Of a stretch of DNA of 32,000 bases, positions 1-32,000 are shown piece by piece (positions within the stretch are counted from its first letter, which is position 1; every line of letters starts with the position of its first letter). Where the stretch lies: positions 60,001 through 92,000 of the forward strand of contig JBAZYK010000006.1 of the NCBI GenBank assembly GCA_041659405.1, read 5' to 3'. This stretch comes from Candidatus Altimarinota bacterium. Its GTDB lineage: Bacteria; Patescibacteriota; Gracilibacteria; UBA1369. The notes below the pieces were generated by a model. That model saw only the letters and a list, made by a program, of their open reading frames with translations, had not been told where the DNA came from and made no database searches. The position numbers were made by a program, and so were the translations under genes.

Positions 1-191
1 ATCGTGTGATCGCCCAGAGCAAAGTATATAAAGTGCTCTTGGCTTCTGTAACTTATTTTAAGGCTGAAGTCGGCGATAAAGTTACGTTGGTTGTTCCGGA
101 ATTGGAAGACAGCGATTGGGGCGCCCTTGAAAATGTTCTCCCAAAAAGTGATGAACTAAGTGATAAAGATTACGACGATTTGGGAATTTAA
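1..191 (+). CDS. C-terminal fragment of an unidentified protein; the gene continues upstream of the window
   Basis: The frame is open from the window edge to TAA at 189-191. The tail is acidic (DKDYDDLGI). No family recognised. Confidence 0.35.
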   Translation, partial: RVIAQSKVYKVLLASVTYFKAEVGDKVTLVVPELEDSDWGALENVLPKSDELSDKDYDDLGI

Positions 192-242
192 ATACAGTAA
201 AAAACAAACAACAAGCAAAAAAAAACTAAAAACAACACAAAT

Positions 243-1286
243 ATGGCTCAACTTGATAAAATTTTCAGAACAGCGCTTCAATATAAAGCTTCCGATGTCT
301 ACATTTCCACCGGATCTAAGCCAATTCTGCGCATTAACGGCGATTTGATCCTGATCGATGAACACCCGGTTTTCACCAAGAAAATGGCCGAGGAGTTTCT
401 TTTGGAAATCATGACGGAAGATCAAAAGAAAGCTTTTGCCGCCAGTCTTGATTTGGATTTTTCGGTTGATGTTGAAAACATTGCCCGCTTCCGCGTAAAC
501 ATGTTCGTTCAAAGAAAAGGTATGGCGGGAGTTTTTCGTTTGATTCCGGAAGTAGTTTACAGCCTTGATGAACTTGGCCTACCGGAGCAATTAAAGAGAA
601 TTCCGGGATTTAAAAATGGCTTGGTGATTGTAACCGGACCAACCGGCTCGGGTAAATCGACCACCATGGCCGCAATTTTGAATGAAATTAACATTAGCGA
701 TGCCCAACATATTATTACAATTGAAGATCCAATTGAATTTGTTCACCAAAATAAAAAATCCATTTTTGAACAACGTGAAGTTAAAAGTCACACCAAAAGC
801 TTTGGTAGCGCCTTAAAATCAGCTCTGCGTGAAGATCCGGATGTGGTTTATATTGGTGAAATGCGTGATCTGGAAACAATTGCCCTGGCAATTACCGCAG
901 CAGAAACAGGACAACTCGTTTTAGCAACTTTGCATACAAGCGGTGCCGCCAAATCGGTTGATCGTATTATTGATGCTTTCCCATTTGAACAGCAAAACCA
1001 AGTGCGCGCCCAACTTTCCGAAAGTTTACGCGCCGTAATCTGGCAAAATCTTTTAAAAACCAAGGACGGGAAAGGCCGTATTGCAGCCATGGAAATGATG
1101 TTCAACAACAACGCCATTGCCAACATGATCCGCAAAGCTAAAACTCATCAGATTGATTCAGCGATTGAAACAGGCTTTAAAGAAGGCATGCAAACCATGA
1201 AGAAATCAGTCACGGATTTATTGGAAGCTGATTTAATCAGTGAAGACGAAGCTCTGGCTAGCATTCCAGCGGAGTTGGAGGCTTAA
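243..1286 (+). CDS. pilT: Type IV pilus retraction ATPase PilT
   Basis: 347 aa. Walker A GPTGSGKST, the ITIEDPIE motif, Walker B/His box (VVYIGEMRD, LATLHT) and the C-terminal AIANMIRKAKTHQI motif are typical of PilT, as is the length. Confidence 0.9.
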   Translation: MAQLDKIFRTALQYKASDVYISTGSKPILRINGDLILIDEHPVFTKKMAEEFLLEIMTEDQKKAFAASLDLDFSVDVENIARFRVNMFVQRKGMAGVFRLIPEVVYSLDELGLPEQLKRIPGFKNGLVIVTGPTGSGKSTTMAAILNEINISDAQHIITIEDPIEFVHQNKKSIFEQREVKSHTKSFGSALKSALREDPDVVYIGEMRDLETIALAITAAETGQLVLATLHTSGAAKSVDRIIDAFPFEQQNQVRAQLSESLRAVIWQNLLKTKDGKGRIAAMEMMFNNNAIANMIRKAKTHQIDSAIETGFKEGMQTMKKSVTDLLEADLISEDEALASIPAELEA

Positions 1287-1357
1287 GCAAGCCAAAGGCT
1301 TGCTCCGCGCCCCGCCTTGGCGGGGCATAGCAACAAAACCGTCCCGCCAAGCGGGAC
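1286..1357. terminator. Three consecutive GC-rich hairpins between the convergent pilT and rlmI-like genes; candidate bidirectional terminator
   Basis: AGCAAGCC-AAA-GGCTTGCT at 1286-1304. GCCCCGCC-TT-GGCGGGGC at 1309-1326. GTCCCGC-CAA-GCGGGAC at 1341-1357. On the minus strand the last hairpin is followed by GGTTTTGTTG. Confidence 0.55.
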
Positions 1358-1360
1358 TCC

Positions 1361-2617
1361 TTATCCTTTCTTCAGTAAAAGGTTAAATTTCAAATACTCC
1401 CCTTCCGGAAAATTGATTCGTAGTGGATGATCCGCGGGTTGAGTTTTGCTTTCCAGTAAAACCAAATCGGCATTAGCCTGCATGGCCGCTTTAAAAATTA
1501 TCGTCCTAAAAAGCGCCTGATCCACATGTGAAGAACATGAAGCTGTAGCCAAAATTCCACCGGGTTTTAAAACTTTCAAAGCCATTCTATTTAAGCGGAC
1601 ATAGCCATTAACCGCATTGGGCAGGTTTTCCCGACTTTTCACAAACGCCGGCGGATCCACAATCACCAAATCAAATTGCCGTTTTTCCGCAGAAGCTTTA
1701 TCCAAAAACGCAAAAACATCTTCGGCCACAAATTCATGTTGAGAACCGGAATCAGCACCTGTCCCAGCATTTTTTCCACTTTCATTATCAGCATCTTTGC
1801 CATTTTCAAACTCATTGAGTTTAAAATTTTTCCGGGCCAATTCCAAAGCATGTTTATCAACATCAACACTTATGGTTGAAATCGCTCCTCCAGAAGCAGC
1901 AGCAAGCGAAAATCCTCCACTGTAACTAAAAAGATTCAAAACCGATTTACCTTTAGAACAATCCGCCACCGCCTGCCGATTTTCGCGCTGATCAAGGAAA
2001 AAACCGGTTTTTTGCCCATGTTTCATATCCACAAAAAACTTCAAACCATGTTCCAAAATTTCATACTCATCCGCTGGCTCCACACCTGCCAACAAGCCTG
2101 TAGGTAAGGTTTGAAGCCCATCCTTTCGACGAACCTCAACATCACTGCGTTCATAAATTCCCTTGGGTTTAAAGACCTTTTGCAAAGCTTTAACCACAAT
2201 TTCACGCAGGCGATCCATCCCCAAAGTGTGAATCTGCACCACCAAAAATTCATTATATTTATCAACAATTAAGCCGGGAATCCCGTCACTTTCACTAAAA
2301 ACCAGGCGATACGCATTGGTTTTCCCCGGCAAAAACTTTTCACGCTGTTTTTTTGCCTGAGTAAAAGCATTTTCAAAAAATTTCTGATCAATTTCGATTT
2401 CTTCAGATCCAAAATAAAAAAGTCGCACCGCAATCTGGGAATGACTGTTGTAGTAACCTGTTCCCAAAATATGACCTTCCGAGTTGGTTATACGCACTAA
2501 AGTTCCACTTTCTATTCCCTGAACATGCTCCAAGGCTCTGGAAAAAAGCCAAGGATGTTTGAATTGAAGAGACCTTTCCCGTTCTTTTTTGATGATAATT
2601 CGTGGATACATGGGCAT
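1361..2617 (-). CDS. rlmI: RlmI-family SAM-dependent 23S rRNA m5C methyltransferase (PUA-like N-terminus plus class I MTase)
   Basis: Collinear similarity to E. coli RlmI: KHPWLF, SDGIPGLIVDKY, HGQKTGFFLDQR, LNLFSYSGGF, VIVDPPAF, DHP...FPEGEYLK. Start moved to ATG 2617 (MPMYPRIII) because the longer ORF reads through the tRNA. Confidence 0.85.
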   Translation of the reverse strand: MPMYPRIIIKKERERSLQFKHPWLFSRALEHVQGIESGTLVRITNSEGHILGTGYYNSHSQIAVRLFYFGSEEIEIDQKFFENAFTQAKKQREKFLPGKTNAYRLVFSESDGIPGLIVDKYNEFLVVQIHTLGMDRLREIVVKALQKVFKPKGIYERSDVEVRRKDGLQTLPTGLLAGVEPADEYEILEHGLKFFVDMKHGQKTGFFLDQRENRQAVADCSKGKSVLNLFSYSGGFSLAAASGGAISTISVDVDKHALELARKNFKLNEFENGKDADNESGKNAGTGADSGSQHEFVAEDVFAFLDKASAEKRQFDLVIVDPPAFVKSRENLPNAVNGYVRLNRMALKVLKPGGILATASCSSHVDQALFRTIIFKAAMQANADLVLLESKTQPADHPLRINFPEGEYLKFNLLLKKG

Positions 2618-2644
2618 TCGTGAAAATGATAATTTTTTGACTTT

Positions 2645-2721
2645 TGGTGGAGCTGAGGGGACTCGAACCCCTGGCCTCTTCCATGCCATGGAAGCGCTCT
2701 AGCCAACTGAGCTACAGCCCC
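2645..2721 (-). tRNA. tRNA-Ala (anticodon GGC) with encoded CCA
   Basis: The minus strand reads GGGGCTGTAGCTCAGTTGGCTAGAGCGCTTCCATGGCATGGAAGAGGCCAGGGGTTCGAGTCCCCTCAGCTCCACCA. It folds as a 77-nt cloverleaf with the G3:U70 alanine identity pair, anticodon loop AT-GGC-AT and a GGTTCGAGTCC T-arm. Confidence 0.95.
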
Positions 2722-2742
2722 AAATAAGCCAAAACAGCGCGA

Positions 2743-2771
2743 AGAATACCAAAAATGGCTTAAATACACAA
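2743..2771 (-). promoter_or_regulatory. Candidate sigma70-type promoter for tRNA-Ala (and rlmI)
   Basis: On the minus strand, TTGTGT (2771-2766), a 17-nt spacer, then TATTCT (2748-2743), about 20 nt upstream of the tRNA 5' end. Confidence 0.4.
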
Positions 2772-2788
2772 GATTTGATGCCCTCCCG

Positions 2789-2817
2789 TTGTTTTATAAG
2801 CCAAAAAATGGTATAAT
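2789..2817 (+). promoter_or_regulatory. Candidate promoter for the VirB2-like paralog cluster
   Basis: TTGTTT (2789-2794), a 17-nt spacer, then TATAAT (2812-2817) with an extended TG at 2809-2810. It lies 22 nt upstream of ATG 2839. Confidence 0.55.
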
Positions 2818-2838
2818 TTAGGGATTTAAAAAAACAAA

Positions 2839-3348
2839 ATGAAAAAAATAAAAAAGTATCTCATTTTAGGACTCCTTTTAATTCAAATGTTCGGCTCAAT
2901 TCCCGCTGTTTTTGCGGTTGTGAACAATGATGGACCACAGGCACCCGCACAAGGAGATGTCACTCCAACTCCAACTCCCACTCCAGCCACTCCAGCCACT
3001 CCCGCCGCTCCAAACTCCCTTATACAACAAGGCACCAGCAAGGAAAATCAACAATTCAAAGTCACCGATTATCTTAAAGCCAAAGACCAGGGAAGCGCAT
3101 ATTTAGGCAGCAAAGCTCCCATTGCCAGTTTTATCATTCAAATTATAAACTTTTTGGTTTTAACGATTGGCTCTCTCTCTTTTTTGGTAATTTTGATTGG
3201 TGGATTTATGTATCTTGTTTCACATGGCAATGAAACCCTTATAAACAAAGCAAAAGAAGCAATCACTTACGCAATTATGGGATTAGTTATTTCTCTTTCC
3301 GCTTACTTTATTGTCGCATTTGTTCAAAGCATTTTTTATGGACTCTAA
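2839..3348 (+). CDS. Secreted VirB2/TrbC-like (T4SS-pilin-like) small membrane protein, paralog 1 (TP-repeat linker)
   Basis: Signal peptide MKKIKKYLILGLLLIQMFGSIPAVFA, then the TPTPTPTPATPATPAAP linker. C-terminal two-helix hairpin with IGGFMYLVSHGNETLINKAKEAI...LSAYFIV. Confidence 0.7.
   Translation: MKKIKKYLILGLLLIQMFGSIPAVFAVVNNDGPQAPAQGDVTPTPTPTPATPATPAAPNSLIQQGTSKENQQFKVTDYLKAKDQGSAYLGSKAPIASFIIQIINFLVLTIGSLSFLVILIGGFMYLVSHGNETLINKAKEAITYAIMGLVISLSAYFIVAFVQSIFYGL
2962..3012 (+). repeat. Tandem ACTCCA / GCCACTCC(A/C) repeat encoding (TP)4(ATP)2AAP
   Basis: actccaactccaactcccactccagccactccagccactcccgccgctcca read directly inside paralog 1. Confidence 0.8.
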
Positions 3349-3952
3349 AAAAACAAAAATTTGGGCCAAAATTCTACTTTCCGGCATGATGATGTCGTTG
3401 ATGCTCAGTTTAAACATAGCCACAACTTCAGCACCTGCTTTTGCCGCTGCCATAGATTGCGATAACCTAAAAAAAGCAGACACAATTAAAGACTACATCA
3501 TCACAATCATGGAAGAAAGAATCAATCCACCGGGCACAAAGAACGCCGGTCAAAAGGGCGTAGAAATAAACACCAATAAAGATGAAGGTGTTTTAAATTG
3601 CTTTAGACAAACCACCCAAACTGATAAAGGACCAACCGAACAATATGTATCAACATGTAAACCAGGCGATAAAACCACCTGCCAACCGGTTCAAGTTATT
3701 TACGCCAAATCCGGAGCCAGCTTAATTTTCACCTACGTTGGCCTAATCTACCGCTGGGCCGCCGGAACAGCGGGCGTAATCACAGTCCTTTACCTGGTAG
3801 TTGCCGGAATCATGATGGCCAGTTCTCAAGGTGACGCCGCCAAATATGAAAAAGCCAAAGAATACATCATGAATTCGATTGCCGGCTTAGTGTTGCTCTT
3901 TTTATCCGCTTTGATTTTATACACAATCAACCCAAACTTTTTCACAATCTAA
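3338..3952 (+). CDS. VirB2/TrbC-like small membrane protein, paralog 2 (4-Cys ectodomain)
   Basis: Start chosen at ATG 3338 (MDSKKTKIW...APAFA signal peptide), overlapping the upstream stop by 11 nt. Four Cys in the middle region. C-terminal VAGIMMASSQGDAAKYEKAKEYI...LSALIL hairpin. Confidence 0.65.
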   Translation: MDSKKTKIWAKILLSGMMMSLMLSLNIATTSAPAFAAAIDCDNLKKADTIKDYIITIMEERINPPGTKNAGQKGVEINTNKDEGVLNCFRQTTQTDKGPTEQYVSTCKPGDKTTCQPVQVIYAKSGASLIFTYVGLIYRWAAGTAGVITVLYLVVAGIMMASSQGDAAKYEKAKEYIMNSIAGLVLLFLSALILYTINPNFFTI

Positions 3953-4365
3953 TGAAAAAAATCTTTCTCATCATTCTTGGAACATTGTTGATTGGAGCTT
4001 TGCAACTACCCATGATTTTTGCTGCAGCCACAATTTCAACTCCACCAATCAATCCACTTCAGGGTGAGGAAAAATCACCAATCTATCTTCCGGGAAGTGA
4101 TGCCCCAAATCAGGGATCATACATTCAGGGCAACTTTTTACCACGCGTCACCGGCACAATTATTGCCTTTGGCGGAGCACTTTCTTTGGTTTTTGTAATT
4201 ATTGGCGGCATTCAAATACTTACAGCTTATAAAGGCGATGAAGGACTTGGAAAAGCCAAAAAAACCTTAACCTTTGCGCTGGTCGGCTTTGTAATTTCTA
4301 TGCTTTCTTATGCCATCGTCCAGATCATTGTTTCTATCAATTTCACAACCCCACCTGTAAAATGA
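3952..4365 (+). CDS. VirB2/TrbC-like small membrane protein, paralog 3
   Basis: Signal peptide ...LPMIFA and a Pro-rich segment. C-terminal IGGIQILTAYKGDEGLGKAKKTL...LSYAIV. TAATG overlap with paralog 2. Confidence 0.7.
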   Translation: MKKIFLIILGTLLIGALQLPMIFAAATISTPPINPLQGEEKSPIYLPGSDAPNQGSYIQGNFLPRVTGTIIAFGGALSLVFVIIGGIQILTAYKGDEGLGKAKKTLTFALVGFVISMLSYAIVQIIVSINFTTPPVK

Positions 4366-4811
4366 TCCAAAAATTTATAAAAAAATCAGTTACACTCTTT
4401 TTGATTGCAGCCACGTTGCAAATGTTATTTGTGAGTGGATCGGTAATTGCTGCAGATCAACCGGCACCTCCTAAAAATAATGCCGGAGTTTCAACCGACC
4501 AATTACTTTACCCTTTCAATTATAAAAACGACACCACATCGGTTTCTTTGGTTAAAAAGCTTCCTTCCGGAACTCCACAAGTTATTATTGCAGGAGTTAT
4601 AAAATTGATTCTTTCAATTTGTGGAGTTTTAGCTTTAGTTTCTTTCACGGTGGCTGGCGTAATGTTTTTAACAGCGGCGGGAGCGGAAGAAAAAATCACC
4701 AAAGCCAAACACATGATCTTGTGGTCGATAGGAGCTTTAGCCATAATCGCGGTTTCATACGCAATCGTAACAGGCGTTTCTCAATTACAATTTTTCACTT
4801 CGGGACAATGA
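4362..4811 (+). CDS. VirB2/TrbC-like small membrane protein, paralog 4
   Basis: Signal peptide ...SGSVIA. C-terminal VAGVMFLTAAGAEEKITKAKHMI...VSYAIV. ATGA overlap at both ends. Confidence 0.7.
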   Translation: MIQKFIKKSVTLFLIAATLQMLFVSGSVIAADQPAPPKNNAGVSTDQLLYPFNYKNDTTSVSLVKKLPSGTPQVIIAGVIKLILSICGVLALVSFTVAGVMFLTAAGAEEKITKAKHMILWSIGALAIIAVSYAIVTGVSQLQFFTSGQ

Positions 4812-5320
4812 AAAAAATCCTCACAATCATCTTTGCGATTATCACTCTGACAAATTTTGGATTAGCCTGGAATTTGAATCAGGCTGTGCATGCCCAAAAC
4901 ACGCAGACAAGCACGCAAAACAACGCTGAGCAAAATGCCACCCAACAAAACACCCAAAGTTTTGGTTCGTATTTGCAGGGTCTGATTTCTTTACCCGACG
5001 AATTGCATCCAAACTTTGCCCCAGATGTTAAAATTGCAACCGGAGCCGATGGTAAAAGTTTGGAAAACACAAAAGGTTACGAAGCCGCATACGCCAACTT
5101 CTTCCTTCAACTTATTGCCGGAGGACTTTTATATTTGGCCGGCCCGGTCGCCATAGCAGTCATCGCCATTGGTGGTGTCCGCTACACCATTTCCCACGGT
5201 AACGAAACCATGCTGGAAGGCGCCAAAAAAACGTTGATGTACGGCGTCATCGGCCTTTTGATCATCATTTTCTCGTACGCCATCGTAAAGGGTATTGTCG
5301 GCGTAGTTGTTGGAATTTAG
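4808..5320 (+). CDS. VirB2/TrbC-like small membrane protein, paralog 5 (Q/N/T-rich ectodomain)
   Basis: Start set at ATG 4808 (MKKILTIIFAIITL...AVHA signal peptide), in an ATGA overlap with paralog 4. C-terminal IGGVRYTISHGNETMLEGAKKTL...FSYAIV. The 4619 start in the ORF track gives an implausible N-terminus. Confidence 0.7.
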   Translation: MKKILTIIFAIITLTNFGLAWNLNQAVHAQNTQTSTQNNAEQNATQQNTQSFGSYLQGLISLPDELHPNFAPDVKIATGADGKSLENTKGYEAAYANFFLQLIAGGLLYLAGPVAIAVIAIGGVRYTISHGNETMLEGAKKTLMYGVIGLLIIIFSYAIVKGIVGVVVGI

Positions 5321-5366
5321 GCCTTCTCGACCGCCAAACCAACACGGTCCGCGCGCGCAATCCGAT

Positions 5367-6935
5367 TTAAGTAATTGGCTTCTCCTCAATCAATCTTGGA
5401 AAAAGTGGTTCAGCTTTGGAAACTTCTTGCCCCACCGGAAGCAATCCCCATTTTCGTGCTGCATCGGTGCGAACTGATTCTGCCGAAATCCCCAAATATT
5501 CCAAAATTTTCCCCGCTGTCATTGGAATAAACGGCAAAAGCAAAAGTCCCAACTGACGGATCATTTCCAGCAAATTATAAATAACTTCTGCCAATTTTAG
5601 TTGATCTTCTTTTGCCAAAACCCAGGGCTTTTGTGATTCCACATATTCATTCGCAAAATACCCAAGCTCAATAGCCTGCTCCAAAGCCGCTTTAAGATCA
5701 AAAGCATTCATGTGTTGATCATATTTTTTCCAAAGATCCTGCAATTTTGAATCAAAAAAATCGTTGGTTGCCGCATTACCGGGAGTTTTTGAAGCATCAG
5801 GAACTTTCCCTTCAAAATATTTTTGATTCATCGCCAAAACACGACTCACCAAATTCCCAAAAGTATTGGCAAGTTCGGACTCATACAAAACCTTAAAACG
5901 CTCCTGGCTAAAGTCACCATCTTCGGTTGTCGGAATTTCCCTCAACACATAATAACGCAAAGCATCCGCGCTATATTGCTTCACCACATCAACCGGATCC
6001 ACCACATTATTCAAAGACTTACTCATTTTTTTGCCCTCGGAAGTTATAAATCCATGCACATAAATATTATGAGGAAGACGAATTCCCGCAGAAAGCAGCA
6101 TTCCAATCCAAATCGCGGAATGAAAACGCAAAATATCTTTTCCAATCAAATGCACATCAGCCGGCCAAAACTTCTTAAAAAGTTCAGCGCCCACAGATCC
6201 CGCATTTTCCTCGTCAGCATAACCAACACCTGTAATATAATTGGAAAGCGCATCACACCAAACATACATCACCTGGCTTGGATCATTCGGAACCTCAATC
6301 CCCCACTCCAAAGCCGCCTTTGGACGGGAAAAGCTGACATCTTTAAGACCTTCCTTCAAAACCGTCAAAATCTCATGCTTGCGGGCAGCAGGAACAATTT
6401 TCAAAACATCATCTTCAATCAATTTACGAATTTGTTCGGAATATTTGGAAAGTTTAAAGAAATAATTTTCTTCCTTTAGCTTTTCCGGAGCCTTGTTGTG
6501 ATTTGGACACATGCCGTTTACCAGATCCTTCTCGGTAATAAAAGACTCACAACCAACACAATAAAGACCTTCATAGCTGCCTTTGTAAAAATCGCCGGCC
6601 TCAAACATTTTCATCCAGATTTTTTGCGCACTTTTAATGTGATCCGCGTCTGTCGTGCGAATAAAACGATCATTGGAAAGATTCAGCAGATCCTTTAAAG
6701 CTCTAAAATGAGCGGAAATTTCATCCGTAAAAGCTTGGGGAGTAAGATTCTTTTCCTTGGCAGCCTGGGCGATTTTCATGCCATGTTCATCAGTACCGGT
6801 TAAATAAAAAACTGGAGTCCCCTGCGCACGATGGAAACGGGCAAGAACATCCGCCTGAATCACCTCCATCGCAAAACCAATATGCGGACGGGCATTCACA
6901 TAAGCAATCGAAGTCGAAATATAAAATTTAGGCAT
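5367..6935 (-). CDS. metG: Methionyl-tRNA synthetase
   Basis: Class I signatures AYVNARPHIGF (HIGH-type) and KMSKS, a CVGCE...CPNHN zinc knuckle, and a WCDALSNY block. Start set at ATG 6935 (MPKFYISTS). Confidence 0.92.
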   Translation of the reverse strand: MPKFYISTSIAYVNARPHIGFAMEVIQADVLARFHRAQGTPVFYLTGTDEHGMKIAQAAKEKNLTPQAFTDEISAHFRALKDLLNLSNDRFIRTTDADHIKSAQKIWMKMFEAGDFYKGSYEGLYCVGCESFITEKDLVNGMCPNHNKAPEKLKEENYFFKLSKYSEQIRKLIEDDVLKIVPAARKHEILTVLKEGLKDVSFSRPKAALEWGIEVPNDPSQVMYVWCDALSNYITGVGYADEENAGSVGAELFKKFWPADVHLIGKDILRFHSAIWIGMLLSAGIRLPHNIYVHGFITSEGKKMSKSLNNVVDPVDVVKQYSADALRYYVLREIPTTEDGDFSQERFKVLYESELANTFGNLVSRVLAMNQKYFEGKVPDASKTPGNAATNDFFDSKLQDLWKKYDQHMNAFDLKAALEQAIELGYFANEYVESQKPWVLAKEDQLKLAEVIYNLLEMIRQLGLLLLPFIPMTAGKILEYLGISAESVRTDAARKWGLLPVGQEVSKAEPLFPRLIEEKPIT

Positions 6936-7061
6936 TTTTTTAAACGTTAAAGACAAAGGTTTTATAGCACGGAAAAGCAATTTATGCCAAGCCTTCAAAT
7001 CAAATCCAGCCAATTCTTTTTCAGTGGCTTCTTCAAATCAGTAATACCCCTTCCATCTTCT

Positions 7062-8459
7062 TTACGAATTTAAGTTCGGATTCGCTTGAAGCCCTCCAGC
7101 TTTTTTCAAAACATCTGCATTAAGTTTCACATTAGCCGGCGCAAAACTCTGCCCACTTGGCGCACTCGCCGCATTTTTAGAACTATCCGTTCCATACAAA
7201 GAAAAGTTAAACACCGGCAAGAACGAACTCAAGCCAATATTCACATCAATACTTTGCAGATACTGATCATTCAAAGCAAAACCATCAGCTTTAATTGAAG
7301 CGGACTCTCGAACTAAACCTTCGCCTTTTTTAGCAATCACACGATAATAAATATTGGCTACACCGGCTGCAATCTCCTGTTGATCAAACGCAAGCACCGC
7401 CGGATTTACAACATTGGTCAAAACCAAATAATTTTGTGTATGATTTTGAACAAACTCTGAAATTGTGCAACCACCATCCTTCGCATTTTGAACAGCAATT
7501 TTTTCATCCAAAGTATTATTTTTGACCTTACCCTGAAAATTCTGATTATTTGAGTCTGAAAGATAACACTGACGAGCACCACTCCATGGTTTCCAGTCCC
7601 CCGTAACCGGATCAGTCAAAATTGGATACTGACAAATTGTTTTATCATTTGGCTGATCTACAATCTCTTTATTTGTACCAATACAAACCGGATTATCCGG
7701 AGAATTATCTTTAAGAGCAGGATAAAAATCCGAGATTGAATCGGTTGATTTAGAATCAGCCATATCACCAGTTTGAGAATAACCAAAAATCTTCCAACGC
7801 AACACATCTAAACGATCAATGATACCGGGATCCGCATTTAGAACAGAATTATTTTGATCACGCCAAGGAAAATAATATTCAATCATAAAATCTTCCACAT
7901 TTTTCATAGTAACATGCCCATTTGCATCTATCTCTGGCCGTGACAAAGGAATCACAATCGAGCCATTAAGCGGTAAAGCATTATAAGTTGCCGCAGCTGG
8001 AAGATTATTTGGACTCGTTGGCATTGCCCCGGCACTATTTGGGCTCACAATTTTGCCATCGGGACTCAACCAGACCAATTGATCCGGGTCAAAAGAAGGA
8101 ATGCTGTCCGCCTGATTCAGGATTTGATAAGAATAGTGGAAATCCGGATTTGATTTAGGATCAGCCTTAAAATCGACTTTGCCAGGAGTCCCATCTTTGC
8201 CATTTGTTTGATACCCCGGGGCATTTTCATGCAAATCCAGTAACGCATTTTCAATCCCCGCTTCGGCTGAAAAATAAGCTTTGCCTGAAGCCACCAAATC
8301 CTTGGTCTGGCGAATTTCCCGAATAACCAAATCGCTCATCCCCAAAGTCAAAACCATCAACACGCCCATCACCAAAATGGCAACTAAAAGCGCACTACCA
8401 GACTTGGAGCCGGCGCGACTTTCCACTTTCGATCTAATTTTTCGGATAACTTTTTTCAT
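7062..8459 (-). CDS. PilX-like large pilus-associated protein (putative minor pilin or tip component)
   Basis: The N-terminus GSALLVAILVMGVLMVLTLGMS...AYFSAEAGIENAL matches the PilX N-terminal pattern (hydrophobic helix followed by AEAG). It is the last gene of the pilus operon. The remaining roughly 400 aa are not recognised. Confidence 0.55.
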   Translation of the reverse strand: MKKVIRKIRSKVESRAGSKSGSALLVAILVMGVLMVLTLGMSDLVIREIRQTKDLVASGKAYFSAEAGIENALLDLHENAPGYQTNGKDGTPGKVDFKADPKSNPDFHYSYQILNQADSIPSFDPDQLVWLSPDGKIVSPNSAGAMPTSPNNLPAAATYNALPLNGSIVIPLSRPEIDANGHVTMKNVEDFMIEYYFPWRDQNNSVLNADPGIIDRLDVLRWKIFGYSQTGDMADSKSTDSISDFYPALKDNSPDNPVCIGTNKEIVDQPNDKTICQYPILTDPVTGDWKPWSGARQCYLSDSNNQNFQGKVKNNTLDEKIAVQNAKDGGCTISEFVQNHTQNYLVLTNVVNPAVLAFDQQEIAAGVANIYYRVIAKKGEGLVRESASIKADGFALNDQYLQSIDVNIGLSSFLPVFNFSLYGTDSSKNAASAPSGQSFAPANVKLNADVLKKAGGLQANPNLNS

Positions 8460-8464
8460 AAATA

Positions 8465-9223
8465 TTATTTGCGACTATAAACTCGTGAAGAAAAACTTGT
8501 TTGTAAATCCAATTTAAATGGCGTCAAACCCTTACCAACATTTTCTGCAGTCAAAAACACATTCACCAGCGGCTGAAACTGATCACCACTTTTATCCACA
8601 TTCAAAGCGGCATAAGGATTTACCGCCGGATTCAAAACAAAACCCAAATTTTTAATTTTCACATCATTAGACAAAAGATTGCGATAACCATCCTGATCAA
8701 CGCCTTCACTCCCATCTCCACCCTGAGGATATGCATCCTCAGCCTGCCATGAGCCACCACTATCATGCTTGTATTTTCTTACTTGAGCAGTATGTAATGC
8801 TAAATTAAAGCGATAAACTGTTAACTCGGTATTTTCTTTATCGATCAAAGCCAGATAATTTTGCTTGAATTGGCCTGTTATATCCGACTTAACATCAGAA
8901 GGACAAGCTTCCAAATTAGCAGACGGATCCGGATTATTATTATTTTGAGGTTGAAGTTCATAACAATCATAAGCCGGCGAACCCAAACGGGCATCCTGCG
9001 CCAAAGTTTCAAAAAATACACGCAATTCCGAATAGATTTTGCGCACGCCGTTGGCTTGTCTTTGCGATCTAATAATACCCACATAGGACTGCGAAACTAT
9101 CCCCAAAAATACAATAAAAATGGACATACTGATCAAAAGTTCGATCAAAGTGAAGCCTTTTCGACTCTGGTTGGAGCTGGAACTATTTTGTTTTTTGCCA
9201 ACTTTTTTCAGCAAATTCATCAT
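8465..9223 (-). CDS. Type IV pilin-like protein (prepilin, minor-pilin class)
   Basis: Class III signal peptide ...SRKG|FTLIELLISMSIFIVFLG with Glu5. Start set at ATG 9223, preceded by GGAAAGGAGG (SD) and in an ATGA overlap with the upstream gene. Confidence 0.8.
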   Translation of the reverse strand: MMNLLKKVGKKQNSSSSNQSRKGFTLIELLISMSIFIVFLGIVSQSYVGIIRSQRQANGVRKIYSELRVFFETLAQDARLGSPAYDCYELQPQNNNNPDPSANLEACPSDVKSDITGQFKQNYLALIDKENTELTVYRFNLALHTAQVRKYKHDSGGSWQAEDAYPQGGDGSEGVDQDGYRNLLSNDVKIKNLGFVLNPAVNPYAALNVDKSGDQFQPLVNVFLTAENVGKGLTPFKLDLQTSFSSRVYSRK

Positions 9224-9933
9224 AGTGGGCCTCCTTTCCAATCCGTAAGTTCGGTTGTTAAGCTGACTTCACGGTCACGGCCACTTTCGGTCCAAGAAAC
9301 CACGACAGTCACGCGATATTTTAAAGGTCGATCTTCGTTATTTTTATAATCAATCGGATTATTATAAGGAACGGTCACTGTTTCCACCTTTATGTAGCGG
9401 TGAAAAGGACTCGGCAGATCACTCTGTTCATGAACATATTTAACTAAAGGATCACCCTGTTTATAAAGCAAAGTCGCACTGGAAGTACTCACAGGTTGAT
9501 CATTTAAAACCTTAAGTGACCATGGCGCACAAGTTGCAATAGTAGCGCTATTAATTGTTGAATCCTTACAAAAATCAGGATCAGGATCTTTAAGATCCAA
9601 AGTATAATATTGAGTCAAATTCAAATCAGGCAAAGCGGAACCCCAAACCGAATTTTTCTGTGTACCTATTGTGCCCTTAAAATCCGCGCCCAAAAGCCAG
9701 TTGCTATCACGAACATTGCGCATGCCTTCAATCCCCTGCTGCGCCAGTTCAAAAGCCACCAAAGAGTTAATATTCTGACTATTGTTACGGATAATTGAAA
9801 CCAACAAATTTGTACTGGCCACAACCACCATAATCAAAACACTCATCGCCACAATGACTTCCGGCAGCGTAAAAGCCCCAGCCTTTCGAGCTATGGCCCA
9901 CGCTTTCCCCGATTGTGTTTTTTTCTTTAACAT
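9220..9933 (-). CDS. Type IV pilin-like protein (prepilin)
   Basis: N-terminus ...ARKAGA|FTLPEVIVAMSVLIMVVV, a prepilin motif with Glu5 and Ala at -1. Confidence 0.75.
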   Translation of the reverse strand: MLKKKTQSGKAWAIARKAGAFTLPEVIVAMSVLIMVVVASTNLLVSIIRNNSQNINSLVAFELAQQGIEGMRNVRDSNWLLGADFKGTIGTQKNSVWGSALPDLNLTQYYTLDLKDPDPDFCKDSTINSATIATCAPWSLKVLNDQPVSTSSATLLYKQGDPLVKYVHEQSDLPSPFHRYIKVETVTVPYNNPIDYKNNEDRPLKYRVTVVVSWTESGRDREVSLTTELTDWKGGPL

Positions 9934-10571
9934 TGATCGGGAGTTAAGATCGAAAAGACACCGGTAGTATTATTTAAAACAAAACAACGTTTATCGGCAG
10001 TACCAACCAAACCAATTACTATTTTCATTTGTTGAACAGAATTCACAACTCCAACAAAATCACGTTTTCCAAGTGGTGGTTTGTAAAAAACCTTCAAATC
10101 ATTTTGATCCTGCGAACTCTGATTTTGATCCATCAATGAAATTTTACTAATCTCCAAATCTTCAAATGAACTTATATTCATGGTTTGAACTGAATTTGCG
10201 CCACAAGCATCGGCATCATTACCCTGCACAGCGTGATAAGGATTTATCAAATATTGAACCGGAACGACCGGCTGACCACCCTGACCCTGACCATTTTGAG
10301 AATCAGAAACCCGCAAATCTACACCATAACAGGCAATTCCCGTTTGTGATTTTCCAGCTTCCTGAAATGTCACCAACTGCCCACTTTTAGCTTTCTGTTC
10401 CTGTTCTTTAAAAATACTAATAAGCGTATCCACACCCAATTCCAACTTGGCCTGTTTTCTGGTGGCGGCATAATTACCAACCGCAACCGCACCAATAATG
10501 CCAACGATTGTAATCACAACCAGCATTTCTATCAGTGTAAAAGCCTTTCTTGTTTGAGGAGCCTTGCGCAT
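9927..10571 (-). CDS. Type IV pilin (candidate major pilin by position directly after pilC)
   Basis: MRKAPQTRKA|FTLIEMLVVITIVGIIGAVAVGNY, a prepilin motif with Glu5 and Ala at -1. Confidence 0.75.
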   Translation of the reverse strand: MRKAPQTRKAFTLIEMLVVITIVGIIGAVAVGNYAATRKQAKLELGVDTLISIFKEQEQKAKSGQLVTFQEAGKSQTGIACYGVDLRVSDSQNGQGQGGQPVVPVQYLINPYHAVQGNDADACGANSVQTMNISSFEDLEISKISLMDQNQSSQDQNDLKVFYKPPLGKRDFVGVVNSVQQMKIVIGLVGTADKRCFVLNNTTGVFSILTPDQC

Positions 10572-10590
10572 CGAATCTTAGTACAAAAAA

Positions 10591-11841
10591 TTAAACCAGC
10601 TGACTTAAACGGAAAATCGGAGTAAGAATGGCCAAAGCCAAAATCGCTACAGTCAAGCCAACAAACACGATCATAATTGGCTCAAATAATGAAGTTAAAC
10701 GCTTCAAAGAATTATCAATTTCAAGATCATACTGCTTGGCGATTTTTCCGGAGATCAAACCAATCGAAGCCGATTGTTCGCCAACCGCCAACATCTGCAC
10801 AACTGTTTCCGGAAACAAAAAAGGCGTATCCATCAAACTGCTGGAAATTTTTTCACCCTGCTGCACGCGGGAAATCACCTCAAAAACTTTCAAACGATAA
10901 AGTTCGCTACTTAATGAAGTCGCCACAATATTTAAAATTTGAACCAAAGGCAAACCGGCTTCAACCAAAATTCCCAACATGCTTACAAAACGCAACACCA
11001 GCATGTTTCTAAAAAGTGGTCCCAGAATCGGTAATTTCAATTTAAAATAATCCCATTTATAACGACCACTTTCTGTAGTAACTATAATTCTAAAAAGTAA
11101 AACGGCTATAATCAGGCCAAAAAGGACGGCCCACCAATAACCCGCAAAAATCGCACTAATCGTAATCAACAATTTGGTCGCAAACGGAAAATCGGCCTCT
11201 TTAAGACCACCTTCCTGCAAAAGATTAACCAGAGTTGGAATCACCCAAATTAACATTGCGGTAGAAGCCAAAACCAAAACGCCCAAAACCGCTATAGGAT
11301 AAATAGAAGCGGTCACGAGTTTAATTTGAAGTTCATTGGTTTTGCTGAGCTGCTCGGACAAACGAAGTAACATTTTATCCAGATTTCCCGCAGCTTCCCC
11401 GGCTTTCACCACACCAACTTCCAGTTCACCAAAAACATTTGGAAAACGGGCCATGGATTCCGAAAGCGTTTTACCCTGACTAACGTTATAGGCAATTGTA
11501 TTCAAAATACGGCGAAGACGTTCACTTTTGGTCCTACCGGCAAGCATTTTTAAGCCCTGCATGGTTGGAATTCCGGCATCCACAATCACCGCCAAAAGTT
11601 GGAAAAAATAAGCTTTTTCCTGCAACGGCACATGACTATGATCAACAAAAAAGTCATTCAAGCGCGTAAAAAGCGAATGCCTGGAAGCGTCATACAAACC
11701 ATAAATAATTTCAGGCTTAGCGGCAGTCGCCTTGCTTTGACCGGCTTGCAGATCTTTTAAAACACTCTGCGAAGAACTCGTTGCATTGCTTGTGGCAGCA
11801 ACAGGCGCTTCGTTCGAATTTGAGAAATTAATTTTTTCCAT
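10591..11841 (-). CDS. pilC: Type IV pilus platform protein PilC (GspF family)
   Basis: 416 aa polytopic protein with duplicated GspF-type cytoplasmic domains (FPNVFGELEVGVVKAGEAAGNLDKML; FPETVVQMLAVGEQSASIGLI). Confidence 0.88.
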   Translation of the reverse strand: MEKINFSNSNEAPVAATSNATSSSQSVLKDLQAGQSKATAAKPEIIYGLYDASRHSLFTRLNDFFVDHSHVPLQEKAYFFQLLAVIVDAGIPTMQGLKMLAGRTKSERLRRILNTIAYNVSQGKTLSESMARFPNVFGELEVGVVKAGEAAGNLDKMLLRLSEQLSKTNELQIKLVTASIYPIAVLGVLVLASTAMLIWVIPTLVNLLQEGGLKEADFPFATKLLITISAIFAGYWWAVLFGLIIAVLLFRIIVTTESGRYKWDYFKLKLPILGPLFRNMLVLRFVSMLGILVEAGLPLVQILNIVATSLSSELYRLKVFEVISRVQQGEKISSSLMDTPFLFPETVVQMLAVGEQSASIGLISGKIAKQYDLEIDNSLKRLTSLFEPIMIVFVGLTVAILALAILTPIFRLSQLV

Positions 11842-11850
11842 AAAGTTTGA

Positions 11851-12408
11851 TTAAATTCGATCCTGATAATAAGTTTCCATGTTCAAATTAAAATTAACGC
11901 GGGTCGCACCGGTATCGGTTTTTCCGGTCTGCACCGTAATTGATTTCACCACCAATTTACGGGTATTCCCTTCAACCGCCCGCAAAAAATCAATCAAAGC
12001 GGTATCGCTGCTTGTAACATTAACATTTACAGTCGCCCTTTTAATTTTATCTTGAGTATTTCCGGCCAAACTAAAGTTCACGCCATTCAAAGTCACGTTG
12101 GCTTTTTGGGCAAGATCGGTCAAATCCTGCAAAAGTTTATCCTGTTCAAAACGCTCGGGAATAGAAGCCAAAGTTGTCTGCTGGCTGACTTCCGAACTTG
12201 CATTCAAGCTTTTCTGCAAATCCTGAAGATCCTGATATTGCTTGGAGAAAGTATCTTTTTGCTGTTGCAGACTAAAGACCTCGGTTTTCAAGCCGCCCAC
12301 CTCACTCCAAAGCGGACTAACGTAATAAAGGCCGCCTCCCAAAATAATCAAAAAAATGATTAAAGTTGGAAGAGCGTAATGTTTTTTGGATGATAAAGTC
12401 GTTGTCAT
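11851..12408 (-). CDS. pilO: PilO-like pilus assembly protein
   Basis: Single N-terminal TM helix, then a coiled-coil (LKTEVFSLQQQKDTFSKQYQDLQDLQ) and an alpha/beta C-terminus. It lies between the pilN-like gene and pilC. The call rests on architecture and synteny only. Confidence 0.55.
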   Translation of the reverse strand: MTTTLSSKKHYALPTLIIFLIILGGGLYYVSPLWSEVGGLKTEVFSLQQQKDTFSKQYQDLQDLQKSLNASSEVSQQTTLASIPERFEQDKLLQDLTDLAQKANVTLNGVNFSLAGNTQDKIKRATVNVNVTSSDTALIDFLRAVEGNTRKLVVKSITVQTGKTDTGATRVNFNLNMETYYQDRI

Positions 12409-12445
12409 AAAATTATTAAAATGGAAATTAATTTTGAGTTTAAGA

Positions 12446-13141
12446 TTATGGCACCAGGGTTTGTGTTAGGGCTGGAGCCACGGTTGGCGTTGCAGCCGGA
12501 TTTACTGTCGGAGTTCTTGGAACCGGTTTTGGTTGAATTTGAACCGATTGATCAACTACAGGCGTTAAATTTTCCGGAGCCTGTTCGGTATATGTAACAT
12601 TGAAAATAAAACTCAAAATGGTTTGGCCGTTATCGGCAAGGCCTTTAGTAACCGAAGGAATGTAAGCATCCCGGAAATAAGCACTATTGTTAAAAACATT
12701 AATAAGCTGAGAAACATCAGCAAATGGAGGAATTACGGCCGGAGTTGTTTCCGCGTTAAGCGTCAATTTTCCACCCGCCGCTCCGGAATAAGACAAAAAG
12801 TGAATTTTTGAAGCATTGCTAAATGAATCAACCGGAATATTTTTCTGCAAAGCGCTCAAAACCTTTGACCAGACAATTTCGCTTTTTTGACTTTCAGCGA
12901 GCCAATTTTTGGCCAACTGAGCCGCCTCAATCTTTTTACTCTTCAAATCGTTAATTTGGGTTTGGAGCAAATCGACGTCGGTCTTTATTTGATCGCGCTG
13001 CGATACAATTGCCGACTTTTGGAAAAAAAGATAAAATCCAGCTGCCGTTAATGAAAGAAGTAGAATAACCCCTAAAACAAGCAATGCCGGACTACTTTTT
13101 TGAACCTCGACGATCGAAGCTACCGTTTTTTTTGTTTCCAT
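12446..13141 (-). CDS. pilN: PilN-like pilus assembly protein
   Basis: Single TM helix, a coiled-coil (DVDLLQTQINDLKSKKIEAAQL) and a P/T-rich tail. It is the first gene of the operon. The call rests on architecture and synteny only, and no INLLP-type PilM-binding motif was seen. Confidence 0.5.
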   Translation of the reverse strand: METKKTVASIVEVQKSSPALLVLGVILLLSLTAAGFYLFFQKSAIVSQRDQIKTDVDLLQTQINDLKSKKIEAAQLAKNWLAESQKSEIVWSKVLSALQKNIPVDSFSNASKIHFLSYSGAAGGKLTLNAETTPAVIPPFADVSQLINVFNNSAYFRDAYIPSVTKGLADNGQTILSFIFNVTYTEQAPENLTPVVDQSVQIQPKPVPRTPTVNPAATPTVAPALTQTLVP

Positions 13142-13185
13142 AGGTTTTAGAAAAGGATTAAATCTCTATATAATACCATTTTTCA

Positions 13186-13587
13186 GTGAAAAAATCTACT
13201 GCCAAAACTGCTAAAAAGGGTCATCCAAGCAAAAAATCGTCTGCCCGGGGTGAAAAAACCACCGAAAGGCGCAATTTCATCCATCTTAACGAGGGATTTA
13301 GCTGTGGCAAATGCGGCAAAATGAACCCAAAAGCTGCAGGAACCTGCCGCAACCATTGCCGATTTTGCCTGTTTTCAAGACATGTCGATGCCAAAGTCCC
13401 CGGCGACCGCGCAAGCAAATGCCAAAATTTGATGGAACCGGTGGCAATCAAAGCCGATGGAAAAAAGGGCTTTCAAATTCTGCATCGTTGCCTTGAATGC
13501 GACAAAGAAATCTGGAACAAAAAAGCCGATGACGATGAACTTGATGCGATTATCGCTCTTATGCAAAGACAGAACAACTCAAATTAA
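13186..13587 (+). CDS. RNHCP-domain zinc-ribbon protein with a Lys-rich N-terminal tail
   Basis: GTG start. CGKCG...CRNHCRFCLFSRHVD...CLEC matches the RNHCP-domain signature (RNHCP.CL.S.HVD) with four Cys pairs. Confidence 0.7.
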   Translation: MKKSTAKTAKKGHPSKKSSARGEKTTERRNFIHLNEGFSCGKCGKMNPKAAGTCRNHCRFCLFSRHVDAKVPGDRASKCQNLMEPVAIKADGKKGFQILHRCLECDKEIWNKKADDDELDAIIALMQRQNNSN

Positions 13588-13628
13588 AACTTCGGCAAAC
13601 CAACCGAAAATGTCACAAAAAACTTCTT

Positions 13629-14693
13629 ATGACGGAAAACGAATTCGAAAAAAATCTGGATACATATCTAAAAAACGGCTCCACCATGATCGTGGGCGTT
13701 TCCGGCGGCCCCGATTCGATCTATTTATTAAAGCGCCTTTTTGACTATTCTCAAAACCACCAACTCAAAATTATTGTTGCCCATGTAAATCATGGTTTGC
13801 GCGGTAAAGAAAATCAGATCGAAGAAAAATTCGTCCAAAATCTGGCAATAAAATATGAATTCCCTTTTGAATCAATCAAACTTCATCTAAAAACCCTGCA
13901 CGGAAAGAAGCCCACTCCGCCCGCTACAAAAAAAGAAACTTCATTCGTGGCAAAATCCCAAAAAAACGGGGAAACCAACGGCAATCTGGAAGAAATCGCC
14001 CGCCAAAAGCGTTACGCCTTTTTTGAAAAATTGCGTCAAAAATATGATGCCGATTACGTTATTGTCGCCCATCACCTTAATGACAATATCGAAACCGCCC
14101 TTTTTAATCTGATCCGCGGAGCCTCTTTTCAGGGCATTAAAGGCATGAAAATGTACAACCACCAAACGCACATTTTAAGACCGCTGCTCAAAATCACCAA
14201 AAAAGAAATTCTTGATTTTCTAAAGAAAAACAAACTTAAATCTCACTTTGATGAAAGCAACAAGGATCTGCGATTTTCCCGCAACCTTCTGCGCCAAAAA
14301 GCCATTCCACTTTTTAATAAAATCAACTCCGGGTTTGAAAAAACTTTCCAGGAAAATCTTCAAAATTTCACCGAAATTGCCGAATTTATTGAAGAAAAAA
14401 GTACAACGTGGCTCCAAAAAAATCTGCAGGATCAACGTTTTCCGCTTACAAAGTTTCTTGAACTCCCCTCGTTCCTCCAAAAAAACATTCTCGTCCAGCT
14501 TTATCAAACAACTTACGGCTCAACCAACAAACTCACACTCCAACAACTTCAGGAAATTTTAAAAGTTTTAAAACTCCAAAAATCCAATCGCAAAAAAGAA
14601 TTTGGCACCCGATTTTTCATTCAAGTCATCAAAAAAAACGAAAGCTCCCCGCGTGAAGTTGAACTCAAATTGAAGCCATTGAAAAAAGCTTAA
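13629..14693 (+). CDS. tilS: tRNA(Ile)-lysidine synthetase
   Basis: PP-loop [18 protein letters not shown] and [11 protein letters not shown] motifs, plus the conserved tilS-ftsH synteny. Confidence 0.88.
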
Positions 14694-14724
14694 AAAAGTC
14701 TACAATAGTGACACCTTAAAAGAT

Positions 14725-16638
14725 ATGCCAATGCTTAAAATACAAAACCGAAAACCCGGAAACAGTTTCATTTATTTAATAGTAGCCGCTTTAATAATTG
14801 CCGCCGCCTTCATTATTTTTAGTCCGGGCAGCAGCAACATCAAAAAAATCACCCTGGACCAATTCGTTCAGCAGGCCAAAAGTGGTGAAATCGGAAAAAT
14901 ATCCTTAAGCGATAACAAGCTCAACATCACCAGAATTGATGATACCAAGGAATATACCTATAAAGAAGGAGGTCAAACCATCAGTGATCTTTTAAAAGAC
15001 GTACCGGAACAATCCAAAAAAGATATCCAGATTGATATTCAGGCACCGGACGGCCAGGACTTTTGGCTAAATCTGATCATCAGCATTTTACCCTTCTTAT
15101 TAATAGTTGGATTTTTTGCCTTCATGATGCGCCAGGCGCAAAGCAGCAATAATCAGGCTATGTCTTTTGGTAAAAGCAAAGCCCGCCTTTATGATAAAGA
15201 TAAACAAAAAACCACTTTTCAGGATGTGGCCGGTGCCAAAGAAGCCAAAGAAGAATTGATTGAAATTGTCGATTTCCTTAAAAACCCAACCAAATATACG
15301 CAAATGGGAGCCAAAATTCCTAAAGGTGTACTTTTGGTGGGAGCCCCCGGAACAGGTAAAACTTTGCTCGCCCGCGCAGTTGCCGGTGAAGCCAACGTAC
15401 CTTTCTTTAACATCTCCGGTTCTGAATTTGTAGAAATGTTTGTGGGAGTTGGAGCAAGCCGTGTTCGCGACCTGTTTAAAAAAGCAAAACGCAACGCTCC
15501 ATGTATTATTTTCATTGATGAAATCGATGCCGTTGGCCGCCAGCGCGGAACAGGACTCGGTGGAGGACATGATGAACGTGAACAAACTTTGAATCAGATT
15601 TTGACCGAAATGGATGGTTTTGAAAAAGACACCAATGTTATTGTAATGGCTGCCACAAACCGTCCAGACGTTTTGGATCCGGCGCTTCTTCGCCCGGGTC
15701 GCTTTGATCGTCGCATTGTTGTGGATGTTCCGGACATGGAAGATCGTGAAGCAATTTTAAAGGTTCACGGCCGCAATAAACCTTTGGCAAAAGAGTGTGA
15801 TCTTCTGAAAATTGCTCAACACACTCCTGGTTTTGCCGGTGCCGATCTTGAAAACTTGATGAACGAAGCTGCCATTTTAACCGCTCGCCGTAACAAAAAA
15901 CAGGTAACCATGTCCGAGCTTGAAGAGTCTATTGAAAAAGTTATGATGGGCCCGGAACGCAAATCCCGAGTACTTTCAAAAAAAGAAAAAGAGATCACCG
16001 CTTATCATGAAACAGGTCATGCTTTGGTGGCTCAACTTCTGCCAAATTGCGACCCGGTTCATAAAGTTTCAATCATCTCACGCGGTATGGCTTTGGGTGT
16101 TACCTGGTTCTTGCCAGAAGAAGATAAGCACCTTTATCTTCGCAGCAAATTTGAAGATGAAATGTGTTCACTTTTAGGTGGATATTTATCTGAAATCGCA
16201 ATCTTTGGCGAAATGACCACAGGTGCTTCAAATGACCTTGAAAGAGCAACTCAAATCGCCCGCAACATGGTTACAAAATATGGTATGAGCAGACTTGGCC
16301 CGGTCATTTTTGGTGAGCAGAATCACGAAGTTTTCTTAGGCCGCGATTTTGGCCATGTCAGAAATTACTCAGAAGAAGTTGCTAAAGAAATCGATGAAGA
16401 AGTAAAAGAAATCATCAAAAAAGCCGAAATCAGAACAAAGGATATCATCCAAAAACATTTGGATAAAATCCACATCATTGCCAAGTTTTTGATCGAAAAA
16501 GAAACTATCAACCGTAAACAATTCCTAAAATTCTTTGGTGAAAAAGAAGAAAAAGAAATCGAAAAAAAGAAACGCAAAATGGCCGAAATGAACGAGACCG
16601 AAGCCACCGAAGAAAAAGCAAAAACCACCGAAAATTAA
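14725..16638 (+). CDS. ftsH: ATP-dependent zinc metalloprotease FtsH
   Basis: Two N-terminal TM helices, AAA+ Walker A GAPGTGKT, Walker B IIFIDEID, second region of homology, and the HETGHA zinc site. Confidence 0.97.
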
Positions 16639-16649
16639 AAAAACATCCG

Positions 16650-16729
16650 TGTTCAGTTTATGGAATATTATTTGAACACACAGGGCCCCTACCCCGGATG
16701 TGTTCAAATAATATTCCATAAACTGAACA
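16650..16729. repeat. Palindromic element E1: perfect 31-bp inverted repeat around an 18-nt core
   Basis: Arm tgttcagtttatggaatattatttgaacaca (16650-16680) is the exact reverse complement of 16699-16729. The loop is cagggcccctaccccgga (16681-16698). Confidence 0.95.
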
Positions 16730-16748
16730 ATCATTAATCACTAATTAA

Positions 16749-17252
16749 ATGAGAAAGCTTGTTGCAACAGCTTCTGTTCAAACCCAAAATAAACGTGTTT
16801 CCCCTGCTTCCACACGGAATGCAGCCGGCGCGCCAAGAACGGCTTCAAGAAACGCCATAGTAAGTGGAGCTTCCGGTTCCTCACCTTTTACCAATGCACC
16901 TTTAACCGCAAGCTCGGAAGAAGGCCAGTTGGCCCTGGACGTGTATCAAACTCCTACGGAAATTATAGTCATGGCGCCAATTGCCGGCGTAAAACTTTCC
17001 GATTTGAATGTAACAATGACCGAAGACGTACTGACTATTAAAGGAAATCGTTATCTCGAATTTGATATTCCCGAACAAGACTATTTAACCCAGGAATGTT
17101 TTTGGGGCGACTTCAGCCGATCAATCGTTCTACCGGCATCGGTCGATTCCACCAAAATCAACGCCAGCTTCAAAGACGGCGTCCTAAAAGTCTCAATCCC
17201 CAGAACCGAACCAACAAAAACGAAGATAATACGAATTAAAACCGACTTATAA
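16749..17252 (+). CDS. Small heat-shock protein (Hsp20/alpha-crystallin family)
   Basis: Alpha-crystallin domain: LALDVYQTPTEIIVMAPIAGVKLSDLNVTMTEDVLTIKGNR ... FSRSIVLP...ASFKDGVLKVSIPR. Confidence 0.88.
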   Translation: MRKLVATASVQTQNKRVSPASTRNAAGAPRTASRNAIVSGASGSSPFTNAPLTASSEEGQLALDVYQTPTEIIVMAPIAGVKLSDLNVTMTEDVLTIKGNRYLEFDIPEQDYLTQECFWGDFSRSIVLPASVDSTKINASFKDGVLKVSIPRTEPTKTKIIRIKTDL

Positions 17253-17282
17253 CGAATTATAAAAAAAATAATTATAAGCGTG

Positions 17283-17362
17283 TATTCGGATTGTAAGAAT
17301 ATTTCTGAACACATCCGGGGTAGGGGCCCTGTGTGTGAAGGAATATTGTTACAATCTGAATA
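17283..17362. repeat. Palindromic element E2: same family as E1, core inverted relative to E1
   Basis: 31-nt arms at 17283-17313 and 17332-17362, with 26 of 31 positions complementary. The core tccggggtaggggccctg (17314-17331) is the exact reverse complement of the E1 loop. Confidence 0.9.
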
Positions 17363-17366
17363 CCAC

Positions 17367-17425
17367 CTGAACACAATCCGGGGTAGGGGCCCTGTGTGCG
17401 AAGGGGTACTTCTATATTCTGAACA
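17367..17425. repeat. Half-element E3: core plus right arm, tandem to E2
   Basis: ctgaacaca-a-tccggggtaggggccctg (core 17377-17394), then a 31-nt arm (17395-17425) ending ctgaaca like the E1 and E2 arms. It ends 10 nt before the galU ATG. Confidence 0.85.
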
Positions 17426-17435
17426 CCCCCCTACT

Positions 17436-18302
17436 ATGAAGATTAGAAAAGCTGTTTTCCCCGCCGCCGGTTTCGGCACCCGTTTCCTCCCCGTCACCAA
17501 ATCGCAACCCAAAGAAATGTTGCCGATTGTGGATAAACCGGTCATCCAATATCTGGTTGAAGAAGCCGTTGCGTCCGGAATTGAAGAAATTATTATTGTC
17601 ACCGGCCGCGGTAAACGTTCCATTGAAGATCATTTTGATTATTCTTTCGAGCTTGAGCACACGCTGGTTGAAAAGGGCAAACACTCACTTTTAAAAGAAG
17701 TCCGTGCCATTTCCAAACTGGCCAAGTTTATCTATGTGCGCCAGCCTATGCCGCTTGGTGATGGCCACGCCATCCTTTGCGCCAAGGAAGTTGTTGGCAA
17801 TGAACCTTTCGCCGTTCTTTTTGGAGATGACATTGTGGATTACAAAGTTCCGGCCTTAAAACAGCTGATTGATGTTTATAATAAGACCGGCTGCAGCGTC
17901 CTTGGGCTCCAAGAAATCGACCCAAAAGAAAGTGAAAACTACGGCATGATCAAAGCAAAAAAAGGTTCAAGCCATGATCGTCTATGTGAAATTGAAAAGC
18001 TTGTTGAAAAACCAAGTCCGGAAAAAGCTCCTTCCAATCTTGGAATTATCGGAAAATATATAGTAACACCGGAAATCATTGAGGCTCTGGAAAAGGCCAA
18101 ACCAAGCCACGGAGGTGAAATAAGACTCATTGACGGGTTTTCCCAACTCCTCAAAAAACAAAAAATTTACGGCTACGAAATCATGGGAAAAAGATATGAC
18201 ACCGGCACCAAAATGGGGCTCATCACCGCCACCATCGATTTTGCCCTAAAGCGCAAAGACCTTGGCCCGGAACTTAGAAAATACCTAAAAAGCCTAGAGT
18301 AA
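17436..18302 (+). CDS. galU: UTP-glucose-1-phosphate uridylyltransferase
   Basis: MKIRKAVFPAAGFGTRFLPVTKSQPKEMLPIVDKPVIQY, VEKP and other GalU blocks. Start moved to ATG 17436 because the track's longer ORF translates the E2/E3 repeats. Confidence 0.9.
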   Translation: MKIRKAVFPAAGFGTRFLPVTKSQPKEMLPIVDKPVIQYLVEEAVASGIEEIIIVTGRGKRSIEDHFDYSFELEHTLVEKGKHSLLKEVRAISKLAKFIYVRQPMPLGDGHAILCAKEVVGNEPFAVLFGDDIVDYKVPALKQLIDVYNKTGCSVLGLQEIDPKESENYGMIKAKKGSSHDRLCEIEKLVEKPSPEKAPSNLGIIGKYIVTPEIIEALEKAKPSHGGEIRLIDGFSQLLKKQKIYGYEIMGKRYDTGTKMGLITATIDFALKRKDLGPELRKYLKSLE

Positions 18303-18343
18303 AAACCTCTAAAGCTGCAAAATCAGCCCAAAACCGGCAAAAT

Positions 18344-18382
18344 AAACGCCTTAAACTTCGTGGTTGAGTTTTTAGGCGTTTT
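18344..18382 (+). terminator. Rho-independent terminator candidate after galU
   Basis: AAACGCCT (18344-18351) pairs with AGGCGTTT (18374-18381), with an imperfect inner extension, and is followed by a T run. Confidence 0.5.
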
Positions 18383-18392
18383 CAGCTATAAT
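18364..18392 (+). promoter_or_regulatory. Candidate promoter of the TPR gene, overlapping the galU terminator
   Basis: TTGAGT (18364-18369), a 17-nt spacer, then TATAAT (18387-18392), 31 nt upstream of ATG 18423. Confidence 0.5.
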
Positions 18393-18422
18393 GTTCGGAT
18401 AACAAAAATAAAAACAAACAAT

Positions 18423-19031
18423 ATGATGAAGGAACAAACCCCGCTTAATCCTTTGTTGGAGGAGGCCGAACAAAAAAAGTTAAAGGGTGAACATTTGGAA
18501 GCCATCAAGGTTTGTGAAAAAATCCTGATCAATGATTTGGATTGCATTGAAGCCTACGAAGAAATTGGCGACAACTATTTAAGTCTGCGCCAGTACGACA
18601 AGGCCAAGAAAGCCCTTGCCAGAGCCATTCATCTTGATGCCCGCAGTGCCAACGCCAATTATCTTTCGGGCTTTGTTTTTTCCGCGATCGGCAACTTTAA
18701 AAAATCAATTGAATACCTTGAACGTGCCGATGAAATCCAACCAAATCATCCGGAAATTTTACGTTGTCTGGGTTGGTCAATTTTTCATGATGGCCAACGC
18801 AAACGCGGCGTGATCCTTTTGGAAAGAGCTTTGAATTTAAAGAAAGATGATCCATTAATTTTAAGCGATTTGGGAATTTGCTATTTAAATGACAAGAATT
18901 TTGACCGTTCATCTGTGCTTTTCAAACGCGTGCTGGAAATCGAACCACAAAACGAAAAAGCCCGCGAATGCCTAAACGCCGTCAGATTCTTCCAAAAAGA
19001 ATTCAAAAAGTTCCGACAGGAGAATAGCTAA
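18423..19031 (+). CDS. Tetratricopeptide-repeat (TPR) protein
   Basis: Repeated 34-aa A/Y/L pattern (AYEEIGDNYLSLRQYDKAKKALARAIHLD; ANYLSGFVFSAIGNFKKSIEYLERADEIQPN, and so on). Start set at ATG 18423. Confidence 0.75.
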   Translation: MMKEQTPLNPLLEEAEQKKLKGEHLEAIKVCEKILINDLDCIEAYEEIGDNYLSLRQYDKAKKALARAIHLDARSANANYLSGFVFSAIGNFKKSIEYLERADEIQPNHPEILRCLGWSIFHDGQRKRGVILLERALNLKKDDPLILSDLGICYLNDKNFDRSSVLFKRVLEIEPQNEKARECLNAVRFFQKEFKKFRQENS

Positions 19032-19058
19032 ACTCACTCCGCTCGCGATAACAGGATT

Positions 19059-19316
19059 TCACAATCCTTCATAAATATCCTTACGATGCCTGGCATAAAT
19101 AAGGATAATTTTTTGCTTTTCCAGTTTAAAAACCAGGCGATAATCACCAATTCTAAATCTAAAAACATCTTTATATCCCTTGAGTTTTTTGGCAAACAAC
19201 AAAGGGTTTTCAGTCTTTATCAAAAAACTCAGTTTTTCTTTTATTCTCGGCTGAAGACTTTTCTCCAGTTTATTAAAATCATCAACAAAATCTTTAGTGG
19301 TGATAAATTCGTACAT
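19059..19316 (-). CDS. RelE/ParE-family type II toxin
   Basis: 85 aa: MYEFITTKDFVDDFNKL...KLKGYKDVFRFRIGDYRLVFKLEKQKIILIYARHRKDIY, the typical RelE/StbE pattern. It starts 4 nt after the antitoxin stop. Confidence 0.85.
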   Translation of the reverse strand: MYEFITTKDFVDDFNKLEKSLQPRIKEKLSFLIKTENPLLFAKKLKGYKDVFRFRIGDYRLVFKLEKQKIILIYARHRKDIYEGL

Positions 19317-19319
19317 CAA

Positions 19320-19580
19320 TTACAAAATAGATTCTAAAGGGAATTTTTTGGCCTTCTTAAGCTTTTTCAAGCTTGCATCCAGCTCTGTTTTAAACTCATT
19401 TTTTAACGGCAGATTTTCTTCGATTAAATCTTCAAACTCCTGTTTACTCAAAAAAATACCAATCTCCTTGCCATTTTTAACAATACGAACAATTTTGGCA
19501 TCAAGAGCTTTAGCCGGATTTTTTTGCAATTCCGAAAGCGAAACAATCTTTTCTTTGCTTAATACGGACGAGGTGGTCAT
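19320..19580 (-). CDS. Phd/YefM-type antitoxin
   Basis: 86 aa from ATG 19580: MTTSSVLSKEKIVSLSELQKNPAKALDAKIVRIVKNGKEIGIFLSKQEFEDLIE. It lies immediately upstream of the toxin. The track's longer ORF has no support. Confidence 0.8.
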   Translation of the reverse strand: MTTSSVLSKEKIVSLSELQKNPAKALDAKIVRIVKNGKEIGIFLSKQEFEDLIEENLPLKNEFKTELDASLKKLKKAKKFPLESIL

Positions 19581-19608
19581 ATAAAGTTTATAGTTAAATA
19601 CTACTATA

Positions 19609-19637
19609 AGTTTATCGTAGAATTCCCAATTAGTCAA
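19609..19637 (-). promoter_or_regulatory. Candidate promoter and operator of the toxin-antitoxin operon
   Basis: On the minus strand, TTGACT (19637-19632), a 17-nt spacer, then TAAACT (19614-19609). Downstream lie the palindrome TATAG-N10-CTATA and a duplicated AAGTTTAT (19584-19616). Confidence 0.45.
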
Positions 19638-19679
19638 CGGATAGGGCGCAAGATTCACGGGCAAATAAGTCATTATTAT

Positions 19680-19707
19680 TTGACATGTGGAAATATTTTC
19701 ATAAAAT
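19680..19707 (+). promoter_or_regulatory. Candidate promoter of the 100-aa ORF
   Basis: TTGACA (19680-19685), a 16-nt spacer, then TAAAAT (19702-19707), 21 nt upstream of ATG 19729. Confidence 0.45.
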
Positions 19708-19728
19708 GGAACCACATTATTCAAAATT

Positions 19729-20031
19729 ATGGCATTTTCACAAGAAACAATCACAGCCCTTGGTCGCGAATATGACGACGCACTAAAAGTTGTTACTGAG
19801 GTCAAACAACAAAGACGAGTACTCAAATTAGCTGGTTTACCGGGAAAAATCGATAGTGGCCCACTCACAGTTATAAGAGCTACATTAGACAGCCTCACTA
19901 AAGCTTTAGAAGGAATTAATGATCCTAATCAAGATGGCCCCAACCTTGTTGTAGCAAGATTGAGAAAAAAAGTAGGAACCTTGCAACGTTGTTTACTAGA
20001 GTTAGACCCAGTACAAAAAGAGGAAGCCTAA
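19729..20031 (+). CDS. Hypothetical 100-aa, probably helical protein
   Basis: ATG ORF with a consensus-like promoter. No family recognised. Confidence 0.45.
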   Translation: MAFSQETITALGREYDDALKVVTEVKQQRRVLKLAGLPGKIDSGPLTVIRATLDSLTKALEGINDPNQDGPNLVVARLRKKVGTLQRCLLELDPVQKEEA

Positions 20032-20063
20032 TAGAATCCATCCCGCGCAGTCAGCTCAAGCCC

Positions 20064-20091
20064 TTGCCAAATTTCAAATTCCGTATACAAT
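20064..20091 (+). promoter_or_regulatory. Candidate promoter of the RNase P RNA
   Basis: TTGCCA (20064-20069), a 16-nt spacer, then TACAAT (20086-20091). The predicted start falls at about 20098, where the P1 strand begins. Confidence 0.5.
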
Positions 20092-20097
20092 TAACAA

Positions 20098-20712
20098 GCT
20101 CTACCAGTGAATGATCGCTGCAGCTTTCTTTTCTAAAAAAAAGCATGAACGAAAAAGCTTGAAGCAAAGCGTGAATTATTTTGGGATTGGGTCTCGTGGG
20201 TCCCAATCCCAAAATAATTCCGCTACCGCGAAAAGCTTTTAAGTGAATACAATATAGGGAAAGAGAGCACCACGAGAGAAAACCGTCAGGTTGTCTCTCG
20301 TGAACTGCAGAGGAAAGTCCGAGCACCATGGAACAGGATGGCTTCTAACGGAAGCGGCTCAGCATGAAAGTGTTGAGTACGGAAAGTACCACAGAGACTA
20401 TGAAAGCTGCGCGCAAGCGTAGCCAAAGGTGAAAAGCCCAGTCGTAAAGCGTAAAATTCCAGGCCGCGGCGCAAGCCAATAAGCCAGAATGTAACGCCAG
20501 ACAGGGCGCCCCTCGGTGACGAGGAGACGTGGCAAACCCTATCCGGTGCAAGGTGGGATGGAAGAAAAAGATCAAGTTTTGTTCCAAAACCTTTTTCTGC
20601 CCACCGCACGATTTCATAGGCAACTATGAAACAAGAGAGATGATCATACTTTGTTTATGCGCCGCAAGGTGCATCAACAGAGAACAAAACTCGGCTTATG
20701 ATCTGGTAGAGC
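20098..20712 (+). ncRNA. rnpB: RNase P RNA (bacterial, type A-like specificity domain), unusually long
   Basis: GAGGAAAGTCCGAGC (20310-20324, CR-I) and ACAGAGAACAAAACTCGGCTTAT (20678-20699, CR-V). Also CGCGCAAGCG, AAGGTGAAAAG, CGTAAAGCG and GGCAAACCCTATCCGGTGCAAGG blocks. The 10-bp terminal helix pairs GCTCTACCAG (20098-20107) with CTGGTAGAGC (20703-20712). Ends are approximate. Confidence 0.85.
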
Positions 20713-20848
20713 AATATTGAAAACCAAAAATTATCGCAAAATCCATCCCCATCCGCTATACTTGCGAAGGTTTTTGAATTGCGCGACTTTGCTGCACGAC
20801 CATGCCCGCAACTTTCTCGCAAACTCCCACGCACCCTCACACCCGCAC

Positions 20849-22291
20849 ATGAAACGTTCCGAAATCGCTTTTGGCTTACTGCGCATCCCCATCGACTTTT
20901 TGATGACCCTCTTCGCCTTTTTGTTGGCGTATCGCATCAGAGCGATTGTGGATTTAATTCCCGGAATTCATCTTCCTTTAGACCTGGAATCGTTTCCGTC
21001 ACTCGACCAATACGTCCAATTCAGCATCACCGGCGCGCTGGCACTTGTGGCGCTTTTTGCCTTAAACAAAATGTATTCGCTCAAATCCACCACCGGCAAA
21101 GGCCGCGAACTCGGGCAAGTCATCATCACCACAATTATCTGGTTAATGCTGATTATTGCCTACTTTTTTCTGACCAGAACCTTTCCATTTTCACGCCTTG
21201 CCTTAATTTACACCTGGGTTTTAACAATCCTGCTTATTTCCGTTGGAAGGCTATTTATCCGCATGCTGCAGCACTTTATTCTACTCGCCGGAATCGGCAA
21301 AAAAAGAATTGTTTTTGTGGGCGATAACGAAATCAGCCAAAAACTTTATAAAATGCTCAAAAAAGACAGCAGTTATGTCTGTTTGGGTGTGATTGATGAG
21401 CACGAAAATCCCAAATACGAACTCCCCTCTTTGGGATCGCTTAAAGATCTGGCGCAAATCGTCAAAAATCATGAAGTTGAAGAAATCATTCAAACCAAAT
21501 CCGACCTTAAAAAAGAAGAAGCCACCCAGTTGTTGGAATTCTGCCGCGAAAATCACTTAAGTTTTAGTTTTGTGCCGAGTTTGCTGGAGGTTCAGCAGAC
21601 CAATGTGGAAACCATTGCGATGGCCGGAATCCCTGTAATTAAGCTTAAACCGACTGCGCTTGATGGCTGGAGCAAAATCATTAAAAGAATTTTTGATATT
21701 TTTGGAGGAATTATTGGTCTGATTATTTTTTCTCCGATTTTTTTGGTAATTGCGATTGCGATTAAACTTGATTCCAAAGGCACAATTTTCTTTAAATTTT
21801 TGGATGATGGATCCCGCGTAAAGCGCGTTGGTGAACACGGCCGGCTTTTCTATTTTTACAAATTCCGCACGATGCACCCAAAAACGCACAACCTGCGCTA
21901 CACCGAACTGGCCAAGCAAAACACGCGCAGTGATTCCCCGCTTGTGAAGATTAAAAACGATCCACGAGTGACTAAAGTCGGCAAGTTCCTGCGCAAAACC
22001 AGCCTGGACGAACTTCCACAACTCCTCAATGTTTTAAAAGGTGAAATGAGTTTGGTTGGCCCCCGCCCGCATTTGCCGGAAGAGGTCGCCAAATACCAAA
22101 AACGCCACCGGTTTGTGCTGACAATTAAGCCCGGAATTACCGGTCTGGCCCAAATCAGCGGCCGCAGCGACCTGAATTTCGAAGAAGAAATCCGCCTGGA
22201 CACTTTCTACATTGAACACTGGTCTTTATGGCTTGATATAAAGATAATCCTAAAAACTTTCCTGATTCCGTTTAAGCGATATGAGGAATAG
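20849..22291 (+). CDS. Polyprenyl-phosphate sugar phosphotransferase (WbaP/EPS-type, Bac_transf domain)
   Basis: Four to five N-terminal TM helices, a central linker, and the C-terminal domain [14 protein letters not shown]...KFRTM...[37 protein letters not shown]. Start set at ATG 20849 ([11 protein letters not shown]). Confidence 0.88.
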
Positions 22292-22292
22292 T

Positions 22293-22314
22293 GGAGCTAA
22301 ATGAAAACAGCTCC
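22293..22314. terminator. Hairpin between convergent genes
   Basis: GGAGCT (22293-22298), a 10-nt loop, then AGCTCC (22309-22314). No clear U-tract. Confidence 0.3.
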
Positions 22315-22320
22315 TCCCAA

Positions 22321-23415
22321 CTACTTTCTAAGATAATTAATCACGCCTTCAGCTTTTGCGGTTAATTCGTATTTACCACCCGGTAATTTTTCGAGCAAAT
22401 CTTCTTCAATTAAGAAACTAATCTGCTCGGCAGCCCCCTTAAAACTACTAATCAATCCACTTATATCACCGGTCCCCGTCCTATAAGTTACCATCAAAAC
22501 AATCACAGCCTGTGGCCGAGCCCTTAAACTGGCAATAAGCTCCAGTTTAACCAGTATTTCCCTTAACCTGGAAATTGCGATTGCCTGTTTTAATTCCAAA
22601 ACAAGTTTTGAATCTGTAAGATTTAGAGTTGTGGCTTTTGAAAGTATTGCCTCTGATAATTCGGCTCTCTCCCCGGATTCGGCAATCTTGGTTTGAACTT
22701 CGGCACAAATTGTTTCTGGTCCTGGAGCTTGTGTTGAACAATAATCGGGATAAGCATGCGTTTTCCTGTCCCTGGGATCAGCCACGGGCACTTTAGCTGT
22801 AACATCAACTGCAAAGATCACTTCGATTTCTTCTTTAAACGTTCTGTCAGCCAAACCACGCACAAAGGCAATCTCTTTAACAATTAGTTCTAAAGCACGA
22901 TCATATATTTCCTTTTCAGCAGGAGACAATTGTCTAATATTTCTTCTGGAAGATAGATCACGGAAAACCTCAGCCAAATCATAAATGTTTCCGGTTGCAA
23001 GTTTAATCTTTAAATTTTTAAAATGCCTATACCAGTCTGCCCCACTGATAGATAATTTAGCGGGTTGTTCATGAAATATCTTAAAAACTTCACGAACTTC
23101 TGCCTCGCCAATCAACGGACGAAGACCTAAAGTTCGTGCCGTTTCAACAGGAACTATTATCTTATGATTGGTTCGATTGAGAGTTGAAAGTGGAGTCGCA
23201 ACAACCCCGAGTACGTAACATTTCTGCCGATTTCCAGCCATGTCATTTTCTTCTATCGCAATCACCTCCACAACACCCTGCCCGGGATAAACAACTTTAT
23301 CACCAACTTTAAAATCGCCTTCAGGCGCAGAAAGAGTATCGGCAACAACCGGAGCAACAGGGCTTGCAAACGGCACTGCCGGGTCTAGATCATCATGTAT
23401 TCCTTCTGCAGCCAT
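22321..23415 (-). CDS. CarD/CdnL-family RNA-polymerase-binding protein with N- and C-terminal extensions
   Basis: Residues about 38-200 match the CarD_CdnL_TRCF pattern (FKVGDKVVYPGQGVVEVIAIEE...YVL...VPV...LGLRPLI...EVFRDL). About 160 additional C-terminal residues end in a winged-helix-like ...LLEKLPGGKYELTAKAEGVINYL. Confidence 0.8.
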   Translation of the reverse strand: MAAEGIHDDLDPAVPFASPVAPVVADTLSAPEGDFKVGDKVVYPGQGVVEVIAIEENDMAGNRQKCYVLGVVATPLSTLNRTNHKIIVPVETARTLGLRPLIGEAEVREVFKIFHEQPAKLSISGADWYRHFKNLKIKLATGNIYDLAEVFRDLSSRRNIRQLSPAEKEIYDRALELIVKEIAFVRGLADRTFKEEIEVIFAVDVTAKVPVADPRDRKTHAYPDYCSTQAPGPETICAEVQTKIAESGERAELSEAILSKATTLNLTDSKLVLELKQAIAISRLREILVKLELIASLRARPQAVIVLMVTYRTGTGDISGLISSFKGAAEQISFLIEEDLLEKLPGGKYELTAKAEGVINYLRK

Positions 23416-23435
23416 AGTAATAAAAAATCAAGTGC

Positions 23436-23600
23436 CTACGCCGCACGATTAAACAATCCCATTTTTTCCATTTCTGCTAACCTTTTAGCTTGCATACCGG
23501 CAATTTTTTTATCATCGCATGGTACTGCAATAGTTTCACTTAGATCTGCTGTTACAACAACTGATTCACCTTCACCTGGTCCGTCTTTTAATTGTGCCAT
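23436..23600 (-). CDS. Possible 54-aa small protein upstream of the CarD-like gene
   Basis: Minus-strand ATG at 23600 to TAG at 23438-23436: MAQLKDGPGEGESVVVTADLSETIAVPCDDKKIAGMQAKRLAEMEKMGLFNRAA. It is below the ORF-track length cutoff, 20 nt upstream of and co-oriented with the CarD-like gene. No homology recognised. Confidence 0.3.
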   Translation of the reverse strand: MAQLKDGPGEGESVVVTADLSETIAVPCDDKKIAGMQAKRLAEMEKMGLFNRAA

Positions 23601-23822
23601 AAAAATTAAATTAAAATATAGAAAATTTAATACAAGGGTATATTCTATCTAATCCCGTGATTTTGTCAATGTTTCCGCCGGAAAATCAACGCAAAAACAT
23701 GGATGAACAGGTACTTTCAACAACACTACTTGAATTAGCCATTGCCCATTTACTTTAAGCCAAAAATCTTTTAGACTCTTAAACGCGCTTTTAGCATAAA
23801 ACTAATCATTAATTGAACTCCC

Positions 23823-26567
23823 GTGATCCACAAAATTATCAACAAACTTCTGGGCGACCAAAACGAAAAAGAGCTCAAAAAGCTTTGGCCTTTGGTTGCC
23901 AAGGTTAACGCCGTCTATGAAGAGTACGAGAAAAATCTGCCGGAATCCGACATCCCTAAAAAAACCGAGGAATTCAAAACTCGCCTAAAAAACGGAGAAA
24001 CTCTGGATCAAATTATGCCGGAAGCATTCGCTTTGGTTAAACATGCCTGCAAAAAACTCATTGGCAAAAAATGGCTTGTGCGTGGCAACGAAACCACCTG
24101 GGACATGGTTCCTTTTGACGTTCAAATTCTTGGTGGAATCGTTCTTCATCAGGGCCGCATCGCCGAAATGAAAACGGGTGAAGGTAAAACTCTGGTTTGT
24201 ACCATGCCGGTTTATCTTAATGCTCTTGCCGGAAAAGGCGTGCACGTTGTTACGGTTAATGACTATCTTGCTCATCGCGATTCCGAATGGATGGGCGGTC
24301 TTTTTAAATTCCTTGGTCTAACCGTTGGAATTGTTGTGCATGAACAGCCGCGTGAAGCCAAAAAAGAGGCTTACAACGCCGACATCACTTATGGCACAAA
24401 CAACGAATTTGGTTTTGATTATCTGCGTGATAACATGGCGCAAAGCCAGGAAAATATCGCTCAGCGTGAGCTTTCTTATGCCATTGTGGATGAAGTGGAT
24501 TCCATTTTGATTGATGAGGCCAGAACGCCGTTAATTATTTCCGCTCCGGCCGAGGAATCGACTTCCAAATATGTTCGTTATTCTCAGCTTGTACGCAATC
24601 TTTTGGAAGTAACCGATTATGTTATTGATGAAAAGCAAAAAACCGCAAGTTTGACCGAAGAAGGTATCGCCAAAATGGAAGGTCTTCTGGGGGTTGATAA
24701 CATTTATACCGATGCCGGATTTAGTGAAGTACATCACCTGGAACAGGCGCTCAAAGCTCAAACAGTTTATAAAAATGACATCGATTATGTGGTAAAAGAT
24801 GGTGAAATTTTGATTGTTGATGAGTTTACCGGCCGCATTATGCCGGGTCGTCGTTACTCGGATGGTCTGCATCAGGCAATTGAAGCCAAAGAAGGTGTGG
24901 AAGTTAAGCGTGAAAGCCGCACACTCGCCACCATTACTTTTCAAAATTATTTCCGTCTCTTTAAAAAATTGGCGGGCATGACCGGTACAGCACTAACAGA
25001 AGCCGAAGAATTCCTCCAAATTTACCGACTTGAAACAATTGTGATTCCAACTCACCATGCGGTTCAAAGGTTGGATGGAGCCGACATGATCTACAAAAAT
25101 CAGAAAGGCAAATACATGGCTGTCGCTAAAAAGGTTAAGGAATTATACGAAAAAGGTCAGCCGGTTTTGATTGGTACGATTTCGATTGAGAAATCCGAAA
25201 TCATGAACAAATTGTTGCAAATGGAAGGCGTTCCGCACAATGTTTTGAATGCCAAAAATCACGAACGCGAAGCCGAAATCGTGGCAAAGGCAGGCCAAAA
25301 AGGAGCCGTTACCATTGCCACCAACATGGCCGGTCGTGGAACGGATATTAAACTTGGTGAAGGTGTTACAGATTTGGGTGGTTTAGTGGTGATTGCCACC
25401 GAGCGTCATGAAGCCCGCCGCATCGATAACCAGTTGCGTGGTCGTAGTGGTCGTCAGGGTGACCCGGGTGAAAGCCAATTTTTTGTTTCGATGGAGGATG
25501 ATTTGATGCGTTTATTTGGTTCCGATCGCATTCAAAAAGTTATGGAAGGTTTAAATATGCCCGACGACATGCCAATTCAAAATAAGTGGATCAGCAATTC
25601 GATTGAAACTGCCCAAAAAAGCGTGGAAGGCCGCAACTTTGATATTCGTAAACATATTGTTGAATACGACGACGTAATGAACAAACATCGTGAAATTATT
25701 TATTCCCGCCGTCACAAAGTTTTGCAGAGCGACAACATCAAAAACGACATTATAATTCTGCTTGAAAAAGAAATTGAAAGTCTGGTTTTGCGTAACCGTA
25801 AAGAAGAAGCCGATCGTGACGAAAGCAAATATGATTACGAAAAAATGCTGGAAGAAATAAACGCACTTCATAAAGATTCGGTTTATCCGCTTTCAATTGA
25901 CCTTCTTTCCAAAGCGGACGATCAGGAAGATTTGATCGAAGCCGTAAAATTGTACTTCTTCAAGGAGTACGAAGAAAAAGAAAAAATGTTGAAAGATTCT
26001 TCAATTATGCGCCAAATTGAACGCGGCATTTATTTGAATGTGATCGATACTTTTTGGATGGAGCACATCGACAACATGACCCATTTGCGTGAAGGTGTAG
26101 CCCTGCGCGGTTATGGCCAGCGCGACCCGTTGGTTGAATACAAAAAGGAAGCTTTCAGCATGTTCAGCAAGATGATGGTTGGAATTCAGGCAAATACGGT
26201 AACTACAATTTTCAAATTGAATTTAAAAGCTCAACTACCGCAAGAAATGCTGCAAGTTGGCATGGCTCCAACAGTTCAAATGTTTACGAATGAAAACCAG
26301 ATTGAATCGGTACTTTCCGGCGATCATGGCGGCGGCATGGTTTTAGGTGAGAGCACGAATACGGGTTTTGGCGCAGGTAGTGGCGCAAACATGAACTCAG
26401 GCTTTAGCGCGAACGGTGGCGCGGGCACGGGCGCAAGCGGCAATCCGACCATAATCAAAGCCGATTCAGCCCCAGCCGGAAGCCACAAACCGGAAATCGG
26501 CCGCAACGATCTATGCACCTGCGGAAGCGGAAAAAAATATAAGAAATGCCATCAGTTAGCCAAATGA
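23823..26567 (+). CDS. secA: Preprotein translocase ATPase SecA
   Basis: GTG start. MKTGEGKTLV Walker A, VDEVDSILIDEARTPLIIS, TNMAGRGTDIKLG, and the C-terminal zinc motif CTCGSGKKYKKCH. Confidence 0.97.
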   Translation: MIHKIINKLLGDQNEKELKKLWPLVAKVNAVYEEYEKNLPESDIPKKTEEFKTRLKNGETLDQIMPEAFALVKHACKKLIGKKWLVRGNETTWDMVPFDVQILGGIVLHQGRIAEMKTGEGKTLVCTMPVYLNALAGKGVHVVTVNDYLAHRDSEWMGGLFKFLGLTVGIVVHEQPREAKKEAYNADITYGTNNEFGFDYLRDNMAQSQENIAQRELSYAIVDEVDSILIDEARTPLIISAPAEESTSKYVRYSQLVRNLLEVTDYVIDEKQKTASLTEEGIAKMEGLLGVDNIYTDAGFSEVHHLEQALKAQTVYKNDIDYVVKDGEILIVDEFTGRIMPGRRYSDGLHQAIEAKEGVEVKRESRTLATITFQNYFRLFKKLAGMTGTALTEAEEFLQIYRLETIVIPTHHAVQRLDGADMIYKNQKGKYMAVAKKVKELYEKGQPVLIGTISIEKSEIMNKLLQMEGVPHNVLNAKNHEREAEIVAKAGQKGAVTIATNMAGRGTDIKLGEGVTDLGGLVVIATERHEARRIDNQLRGRSGRQGDPGESQFFVSMEDDLMRLFGSDRIQKVMEGLNMPDDMPIQNKWISNSIETAQKSVEGRNFDIRKHIVEYDDVMNKHREIIYSRRHKVLQSDNIKNDIIILLEKEIESLVLRNRKEEADRDESKYDYEKMLEEINALHKDSVYPLSIDLLSKADDQEDLIEAVKLYFFKEYEEKEKMLKDSSIMRQIERGIYLNVIDTFWMEHIDNMTHLREGVALRGYGQRDPLVEYKKEAFSMFSKMMVGIQANTVTTIFKLNLKAQLPQEMLQVGMAPTVQMFTNENQIESVLSGDHGGGMVLGESTNTGFGAGSGANMNSGFSANGGAGTGASGNPTIIKADSAPAGSHKPEIGRNDLCTCGSGKKYKKCHQLAK

Positions 26568-26911
26568 ACACCTTCCTCACCAAATCCCAAAATTTCCTCA
26601 AATACCTGATTTTCACAATCATCGGGATGCTGGTGAGTTTTTTCCTTTTTGGAGCAGCCCTAAAAATCGGCTACAGCTTCAATCTGGAACTTTACGAAAT
26701 CGTCCTGACTTTTTTTGCCGCACTCTACGGATTCATCAAATTAAAAAAATTCAAAGCAGAACACACTAAAAACAAATTCCTGAAAATAATCGGAACCCAA
26801 AATCTGACAAAATCCATCCGCTACCTCATCTTAGGTTTAATGATCGGAAACGCACTCTATCTAATCACAATCATTGCCGGCGTAGCAACCCTGTCCGCAC
26901 TGTTCAAATAA
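26564..26911 (+). CDS. Small integral membrane protein (three predicted TM helices)
   Basis: ATG 26564 forms an ATGA overlap with the secA stop. Hydrophobic segments YLIFTIIGMLVSFFLFGAAL, IVLTFFAALYGFI and LILGLMIGNALYLITIIAGVA. Confidence 0.6.
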   Translation: MNTFLTKSQNFLKYLIFTIIGMLVSFFLFGAALKIGYSFNLELYEIVLTFFAALYGFIKLKKFKAEHTKNKFLKIIGTQNLTKSIRYLILGLMIGNALYLITIIAGVATLSALFK

Positions 26912-26929
26912 GAAATGTTAATTGAAACA

Positions 26930-27183
26930 CTAAACGATCCCGCTAATCTTCAGGTCTTTTATGTGATCCTCAGGGCTTTTTACAGCAAACTTTCCGGCAG
27001 CCAAATCAGCCTCGGATTCCTTTAAAGCAGTCTCCAATTCACATTCACGAAGATAATTATATTGATCCATAGTAAGGATAATAAAACTTTTCTCACCACG
27101 AATGGTGTACCATTGATTTTAGCTTCATGTAAAGATGGCGTTGGCCGCCAGTTGCCCAAAATACTTTTTTTTGCTAGCGTCAC
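26930..27183 (-). pseudogene. Degraded Phd/YefM-like antitoxin (frameshifted, no partner toxin)
   Basis: The minus strand has an intact 46-aa ORF (27070-26930, MDQYNYLRECELETALKESEADLAAGKF...). The same frame continues upstream as ...YTIRGEKSFIILT until a TAA. A GTG-initiated frame (27183) carrying the N-terminal part joins it if one A is added to the AAAA run of gctaaaatcaatgg. Confidence 0.4.
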
Positions 27184-27207
27184 CCTGACATTTTATAACT
27201 AAAAATT

Positions 27208-27834
27208 ATGGATACTCCAAGAAATGCATTTTTTCAATATCCGGAAGGCCTTAATGAGGCAAAATTAGTCGAATTGATTCAGACTATTCTTGATGGAATT
27301 GATCGCGACCAATTGATGAAAGATGAACATTTGCCCATAGTTCGTCATCCTCTTCTTCAGGAAAGAATTGGCACTGAGGTTGCCCTAAACACAGAAATAC
27401 ACAATTTAATTTCCAACGTTGCTTCAAAAACAAGATCAGATCAACCAACTGATGTTGAAGAAAAAATACTGCTCGCCAATGCTTCAAATCCTAAACAAAT
27501 GGCCACAAGCCTTGCAGCATTTAAAGAAGCAATAACAAAGCTTGCGCCATTAAACATAGACGAAATCTATCCAATAGACACATTCGTCAGTATGCTGTTA
27601 ATGGGAAAATTAAAAATGCCTACGCATGCTCAAGAGGCCATTCTTTATCCCGCTGTAAATCATGACCTCTATGAATCCTCCAAAGACGAAATATTGGGAG
27701 TAATAGAAAATTGCAGAAAAAAGTTACTTTCATGGATAGAAATTGCCGATGATAAAAAAGCTACAGAATTCGGCAAAGAAGTTAGCGCCGAAGCTGATTT
27801 TGCCAAAGACTGGTTCGAAAAAAGGGCAGCCTAG
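27208..27834 (+). CDS. Hypothetical 208-aa soluble protein
   Basis: Clean ATG ORF with no TM segments or signal peptide. No family recognised. Confidence 0.55.
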   Translation: MDTPRNAFFQYPEGLNEAKLVELIQTILDGIDRDQLMKDEHLPIVRHPLLQERIGTEVALNTEIHNLISNVASKTRSDQPTDVEEKILLANASNPKQMATSLAAFKEAITKLAPLNIDEIYPIDTFVSMLLMGKLKMPTHAQEAILYPAVNHDLYESSKDEILGVIENCRKKLLSWIEIADDKKATEFGKEVSAEADFAKDWFEKRAA

Positions 27835-28021
27835 CCAACCAACAAGCCTTTTACGGCTTATTTAAGCTGTGCTGTTATAATTCAGCAGTTTGTTCCTACA
27901 TCAGATATTGGTTTTTCTAGAATTGTAACAGTGAGTAAAGAACCATCTTTTAAACGACCCAAAAAGAAAAGAAAGGATCAAATCCAATTGGCAACCTCAG
28001 AACCAGCTTGGAGTTTTTAGA

Positions 28022-29167
28022 TTACTTGTTCCCGTACCCATTCGGATGATTTTCATGCCACTTCCAAGCGGTTGCGATGATGTCTTCCAACTTATTTAGT
28101 CGCGGATTCCAACCGAGCACCTTGCGTGCTTTTGTCGAATCGGCAACCAACACGGCCGGATCCCCTTCTCTGCGCGGACCTTCTTCAATTGCGATTTTTT
28201 TGCCGGTGACTTGTTCGGCAACTTTCAAAACTTCGCGAACCGAAAAGCCTGAACCATTTCCCAGATTAAAAATTTCGCCGGAACCTTTCTCAACGCCGCC
28301 GTTTGAGGCCACCCCACCAGAAACCTGCGTGCCATTTTGATCGCTGACGCCCGAACCTTCATTAGCATCCGTCTGCCCTTTTTTAAACAAATAATCCAGC
28401 GCCAACACGTGCGCATCAACCAAATCGGTCACATGAATGTAATCGCGGATACAGGTTCCATCTGCGGTTGGATAATCCGTTCCAAAAAGTTTCAGATCGC
28501 CAATTTTACCAGTAAGCGCCTGCATAATGCGCGGAAGGATGTGCGTGGAAGGCTCATAATCCTGACCAATTTCACCGGAAGAATCGGCTCCACAAGCATT
28601 AAAATAGCGCAAAGCCACAAAATTAAATCCATAAAAATCCGCATATTTTTGGAGGATCTGTTCAAAAAACAATTTCGACTGTCCGTAAAAATTAGTCGGA
28701 TTTAGCGGATCAGTTTCTAAAATTGGCACATGCACCGGATTGCCATAAACCGCAGCAGTTGAAGAAAAAATGATCTTCTTCACCGGACGCGCGCCGCCGA
28801 TCGCATCACCCGCACTCCGCATCGCCTCCAAAAGCCGCACACCATTTACAGTATTATTTTCAAAATATTTTTCCGGAATTTTCATGGATTGACCAACTTC
28901 AATCGATCCCGCAAAGTGCAAAACCGCATCAATTTCATTTTCAGCAAAAACCTTTTGCAAAGCCGCAGAATCAGACAAATCAAGCTGCACGAACTTAGCC
29001 GAAACGCCAGCTTTGCCACCACCAGCCTTCGCCGCGCGCTCCACCGCCTCTTTATGCCCCTTGGAAAGATTATCAACAACCACAACGTCATAACCTTTTT
29101 CCACCAACGCTTTTACCGCATGCGACCCAATATAACCGGCCCCACCGGTAACCAGAATCTTAGCCAT
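28022..29167 (-). CDS. galE: UDP-glucose 4-epimerase
   Basis: MAKILVTGGAGYIGSH Rossmann motif, the YGQSK catalytic motif (YxxxK), LRYFNACGA and NLGNGSGFSV blocks. It carries low-complexity insertions. Confidence 0.92.
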   Translation of the reverse strand: MAKILVTGGAGYIGSHAVKALVEKGYDVVVVDNLSKGHKEAVERAAKAGGGKAGVSAKFVQLDLSDSAALQKVFAENEIDAVLHFAGSIEVGQSMKIPEKYFENNTVNGVRLLEAMRSAGDAIGGARPVKKIIFSSTAAVYGNPVHVPILETDPLNPTNFYGQSKLFFEQILQKYADFYGFNFVALRYFNACGADSSGEIGQDYEPSTHILPRIMQALTGKIGDLKLFGTDYPTADGTCIRDYIHVTDLVDAHVLALDYLFKKGQTDANEGSGVSDQNGTQVSGGVASNGGVEKGSGEIFNLGNGSGFSVREVLKVAEQVTGKKIAIEEGPRREGDPAVLVADSTKARKVLGWNPRLNKLEDIIATAWKWHENHPNGYGNK

Positions 29168-29236
29168 AAAAAATCACAAAACAAAAATTTAAGTTCGAAC
29201 CACTGGTTGTTACTCCCTCTGCCCGACAGATCCACT

Positions 29237-31525
29237 TTAATTAATATAAATCTCCCTCGCCTTCGCCCCGTTCACCGGCCCAATCGCGCCGTTTTGCTCC
29301 ATCATATCAAGCAAACGGGCCGCACGAGCATATCCCAACTTCAAACGTCTTTGCAACAATGACGCGGAAGCCTTGCGACTTTCAATCACAACCTGCAAAG
29401 CCTGCTGATACATTTCTTCATCATCCGAATCAGCCAAAGTGCTTTCCGGAATTCCCTGAACTTTTTCCTGGGCAACCTTTGTGGAAATAATTTCTTCCAA
29501 ATAATCCGGCGCAGGACTCACCAATTTAATATTATTGGTAACACGTTCAATTTCTTTTGTGGAAACGTAAATTCCCTGAATACGAACCGGCTTACTCATG
29601 CCACCGGGCAGATAAAGCATGTCACCTTTTCCAAGCAAATCTTCTGCACCAATTCCGTCCAAAATCGTTCTGGAATCGATTGAAGAACTCACTGCAAAAG
29701 CAATACGCGCAGGAATGTTAGCCTTAATCAATCCGGTAATAACATCCACAGAAGGTCTTTGGGTAGCCACAATCAGATGAATACCAACCGCGCGCGCCAT
29801 CTGCGCAATTCTACAAATTGAAGCCTCAACTTCTTTCCCGGCTGCCATCATCAAGTCAGCCAACTCATCAATCACAATGACAATGTTTGGCATTTTTTGA
29901 TGACCCACCGATTCTCTTCCTTCCTCGTGAACATCAACACAAGTATTAAACTCGGTAATATTGCGATGCTTATTTTCCGCACATAATTGATAACGACGAT
30001 TCATTTCCGCAACCGCCCAACGCAACGCAATCGCAGCCTTTCCCGGATCGGTAATCACCGGCGTCAAAAGATGCGGAATTCCGTTATATGAACCCATTTC
30101 CACACGTTTAGGATCGATCATAATCAACTTCAAATCGTTTGGAGAATTCTGATACAAAAGCGAAATCAAAAACGTATTCATTCCCACAGATTTTCCGGAA
30201 CCGGTGGCACCCGCGACCAATAAATGAGGCATGGCAGCCAAATCTCCACACATCGGTTTTCCGGAAACATCACGTCCCAAAGGCAATCTTAAGTTAGATT
30301 GAATTTCATTAAATTCTTTAGTCTCCAAAATTTCACGCAAATGCACCAAAGTTCGGTGATCGTTCGGCACTTCAATTCCAACCAAAGATTTTCCCGGAAT
30401 CGGAGCTTCAATACGAATCGCCTTAGCCGCAAGAGCAAGCGCTAAATCGTTCTTCAGCGCCACGATTTTTGAAAGTTTAATTCCTTCATGAGGACGCAAA
30501 GTATATTGAATTACCGTTGGCCCAACATGAACCTCGTGCATGCCAACATCAATCCCAAACTGGGAAAGTTTTTCGCTGATCTTCTGGGCATTATCCTTCA
30601 ATAAAGCATCATCGGATTCACCTTCGGAAATCGCAGCAGGATTCAACAAATCCATTGATGGCGGAGCCCAATTTGAAAAAACATCTTCATCACCTTCCTT
30701 GGAAGTAAGAGCTTCACGTTCCTCATTTTTAATTGGAATAATACGCTCAATGGTGGCGGTAGTCGCGATCGGCACAGTTGGCGAAATCTGCGCCCTTTTA
30801 ATCGTAATCATTTCTGCAGGATTATGATCAGCCGGCTTTTTAAAATCATCATCAACCAGAGCTTCAACTTTTCTCAACAATTCCTCGGGCATGTTCTTTA
30901 ACAAATCCTCATCTTCGTCCTCTTCCTCATCTTCATATTTACCTGAATTTCGTTGGCGAATAAAATGCAAATCCGGTTTCAGGAAACTGACAAAATTAAC
31001 AATCGAAACCTCAAAAGTTAAAAGAATCGAAACAATTAGCAAAGTTATAAAAATAGCACTCGCTCCAATCGCATTTATACCTATGATCTCCCTCACCAAA
31101 AAATTGGTAACAAAGCCAACATATCCACCATAATTGCCACCCTGGGCCATAGTATAAAGATCATTCATCGGCACCGAAAGATGCAAAATACTCAAAGATG
31201 AAACCATTAAAAGAAAAATTCCAACCAGTCTGGAAAAAGGGAAAACAATCTTCTTGGAAAGAAAAAGCATTAACGAAGCCCCGATCAAAAAAACCGGCAA
31301 AGCGTAAGTCCCCCAGCCCAAAATAGGCTTTAAAACACTAACCCACATCGCGCCGGCATCACCAAAATTATTGCGCAAACTTAAGAAGGTAATTGCGCCC
31401 AGGCCCAGGTAAAAAACCGCATAAATTTCACGCAGAACCGAAGATTTAACCTTAAAAGTTATTGCCCCCCTTTTGCGCCGAGTTGTGCGCGTCTGATTGC
31501 GACGACGTCTTCGAGCCATAATCAA
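29237..31525 (-). CDS. ftsK: DNA translocase FtsK/SpoIIIE
   Basis: N-terminal TM helices, an acidic linker (EDEEEDEDED), the motor domain with Walker A GATGSGKS and Walker B IVIVIDELADL, and the C-terminal gamma wHTH (SASLLQRRLKLGYARAARLLDMME). Confidence 0.95.
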   Translation of the reverse strand: MIMARRRRRNQTRTTRRKRGAITFKVKSSVLREIYAVFYLGLGAITFLSLRNNFGDAGAMWVSVLKPILGWGTYALPVFLIGASLMLFLSKKIVFPFSRLVGIFLLMVSSLSILHLSVPMNDLYTMAQGGNYGGYVGFVTNFLVREIIGINAIGASAIFITLLIVSILLTFEVSIVNFVSFLKPDLHFIRQRNSGKYEDEEEDEDEDLLKNMPEELLRKVEALVDDDFKKPADHNPAEMITIKRAQISPTVPIATTATIERIIPIKNEEREALTSKEGDEDVFSNWAPPSMDLLNPAAISEGESDDALLKDNAQKISEKLSQFGIDVGMHEVHVGPTVIQYTLRPHEGIKLSKIVALKNDLALALAAKAIRIEAPIPGKSLVGIEVPNDHRTLVHLREILETKEFNEIQSNLRLPLGRDVSGKPMCGDLAAMPHLLVAGATGSGKSVGMNTFLISLLYQNSPNDLKLIMIDPKRVEMGSYNGIPHLLTPVITDPGKAAIALRWAVAEMNRRYQLCAENKHRNITEFNTCVDVHEEGRESVGHQKMPNIVIVIDELADLMMAAGKEVEASICRIAQMARAVGIHLIVATQRPSVDVITGLIKANIPARIAFAVSSSIDSRTILDGIGAEDLLGKGDMLYLPGGMSKPVRIQGIYVSTKEIERVTNNIKLVSPAPDYLEEIISTKVAQEKVQGIPESTLADSDDEEMYQQALQVVIESRKASASLLQRRLKLGYARAARLLDMMEQNGAIGPVNGAKAREIYIN

Positions 31526-31544
31526 AAATTACAAAAACAGCGAT

Positions 31545-31573
31545 ATTATACTAAAAAAGCTTCGTTTTGGAAA
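31545..31573 (-). promoter_or_regulatory. Candidate promoter of ftsK
   Basis: On the minus strand, TATAAT (31550-31545) lies 19 nt upstream of ATG 31525, with a weak -35 (TTTCCA) 17 nt further upstream. Confidence 0.35.
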
Positions 31574-31578
31574 TAAGG

Positions 31579-31974
31579 TTATTTACTTGCAGGTGCCCAC
31601 GGCCCAAAATAAGGTTTTTTCCGTTTATTTATTGTAAAAAGCTGACAACCTTTCTCATCATAGACAAATTTACCTCTCCCCTGTTCATTTTTCGCTTTCT
31701 TATTTTTGGGAATTATATATTTCTCAGCTAAAAGCTCGTCAAAGGCCACATCAAAATGGGCACGGTCTTCAGGCTTAATGCCCAAATCCTCTACAAGCTG
31801 CTCTCTTGAAAACGGATAACAAGTATCAAAATGTAGCTCATGTTGCGCATCCAATCTTGTTCGTAAAAGATGCTTAAATATAACCACGTTATCTTCAGGC
31901 AAAATTTCTCCCCCCATTCTGACTCCAGGCGTTCTTGGTTGTTTCTCAGTCCTTCTTTCTACTTCGAGTGCCAT
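31579..31974 (-). CDS. Hypothetical 131-aa basic protein
   Basis: ORF with a Lys-rich C-terminal third. No family recognised. An alternative start at Met20 is possible. Confidence 0.45.
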   Translation of the reverse strand: MALEVERRTEKQPRTPGVRMGGEILPEDNVVIFKHLLRTRLDAQHELHFDTCYPFSREQLVEDLGIKPEDRAHFDVAFDELLAEKYIIPKNKKAKNEQGRGKFVYDEKGCQLFTINKRKKPYFGPWAPASK

Positions 31975-32000
31975 ATTTTACGATTAAAACAAGCGTATAA

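What the first reader, a model, noticed from the sequence alone, without database searches (positions are those of the whole stretch)
2839..5320. Five tandem, translationally coupled VirB2/TrbC-like paralogs with unrelated ectodomains and no secretion machinery in cis
Seen directly:
- Five consecutive plus-strand genes (169, 204, 137, 149 and 170 aa) sit behind one TTGTTT-17-TATAAT promoter.
- Starts and stops overlap: 11 nt at 3338-3348, TAATG at 3950-3954, and ATGA at 4362-4365 and 4808-4811.
- Each protein has a cleavable signal peptide ending in AxA-like residues, then a middle region with no similarity between paralogs: TP repeat, 4-Cys, Pro-rich, Pro-rich, Q/N/T-rich.
- Each ends in a shared two-helix hairpin with the pattern [IV]-[GA]-G-x6-7-G-[NDA]-[EA]-x4-5-AK ... 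S-[YA]-x-I-[VL].

Established knowledge: signal peptide plus two hydrophobic helices is the architecture of conjugative and T4SS pilins (VirB2/TrbC), and such T4SS-pilin-like families are abundant but functionally uncharacterised in CPR genomes.

Inference: this may be an array of interchangeable surface or filament subunits with diversified exposed N-domains. No VirB4, VirB6 or VirD4 lies within 30 kb, so it would be assembled by unknown machinery. That makes it a candidate undescribed surface system next to a type IV pilus locus.
Basis: partly seen in the sequence, partly recalled or inferred. Interest (0 to 1): 0.72.

Follow-up and report, generated by a model that had tools for sequence, protein, structure and literature searches.

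The report
Conserved five-gene VirB2-like pilin operon
Five neighbouring genes in a Peribacteria (CPR/Patescibacteria) genome encode secreted two-helix "T4SS pilin-like" membrane proteins; such tandem arrays are already described in this phylum, so this is a new member of a known kind, though here it is a fixed five-member set kept next to pilT across the whole clade.

Summary
Five tightly packed plus-strand genes (2839-5320) each encode a signal peptide, a variable N-terminal segment and a conserved two-helix hairpin. All five hit Pfam T4SS_pilin (PF18895); P2 and P5 pass the gathering score.

The interpretation as an undescribed surface system does not hold. Tandem VirB2-like pilin arrays are published for Patescibacteria: 441 arrays of 2-11 genes, about 25% identity (PMC12102498). 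One such array is essential in Southlakia epibionticum (PMC10633639). Many pilin genes lie far from virB4, and T4SS genes are dispersed in the class Gracilibacteria, to which this Peribacteria-type genome most likely belongs.

What I add:
- The array is not a set of interchangeable copies. In 49 of 52 intact loci from related species there are exactly five genes, with 1:1 positional orthology where tested.
- Hairpins are conserved and N-regions are hypervariable.
- pilT lies co-directionally upstream in 57 of 64 loci and directly abuts the array in 40.
- No VirB4 lies within 10 kb in any Peribacteria locus. A Parcubacteria outgroup has a P2-like pilin right after a true VirB4.

I could not test whether this genome has VirB4 elsewhere. 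Verdict: new member of a known kind, modest interest.

The parts
2789..2817 (+). Promoter-like site: TTGTTT, 17 nt, TATAAT, with TGG immediately upstream of the -10 (extended -10)
   Evidence: Read directly. Not reported by the consensus scan because the -35 matches only 3 of 6. Function is inferred.
2839..3348 (+). P1, 169 aa. Signal peptide (cleavage about VFA|V after residue 26), a T/P/A-rich low-complexity N-region, and a VirB2-like helical hairpin (about residues 95-169)
   Evidence: ORF. PF18895 at 23.3 bits, E 7e-05. Hydrophobic segments at 9-27, 102-120 and 144-162. Best match in both relatives compared gene by gene is the first gene of their array. The TP repeat is a 6/9-nt DNA tandem repeat at 2962-3012.
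3338..3952 (+). P2, 204 aa. Signal peptide (AFA|A after residue 36), a small four-Cys beta ectodomain, a hairpin, and an invariant C-terminal LYTINPNFF tail
   Evidence: PF18895 at 34.4 bits, above the gathering score of 26.6. 92 homologues, most of them full length. Cys 41, 88 and 115 are invariant and Cys 107 nearly so. AF2 pLDDT 81.8, with strands at 54-123 and helices at 126-162 and 167-197. GenBank MFA5829571.1 is named 'pilin'.
3952..4365 (+). P3, 137 aa. Signal peptide (IFA|A), a short Pro-rich N-region and a hairpin
   Evidence: PF18895 at 19.8 bits, E 8.7e-04. NF045849 at 23.2 bits. Best match in both relatives compared is the third gene of their array.
4362..4811 (+). P4, 149 aa. Signal peptide (VIA|A), a short Pro-rich N-region and a hairpin
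   Evidence: PF18895 at 24.2 bits, E 3.6e-05. Best match in both relatives compared is the fourth gene of their array.
4808..5320 (+). P5, 170 aa. Signal peptide (VHA|Q), a Q/N/T-rich N-region and a hairpin
   Evidence: PF18895 at 28.3 bits, above the gathering score. TrbC PF04956 at 20.4 bits, below its gathering score. AF2 of the hairpin alone gives two helices, 2-41 and 46-82, pLDDT 76.6.
243..1286 (+). pilT (PilT/PilU family type IVa pilus retraction ATPase). In most relatives it is the gene immediately upstream of the array on the same strand
   Evidence: TIGR01420 at 442 bits (cutoff 319); VirB11 only 53 bits. Co-directional within 2 kb upstream in 57 of 64 loci and within 40 nt in 40. 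Example L035: pilT ends at 8878 and P1 starts at 8889.
1361..2721 (-). RlmI-like SAM methyltransferase (real start near 2617) plus tRNA-Ala(GGC) at 2645-2721. This is a lineage-specific insertion between pilT and the array
   Evidence: Pfam Methyltrans_SAM and PUA_3. tRNA. The methyltransferase is detected between pilT and the array in only a handful of related loci (L009, L010, L012, L016); the tRNA was not checked in relatives.
7062..13141 (-). Type IV pilus block downstream of the convergent MetRS gene: a GspK-like 465 aa protein, three prepilin-type proteins, PilC, PilO and a PilM/N-like protein
   Evidence: Pfam N_methyl, T2SSF and PilO. Weak NCBIfam hints to GspK and PilM. Same order in most relatives.

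Best explanation
The five genes are a chromosomal operon of Sec-exported VirB2-like proteins (Pfam T4SS_pilin, PF18895). The host is a Peribacteria/Peregrinibacteria bacterium, which I recall GTDB placing in class Gracilibacteria, phylum Patescibacteria. The operon is a member of the published class of patescibacterial 'VirB2 pilin arrays'.

Proposed mechanism:
- Each product is made with a signal-peptidase-I type signal peptide.
- The mature protein is a species-variable extracellular N-segment followed by a conserved helical hairpin.
- The hairpin sits in the membrane with both termini outside and a short K-rich loop in the cytoplasm.
- Tight packing and overlapping stop/start codons give coupled, roughly proportional synthesis.
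- The membrane pool is then most likely extracted and assembled, as a pilus or as the surface-exposed conduit, by the monoderm-type (MPF-FATA-like) T4SS that most Patescibacteria carry. In this class that system is encoded at dispersed sites elsewhere in the genome.
- The five proteins are non-redundant parts, for example one major and several minor or tip subunits, not alternative copies.

Shown here: family membership, architecture, operon structure, fixed five-fold orthology, hypervariable N-regions, and linkage to pilT and the T4P genes.
Inferred: topology, polymerisation, dependence on a distant VirB4, and division of labour among the five.
For: Family and architecture:
- All five have PF18895 as best Pfam hit. 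P2 and P5 are above the gathering score.
- Signal peptide plus two C-terminal hydrophobic helices in each.
- AF2 gives confident hairpins.
- Mean pairwise identity within the array is 29.5%, close to the 25% reported for published arrays.

Published precedent:
- 441 arrays of 2-11 pilin genes exist in Patescibacteria. The S. epibionticum pilin series is encoded within its T4SS gene cluster and is essential.
- Pilins are away from virB4 in 813 of 1,948 assemblies, and TrsD and VirB3 are rarely near virB4 in Gracilibacteria.

Comparative genomics done here:
- In the Parcubacteria outgroup L080, a P2-like pilin lies directly downstream of a true VirB4 (NF045971, 372 bits).
- Non-redundancy: Wn always best-matches An and Bn with 2-5 times the paralog score. 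Exactly five genes occur in 49 of 52 intact loci, in order 1-2-3-4-5 in 40.
- Hairpins are 39-52% identical to the window proteins, N-regions only 11-23%, with N-region lengths from 0 to 284 aa.
- A low-complexity extension sits at the N-terminus in window P5 but at the C-terminus in the L007 orthologue. This fits both termini being on the same, outer face.
- The array's GC content equals that of the surrounding window, which gives no hint of recent acquisition.
Against: - No VirB4, VirB6 or VirD4 lies in 51 kb of this contig.
- No VirB4 lies within 10 kb of the array in any of about 71 Peribacteria-clade loci (tblastn).
- I could not show that this genome, or any genome of the clade, has a VirB4 at all. 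That rests on class-level statements in PMC12102498.
- VirB6 homologues were reported as undetectable in Gracilibacteria.
- The TrbC/VirB2 Pfam model is not passed.
- Fold and sequence searches against solved structures gave no specific match to any conjugative pilin.
- The conserved operon-like adjacency is to pilT, not to a T4SS gene.
- No filament has ever been seen for any patescibacterial VirB2-like protein.
Confidence: 0.6

Rival explanations
1. In Peribacteria the five-protein set has been uncoupled from the T4SS. It works with the type IV pilus apparatus, or is at least regulated with it: it is co-transcribed with the retraction ATPase PilT and acts at the same envelope site as the T4P. 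It might form a membrane platform or a surface structure that needs PilT activity.
For: - pilT is co-directional within 2 kb upstream in 57 of 64 loci and directly abutting (within 40 nt, or overlapping) in 40.
- The T4P minor pilins, PilC and PilO follow on the other side in most loci.
- No VirB4 lies within 10 kb in any clade locus.
- VirB6 is reported as undetectable in Gracilibacteria.
Against: - Functionally unrelated genes (MetRS, TilS, RNHCP, FtsH) hold equally conserved positions. The block may therefore simply be rearrangement-poor.
- In the window lineage a methyltransferase and a tRNA gene separate pilT from the array, which has its own promoter-like site.
- No known T4P system uses Sec-signal-peptide two-helix hairpin proteins. 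The five lack the prepilin N-methylation motif.
- In an outgroup the same hairpin type sits next to VirB4.
Confidence: 0.15
2. The proteins do not polymerise. They are membrane-anchored surface display proteins, or small membrane-complex subunits, that use the VirB2-like hairpin only as an anchor and present the variable N-segment (for P2 a disulfide-bonded beta domain) to the host cell surface.
For: - The N-regions are the fast-evolving, length-variable part.
- P2 carries a folded four-Cys ectodomain of about 80 aa, up to about 280 aa in relatives. That is bulky for a canonical VirB2 filament.
- The helical hairpin has no specific structural match to solved pilins.
- Peribacteria are known for many exported Cys-rich proteins.
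Against: - The hairpins, not the ectodomains, are what is conserved, down to invariant G, G and A-K positions shared by all five paralogs. This points to a conserved packing or assembly interface rather than a generic anchor.
- Five co-conserved paralogs in fixed order fit a multi-subunit assembly.
- Profile homology is to T4SS pilins.
Confidence: 0.17
3. The array is a set of interchangeable or alternative pilus subunits that diversify the exposed surface for host-range or antigenic variation.
For: - Paralogs are only 21-37% identical, with unrelated N-regions.
- PMC12102498 suggests versatility towards different host strains, by analogy with the VirB2 paralogs of Bartonella and Anaplasma.
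Against: - Copy number is fixed at five in 49 of 52 intact loci.
- Each paralog's best match in two relatives is the gene at the same position, and the five classes keep the same order in 40 of 52 intact loci.
- The paralogs are ancient and individually maintained. No expansions, losses, or silent or partial copies were seen in the loci examined.
- The pilin series is essential in S. epibionticum.
Confidence: 0.05

Closest known systems
Patescibacteria VirB2-like pilin arrays (Quinonero-Coronel et al. 2025, Microb Genom, PMC12102498)
   Same: - Tandem PF18895/PF04956-type pilin genes in a CPR chromosome.
- Array size within the published range of 2-11 genes.
- About 25-30% identity between copies.
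- No relaxase was seen in the window's Pfam scans.
- Pilin genes frequently not next to virB4.
   Different: [quoted passage not shown]
- Here the array belongs to the Peribacteria clade and is a fixed five-gene orthologous set.
- It is linked to pilT and T4P genes. I did not find either point stated in the paper.
Southlakia epibionticum ML1 T4SS pilin series (Wang et al. 2023, Cell, PMC10633639; reviewed in PMC12857230)
   Same: [quoted passage not shown] Their essentiality implies the copies are non-redundant.
   Different: - There are six pilins there, located inside the T4SS gene cluster (SEML1_0006-0019) together with VirB4, VirB6 and VirB3.
- Here there are five, with no T4SS gene within 10 kb.
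- No experimental data exist for this clade.
VirB2/TrbC conjugative pilins of diderm T4SS (Pfam PF04956; e.g. Agrobacterium VirB2, RP4 TrbC, F TraA)
   Same: A long signal peptide followed by two hydrophobic helices joined by a short basic loop. Weak profile similarity (P5 20.4 bits, P2 15 bits).
   Different: - The PF04956 gathering score is not reached.
- There are long extra N-terminal segments or domains.
- The host is presumed monoderm (from the literature).
- No VirB4, VirB5, VirB6 or VirB11 lies in cis.
- There is no evidence for cyclisation or acetylation.
Tandem VirB2 paralogs of Bartonella and Anaplasma phagocytophilum T4SS
   Same: Multiple divergent virB2 copies in tandem on a chromosome.
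   Different: Those are thought to serve antigenic or host-interaction variation within a complete VirB system. Here the copies are ancient, fixed in number and orthologous across species.
Mbov_0395 family pilin-like conjugal transfer protein of mycoplasma ICEs (NCBIfam NF045849)
   Same: A small two-helix hairpin protein of a monoderm MPF-FATA-type system. All five window proteins give sub-threshold hits of 19-24 bits.
   Different: The cutoff of 40 bits is not reached. The mycoplasma protein is a single gene within an ICE, not a chromosomal five-gene array.

Membership tests
Pfam PF18895 T4SS_pilin | Profile match at or above the gathering score (26.6 bits) | tested here: met
   P2 34.4 bits and P5 28.3 bits pass. 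P1 23.3, P4 24.2 and P3 19.8 bits are below the gathering score but remain the best hit, with E 7e-05 to 9e-04. All five hairpins align with one another. Precomputed annotations mark orthologues of all five positions as PF18895.
Pfam PF04956 TrbC/VirB2 pilin | Profile match at or above the gathering score (27.9 bits) | tested here: not met
   Best scores are P5 20.4 bits (E 6e-04) and P2 15.0 bits; none for P1, P3 or P4.
VirB2-like pilin (architecture) | Cleavable Sec signal peptide followed by two hydrophobic helices joined by a short loop carrying basic residues | tested here: met
   Kyte-Doolittle segments, -3/-1 rule sites and loop K/R counts (heuristic only). AF2 helices at 126-162 and 167-197 in P2, and at 2-41 and 46-82 in the P5 hairpin.
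VirB2-like pilin (fold) | Structural similarity to solved conjugative pilins (F TraA, VirB2, TrwL and others) | tested here: inconclusive
T4SS component | Genetic linkage to VirB4 (within about 20 CDS) | tested here: not met
   No VirB4-type ATPase lies in the window or in 51 kb of the contig. tblastn with a bona fide patescibacterial VirB4 found nothing in any of the other 81 sequences searched (80 loci and the window; 1.22 Mb in all, query locus included). Only the outgroup L080 shows linkage.
T4SS component | A VirB4-centred T4SS present somewhere in the same genome | not testable with these tools
   Whole genomes cannot be scanned here. The attempt to identify clade VirB4 by contig-length matching failed. 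The literature reports VirB4 in 2,417 of 3,035 Patescibacteria assemblies and describes dispersed T4SS genes in Gracilibacteria.
Patescibacteria VirB2 array (sensu PMC12102498) | At least two pilin genes (PF18895/PF04956/CONJScan hits, i-E < 0.001, more than 50% profile coverage) in tandem or separated by one gene | tested here: met
   Five adjacent genes, all with E < 0.001 and 55-67 of the 71 profile positions covered. Mean pairwise identity is 29.5%, against 25% in the paper.
Conjugative pilus / filament | Polymerisation into an extracellular filament | not testable with these tools
NCBIfam NF045849 Mbov_0395 pilin-like conjugal transfer protein | Score at or above the 40-bit cutoff | tested here: not met
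   18.9-23.7 bits for P2-P5; no hit for P1.
Type IV pilin / pseudopilin | Prepilin N-terminal cleavage/methylation motif (PF07963) | tested here: not met
   None of the five hits N_methyl. The neighbouring genes at 8465-9241 and 9927-10571 do.

The most novel reading that the evidence does not exclude
In the Peribacteria clade the ancestral T4SS pilin module has been captured into a pilT-led operon. It now builds a five-subunit surface structure that depends on, or cooperates mechanically with, the type IV pilus motor rather than on VirB4. That would be a hybrid T4P/T4SS-pilin appendage not described in any bacterium.
Probability: 0.1. Interest if true: 0.75.

Novelty: new member of a known kind. 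Interest (0 to 1): 0.3.

Why it matters
VirB2-like pilin arrays are among the few Patescibacteria-enriched features shown to be essential for epibiotic growth, and nobody knows what they build.

This locus adds no new kind of system. The comparative result does sharpen the question in three ways:
- In a whole class-level clade the array is a fixed set of five individually conserved paralogs with hypervariable outward-facing N-segments. This favours a multi-subunit assembly with a host-facing variable surface over antigenic-variation or spare-copy models.
- The array is habitually the continuation of the pilT transcription unit. This suggests co-regulation of pilus retraction with the T4SS-pilin structure during host contact.
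- The annotation can be improved. In GenBank, four of the five genes are still 'hypothetical protein'.

Tried and rejected
1. Could the upstream T2SSE-family ATPase be a VirB11, which would put T4SS machinery in cis? Rejected. TIGR01420 PilT/PilU scores 442 bits, VirB11 only 53 bits.
2. Could unannotated neighbours be hidden T4SS parts? NCBIfam and Pfam scans of ten unannotated ORFs gave only weak T4P-type hints (GspK, PilM) or nothing.
4. Attempt to show VirB4 in the same genomes by matching contig lengths.
   - The VirB4 search listed only 120 Paceibacteria sequences about 90% identical to the query.
   - The representative search gave 150 diverse VirB4 without taxonomy.
   - Cluster look-ups of 16 representatives gave no Peribacteria label and no contig-length match.
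   - Clustering the representatives did not separate classes.
   - I abandoned this and left the last homology search unused.
5. The supplementary tables of PMC12102498 were cut when stored and hold no Peregrinibacteria rows.
6. A literature search for Peregrinibacteria plus VirB4 returned nothing. The Peribacteria genome paper mentions only T2SS and T4P.
7. Recent horizontal acquisition of the array. GC content matches the surrounding window and the array is conserved clade-wide, so there is no sign of it.
8. An RNA element upstream of P1. Rfam finds none; its only hits in the window are the tRNA and RNase P RNA.
Full report
**What is in the sequence**

The stop/start overlaps are also as described: 11 nt at 3338-3348, TAATG at 3950, and ATGA at 4362 and 4808. 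Gene calls made independently on the public source contig (ENA ERZ27249449 k141_167353, 110.5 kb) give the same five products. GenBank chose longer starts for P3 and P4.

The hexamers TTGTTT-17-TATAAT are present at 2789-2817, with a TGG that makes an extended -10. The consensus scan does not list the site because the -35 matches only 3 of 6.

Each protein begins with a basic n-region, a hydrophobic core and an AXA-like site. Each ends with two hydrophobic segments of about 19 residues separated by a loop carrying 2-4 Lys/Arg. That analysis is a heuristic script; no dedicated signal-peptide or TM predictor was available.

The middle regions are unrelated in sequence.

**What the proteins are**

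All five have Pfam PF18895 (T4SS_pilin) as their best hit:

| Protein | PF18895 bits | Against gathering score 26.6 |
|---|---|---|
| P1 | 23.3 | below |
| P2 | 34.4 | above |
| P3 | 19.8 | below |
| P4 | 24.2 | below |
| P5 | 28.3 | above |

E-values range from 2e-08 to 9e-04. The classical TrbC/VirB2 model PF04956 is approached only by P5 (20.4 bits) and P2 (15 bits), below its gathering score of 27.9. Four of the five also give sub-threshold hits to the mycoplasma ICE 'Mbov_0395 pilin-like conjugal transfer protein'.

AlphaFold2 on P2 with 79 homologues gives pLDDT 81.8. The model shows a signal-peptide helix, a small beta ectodomain and a long helical hairpin at 126-162 and 167-197. Three of the ectodomain's four Cys are invariant and the fourth nearly so. 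The P5 hairpin alone folds as two helices.

Neither model finds a specific match among solved structures, and PDB sequence profiles find nothing. A bare helical hairpin is too generic for this test, and the more sensitive libraries were unavailable. Family membership therefore rests on the sequence profiles and the architecture.

**Organism and context**

P2 is GenBank MFA5829571.1, 'MAG: pilin [Candidatus Gracilibacteria bacterium]'. The other four are 'hypothetical protein' WC843_03690 to WC843_03710. Relatives are labelled Candidatus Peribacteria, Peregrinibacteria or Gracilibacteria. NCBI places Peribacteria in Peregrinibacteriota. I recall, without having tested it here, that GTDB places Peribacterales and UBA1369 in class Gracilibacteria of Patescibacteria.

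The window holds the following, in order:
- pilT at 243-1286 (TIGR01420, 442 bits; not VirB11)
- an RlmI-like methyltransferase
- tRNA-Ala
- the five-gene array
- a convergent MetRS gene
- a type IV pilus block: a GspK-like protein, prepilin-type proteins, PilC, PilO and a PilM/N-like protein
- housekeeping genes, including SecA, FtsH, FtsK and RNase P RNA

No VirB4, VirB6 or VirD4 lies in the window. None lies in the 51 kb of the contig that I could read.

**What is already known**

Tandem arrays of VirB2-like pilins in Patescibacteria are published.
- Wang et al. [quoted passage not shown] They noted this as unusual for a monoderm-type system.
- Quinonero-Coronel et al. 2025 searched 3,035 genomes with PF18895 and PF04956. 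They found VirB2-like pilins in 1,948 VirB4-containing assemblies, next to virB4 in only 1,135 of them. They also found 441 arrays of 2-11 genes, with a mean identity of 25%.
- The same paper states that in class Gracilibacteria, TrsD and VirB3 homologues are rarely near virB4, and VirB6 is undetectable.

A missing virB4 within 30 kb is ordinary for it.

**What comparative genomics adds**

A scan of one genome per GTDB species with the P2 alignment returned 73 loci, nearly all from this clade, including three complete chromosomes. I built an HMM from the hairpins and ran it over all ORFs of these loci.

- Copy number: 49 of 52 loci in which the array is not cut by a contig end have exactly five hairpin genes, in tandem on one strand and spanning 2.0-2.8 kb.
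- Order: 40 loci show the BLAST class order 1-2-3-4-5.
- Orthology: in two relatives compared gene by gene, each window protein's best match is the gene at the same position. Its score is 2-5 times that of any paralog.
- Divergence: across 59 arrays the hairpins are 39-52% identical to the window proteins. The N-regions are only 11-23% identical and vary from 0 to 284 residues.
- Topology hint: the low-complexity extension of the fifth protein is N-terminal in the window and C-terminal in L007. This fits both termini facing the same, outer side.

The five are therefore ancient, individually conserved paralogs with a fast-evolving exposed part. They are not interchangeable copies or a variable-number cassette.

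**Linkage**

pilT lies co-directionally within 2 kb upstream of the array in 57 of 64 loci and directly abuts it (within 40 nt, or overlapping) in 40. In L035, for example, pilT ends at 8878 and P1 starts at 8889. A methyltransferase is detected between pilT and the array in only a few lineages, the window's among them, and in the window a tRNA gene lies there as well.

MetRS and the T4P block follow downstream in most loci. However, TilS, RNHCP and FtsH are equally fixed in position. The block as a whole is rearrangement-poor, so only the operon-like pilT junction carries functional weight.

A bona fide patescibacterial VirB4 was found in the outgroup locus L080 (NF045971, 372 bits). There a single P2-like pilin follows it directly, and dnaA lies about 2.6 kb beyond the pilin gene. 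The same VirB4 has no tblastn match in any other locus (1.22 Mb searched). One clade member, L071, has a weak T4CP-like ATPase about 6 kb upstream of its array.

**Interpretation**

The best-supported reading (confidence about 0.6) has these parts:
- The genes form an operon of Sec-exported VirB2-like membrane hairpins with outward-facing, species-specific N-segments.
- They are made in coupled fashion and, in most relatives, co-expressed with pilT.
- They are assembled by the dispersed monoderm-type T4SS of this class into a pilus or surface conduit used in host contact.
- The five proteins play distinct structural roles.

Three rivals remain:
- The set has been uncoupled from the T4SS and works with the T4P apparatus (0.15).
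- The proteins are non-polymerising membrane-anchored display proteins (0.17).
- They are interchangeable variants (0.05), a reading the orthology data largely refute.

**What I could not do**

I could not establish whether this genome, or the complete genomes of the clade, encode VirB4 elsewhere. Whole genomes cannot be scanned with these tools, and my indirect route failed. That single computation decides between the main explanation and the more novel T4P-linked reading.

**Verdict**

This is a new member of a known kind, with a modestly interesting clade-wide organisation: a fixed five-gene set led by pilT.

Noticed in passing
window 20282-20714 (+): Bacterial RNase P RNA class A (RF00010, 143.7 bits). 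The 107-aa ORF at 20286-20609 on the minus strand overlaps it and is spurious.
   Followed up: no
window 243-2838; L035 7808-8889: In most relatives pilT directly abuts the first VirB2-like gene (a 10-nt gap in L035). In the window lineage an RlmI-like methyltransferase and tRNA-Ala(GGC) lie between them, and the array has its own promoter-like site.
   Followed up: yes
L080 7626-14672 (Parcubacteria bacterium C7867-005): A true VirB4 (CD1110 family, 372 bits) is followed directly by a single P2-like pilin, with dnaA about 2.6 kb beyond the pilin gene. This is the classical patescibacterial arrangement and contrasts with the Peribacteria loci.
   Followed up: partly
window 3338-3952 (P2) and alignment A2: The P2 family has an almost invariant C-terminal tail, LYTINPNFF, and four conserved Cys in a small beta ectodomain. 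The tail may be a recognition or processing signal; VirB2 and TrbC are C-terminally processed in other systems (recalled from memory).
   Followed up: no
L007 11452-11940 versus window 4808-5320: The fifth protein carries its low-complexity T/Q/S/G-rich extension at the C-terminus in L007 but at the N-terminus in the window. This is consistent with both termini being extracellular.
   Followed up: no
L074 13958-18190, L061 13811-17929, L058 13517-17416, L053 14012-17608, L026 5521-8958 and others: ORFs of about 950-1,400 aa lie on the MetRS / T4P side of the array in several relatives but not in the window. The two that were scanned (L074, L026) have no Pfam hit. They may be lineage-specific surface proteins.
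   Followed up: partly
L014, L038, L050: Contigs deposited as Myxococcales, Nitrospirae and Nitrospirota MAGs carry the same array (truncated by the contig end in L014) with pilT adjacent. They are probably mis-binned Peribacteria contigs.
   Followed up: no
window 2839-5320 (P2-P5): Sub-threshold but consistent hits (19-24 bits) to NCBIfam NF045849, a pilin-like protein of mycoplasma ICEs. This hints that monoderm MPF-FATA systems may have VirB2-like proteins after all, contrary to the usual statement.
   Followed up: no
(proteins P0099-P0218): Paceibacteria VirB4 is extremely conserved. The best 120 clusters (each already collapsed at 90% identity) are all 88-93% identical to the L080 protein, apart from the query's own cluster.
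   Followed up: no
L071 1153-3405: A 750-aa T4CP-like ATPase (weak TraD, CedD and DUF87 hits) lies about 6 kb upstream of the array in one Peregrinibacteria MAG. It is not present at that position in the other loci examined.
   Followed up: partly
window 1361-2689 (-): The mechanical ORF of 442 aa runs into the tRNA-Ala gene. The called gene is 418 aa, which puts its start near 2617.
   Followed up: no
window 2962-3012: The T/P-rich segment of P1 is encoded by imperfect 6- and 9-nt tandem repeats (ACTCCA, CCACTCCAG). This is a plausible source of length variation in the N-region.
   Followed up: no

Follow-up and report, generated by a model that had tools for sequence, protein, structure and literature searches.

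Probable copies of a palindromic, MITE/Correia-like mobile repeat bracket hsp20 in a 'Candidatus Gracilibacteria' genome

Introduction

In the 'Candidatus Gracilibacteria' (Patescibacteria) genome considered here, the heat-shock gene hsp20 lies between palindromic elements that share an identical 18-nt core, which raises the question whether the gene travels with these elements, is controlled by them, or merely stands where they have inserted. The first-pass annotation of the window (the whole stretch of 32,000 nt that was analysed) had proposed a MITE/REP-like structured repeat family and had offered cassette-like mobility or shared regulation of hsp20 as explanations for the bracket. Genomes of Patescibacteria (CPR) are small and streamlined and are generally regarded as containing few repeats and little mobile DNA; searches of the literature turned up no report of MITE- or REP-like repeats in this phylum. 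In the following sections, we set out the evidence that the elements probably belong to a non-coding, palindromic repeat that is mobile and lineage-specific, of the non-autonomous, MITE/Correia-like type, and weigh the alternatives.

Elements around hsp20

The coordinates, arms, and cores first described for three elements (E1-E3), with hsp20 between them, were all borne out. The features of the locus are as follows.

16650..16729, no strand assigned: E1, a full-length palindrome whose 31-nt arms match perfectly around a loop of 18 nt; the ftsH stop (16638) precedes it and the hsp20 start (16749) follows
16681-16698, minus strand: core copy 1, reading TCCGGGGTAGGGGCCCTG on this strand and forming the E1 loop
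16730..16738, plus strand: outer extension ATCATTAAT, directly after E1 (read directly from the sequence)
16749..17252, plus strand: hsp20 (167 aa, PF00011)
17260..17280, plus strand: A-rich left leader TAAAAAAAATAATTATAAGCG, common to both loci in an alignment of the two intergenic regions
17283..17362, plus strand: E2, a full, imperfect palindrome, to which E4 at the second locus is nearly identical
17314-17331, plus strand: core copy 2, TCCGGGGTAGGGGCCCTG, within E2
17347..17355, plus strand: TGTTACAAT, a candidate promoter of the extended -10 type that points outward to galU from the right arm of E2
17367..17425, plus strand: E3, a 5'-truncated copy
17367-17376: left-arm stub of E3, of which 10 nt are retained
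17377-17394, plus strand: core copy 3, TCCGGGGTAGGGGCCCTG, within E3
17395-17425: right arm of E3, 31 nt
17413-17418: TATATT, -10-like, in the right arm of E3, 17 nt before the galU ATG at 17436

An inverted-repeat search of the window found the E1 arms to be 100% complementary over 31 nt, and of the 31 arm positions in E2, 26 form Watson-Crick pairs, 2 pair as G.T, and 3 are mismatched. The elements end in TGTTCAG...CTGAACA, with no flanking TA duplication. The element had initially been described as 80 bp long, which holds for the E1 and E2 hairpins but not for the repeated unit: this covers 80-125 nt, as it includes the A-rich leader and, in some copies only, an outer palindromic extension (ATTAATAAT...ATYATTAAT). 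Counterparts of this extension are ATTATTAAT in E5 (at the same position as ATCATTAAT) and the reverse complement ATTAATAAT on the left side of the copy in strain L038. Likewise, all arms within the window begin with TGTG beside the core, as reported, but the right arm of E5, which lies outside, begins with TGTA. Taken together with the genomic comparisons below, hsp20 is a resident gene bracketed by insertions and lies outside the element proper.

Core and hairpin

The core TCCGGGGTAGGGGCCCTG occurs three times in the window as compared to 0.01 expected copies, with 0/100 shuffles reaching three matches, and it is invariant in 5/5 copies (E1-E5). It carries the tetranucleotide GTAG at positions 7-10 (GGGGTAGGGG), that is, in the apical loop. 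The loop of E1 is flipped relative to the other four copies, and since only the loop gives E1 its "inverted orientation", this could reflect a loop flip in a perfect palindrome and not an inverted insertion. The other early suggestion, a recognition site presented on the hairpin loop, would still fit a core that does not vary and at which the similarity between copies breaks off. Core and inner arms together also create a perfect 31-nt inverted repeat (GAACACA-core-TGTGTTCA; 16676-16706 and 17306-17336, separated by 599 nt) that connects E1 with E2 and has hsp20 in between.

That a conserved GC-rich core contrasts with drifting arms whose changes are partly compensatory was confirmed and can be quantified: between E1 and E2, 16 arm pairs are unchanged, 10 have changed on both sides and still pair, 2 have become G.T, and 3 are broken. 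The hairpin is maintained, because 10 compensatory pair changes separate the arms of E1 and E2. Predicted RNA folding energies amount to -50.2 kcal/mol for the plus strand of E1 (z = -11) and -56.4 kcal/mol for its minus strand, and, for E2+E3 (z = -6), to -63.1 kcal/mol on the plus strand versus -43.9 kcal/mol on the minus strand. The strand bearing UCCGGGG... folds better by 6-19 kcal/mol, and in 4/5 copies it coincides with the sense strand of the neighbouring genes. On the strand with UCCGGGGUAGGGGCCCUG, the core is predicted to contribute six further pairs and an AGGG tetraloop. The E1 hairpin excludes the start codon of hsp20.

A second locus

The statement that the window holds no other copies proved true in both a core scan and a profile search; two further copies, E4 and E5, are found just outside, on the same contig about 1 kb before the window start (L022 8740-8917). 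They occupy the gap between an ftsQ-like gene and a DUF1290 gene, neither of which is a stress gene, so that five cores stand at two loci about 17 kb apart in the roughly 58 kb of contig covered. A repeat confined to hsp20 would have pointed to a local duplication; the family is instead dispersed and not tied to hsp20, because the core recurs between the ftsQ-like and DUF1290 genes. An nhmmer profile built from the five copies detected no degenerate copies in the window, its flanks, or the loci of relatives, and an extra 6 kb of the contig yielded no new copy.

Both loci contain a composite of a full element and a 5'-truncated one, and both terminate in an element copy 10-19 nt upstream of the start codon of the next gene. 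The leader TAAAAAAATAACAATTATAAGCG at the second locus is the counterpart of TAAAAAAAATAATTATAAGCG. Starting at AATTATAAGCG, the intergenic regions of the two loci are almost the same up to and including the second core, where the similarity stops exactly; the last arm shows about two-thirds identity by eye. Contigs L019, L023, and L038 all end at or beside a core, an assembly behaviour typical of repeats. No transposase, RAYT, recombinase, integrase, intI, resolvase, or Y1 transposase was found by Pfam among the called genes of the roughly 58 kb.

Relatives and strain comparison

In five related lineages (L020, L021, L031/L032, L033/L034, and L035), hsp20 adjoins ftsH and/or galU with gaps of 5-94 nt, and all three genes stand together in L021, L031/L032, L033, and L035; none of the five carries an element at the hsp20 locus. 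The proposed cassette-like mobility of hsp20 is not supported, as the order ftsH-hsp20-galU is the same in element-free relatives: the elements moved and not hsp20, because hsp20 holds the same place without them. Nor is the suggested shared regulation of hsp20 supported, given that the same composite also sits at the second locus, where neither the ftsQ-like nor the DUF1290 neighbour is a stress gene.

The second locus furthermore provides an empty site. In strain L039, the ftsQ-DUF1290 gap consists of only 12 nt (TAAccatcaataattATG), whereas L038, which is 97.5% identical to L039 in ftsQ, has an element there; the leader sequence TAAAAAAATAA is likewise present in L038 and missing from the empty site of L039. 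The left arm of the L038 element is the reverse complement of the right arm of E5 in the window strain (about 90% by eye). To the left of the core at this locus, the two strains differ wholly, with L038 carrying the E5 left arm and the window strain E4 plus a stub. In L038, the tetranucleotide CATC stands directly left of the element, in the window strain directly right of it, and the empty site of L039 has a single CATC, a pattern compatible with a 4-bp target duplication, although it is seen on one side per strain and never on both in one genome. No target duplication is evident around E1 or E2+E3. Second locus, element-free orthologous loci, empty site, and compensatory arm changes jointly uphold the initial proposal of a MITE/REP-like structured repeat family.

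In the one genome pair on which the element conservation figures rest (the window strain and L019), E2+E3 is identical at 143/143 positions and the right half of E1 with the downstream gap at 62/63, as compared to third-codon differences of 36/166 in hsp20 and 27/145 in galU (about 20%). For ordinary intergenic regions, sister strains show 24-95% identity. The near-identity of E2+E3 would argue for either a host-level function or a recent sweep, because a neutral selfish insertion should have diverged. The orientation of hsp20 is the same in the window contig and L019.

Coding potential, promoter and terminator signals

None of the reading frames of the elements matched any of 5.8 billion proteins at E <= 10. 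An N-terminal extension of GalU was considered, since the frame is open through E2/E3, but the NCBI GalU of 288 aa corresponds to the start at 17436 and the extension has no homologue. As a side observation, the repeats misled the gene caller into a false galU extension of 52 codons.

A scan of 16300-17800 found no full sigma-70 -35/-10 promoter and no canonical intrinsic terminator, and the elements are without a U-tract on the sense strand. Within the intergenic regions of the contig, the pattern TGnTAnWWT matches 9 times at a distance of 22-40 nt before a start codon, and TGTTACAAT in E2 matches this extended -10 promoter type of the genome as a candidate promoter; its TG arises from a conserved G-G mismatch at arm pair 15. 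A sigma-32-type promoter across the E1 core was discarded owing to a poor -10 fit and an orientation that is not conserved in the other copies.

Database searches

The exact 18-mer core gave 17 single matches in 185,579 reference genomes, approximately the number expected by chance, and none had the ACA/TGTG flanks. A 22-mer gave 0 matches in the JGI metagenomes, the core and a degenerate pattern gave 0 matches in viral contigs, and no phage or plasmid matched the E2+E3 region by blastn. Rfam returned no family at gathering or permissive thresholds, only generic sub-threshold matches to miRNA hairpins.

A degenerate metagenome scan with the pattern GAACACA-N3-4-GGGGTAGGGG-N5-TGT retrieved a conserved hairpin on 4 contigs, whose 18-nt loop contains GGGGTAGGGG and is closed by GAACACA/TGTGTTC. 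It was rejected as a relative, as each contig has just one copy, the flanks and neighbours differ, and no Rfam family matches; moreover, the resemblance is mostly forced by the pattern, and the one independent match is about what chance predicts. Two other candidates were also set aside, namely a CRISPR-like array (there are just 2-3 units, and the "spacers" are the arms) and a DNA uptake sequence (copies are much too rare for that and are never located within a gene).

Comparison with known systems

Judged by analogy, the mode of working is probably closest to that of the Correia elements (CREE/NEMIS) of Neisseria and the enterobacterial REP/ERIC sequences. The Correia consensus comprises a 26-bp inverted repeat and a TA target duplication. 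CREE are likewise non-coding palindromes of small size (about 100-150 bp) in which long inverted repeats enclose a conserved centre; they insert between genes near gene starts, are polymorphic between strains, and are co-transcribed, as the elements described here may be. They differ in belonging to another phylum, with no sequence similarity; neither the TA target duplication nor the IHF site of Correia was seen here, and the Neisseria-type 26-bp inverted repeat is absent. What stays invariant in the present family is the GC-rich 18-nt core at the apex, and the arms around it vary by compensatory change. According to PMC2649163, CREE create outward promoters and are bound or cut by RNase III.

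REP/BIME and the REPIN + RAYT systems of Enterobacteria, Pseudomonas, and Stenotrophomonas (SMAG) are similarly extragenic palindromes between co-directional genes, often paired, whose RNA hairpins stabilise upstream mRNA, a role that would be conceivable here too. GTAG is shared as well, being present in the core (GGGGTAGGGG). In REPs, however, which are imperfect palindromes of 20-40 nt, GTAG (or GTGG) stands at the 5' foot of the hairpin, whereas the arms here measure 31-40 nt, the hairpin at least 80 nt, and GTAG lies in the apical loop. In REPINs, the paired REPs are conserved and the spacer varies, while here the loop is the conserved part, and no RAYT was seen in 58 kb.

With bacterial MITEs (RUP, Nezha, and ERIC/IRU), the family shares a non-autonomous nature, terminal inverted repeats, small size, lack of coding capacity, dispersed and strain-variable intergenic copies with presence, absence, and an empty site, and possibly a 4-bp target duplication (CATC). 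There is, however, no known parent IS with matching ends, and the A-rich leader is present on the left only. In classical MITEs, the termini are best conserved; here they are less conserved than the centre, and an invariant centre between drifting arms counts against a MITE reading.

Integron attC sites resemble the elements in being imperfect palindromes with a hairpin fold, in lying on either side of single genes, and in conserving structure above sequence. The R''/R' boxes (RYYYAAC/GTTRRRY) are nevertheless each missed by one base (ACTGAAC/GTTCAGT), and in place of a co-oriented cassette array and an intI gene (none in about 58 kb) there are conserved housekeeping genes in fixed synteny, which does not fit attC sites or gene cassettes. 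The layout of an inverton, inverted repeats flanking a segment, is present in the 31-nt repeat around hsp20. No heat-shock cis element (CIRCE, HAIR, ROSE/fourU thermometers) corresponds to the sequences.

Alternative readings

The least tenable alternative is an hsp20-specific heat-shock control by an RNA thermometer or an operator (CIRCE, HAIR, ROSE), which the position of E1, between the heat-shock genes ftsH and hsp20 and immediately upstream of the latter, might suggest. CIRCE has the consensus TTAGCACTC-N9-GAGTGCTAA, and neither this nor the HAIR consensus occurs in the locus; no Rfam thermometer family matches, and the -50 kcal/mol hairpin, which excludes the start codon, is predicted to be unable to melt at physiological temperatures. 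As the same element also stands between the ftsQ-like and DUF1290 genes, and relatives have the same hsp20 locus without it, this reading is effectively refuted. More can be said for a host cis-regulatory device, in which a protein binding RNA or DNA would recognise the loop motif on its hairpin, serving a small regulon or operon punctuation, and in which purifying selection and not mobility would maintain the copies. The near-identity of E2+E3 (143/143) and of the right half of E1 with its gap (62/63) against about 20% third-codon divergence, a core invariant in 5/5 copies while the arms co-vary, the G.U-dependent strand asymmetry that favours the sense RNA, and the copy 10-19 nt upstream of the next start codon at the end of each locus are all in keeping with it, as would be the 4 metagenome contigs with a GGGGTAGGGG hairpin loop, were that hairpin not largely forced by the pattern, with one independent match at about chance level. 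Yet the conservation comes from a single genome pair, no Rfam family matches, the flanking genes (hsp20, galU, DUF1290) are functionally unrelated, and the element is missing from all but the closest relatives, with its presence varying even between strains that share 97.5% identity in ftsQ, which leaves this a rather doubtful explanation, albeit the strongest of the rivals.

The core might also be the site of a site-specific recombinase or of a hairpin-recognising HUH enzyme, with hsp20 invertible (phase-variable) and the cores acting as crossover points that shuffle flanking modules. Such a site would account for the perfect 31-nt inverted repeat that flanks hsp20 at a distance of 599 nt, the layout of short inverted repeats around an asymmetric invariant spacer, the flipped loop of E1 relative to the other four copies, the end of inter-locus similarity exactly at the second core, and the complete difference between L038 and the window strain to the left of it. 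These breakpoints are, however, equally explained by homologous recombination at the sole stretch common to all copies; the called genes of about 58 kb include no integrase, resolvase, or Y1 transposase, and the orientation of hsp20 is the same in both available genomes. Known tyrosine and serine recombinase sites have spacers far shorter than 18 nt. We therefore regard this possibility as unlikely, and slightly more so its boldest form, according to which an invariant core at the tip of a variable hairpin would be both recognition and crossover site of a dedicated recombinase or HUH nuclease, a new loop-specified recombination module in a streamlined CPR genome, with the E1/E2 cores making hsp20 invertible and phase-variable. 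Mobility, heat-shock control, and inversion of hsp20 are thus unsupported.

Proposed mode of action and significance

Under the preferred reading of a lineage-specific mobile repeat, a full copy would consist of an A-rich left leader and two AT-rich arms (about 31-40 nt) that pair around the invariant GC-rich 18-nt core, the arms drifting yet staying paired. Copies would insert in very short gaps between co-directional operon genes, and two such insertions, E1 and the E2+E3 composite, would flank hsp20; the bracket is then presumably an accident of insertion, because copies land in operon gaps and two happen to lie beside hsp20. Recombination between copies at the conserved core may have generated the composites of a full element and a 5'-truncated one. 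The elements are probably read through as part of the operon transcript, because they lack a U-tract on the sense strand, and in this transcript would fold into extremely stable hairpins (-50 to -63 kcal/mol). Such hairpins could act as intercistronic punctuation, as targets of double-strand RNases or blocks to 3'-exonucleases, and might thereby uncouple the stability of the ftsH, hsp20, and galU messages, while TGTTACAAT in E2 and E4 may restart transcription of the downstream gene.

In practical terms, short-read assemblies fragment at the core of these repeats, which also misled gene calling at galU. Beyond that, the locus shows such a family in action, with insertion into operon gaps of 5-50 nt, modules swapped at a conserved core, and elements much better conserved than synonymous sites in the genes beside them. 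If read-through and folding hold true, expression of the conserved ftsH-hsp20-galU operon would be altered in one lineage only, and an uncultivated, symbiont-like bacterium would thereby offer a natural experiment in how operons are rewired.

Element anatomy and gene context

As the first-pass annotation had proposed, hsp20 lies between E1 and the E2/E3 pair, and an identical 18-nt core is located three times in the window (0.01 expected by chance), once on the - strand in E1 and twice on the + strand in E2 and E3. The perfectly complementary E1 arms, the 26 of 31 complementary positions in E2 and the single full arm of E3 were likewise borne out, with a short left stub to be added for E3.

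Features of the hsp20 locus, which reads tilS, ftsH, E1, hsp20, E2/E3, galU (window positions; strands for the core copies)
13629-14693, tilS, upstream of ftsH
14725-16638, ftsH, with E1 next downstream
16650-16729, E1: two 31-nt arms, 100% complementary, around an 18-nt loop
16681-16698, - strand, core copy of E1, TCCGGGGTAGGGGCCCTG
16749-17252, hsp20, between E1 and E2/E3
17283-17362, E2: arms with 26/31 Watson-Crick pairs, 2/31 G.T pairs and 3/31 mismatches
17314-17331, + strand, core copy of E2, TCCGGGGTAGGGGCCCTG
17367-17425, E3: truncated copy with 10-nt left stub, core and 31-nt right arm
17377-17394, + strand, core copy of E3, TCCGGGGTAGGGGCCCTG

A perfect 31-nt inverted repeat is common to E1 and E2 (spacing 599 nt), and E1 is the longest hairpin of the 32-kb window. 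The next longest, at 20173-20220, combines perfect 19-bp arms (GAATTATTTTGGGATTGGG) with a loop of 10 nt; it shows no sequence relationship to the family and precedes the RNase P RNA gene (20282-20714) by about 60 nt.

The window belongs to contig k141_167353 (ENA ERZ27249449; 110.5 kb), and long ORFs are intact under the standard genetic code. Identical proteins carry the name 'Candidatus Gracilibacteria bacterium' at NCBI. The genuine start codon of galU is ATG 17436, at which the 288-aa NCBI GalU begins; relatives begin at the same MKIRKAVFPAAG. A metagenome gene call places the start at GTG 17280, and the 52 codons so added (17280-17435) are E2/E3 read in frame, containing EHIRGRGPVCEG twice at an interval of 21 codons. 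An antisense ORF of 180 aa (17081-17623) is open through both E2 and E3.

A second locus and insertion polymorphism

Two more cores were found in the contig flanks, at 8789 and 8850 of the stretch L022, about 1 kb ahead of the window start and in the gap separating an ftsQ-like POTRA gene from a DUF1290 gene (elements E4 and E5). The family is thus not specific to hsp20, which leaves the suggested shared regulation unsupported, and the recurrence of the core elsewhere on the contig favors an element family over a local duplication. The ftsQ-like/DUF1290 and hsp20-galU gaps are near-identical from AATTATAAGCG up to and including the second core, a stretch that covers a full palindrome (E4, near-identical to E2) and a short stub, and beyond the second core the final arms of E5 and E3 diverge sharply. 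These are the only two element loci in ~58 kb of contig, and a profile search of the window, its flanks and the loci of relatives detected no decayed copies. Upstream of secA (GTG 23823), GCATAAAACTAATCATTAATTGAAC (23795-23822) resembles the outer end of the E1 right arm plus extension (CCATAAACTGAACAATCATTAATCAC) and may represent a decayed element end, a shared promoter/leader motif, or chance in AT-rich DNA.

At the ftsQ/DUF1290 locus the insertion is polymorphic. In strain L039 (ftsQ 90% identical in nucleotides to the window strain) the site is empty, with a 12-nt gap, TAAccatcaataattATG. In L038, whose ftsQ is 97.5% identical to that of L039, TAAtcatc is followed by TAAAAAAATAAAAAAAATTAATAATAAATGT and then by an arm that is the reverse complement of the window-strain E5 right arm (~90% by eye), after which the contig terminates at the core; accordingly, the palindrome in L038 is of the full E5 type. 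The window strain has E4 and an 11-nt remnant in place of the E5 left arm. L038 carries CATC on the left side of its element, the window strain has it on the right, and the empty site contains a single copy, consistent with a possible 4-bp target duplication of which one side is seen per strain. The contigs L019 (closest relative), L023 and L038 each break at a core, the usual behavior of short-read assemblies at repeats.

The neighboring gap between MgtC and the ftsQ-like gene (L022 7687-7806, outside the window) measures 120 nt in the window strain vs 33 nt in L038 and holds, in the former, two short GC-rich hairpins, gcccaccctcaagtgggc and gtcccgcaagcgggac; by comparison of the two strains, it is a second insertion/deletion polymorphism of small hairpins, unrelated to the E family. 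In L038, moreover, an additional gene of 207 aa separates the fumarase gene from the 52-aa gene.

A maintained hairpin

Between the arms of E1 and E2, 16 pairs are unchanged, 10 have changed on both sides and still pair, two have become G.T and three are broken; some AT/TA flips in the central AATATT could be alignment shifts. Double-sided changes that still pair indicate that the hairpin is maintained, and the compensatory changes suspected earlier are thereby substantiated. RNA folds of E1 (-50.2 kcal/mol, z = -11), E2+E3 (-63.1 kcal/mol, z = -6) and E4+E5 (-62.1 kcal/mol, z = -6.9) are all far more stable than those of shuffled controls. The UCCGGGGUAGGGGCCCUG-bearing strand is more stable by 6-19 kcal/mol; on it, the core self-pairs (CGGGGU with GCCCUG, including two G.U pairs, around a tetraloop of AGGG) and wobble pairs in the arms take the form G.U. 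Relative to the flanking genes it is the sense strand in four of five copies, with the E1 loop opposite.

The inverted orientation around hsp20 thus holds for the E1 core, but it need not reflect an inverted insertion: E1 has perfectly palindromic arms and, like E5, an A-run to the left and a ATCATTAAT extension to the right, so that a loop flip within the palindrome would be equally likely. A role of the core as the target of a recombinase or HUH enzyme, which would render hsp20 invertible, seems very improbable; no transposase or recombinase is present among the called genes of ~58 kb.

hsp20 as a resident gene

Patescibacteria are rich in Hsp20 homologues. Among five related lineages (L020, L021, L031/L032, L033/L034 and L035), hsp20 adjoins ftsH and/or galU in all five, all three genes occur together in L021, L031/L032, L033 and L035, and synteny in L031 spans ~20 kb. 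The 5-94-nt gaps around hsp20 in these lineages contain no element; elements at hsp20 were found only in L019 (Hsp20 95% identical), in the same arrangement. As the synteny is kept in element-free lineages, hsp20 is a resident gene around which the elements have inserted, so that neither the cassette-like mobility nor the absence or altered flanking of hsp20 in relatives considered in the first-pass annotation found support. On this comparative reading, the elements are lineage-specific insertions.

Conservation between sister strains

Between the window strain and L019, third codon positions differ at 36/166 sites in hsp20 and 27/145 in galU. E2, linker and E3 are identical at 143/143 positions, and the E1 right half with the gap to hsp20 at 62/63. 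The probability of no change in 143 sites is ~1e-14 at the 20% third-position rate and ~4e-6 at the overall coding rate of 8.4%. Sister strains share 24-95% identity in ordinary intergenic regions, where the longest uninterrupted matches (~50-60 nt) fall at promoters and terminators. For this one genome pair, a neutral selfish insertion would not account for the excess conservation, which points to function or a very recent sweep.

The first 49 nt of hsp20 (16749-16797; TCTGTTCAAACCCAAAATAAACGTG) are identical in both strains before an abrupt divergence and loosely resemble the E1 right arm; translation initiation, or else base pairing to E1, may impose this constraint.

Possible mode of action

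No U-tract follows the hairpins on the sense strand and no canonical terminator was detected, so that the elements are probably read through within an operon transcript. In that case they would serve as stable hairpins between cistrons, in the manner of REP, ERIC and Correia elements, which work by RNase III cleavage or protection and by stabilising 3' ends.

A Shine-Dalgarno sequence is missing from almost all genes of the window and its flanks (L018, L022, L025), and many carry an extended -10 box, TGnTAtAAT, 22-40 nt ahead of the start codon, an arrangement that implies short leaders and extended-(-10)-dependent promoters. TGTTACAAT occurs in the right arm of E2 (17347-17355) and also in E4, its TG arising from the only G-G mismatch conserved in the stem. 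A loose scan (TGnTAnWWT) gave nine intergenic matches at 22-40 nt before a start codon, plus numerous others inside genes; the strict form, TGnTA[T/C]AAT, gave ~11 matches in ~100 kb scanned, most at this intergenic promoter position. TGTTACAAT may restart transcription of galU and the DUF1290 gene, with a 5' leader that opens with the E3/E5 hairpin. Antisense transcription could be stopped by the U-rich complement of the A-rich leader, which follows the hairpin on that strand.

Two facing extended -10 motifs, ~40 nt apart, also lie in a gap between convergent genes (27835-28021) in which no gene is called, possibly marking an unannotated small RNA or small ORF:
27872-27880, + strand, extended -10 motif TGTTATAAT
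27912-27920, - strand, extended -10 motif TGTTACAAT

Classification and significance

Rfam holds no family for the elements at gathering or permissive thresholds, matches to the exact core in 185,579 reference genomes are at the level of chance, JGI metagenomes gave none, and viral contigs, phages and plasmids yielded no element match. Several identities were rejected: coding sequence; a heat-shock operator or thermometer (wrong consensus, far too stable, AUG excluded, present at a non-stress locus); and an integron cassette (boxes miss the consensus, no intI gene in the ~58 kb, housekeeping synteny fixed). Membership in the Correia, REP/RAYT, ERIC or attC families failed on their defining features.

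Four JGI metagenome contigs (L027 1876-1903, L028 766-793, L029 3295-3322, L030 7081-7108) carry a hairpin, GCGGAACACAA-GAGGGGTAGGGGTGAA-TTGTGTTCCGC, which ends a conserved ~110-250-nt block found once per contig beside varying neighbors (DUF4209, Fic, a 561-aa protein without assignment, mreB); its stem is lengthened by one compensatory G-C to A-T change. The GAACACA / GGGGTAGGGG / TGTGTTC likeness to the E-family core region is mostly forced by the search pattern. The block, without Rfam match, could be an unannotated sRNA or a mobile-element end.

The initial view of a MITE/REP-like structured repeat family is upheld: the repeat is dispersed and insertion-polymorphic, its hairpin is compensatorily maintained, and the invariant core marks the breakpoint between modules. 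By anatomy and behavior the element is MITE-like; by likely mode of action, Correia elements, which are reported to be bound or cut by RNase III (PMC2649163), would be the closest analogy. A literature search retrieved no such repeat family described for the phylum Patescibacteria. What sets the family apart is an invariant centre between arms that drift via compensatory change, module exchange between copies at the core, and orthologous copies that are better conserved than synonymous sites.

Follow-up and report, generated by a model that had tools for sequence, protein, structure and literature searches.

The window, that is, the whole stretch of 32,000 nucleotides analysed here, carries on its plus strand a gene for a class A RNase P RNA (rnpB, positions 20098 to 20712), which is the sole copy in the 1.51-Mb, 98.5% complete source assembly. 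The gene is preceded by a sigma-70-type promoter, TTGCCA-16-TACAAT (20064 to 20091, plus strand), which matches the consensus at 10 of 12 positions and has an equivalent at the same place in a sister species (TTGCTA-17-TATAAT); transcription presumably starts at about 20097 to 20098. Both this promoter and the terminal helix P1, in which 20098 to 20107 pairs with 20703 to 20712, had been recognized in an earlier sequence-only reading of this DNA. P1 is formed by 10 of 10 possible base pairs, with pair probabilities of 0.88 to 1.0 in the computed fold, and its register is kept in relatives. That reading had missed P2, in which ATGATCG (20111 to 20117) pairs with TGATCAT (20641 to 20647). As the alignment with related rnpB genes confirmed, the P1-TGA-P2 register is common to most of the first 38 parsed relatives, in which the letters have changed and the pairing has been kept. 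The P2 pairs covary across 65 parsed RNAs, a set that leaves out 11 RNAs whose automatic parsing failed or was ambiguous, and the count is partly circular because P2 was picked by pairing. The probability of P2 was low (0.05) in an unconstrained fold, a kind of fold that ignores pseudoknots, and forcing P1 to P3 cost only ∼3 kcal/mol compared to that fold. The register of P1 and P2, together with the promoter directly upstream, thus gives an RNA of 615 nt.

The Rfam model for class A RNase P RNA (RF00010) matched positions 20282 to 20714 with 143.7 bits (E value of 1.7e-44), above its gathering cut-off of 100 bits, and the P1 that it proposed was forced and poor. The sequence-only reading had counted on this model to define the ends of the RNA; the match did identify the gene, but at the 5' end the true P1 is the one named in that reading, as judged by pairing and by the relatives. 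This is a pitfall for annotation, given that Rfam scores the gene yet sets its 5' end ∼185 nt too late.

P1, P2, P4 and the conserved blocks CR-I and CR-V are intact in the class A alignment, and the P6 pseudoknot with P16/P17, P13/P14 and P18 are present. CR-I lies with the 5' strand of P4 at 20310 to 20324, and CR-V with the 3' strands of P4 and P1 at 20684 to 20712, both blocks having been correctly spotted before. P6 can be formed by L17 GTTCC (20581 to 20585) and GGAAC (20330 to 20334). What had been taken for further extra helices 3' of the specificity domain proved to be ordinary parts of the molecule. Thus, the GGTGGG...CCCACC arm aligned to the RF00010 model as P15/P16/P17 (20552 to 20606), P18 with its GCAA tetraloop follows at 20612 to 20631, and the other GCAA-capped helix (20651 to 20680) was assigned from its position as P19, an optional helix that is present in the sister species too. 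The P13 region (20436 to 20505) is enlarged, with ∼60 nt compared to 7 in the model; this enlargement is partly common to the sister species and does not correspond to a dispersed repeat in the source genome.

The RNA therefore resembles other class A molecules in CR-I and CR-V, in the P1-to-P19 layout, in the P4 and P6 pairings and in having an RnpA partner encoded in the genome, whereas it differs from them in its length, in a 192-nt P3 with a predicted three-way junction, in the enlarged P13, and in the absence from its sequence of the GGU motif on the 3' side of L15. Class A RNAs have a mean length of 374 nt, with a general range of 250 to 550 nt (PMC7191817), and loss of the L15 GGU is common in CPR RNase P RNAs (PMC8172020). 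The source genome contains one rnpB and one rnpA gene, and no PIN_5/HARP-type match indicative of a back-up enzyme was found in it. Consequently, the 615-nt RNA is probably the working RNase P and, judging by this gene content, the one that cleaves pre-tRNA.

The span between P2 and CR-I, already suspected to hold an enlarged P3, measures 192 nt, compared with a median of 26 nt in 38 RNAs of the family and order (source included) and with 32 nt in the sister species; 181 nt are extra. P3 is closed by a CTGCAG stem whose 3' strand (20305 to 20310) had been placed correctly, whereas its 5' strand is located at 20118 to 20123 and not at 20119 to 20124; five of the six pairs showed probabilities of 0.8 to 0.9. 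The insert itself occupies 20124 to 20304 (181 nt, plus strand), with a right end that is sharp to within a few bases and an approximate left end. It is a palindromic, ORF-less element made up of a long and a short hairpin. The long one (∼145 nt, 20124 to 20268) consists of a basal stem, a purine-rich internal loop (GAA/GAA in this copy, GA/GA in most others) and an upper stem, and its top is the perfect 19-bp helix (20173 to 20191 with 20202 to 20220) that the sequence-only reading had described exactly. The apex, GGGTCTYGYGGGYCCC (20189 to 20204), is near-invariant in the repeat family described below. The short 3' hairpin (20271 to 20302), previously described as having 9 bp, does exist, with a longer stem of 14 bp that includes one mismatch (20271 to 20284 with 20289 to 20302).

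The region from 20090 to 20330 folded with a z score of −10.1, and none of 200 shuffled versions folded as well. In the predicted structure, 123.6 bases of the insert pair internally and 0.9 with the rest of the RNA. On the sense strand of the insert, the longest open stretch has 43 codons; a 92-codon ORF running across it on the minus strand showed no Pfam match and was taken as a chance occurrence. The CTGCAG on both sides of the insert consists of the same letters as the P3 stem, and whether it is a target-site duplication was left undecided because the P3 stems of relatives also tend to start with CTG and to finish with CAG.

The 181-nt insert is a copy of a dispersed repeat, and neither an intron nor a unique expansion. 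An iterated profile search of the source genome yielded 12 full copies, the one in rnpB included, and 3 partial ones, while the reversed genome used as a control yielded 0. The nearest genomic relative of the rnpB copy shares 85% identity with it over 172 nt. Ten of the other 11 full copies follow a tRNA gene, at a distance of no more than ∼125 nt from its CCA end, and the eleventh adjoins the 3' end of the 6S RNA gene. All 11 are arranged tail-to-tail with their RNA gene, in one orientation, so that the rnpB-sense strand runs antisense to the tRNA or 6S transcripts; it is the short hairpin that faces the 3' ends of these RNAs. The distance from the apex to the RNA end was 97 to 105 nt in 7 of the 11, and the corresponding distance in rnpB, up to the 3' strand of the P3 stem, is 100 nt. 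This constancy indicates a well-defined right end of the repeat unit, and the tRNA-linked contigs stop at 20303 to 20304, matching the right end of the insert. No terminal inverted repeat was shared in the alignment of the copies.

One of the 11 non-rnpB sites has a duplicated tRNA 3' end, and another such duplication flanks one copy in a further locus, where the repeat lies between direct duplications (∼30 nt) of the 3' end of a tRNA-Phe gene, in the manner of an integration scar (L081:4520-4790). Repeat modules belonging to one similarity network are shared by 17 of the 41 tRNA trailers in the genome, and at least two further repeat modules occur behind tRNA 3' ends (contigs C1, C2, C4, C5, C10 and C11). 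The left arm of some repeat copies (GAGGAAAGT...GAGCA) resembles CR-I.

Beyond the source genome, 24 loci emerged when named genomes were scanned for the repeat pattern, 20 of them with the full structure, the remaining 4 looking like chance matches. The full-structure loci belonged to genomes labelled as Patescibacteria (19 loci) and to a short contig binned as Nitrospirota (1 locus), and the named genomes with the repeat were mostly Peregrinibacteria, Peribacteria and Gracilibacteria, which suggests that the source organism is a patescibacterium of that class. When searched with a covariance model, 6 of the 36 genomes from the family and 11 of the 151 from the class proved to contain the repeat, at 1 to 16 copies per genome; the sister species had none, and no copy overlapped rnpB in the other genomes searched. 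Linkage to tRNA genes is confined to one sub-family (0 of 18 loci in the class-wide search), with which the rnpB copy grouped weakly (81/87) in a poorly resolved tree of copies.

In 34 copies, the apex and the AGCA/GCGA loop motifs were near-invariant, whereas the arms covaried. Thus, 89% of the alignment cells were paired, compared to 70% after shuffling, with 101 double changes compared to 30 and a covariation score of 0.51 compared to 0.17; the strand that is sense in rnpB also folded better (29 G-U versus 12 A-C oppositions, and a lower energy in 32 of the 34 copies), although all these counts overstate the significance because the copies are related. We read the conserved loop as tandem G.A pairs formed on the rnpB-sense strand in most copies. 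Searching Rfam at E values up to 5 retrieved no model of the repeat, just generic hairpins (mostly miRNA) far below their cut-offs, the repeat pattern had no matches in viral contigs, and our literature search turned up no paper that deals with this repeat or with P3 as a site where it inserts, nor one naming both "RNase P RNA" and "Patescibacteria". With 12 full copies, no coding capacity, presence and absence at an orthologous site and a patchy distribution, the family has the features of a dispersed palindromic, MITE-like repeat.

The orthologous site without the repeat is that of the sister species, in which P1, P2 and the core are the same, P3 has its 32 nt, and the gene is otherwise nearly identical. 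The insert was recovered in contigs of two other studies and is therefore not an assembly artefact: positions 20097 to 20782 are covered by a contig of another groundwater study (22 differences, 1 gap), and positions 20054 to 20338 by a contig of a wastewater study (4 differences). The wastewater run also contains an rnpB of the sister type, without the insert. The insert is thus kept by related strains and missing from the sister species, i.e., it is a derived state, and the sister species without it, the three samples with it and a defined donor family make up a clean before-and-after pair. Two pattern scans for close rnpB relatives, with or without the insert, found none in metagenomes from which near genomes may be missing.

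The match of the related strains to the window begins at 20054. Just upstream of the rnpB promoter, the window contains an orphan ORF of 100 amino acids (19729 to 20031) with no Pfam or NCBIfam match; as the contig of the related strain diverges upstream of 20054, this ORF is probably a variable insertion. On the minus strand, 19320 to 19898 holds an ORF with a weak, below-cut-off match to Phd/YefM antitoxins (E value of 1.6e-4).

The sequence-only reading had left a choice between a lineage-specific expansion and an inserted element that is later excised. The inserted element is real, as a dispersed repeat copy missing in the sister species; its later excision found no backing, there being neither an intron match nor a long sense ORF. 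Expansion is an apt word solely for the outcome, given that unrelated repeats fill P3 in different relatives. In the explanation that we propose, one copy of a non-autonomous, ORF-less palindromic repeat would have invaded the P3 loop of a class A RNase P RNA. By prediction, it folds on itself and turns P3 into a three-way junction, leaving P1, P2, P4, P6 and the specificity domain free. The protein subunit of bacterial RNase P has its binding site close to the base of P2/P3, and P3 extends with its tip directed away from the core. With a self-folding insert and an intact core, the insert is most likely a tolerated passenger, and we consider its retention as a neutral part of the RNase P RNA well favoured. 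The full 615-nt RNA would probably be made from the upstream promoter, bind RnpA and cleave pre-tRNA, with the insert being neutral.

A much less likely course is that RNase III cuts the transcribed insert without ligation, as happens with intervening sequences of 23S rRNA, which would leave a two-piece ribozyme whose parts stay joined through P1, P2 and the P3 stem. The genome does encode RNase III, and the perfect 19-bp helix of the rnpB copy is the longest uninterrupted one among 34 copies, but other copies reach 17 to 18 bp, so 19 bp is not special. A soil metatranscriptome provided two contigs of a related strain, with a depth of 2 to 2.5, that cover just 20309 to 20694, and the one near the insert ends at the P3 boundary (20309), as such a cut would produce. 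However, that contig has a depth of 2.5, comes from another strain and bears six unaligned letters at its end; its end could also reflect a strain that lacks the insert, or breakage at a strong hairpin. RNase III cutting, moreover, explains the insertion identically to the passenger reading and differs just in the fate of the insert. Comparably doubtful is a broader proposal, in which the repeat would be a structured nucleic-acid module not described before, with an apex that binds protein, and its copy in P3 would serve either as a new docking domain or as the origin of a two-piece RNase P RNA made by RNase III; P3 would in that case be a regular entry point for mobile hairpins that remodel the ribozyme in Patescibacteria.

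Domestication of the repeat, in which the apex and the G.A loop would bind a protein and the copy in P3 would give RNase P a docking site or stability, seems improbable. In its favour are the apex, near-invariant class-wide while the stems covary, the fact that the better-folding strand is the sense strand in rnpB, and four differences assigned by contig depths to the related strain, which keep or improve the fold (from −88.1 to −92.9 kcal/mol); likewise, a different long P3 has been preserved across two species of another genus. Nevertheless, the sister species does without the insert, P3 holds unrelated sequences in other lineages, in one case in the opposite orientation, and selection against misfolding would equally predict a hairpin that is kept folded.

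The two remaining explanations hardly deserve credence. An intron that splices itself or is spliced by enzymes, and is thus removed with ligation, is suggested by the group I and II introns of CPR rRNA genes (PMC11270868) and by the short helix that bounds the insert, but no Rfam intron family matched even at an E value of 5, the 181 nt are two plain hairpins, the same sequence occurs, reversed, behind tRNAs and outside any mature RNA, the one RNA run, of low depth, yielded no insert-skipping joint, the sole such joint came from a DNA run and has the P3 of the sister species in between, and precise removal would leave a 6-bp stem without a loop. A chimeric assembly at a repeat, or an origin of the dispersed copies in P3, could be argued from the mis-assemblies that repeats can cause, from a source-like run that splits into two overlapping contigs inside the insert and from the poorly resolved tree, but in two other studies the junctions lie within single contigs, the rnpB copy is at least 15% different from every other copy, and the family is present in distant genomes that have no copy in their rnpB.

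P3 was found to be enlarged repeatedly in relatives. It measured 135 to 192 nt in 5 of the first 38 RNAs, and six more P3s of 110 to 293 nt appeared among 40 genes chosen for their low model scores. These long P3s fall into several unrelated sequence families, some of them with dispersed copies; in ∼10 relatives, P3 holds unrelated repeats or, in one case, a GIY-YIG gene. A second repeat family fills P3 in five genomes (L023, L033, L035, L159 and L161, inverted in the last) and has dispersed copies too, with L055, L063 and L186 among the listed loci; at the start of P3 in 4 of these 5 RNAs there is a short element that we take to resemble the boxA of rRNA. Another long P3 is the one kept across two species of another genus. 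The lack of relatedness among the repeats that fill P3 from one relative to another speaks against a specific new function. The present case singles out P3 as a place where an essential ribozyme naturally tolerates inserts, which is of use for tagging RNase P RNA. RNAs of 601, 601 and 643 nt also occur in the lineage, so that the present 615 nt are near the top of its range and not unique.

The 643-nt RNA (L167:898-1190, minus strand, genome G178) bears in P3 an intact 85-amino-acid GIY-YIG ORF inside a hairpin, the protein being 48% identical to the small GIY-YIG protein encoded on contig C5 of the source genome. Three other RNase P RNAs, of 563 to 601 nt (L031, L036 and L160), are enlarged in the core and P19 rather than in P3. 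Two genomes of one genus (G007 and G041; 94 to 95% complete, in 120 to 170 contigs) gave no RF00010 match, and in view of their fragmentation a heavily interrupted or unassembled rnpB is possible. ARAGORN reported no tmRNA gene in the 98.5% complete source assembly, where this gene may be unassembled or interrupted by an insert.

The insert in rnpB is a real feature, and the kind of event is already known. In Rickettsia, palindromic elements (RPEs) of 105 to 146 bp are fused into the M1 RNA and tmRNA genes (Ogata et al. 2002, as reviewed in PMC2229807), and, like the present repeat, they are dispersed long-hairpin repeats of 100 to 200 nt, presumed neutral, with one copy in the RNase P RNA gene. 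RPEs serve here as an analogue by description. The lineage is another one; the present repeat prefers, in its sub-family, the 3' ends of stable RNAs; and it has an invariant apex, a G.A loop, covarying arms and two hairpins, with no clear terminal inverted repeat. Given the precedent in Rickettsia, the insertion will appear neat rather than startling to the specialist.

For CPR bacteria, diverged RNase P RNAs with greatly extended helices have been reported, without an origin for the extensions (Lui et al. 2021, PMC8172020). Those RNAs share with the present one the oversized helices and the loss of the L15 motif in Patescibacteria, whereas their extensions were not traced to repeat families and P3 was not singled out; some oversized helices of Patescibacteria RNase P RNAs are now explained as copies of dispersed hairpin repeats. 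The rRNA genes of CPR bacteria contain short insertion sequences, either ORF-less or encoding GIY-YIG proteins (PMC11270868). These are similarly non-intron inserts of less than 200 bp at the top or the base of stable-RNA stem-loops, and their GIY-YIG versions have a counterpart in the relative with such a gene in P3, but here it is RNase P RNA that harbours the insert, which is demonstrably a dispersed repeat.

Two further systems, the NTS/SRM repeats with the nuclease Ssn (PMC11893778) and the REP/RAYT elements (PMC3733652), are comparable in their oriented palindromes, patchy occurrence between species and modular clusters, and small single-domain GIY-YIG genes like Ssn are present in the same genome. 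Neither system fits the repeat, which has ∼180 nt versus their 20 to 50, and no nuclease or transposase gene flanked by it was found in the genome. For REP/RAYT, a tagged palindrome of 20 to 40 bp, the alignment showed no CGTC/GTAG tag at a length of 180 nt, and the Y1 transposase family (PF01797) had no match in the source genome. For SRM/NTS with Ssn, the apex is off the published NTS consensus (PMC11893778) and the two small GIY-YIG genes of the genome are not flanked by this repeat. A looser link between the repeat and a nuclease acting in trans may exist.

In such a scheme, the repeat, in the form of a single-stranded DNA hairpin, might be multiplied in trans through a small hairpin-recognizing nuclease of the GIY-YIG/Ssn type together with recombination. 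We hold this candidate mover only tentatively. A GIY-YIG gene abutted the repeat in 1 of 59 loci from other genomes, and no autonomous version of the repeat was detected, its neighbours being unrelated housekeeping genes (SSB, guanylate kinase, ArsR and MurB). Integration at tRNA 3' ends is an alternative route, considered because duplicated tRNA ends occur at two sites. Whatever the mover, copies would persist where a self-folding insert is harmless, namely, behind the 3' ends of stable RNAs, between genes and in peripheral helices like P3.

On contig C5 of the source genome (L065:930-1770), a 79-amino-acid GIY-YIG gene lies between duplicated 5' halves of a tRNA-Gln gene; these halves carry a different, short GC-rich palindrome, and tandem partial copies and an assembly gap come next. 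At another locus (L082:4060-4550), a tRNA-Ser gene is followed by a reversed repeat copy and by a small GIY-YIG gene that starts a few bases past the end of the repeat.
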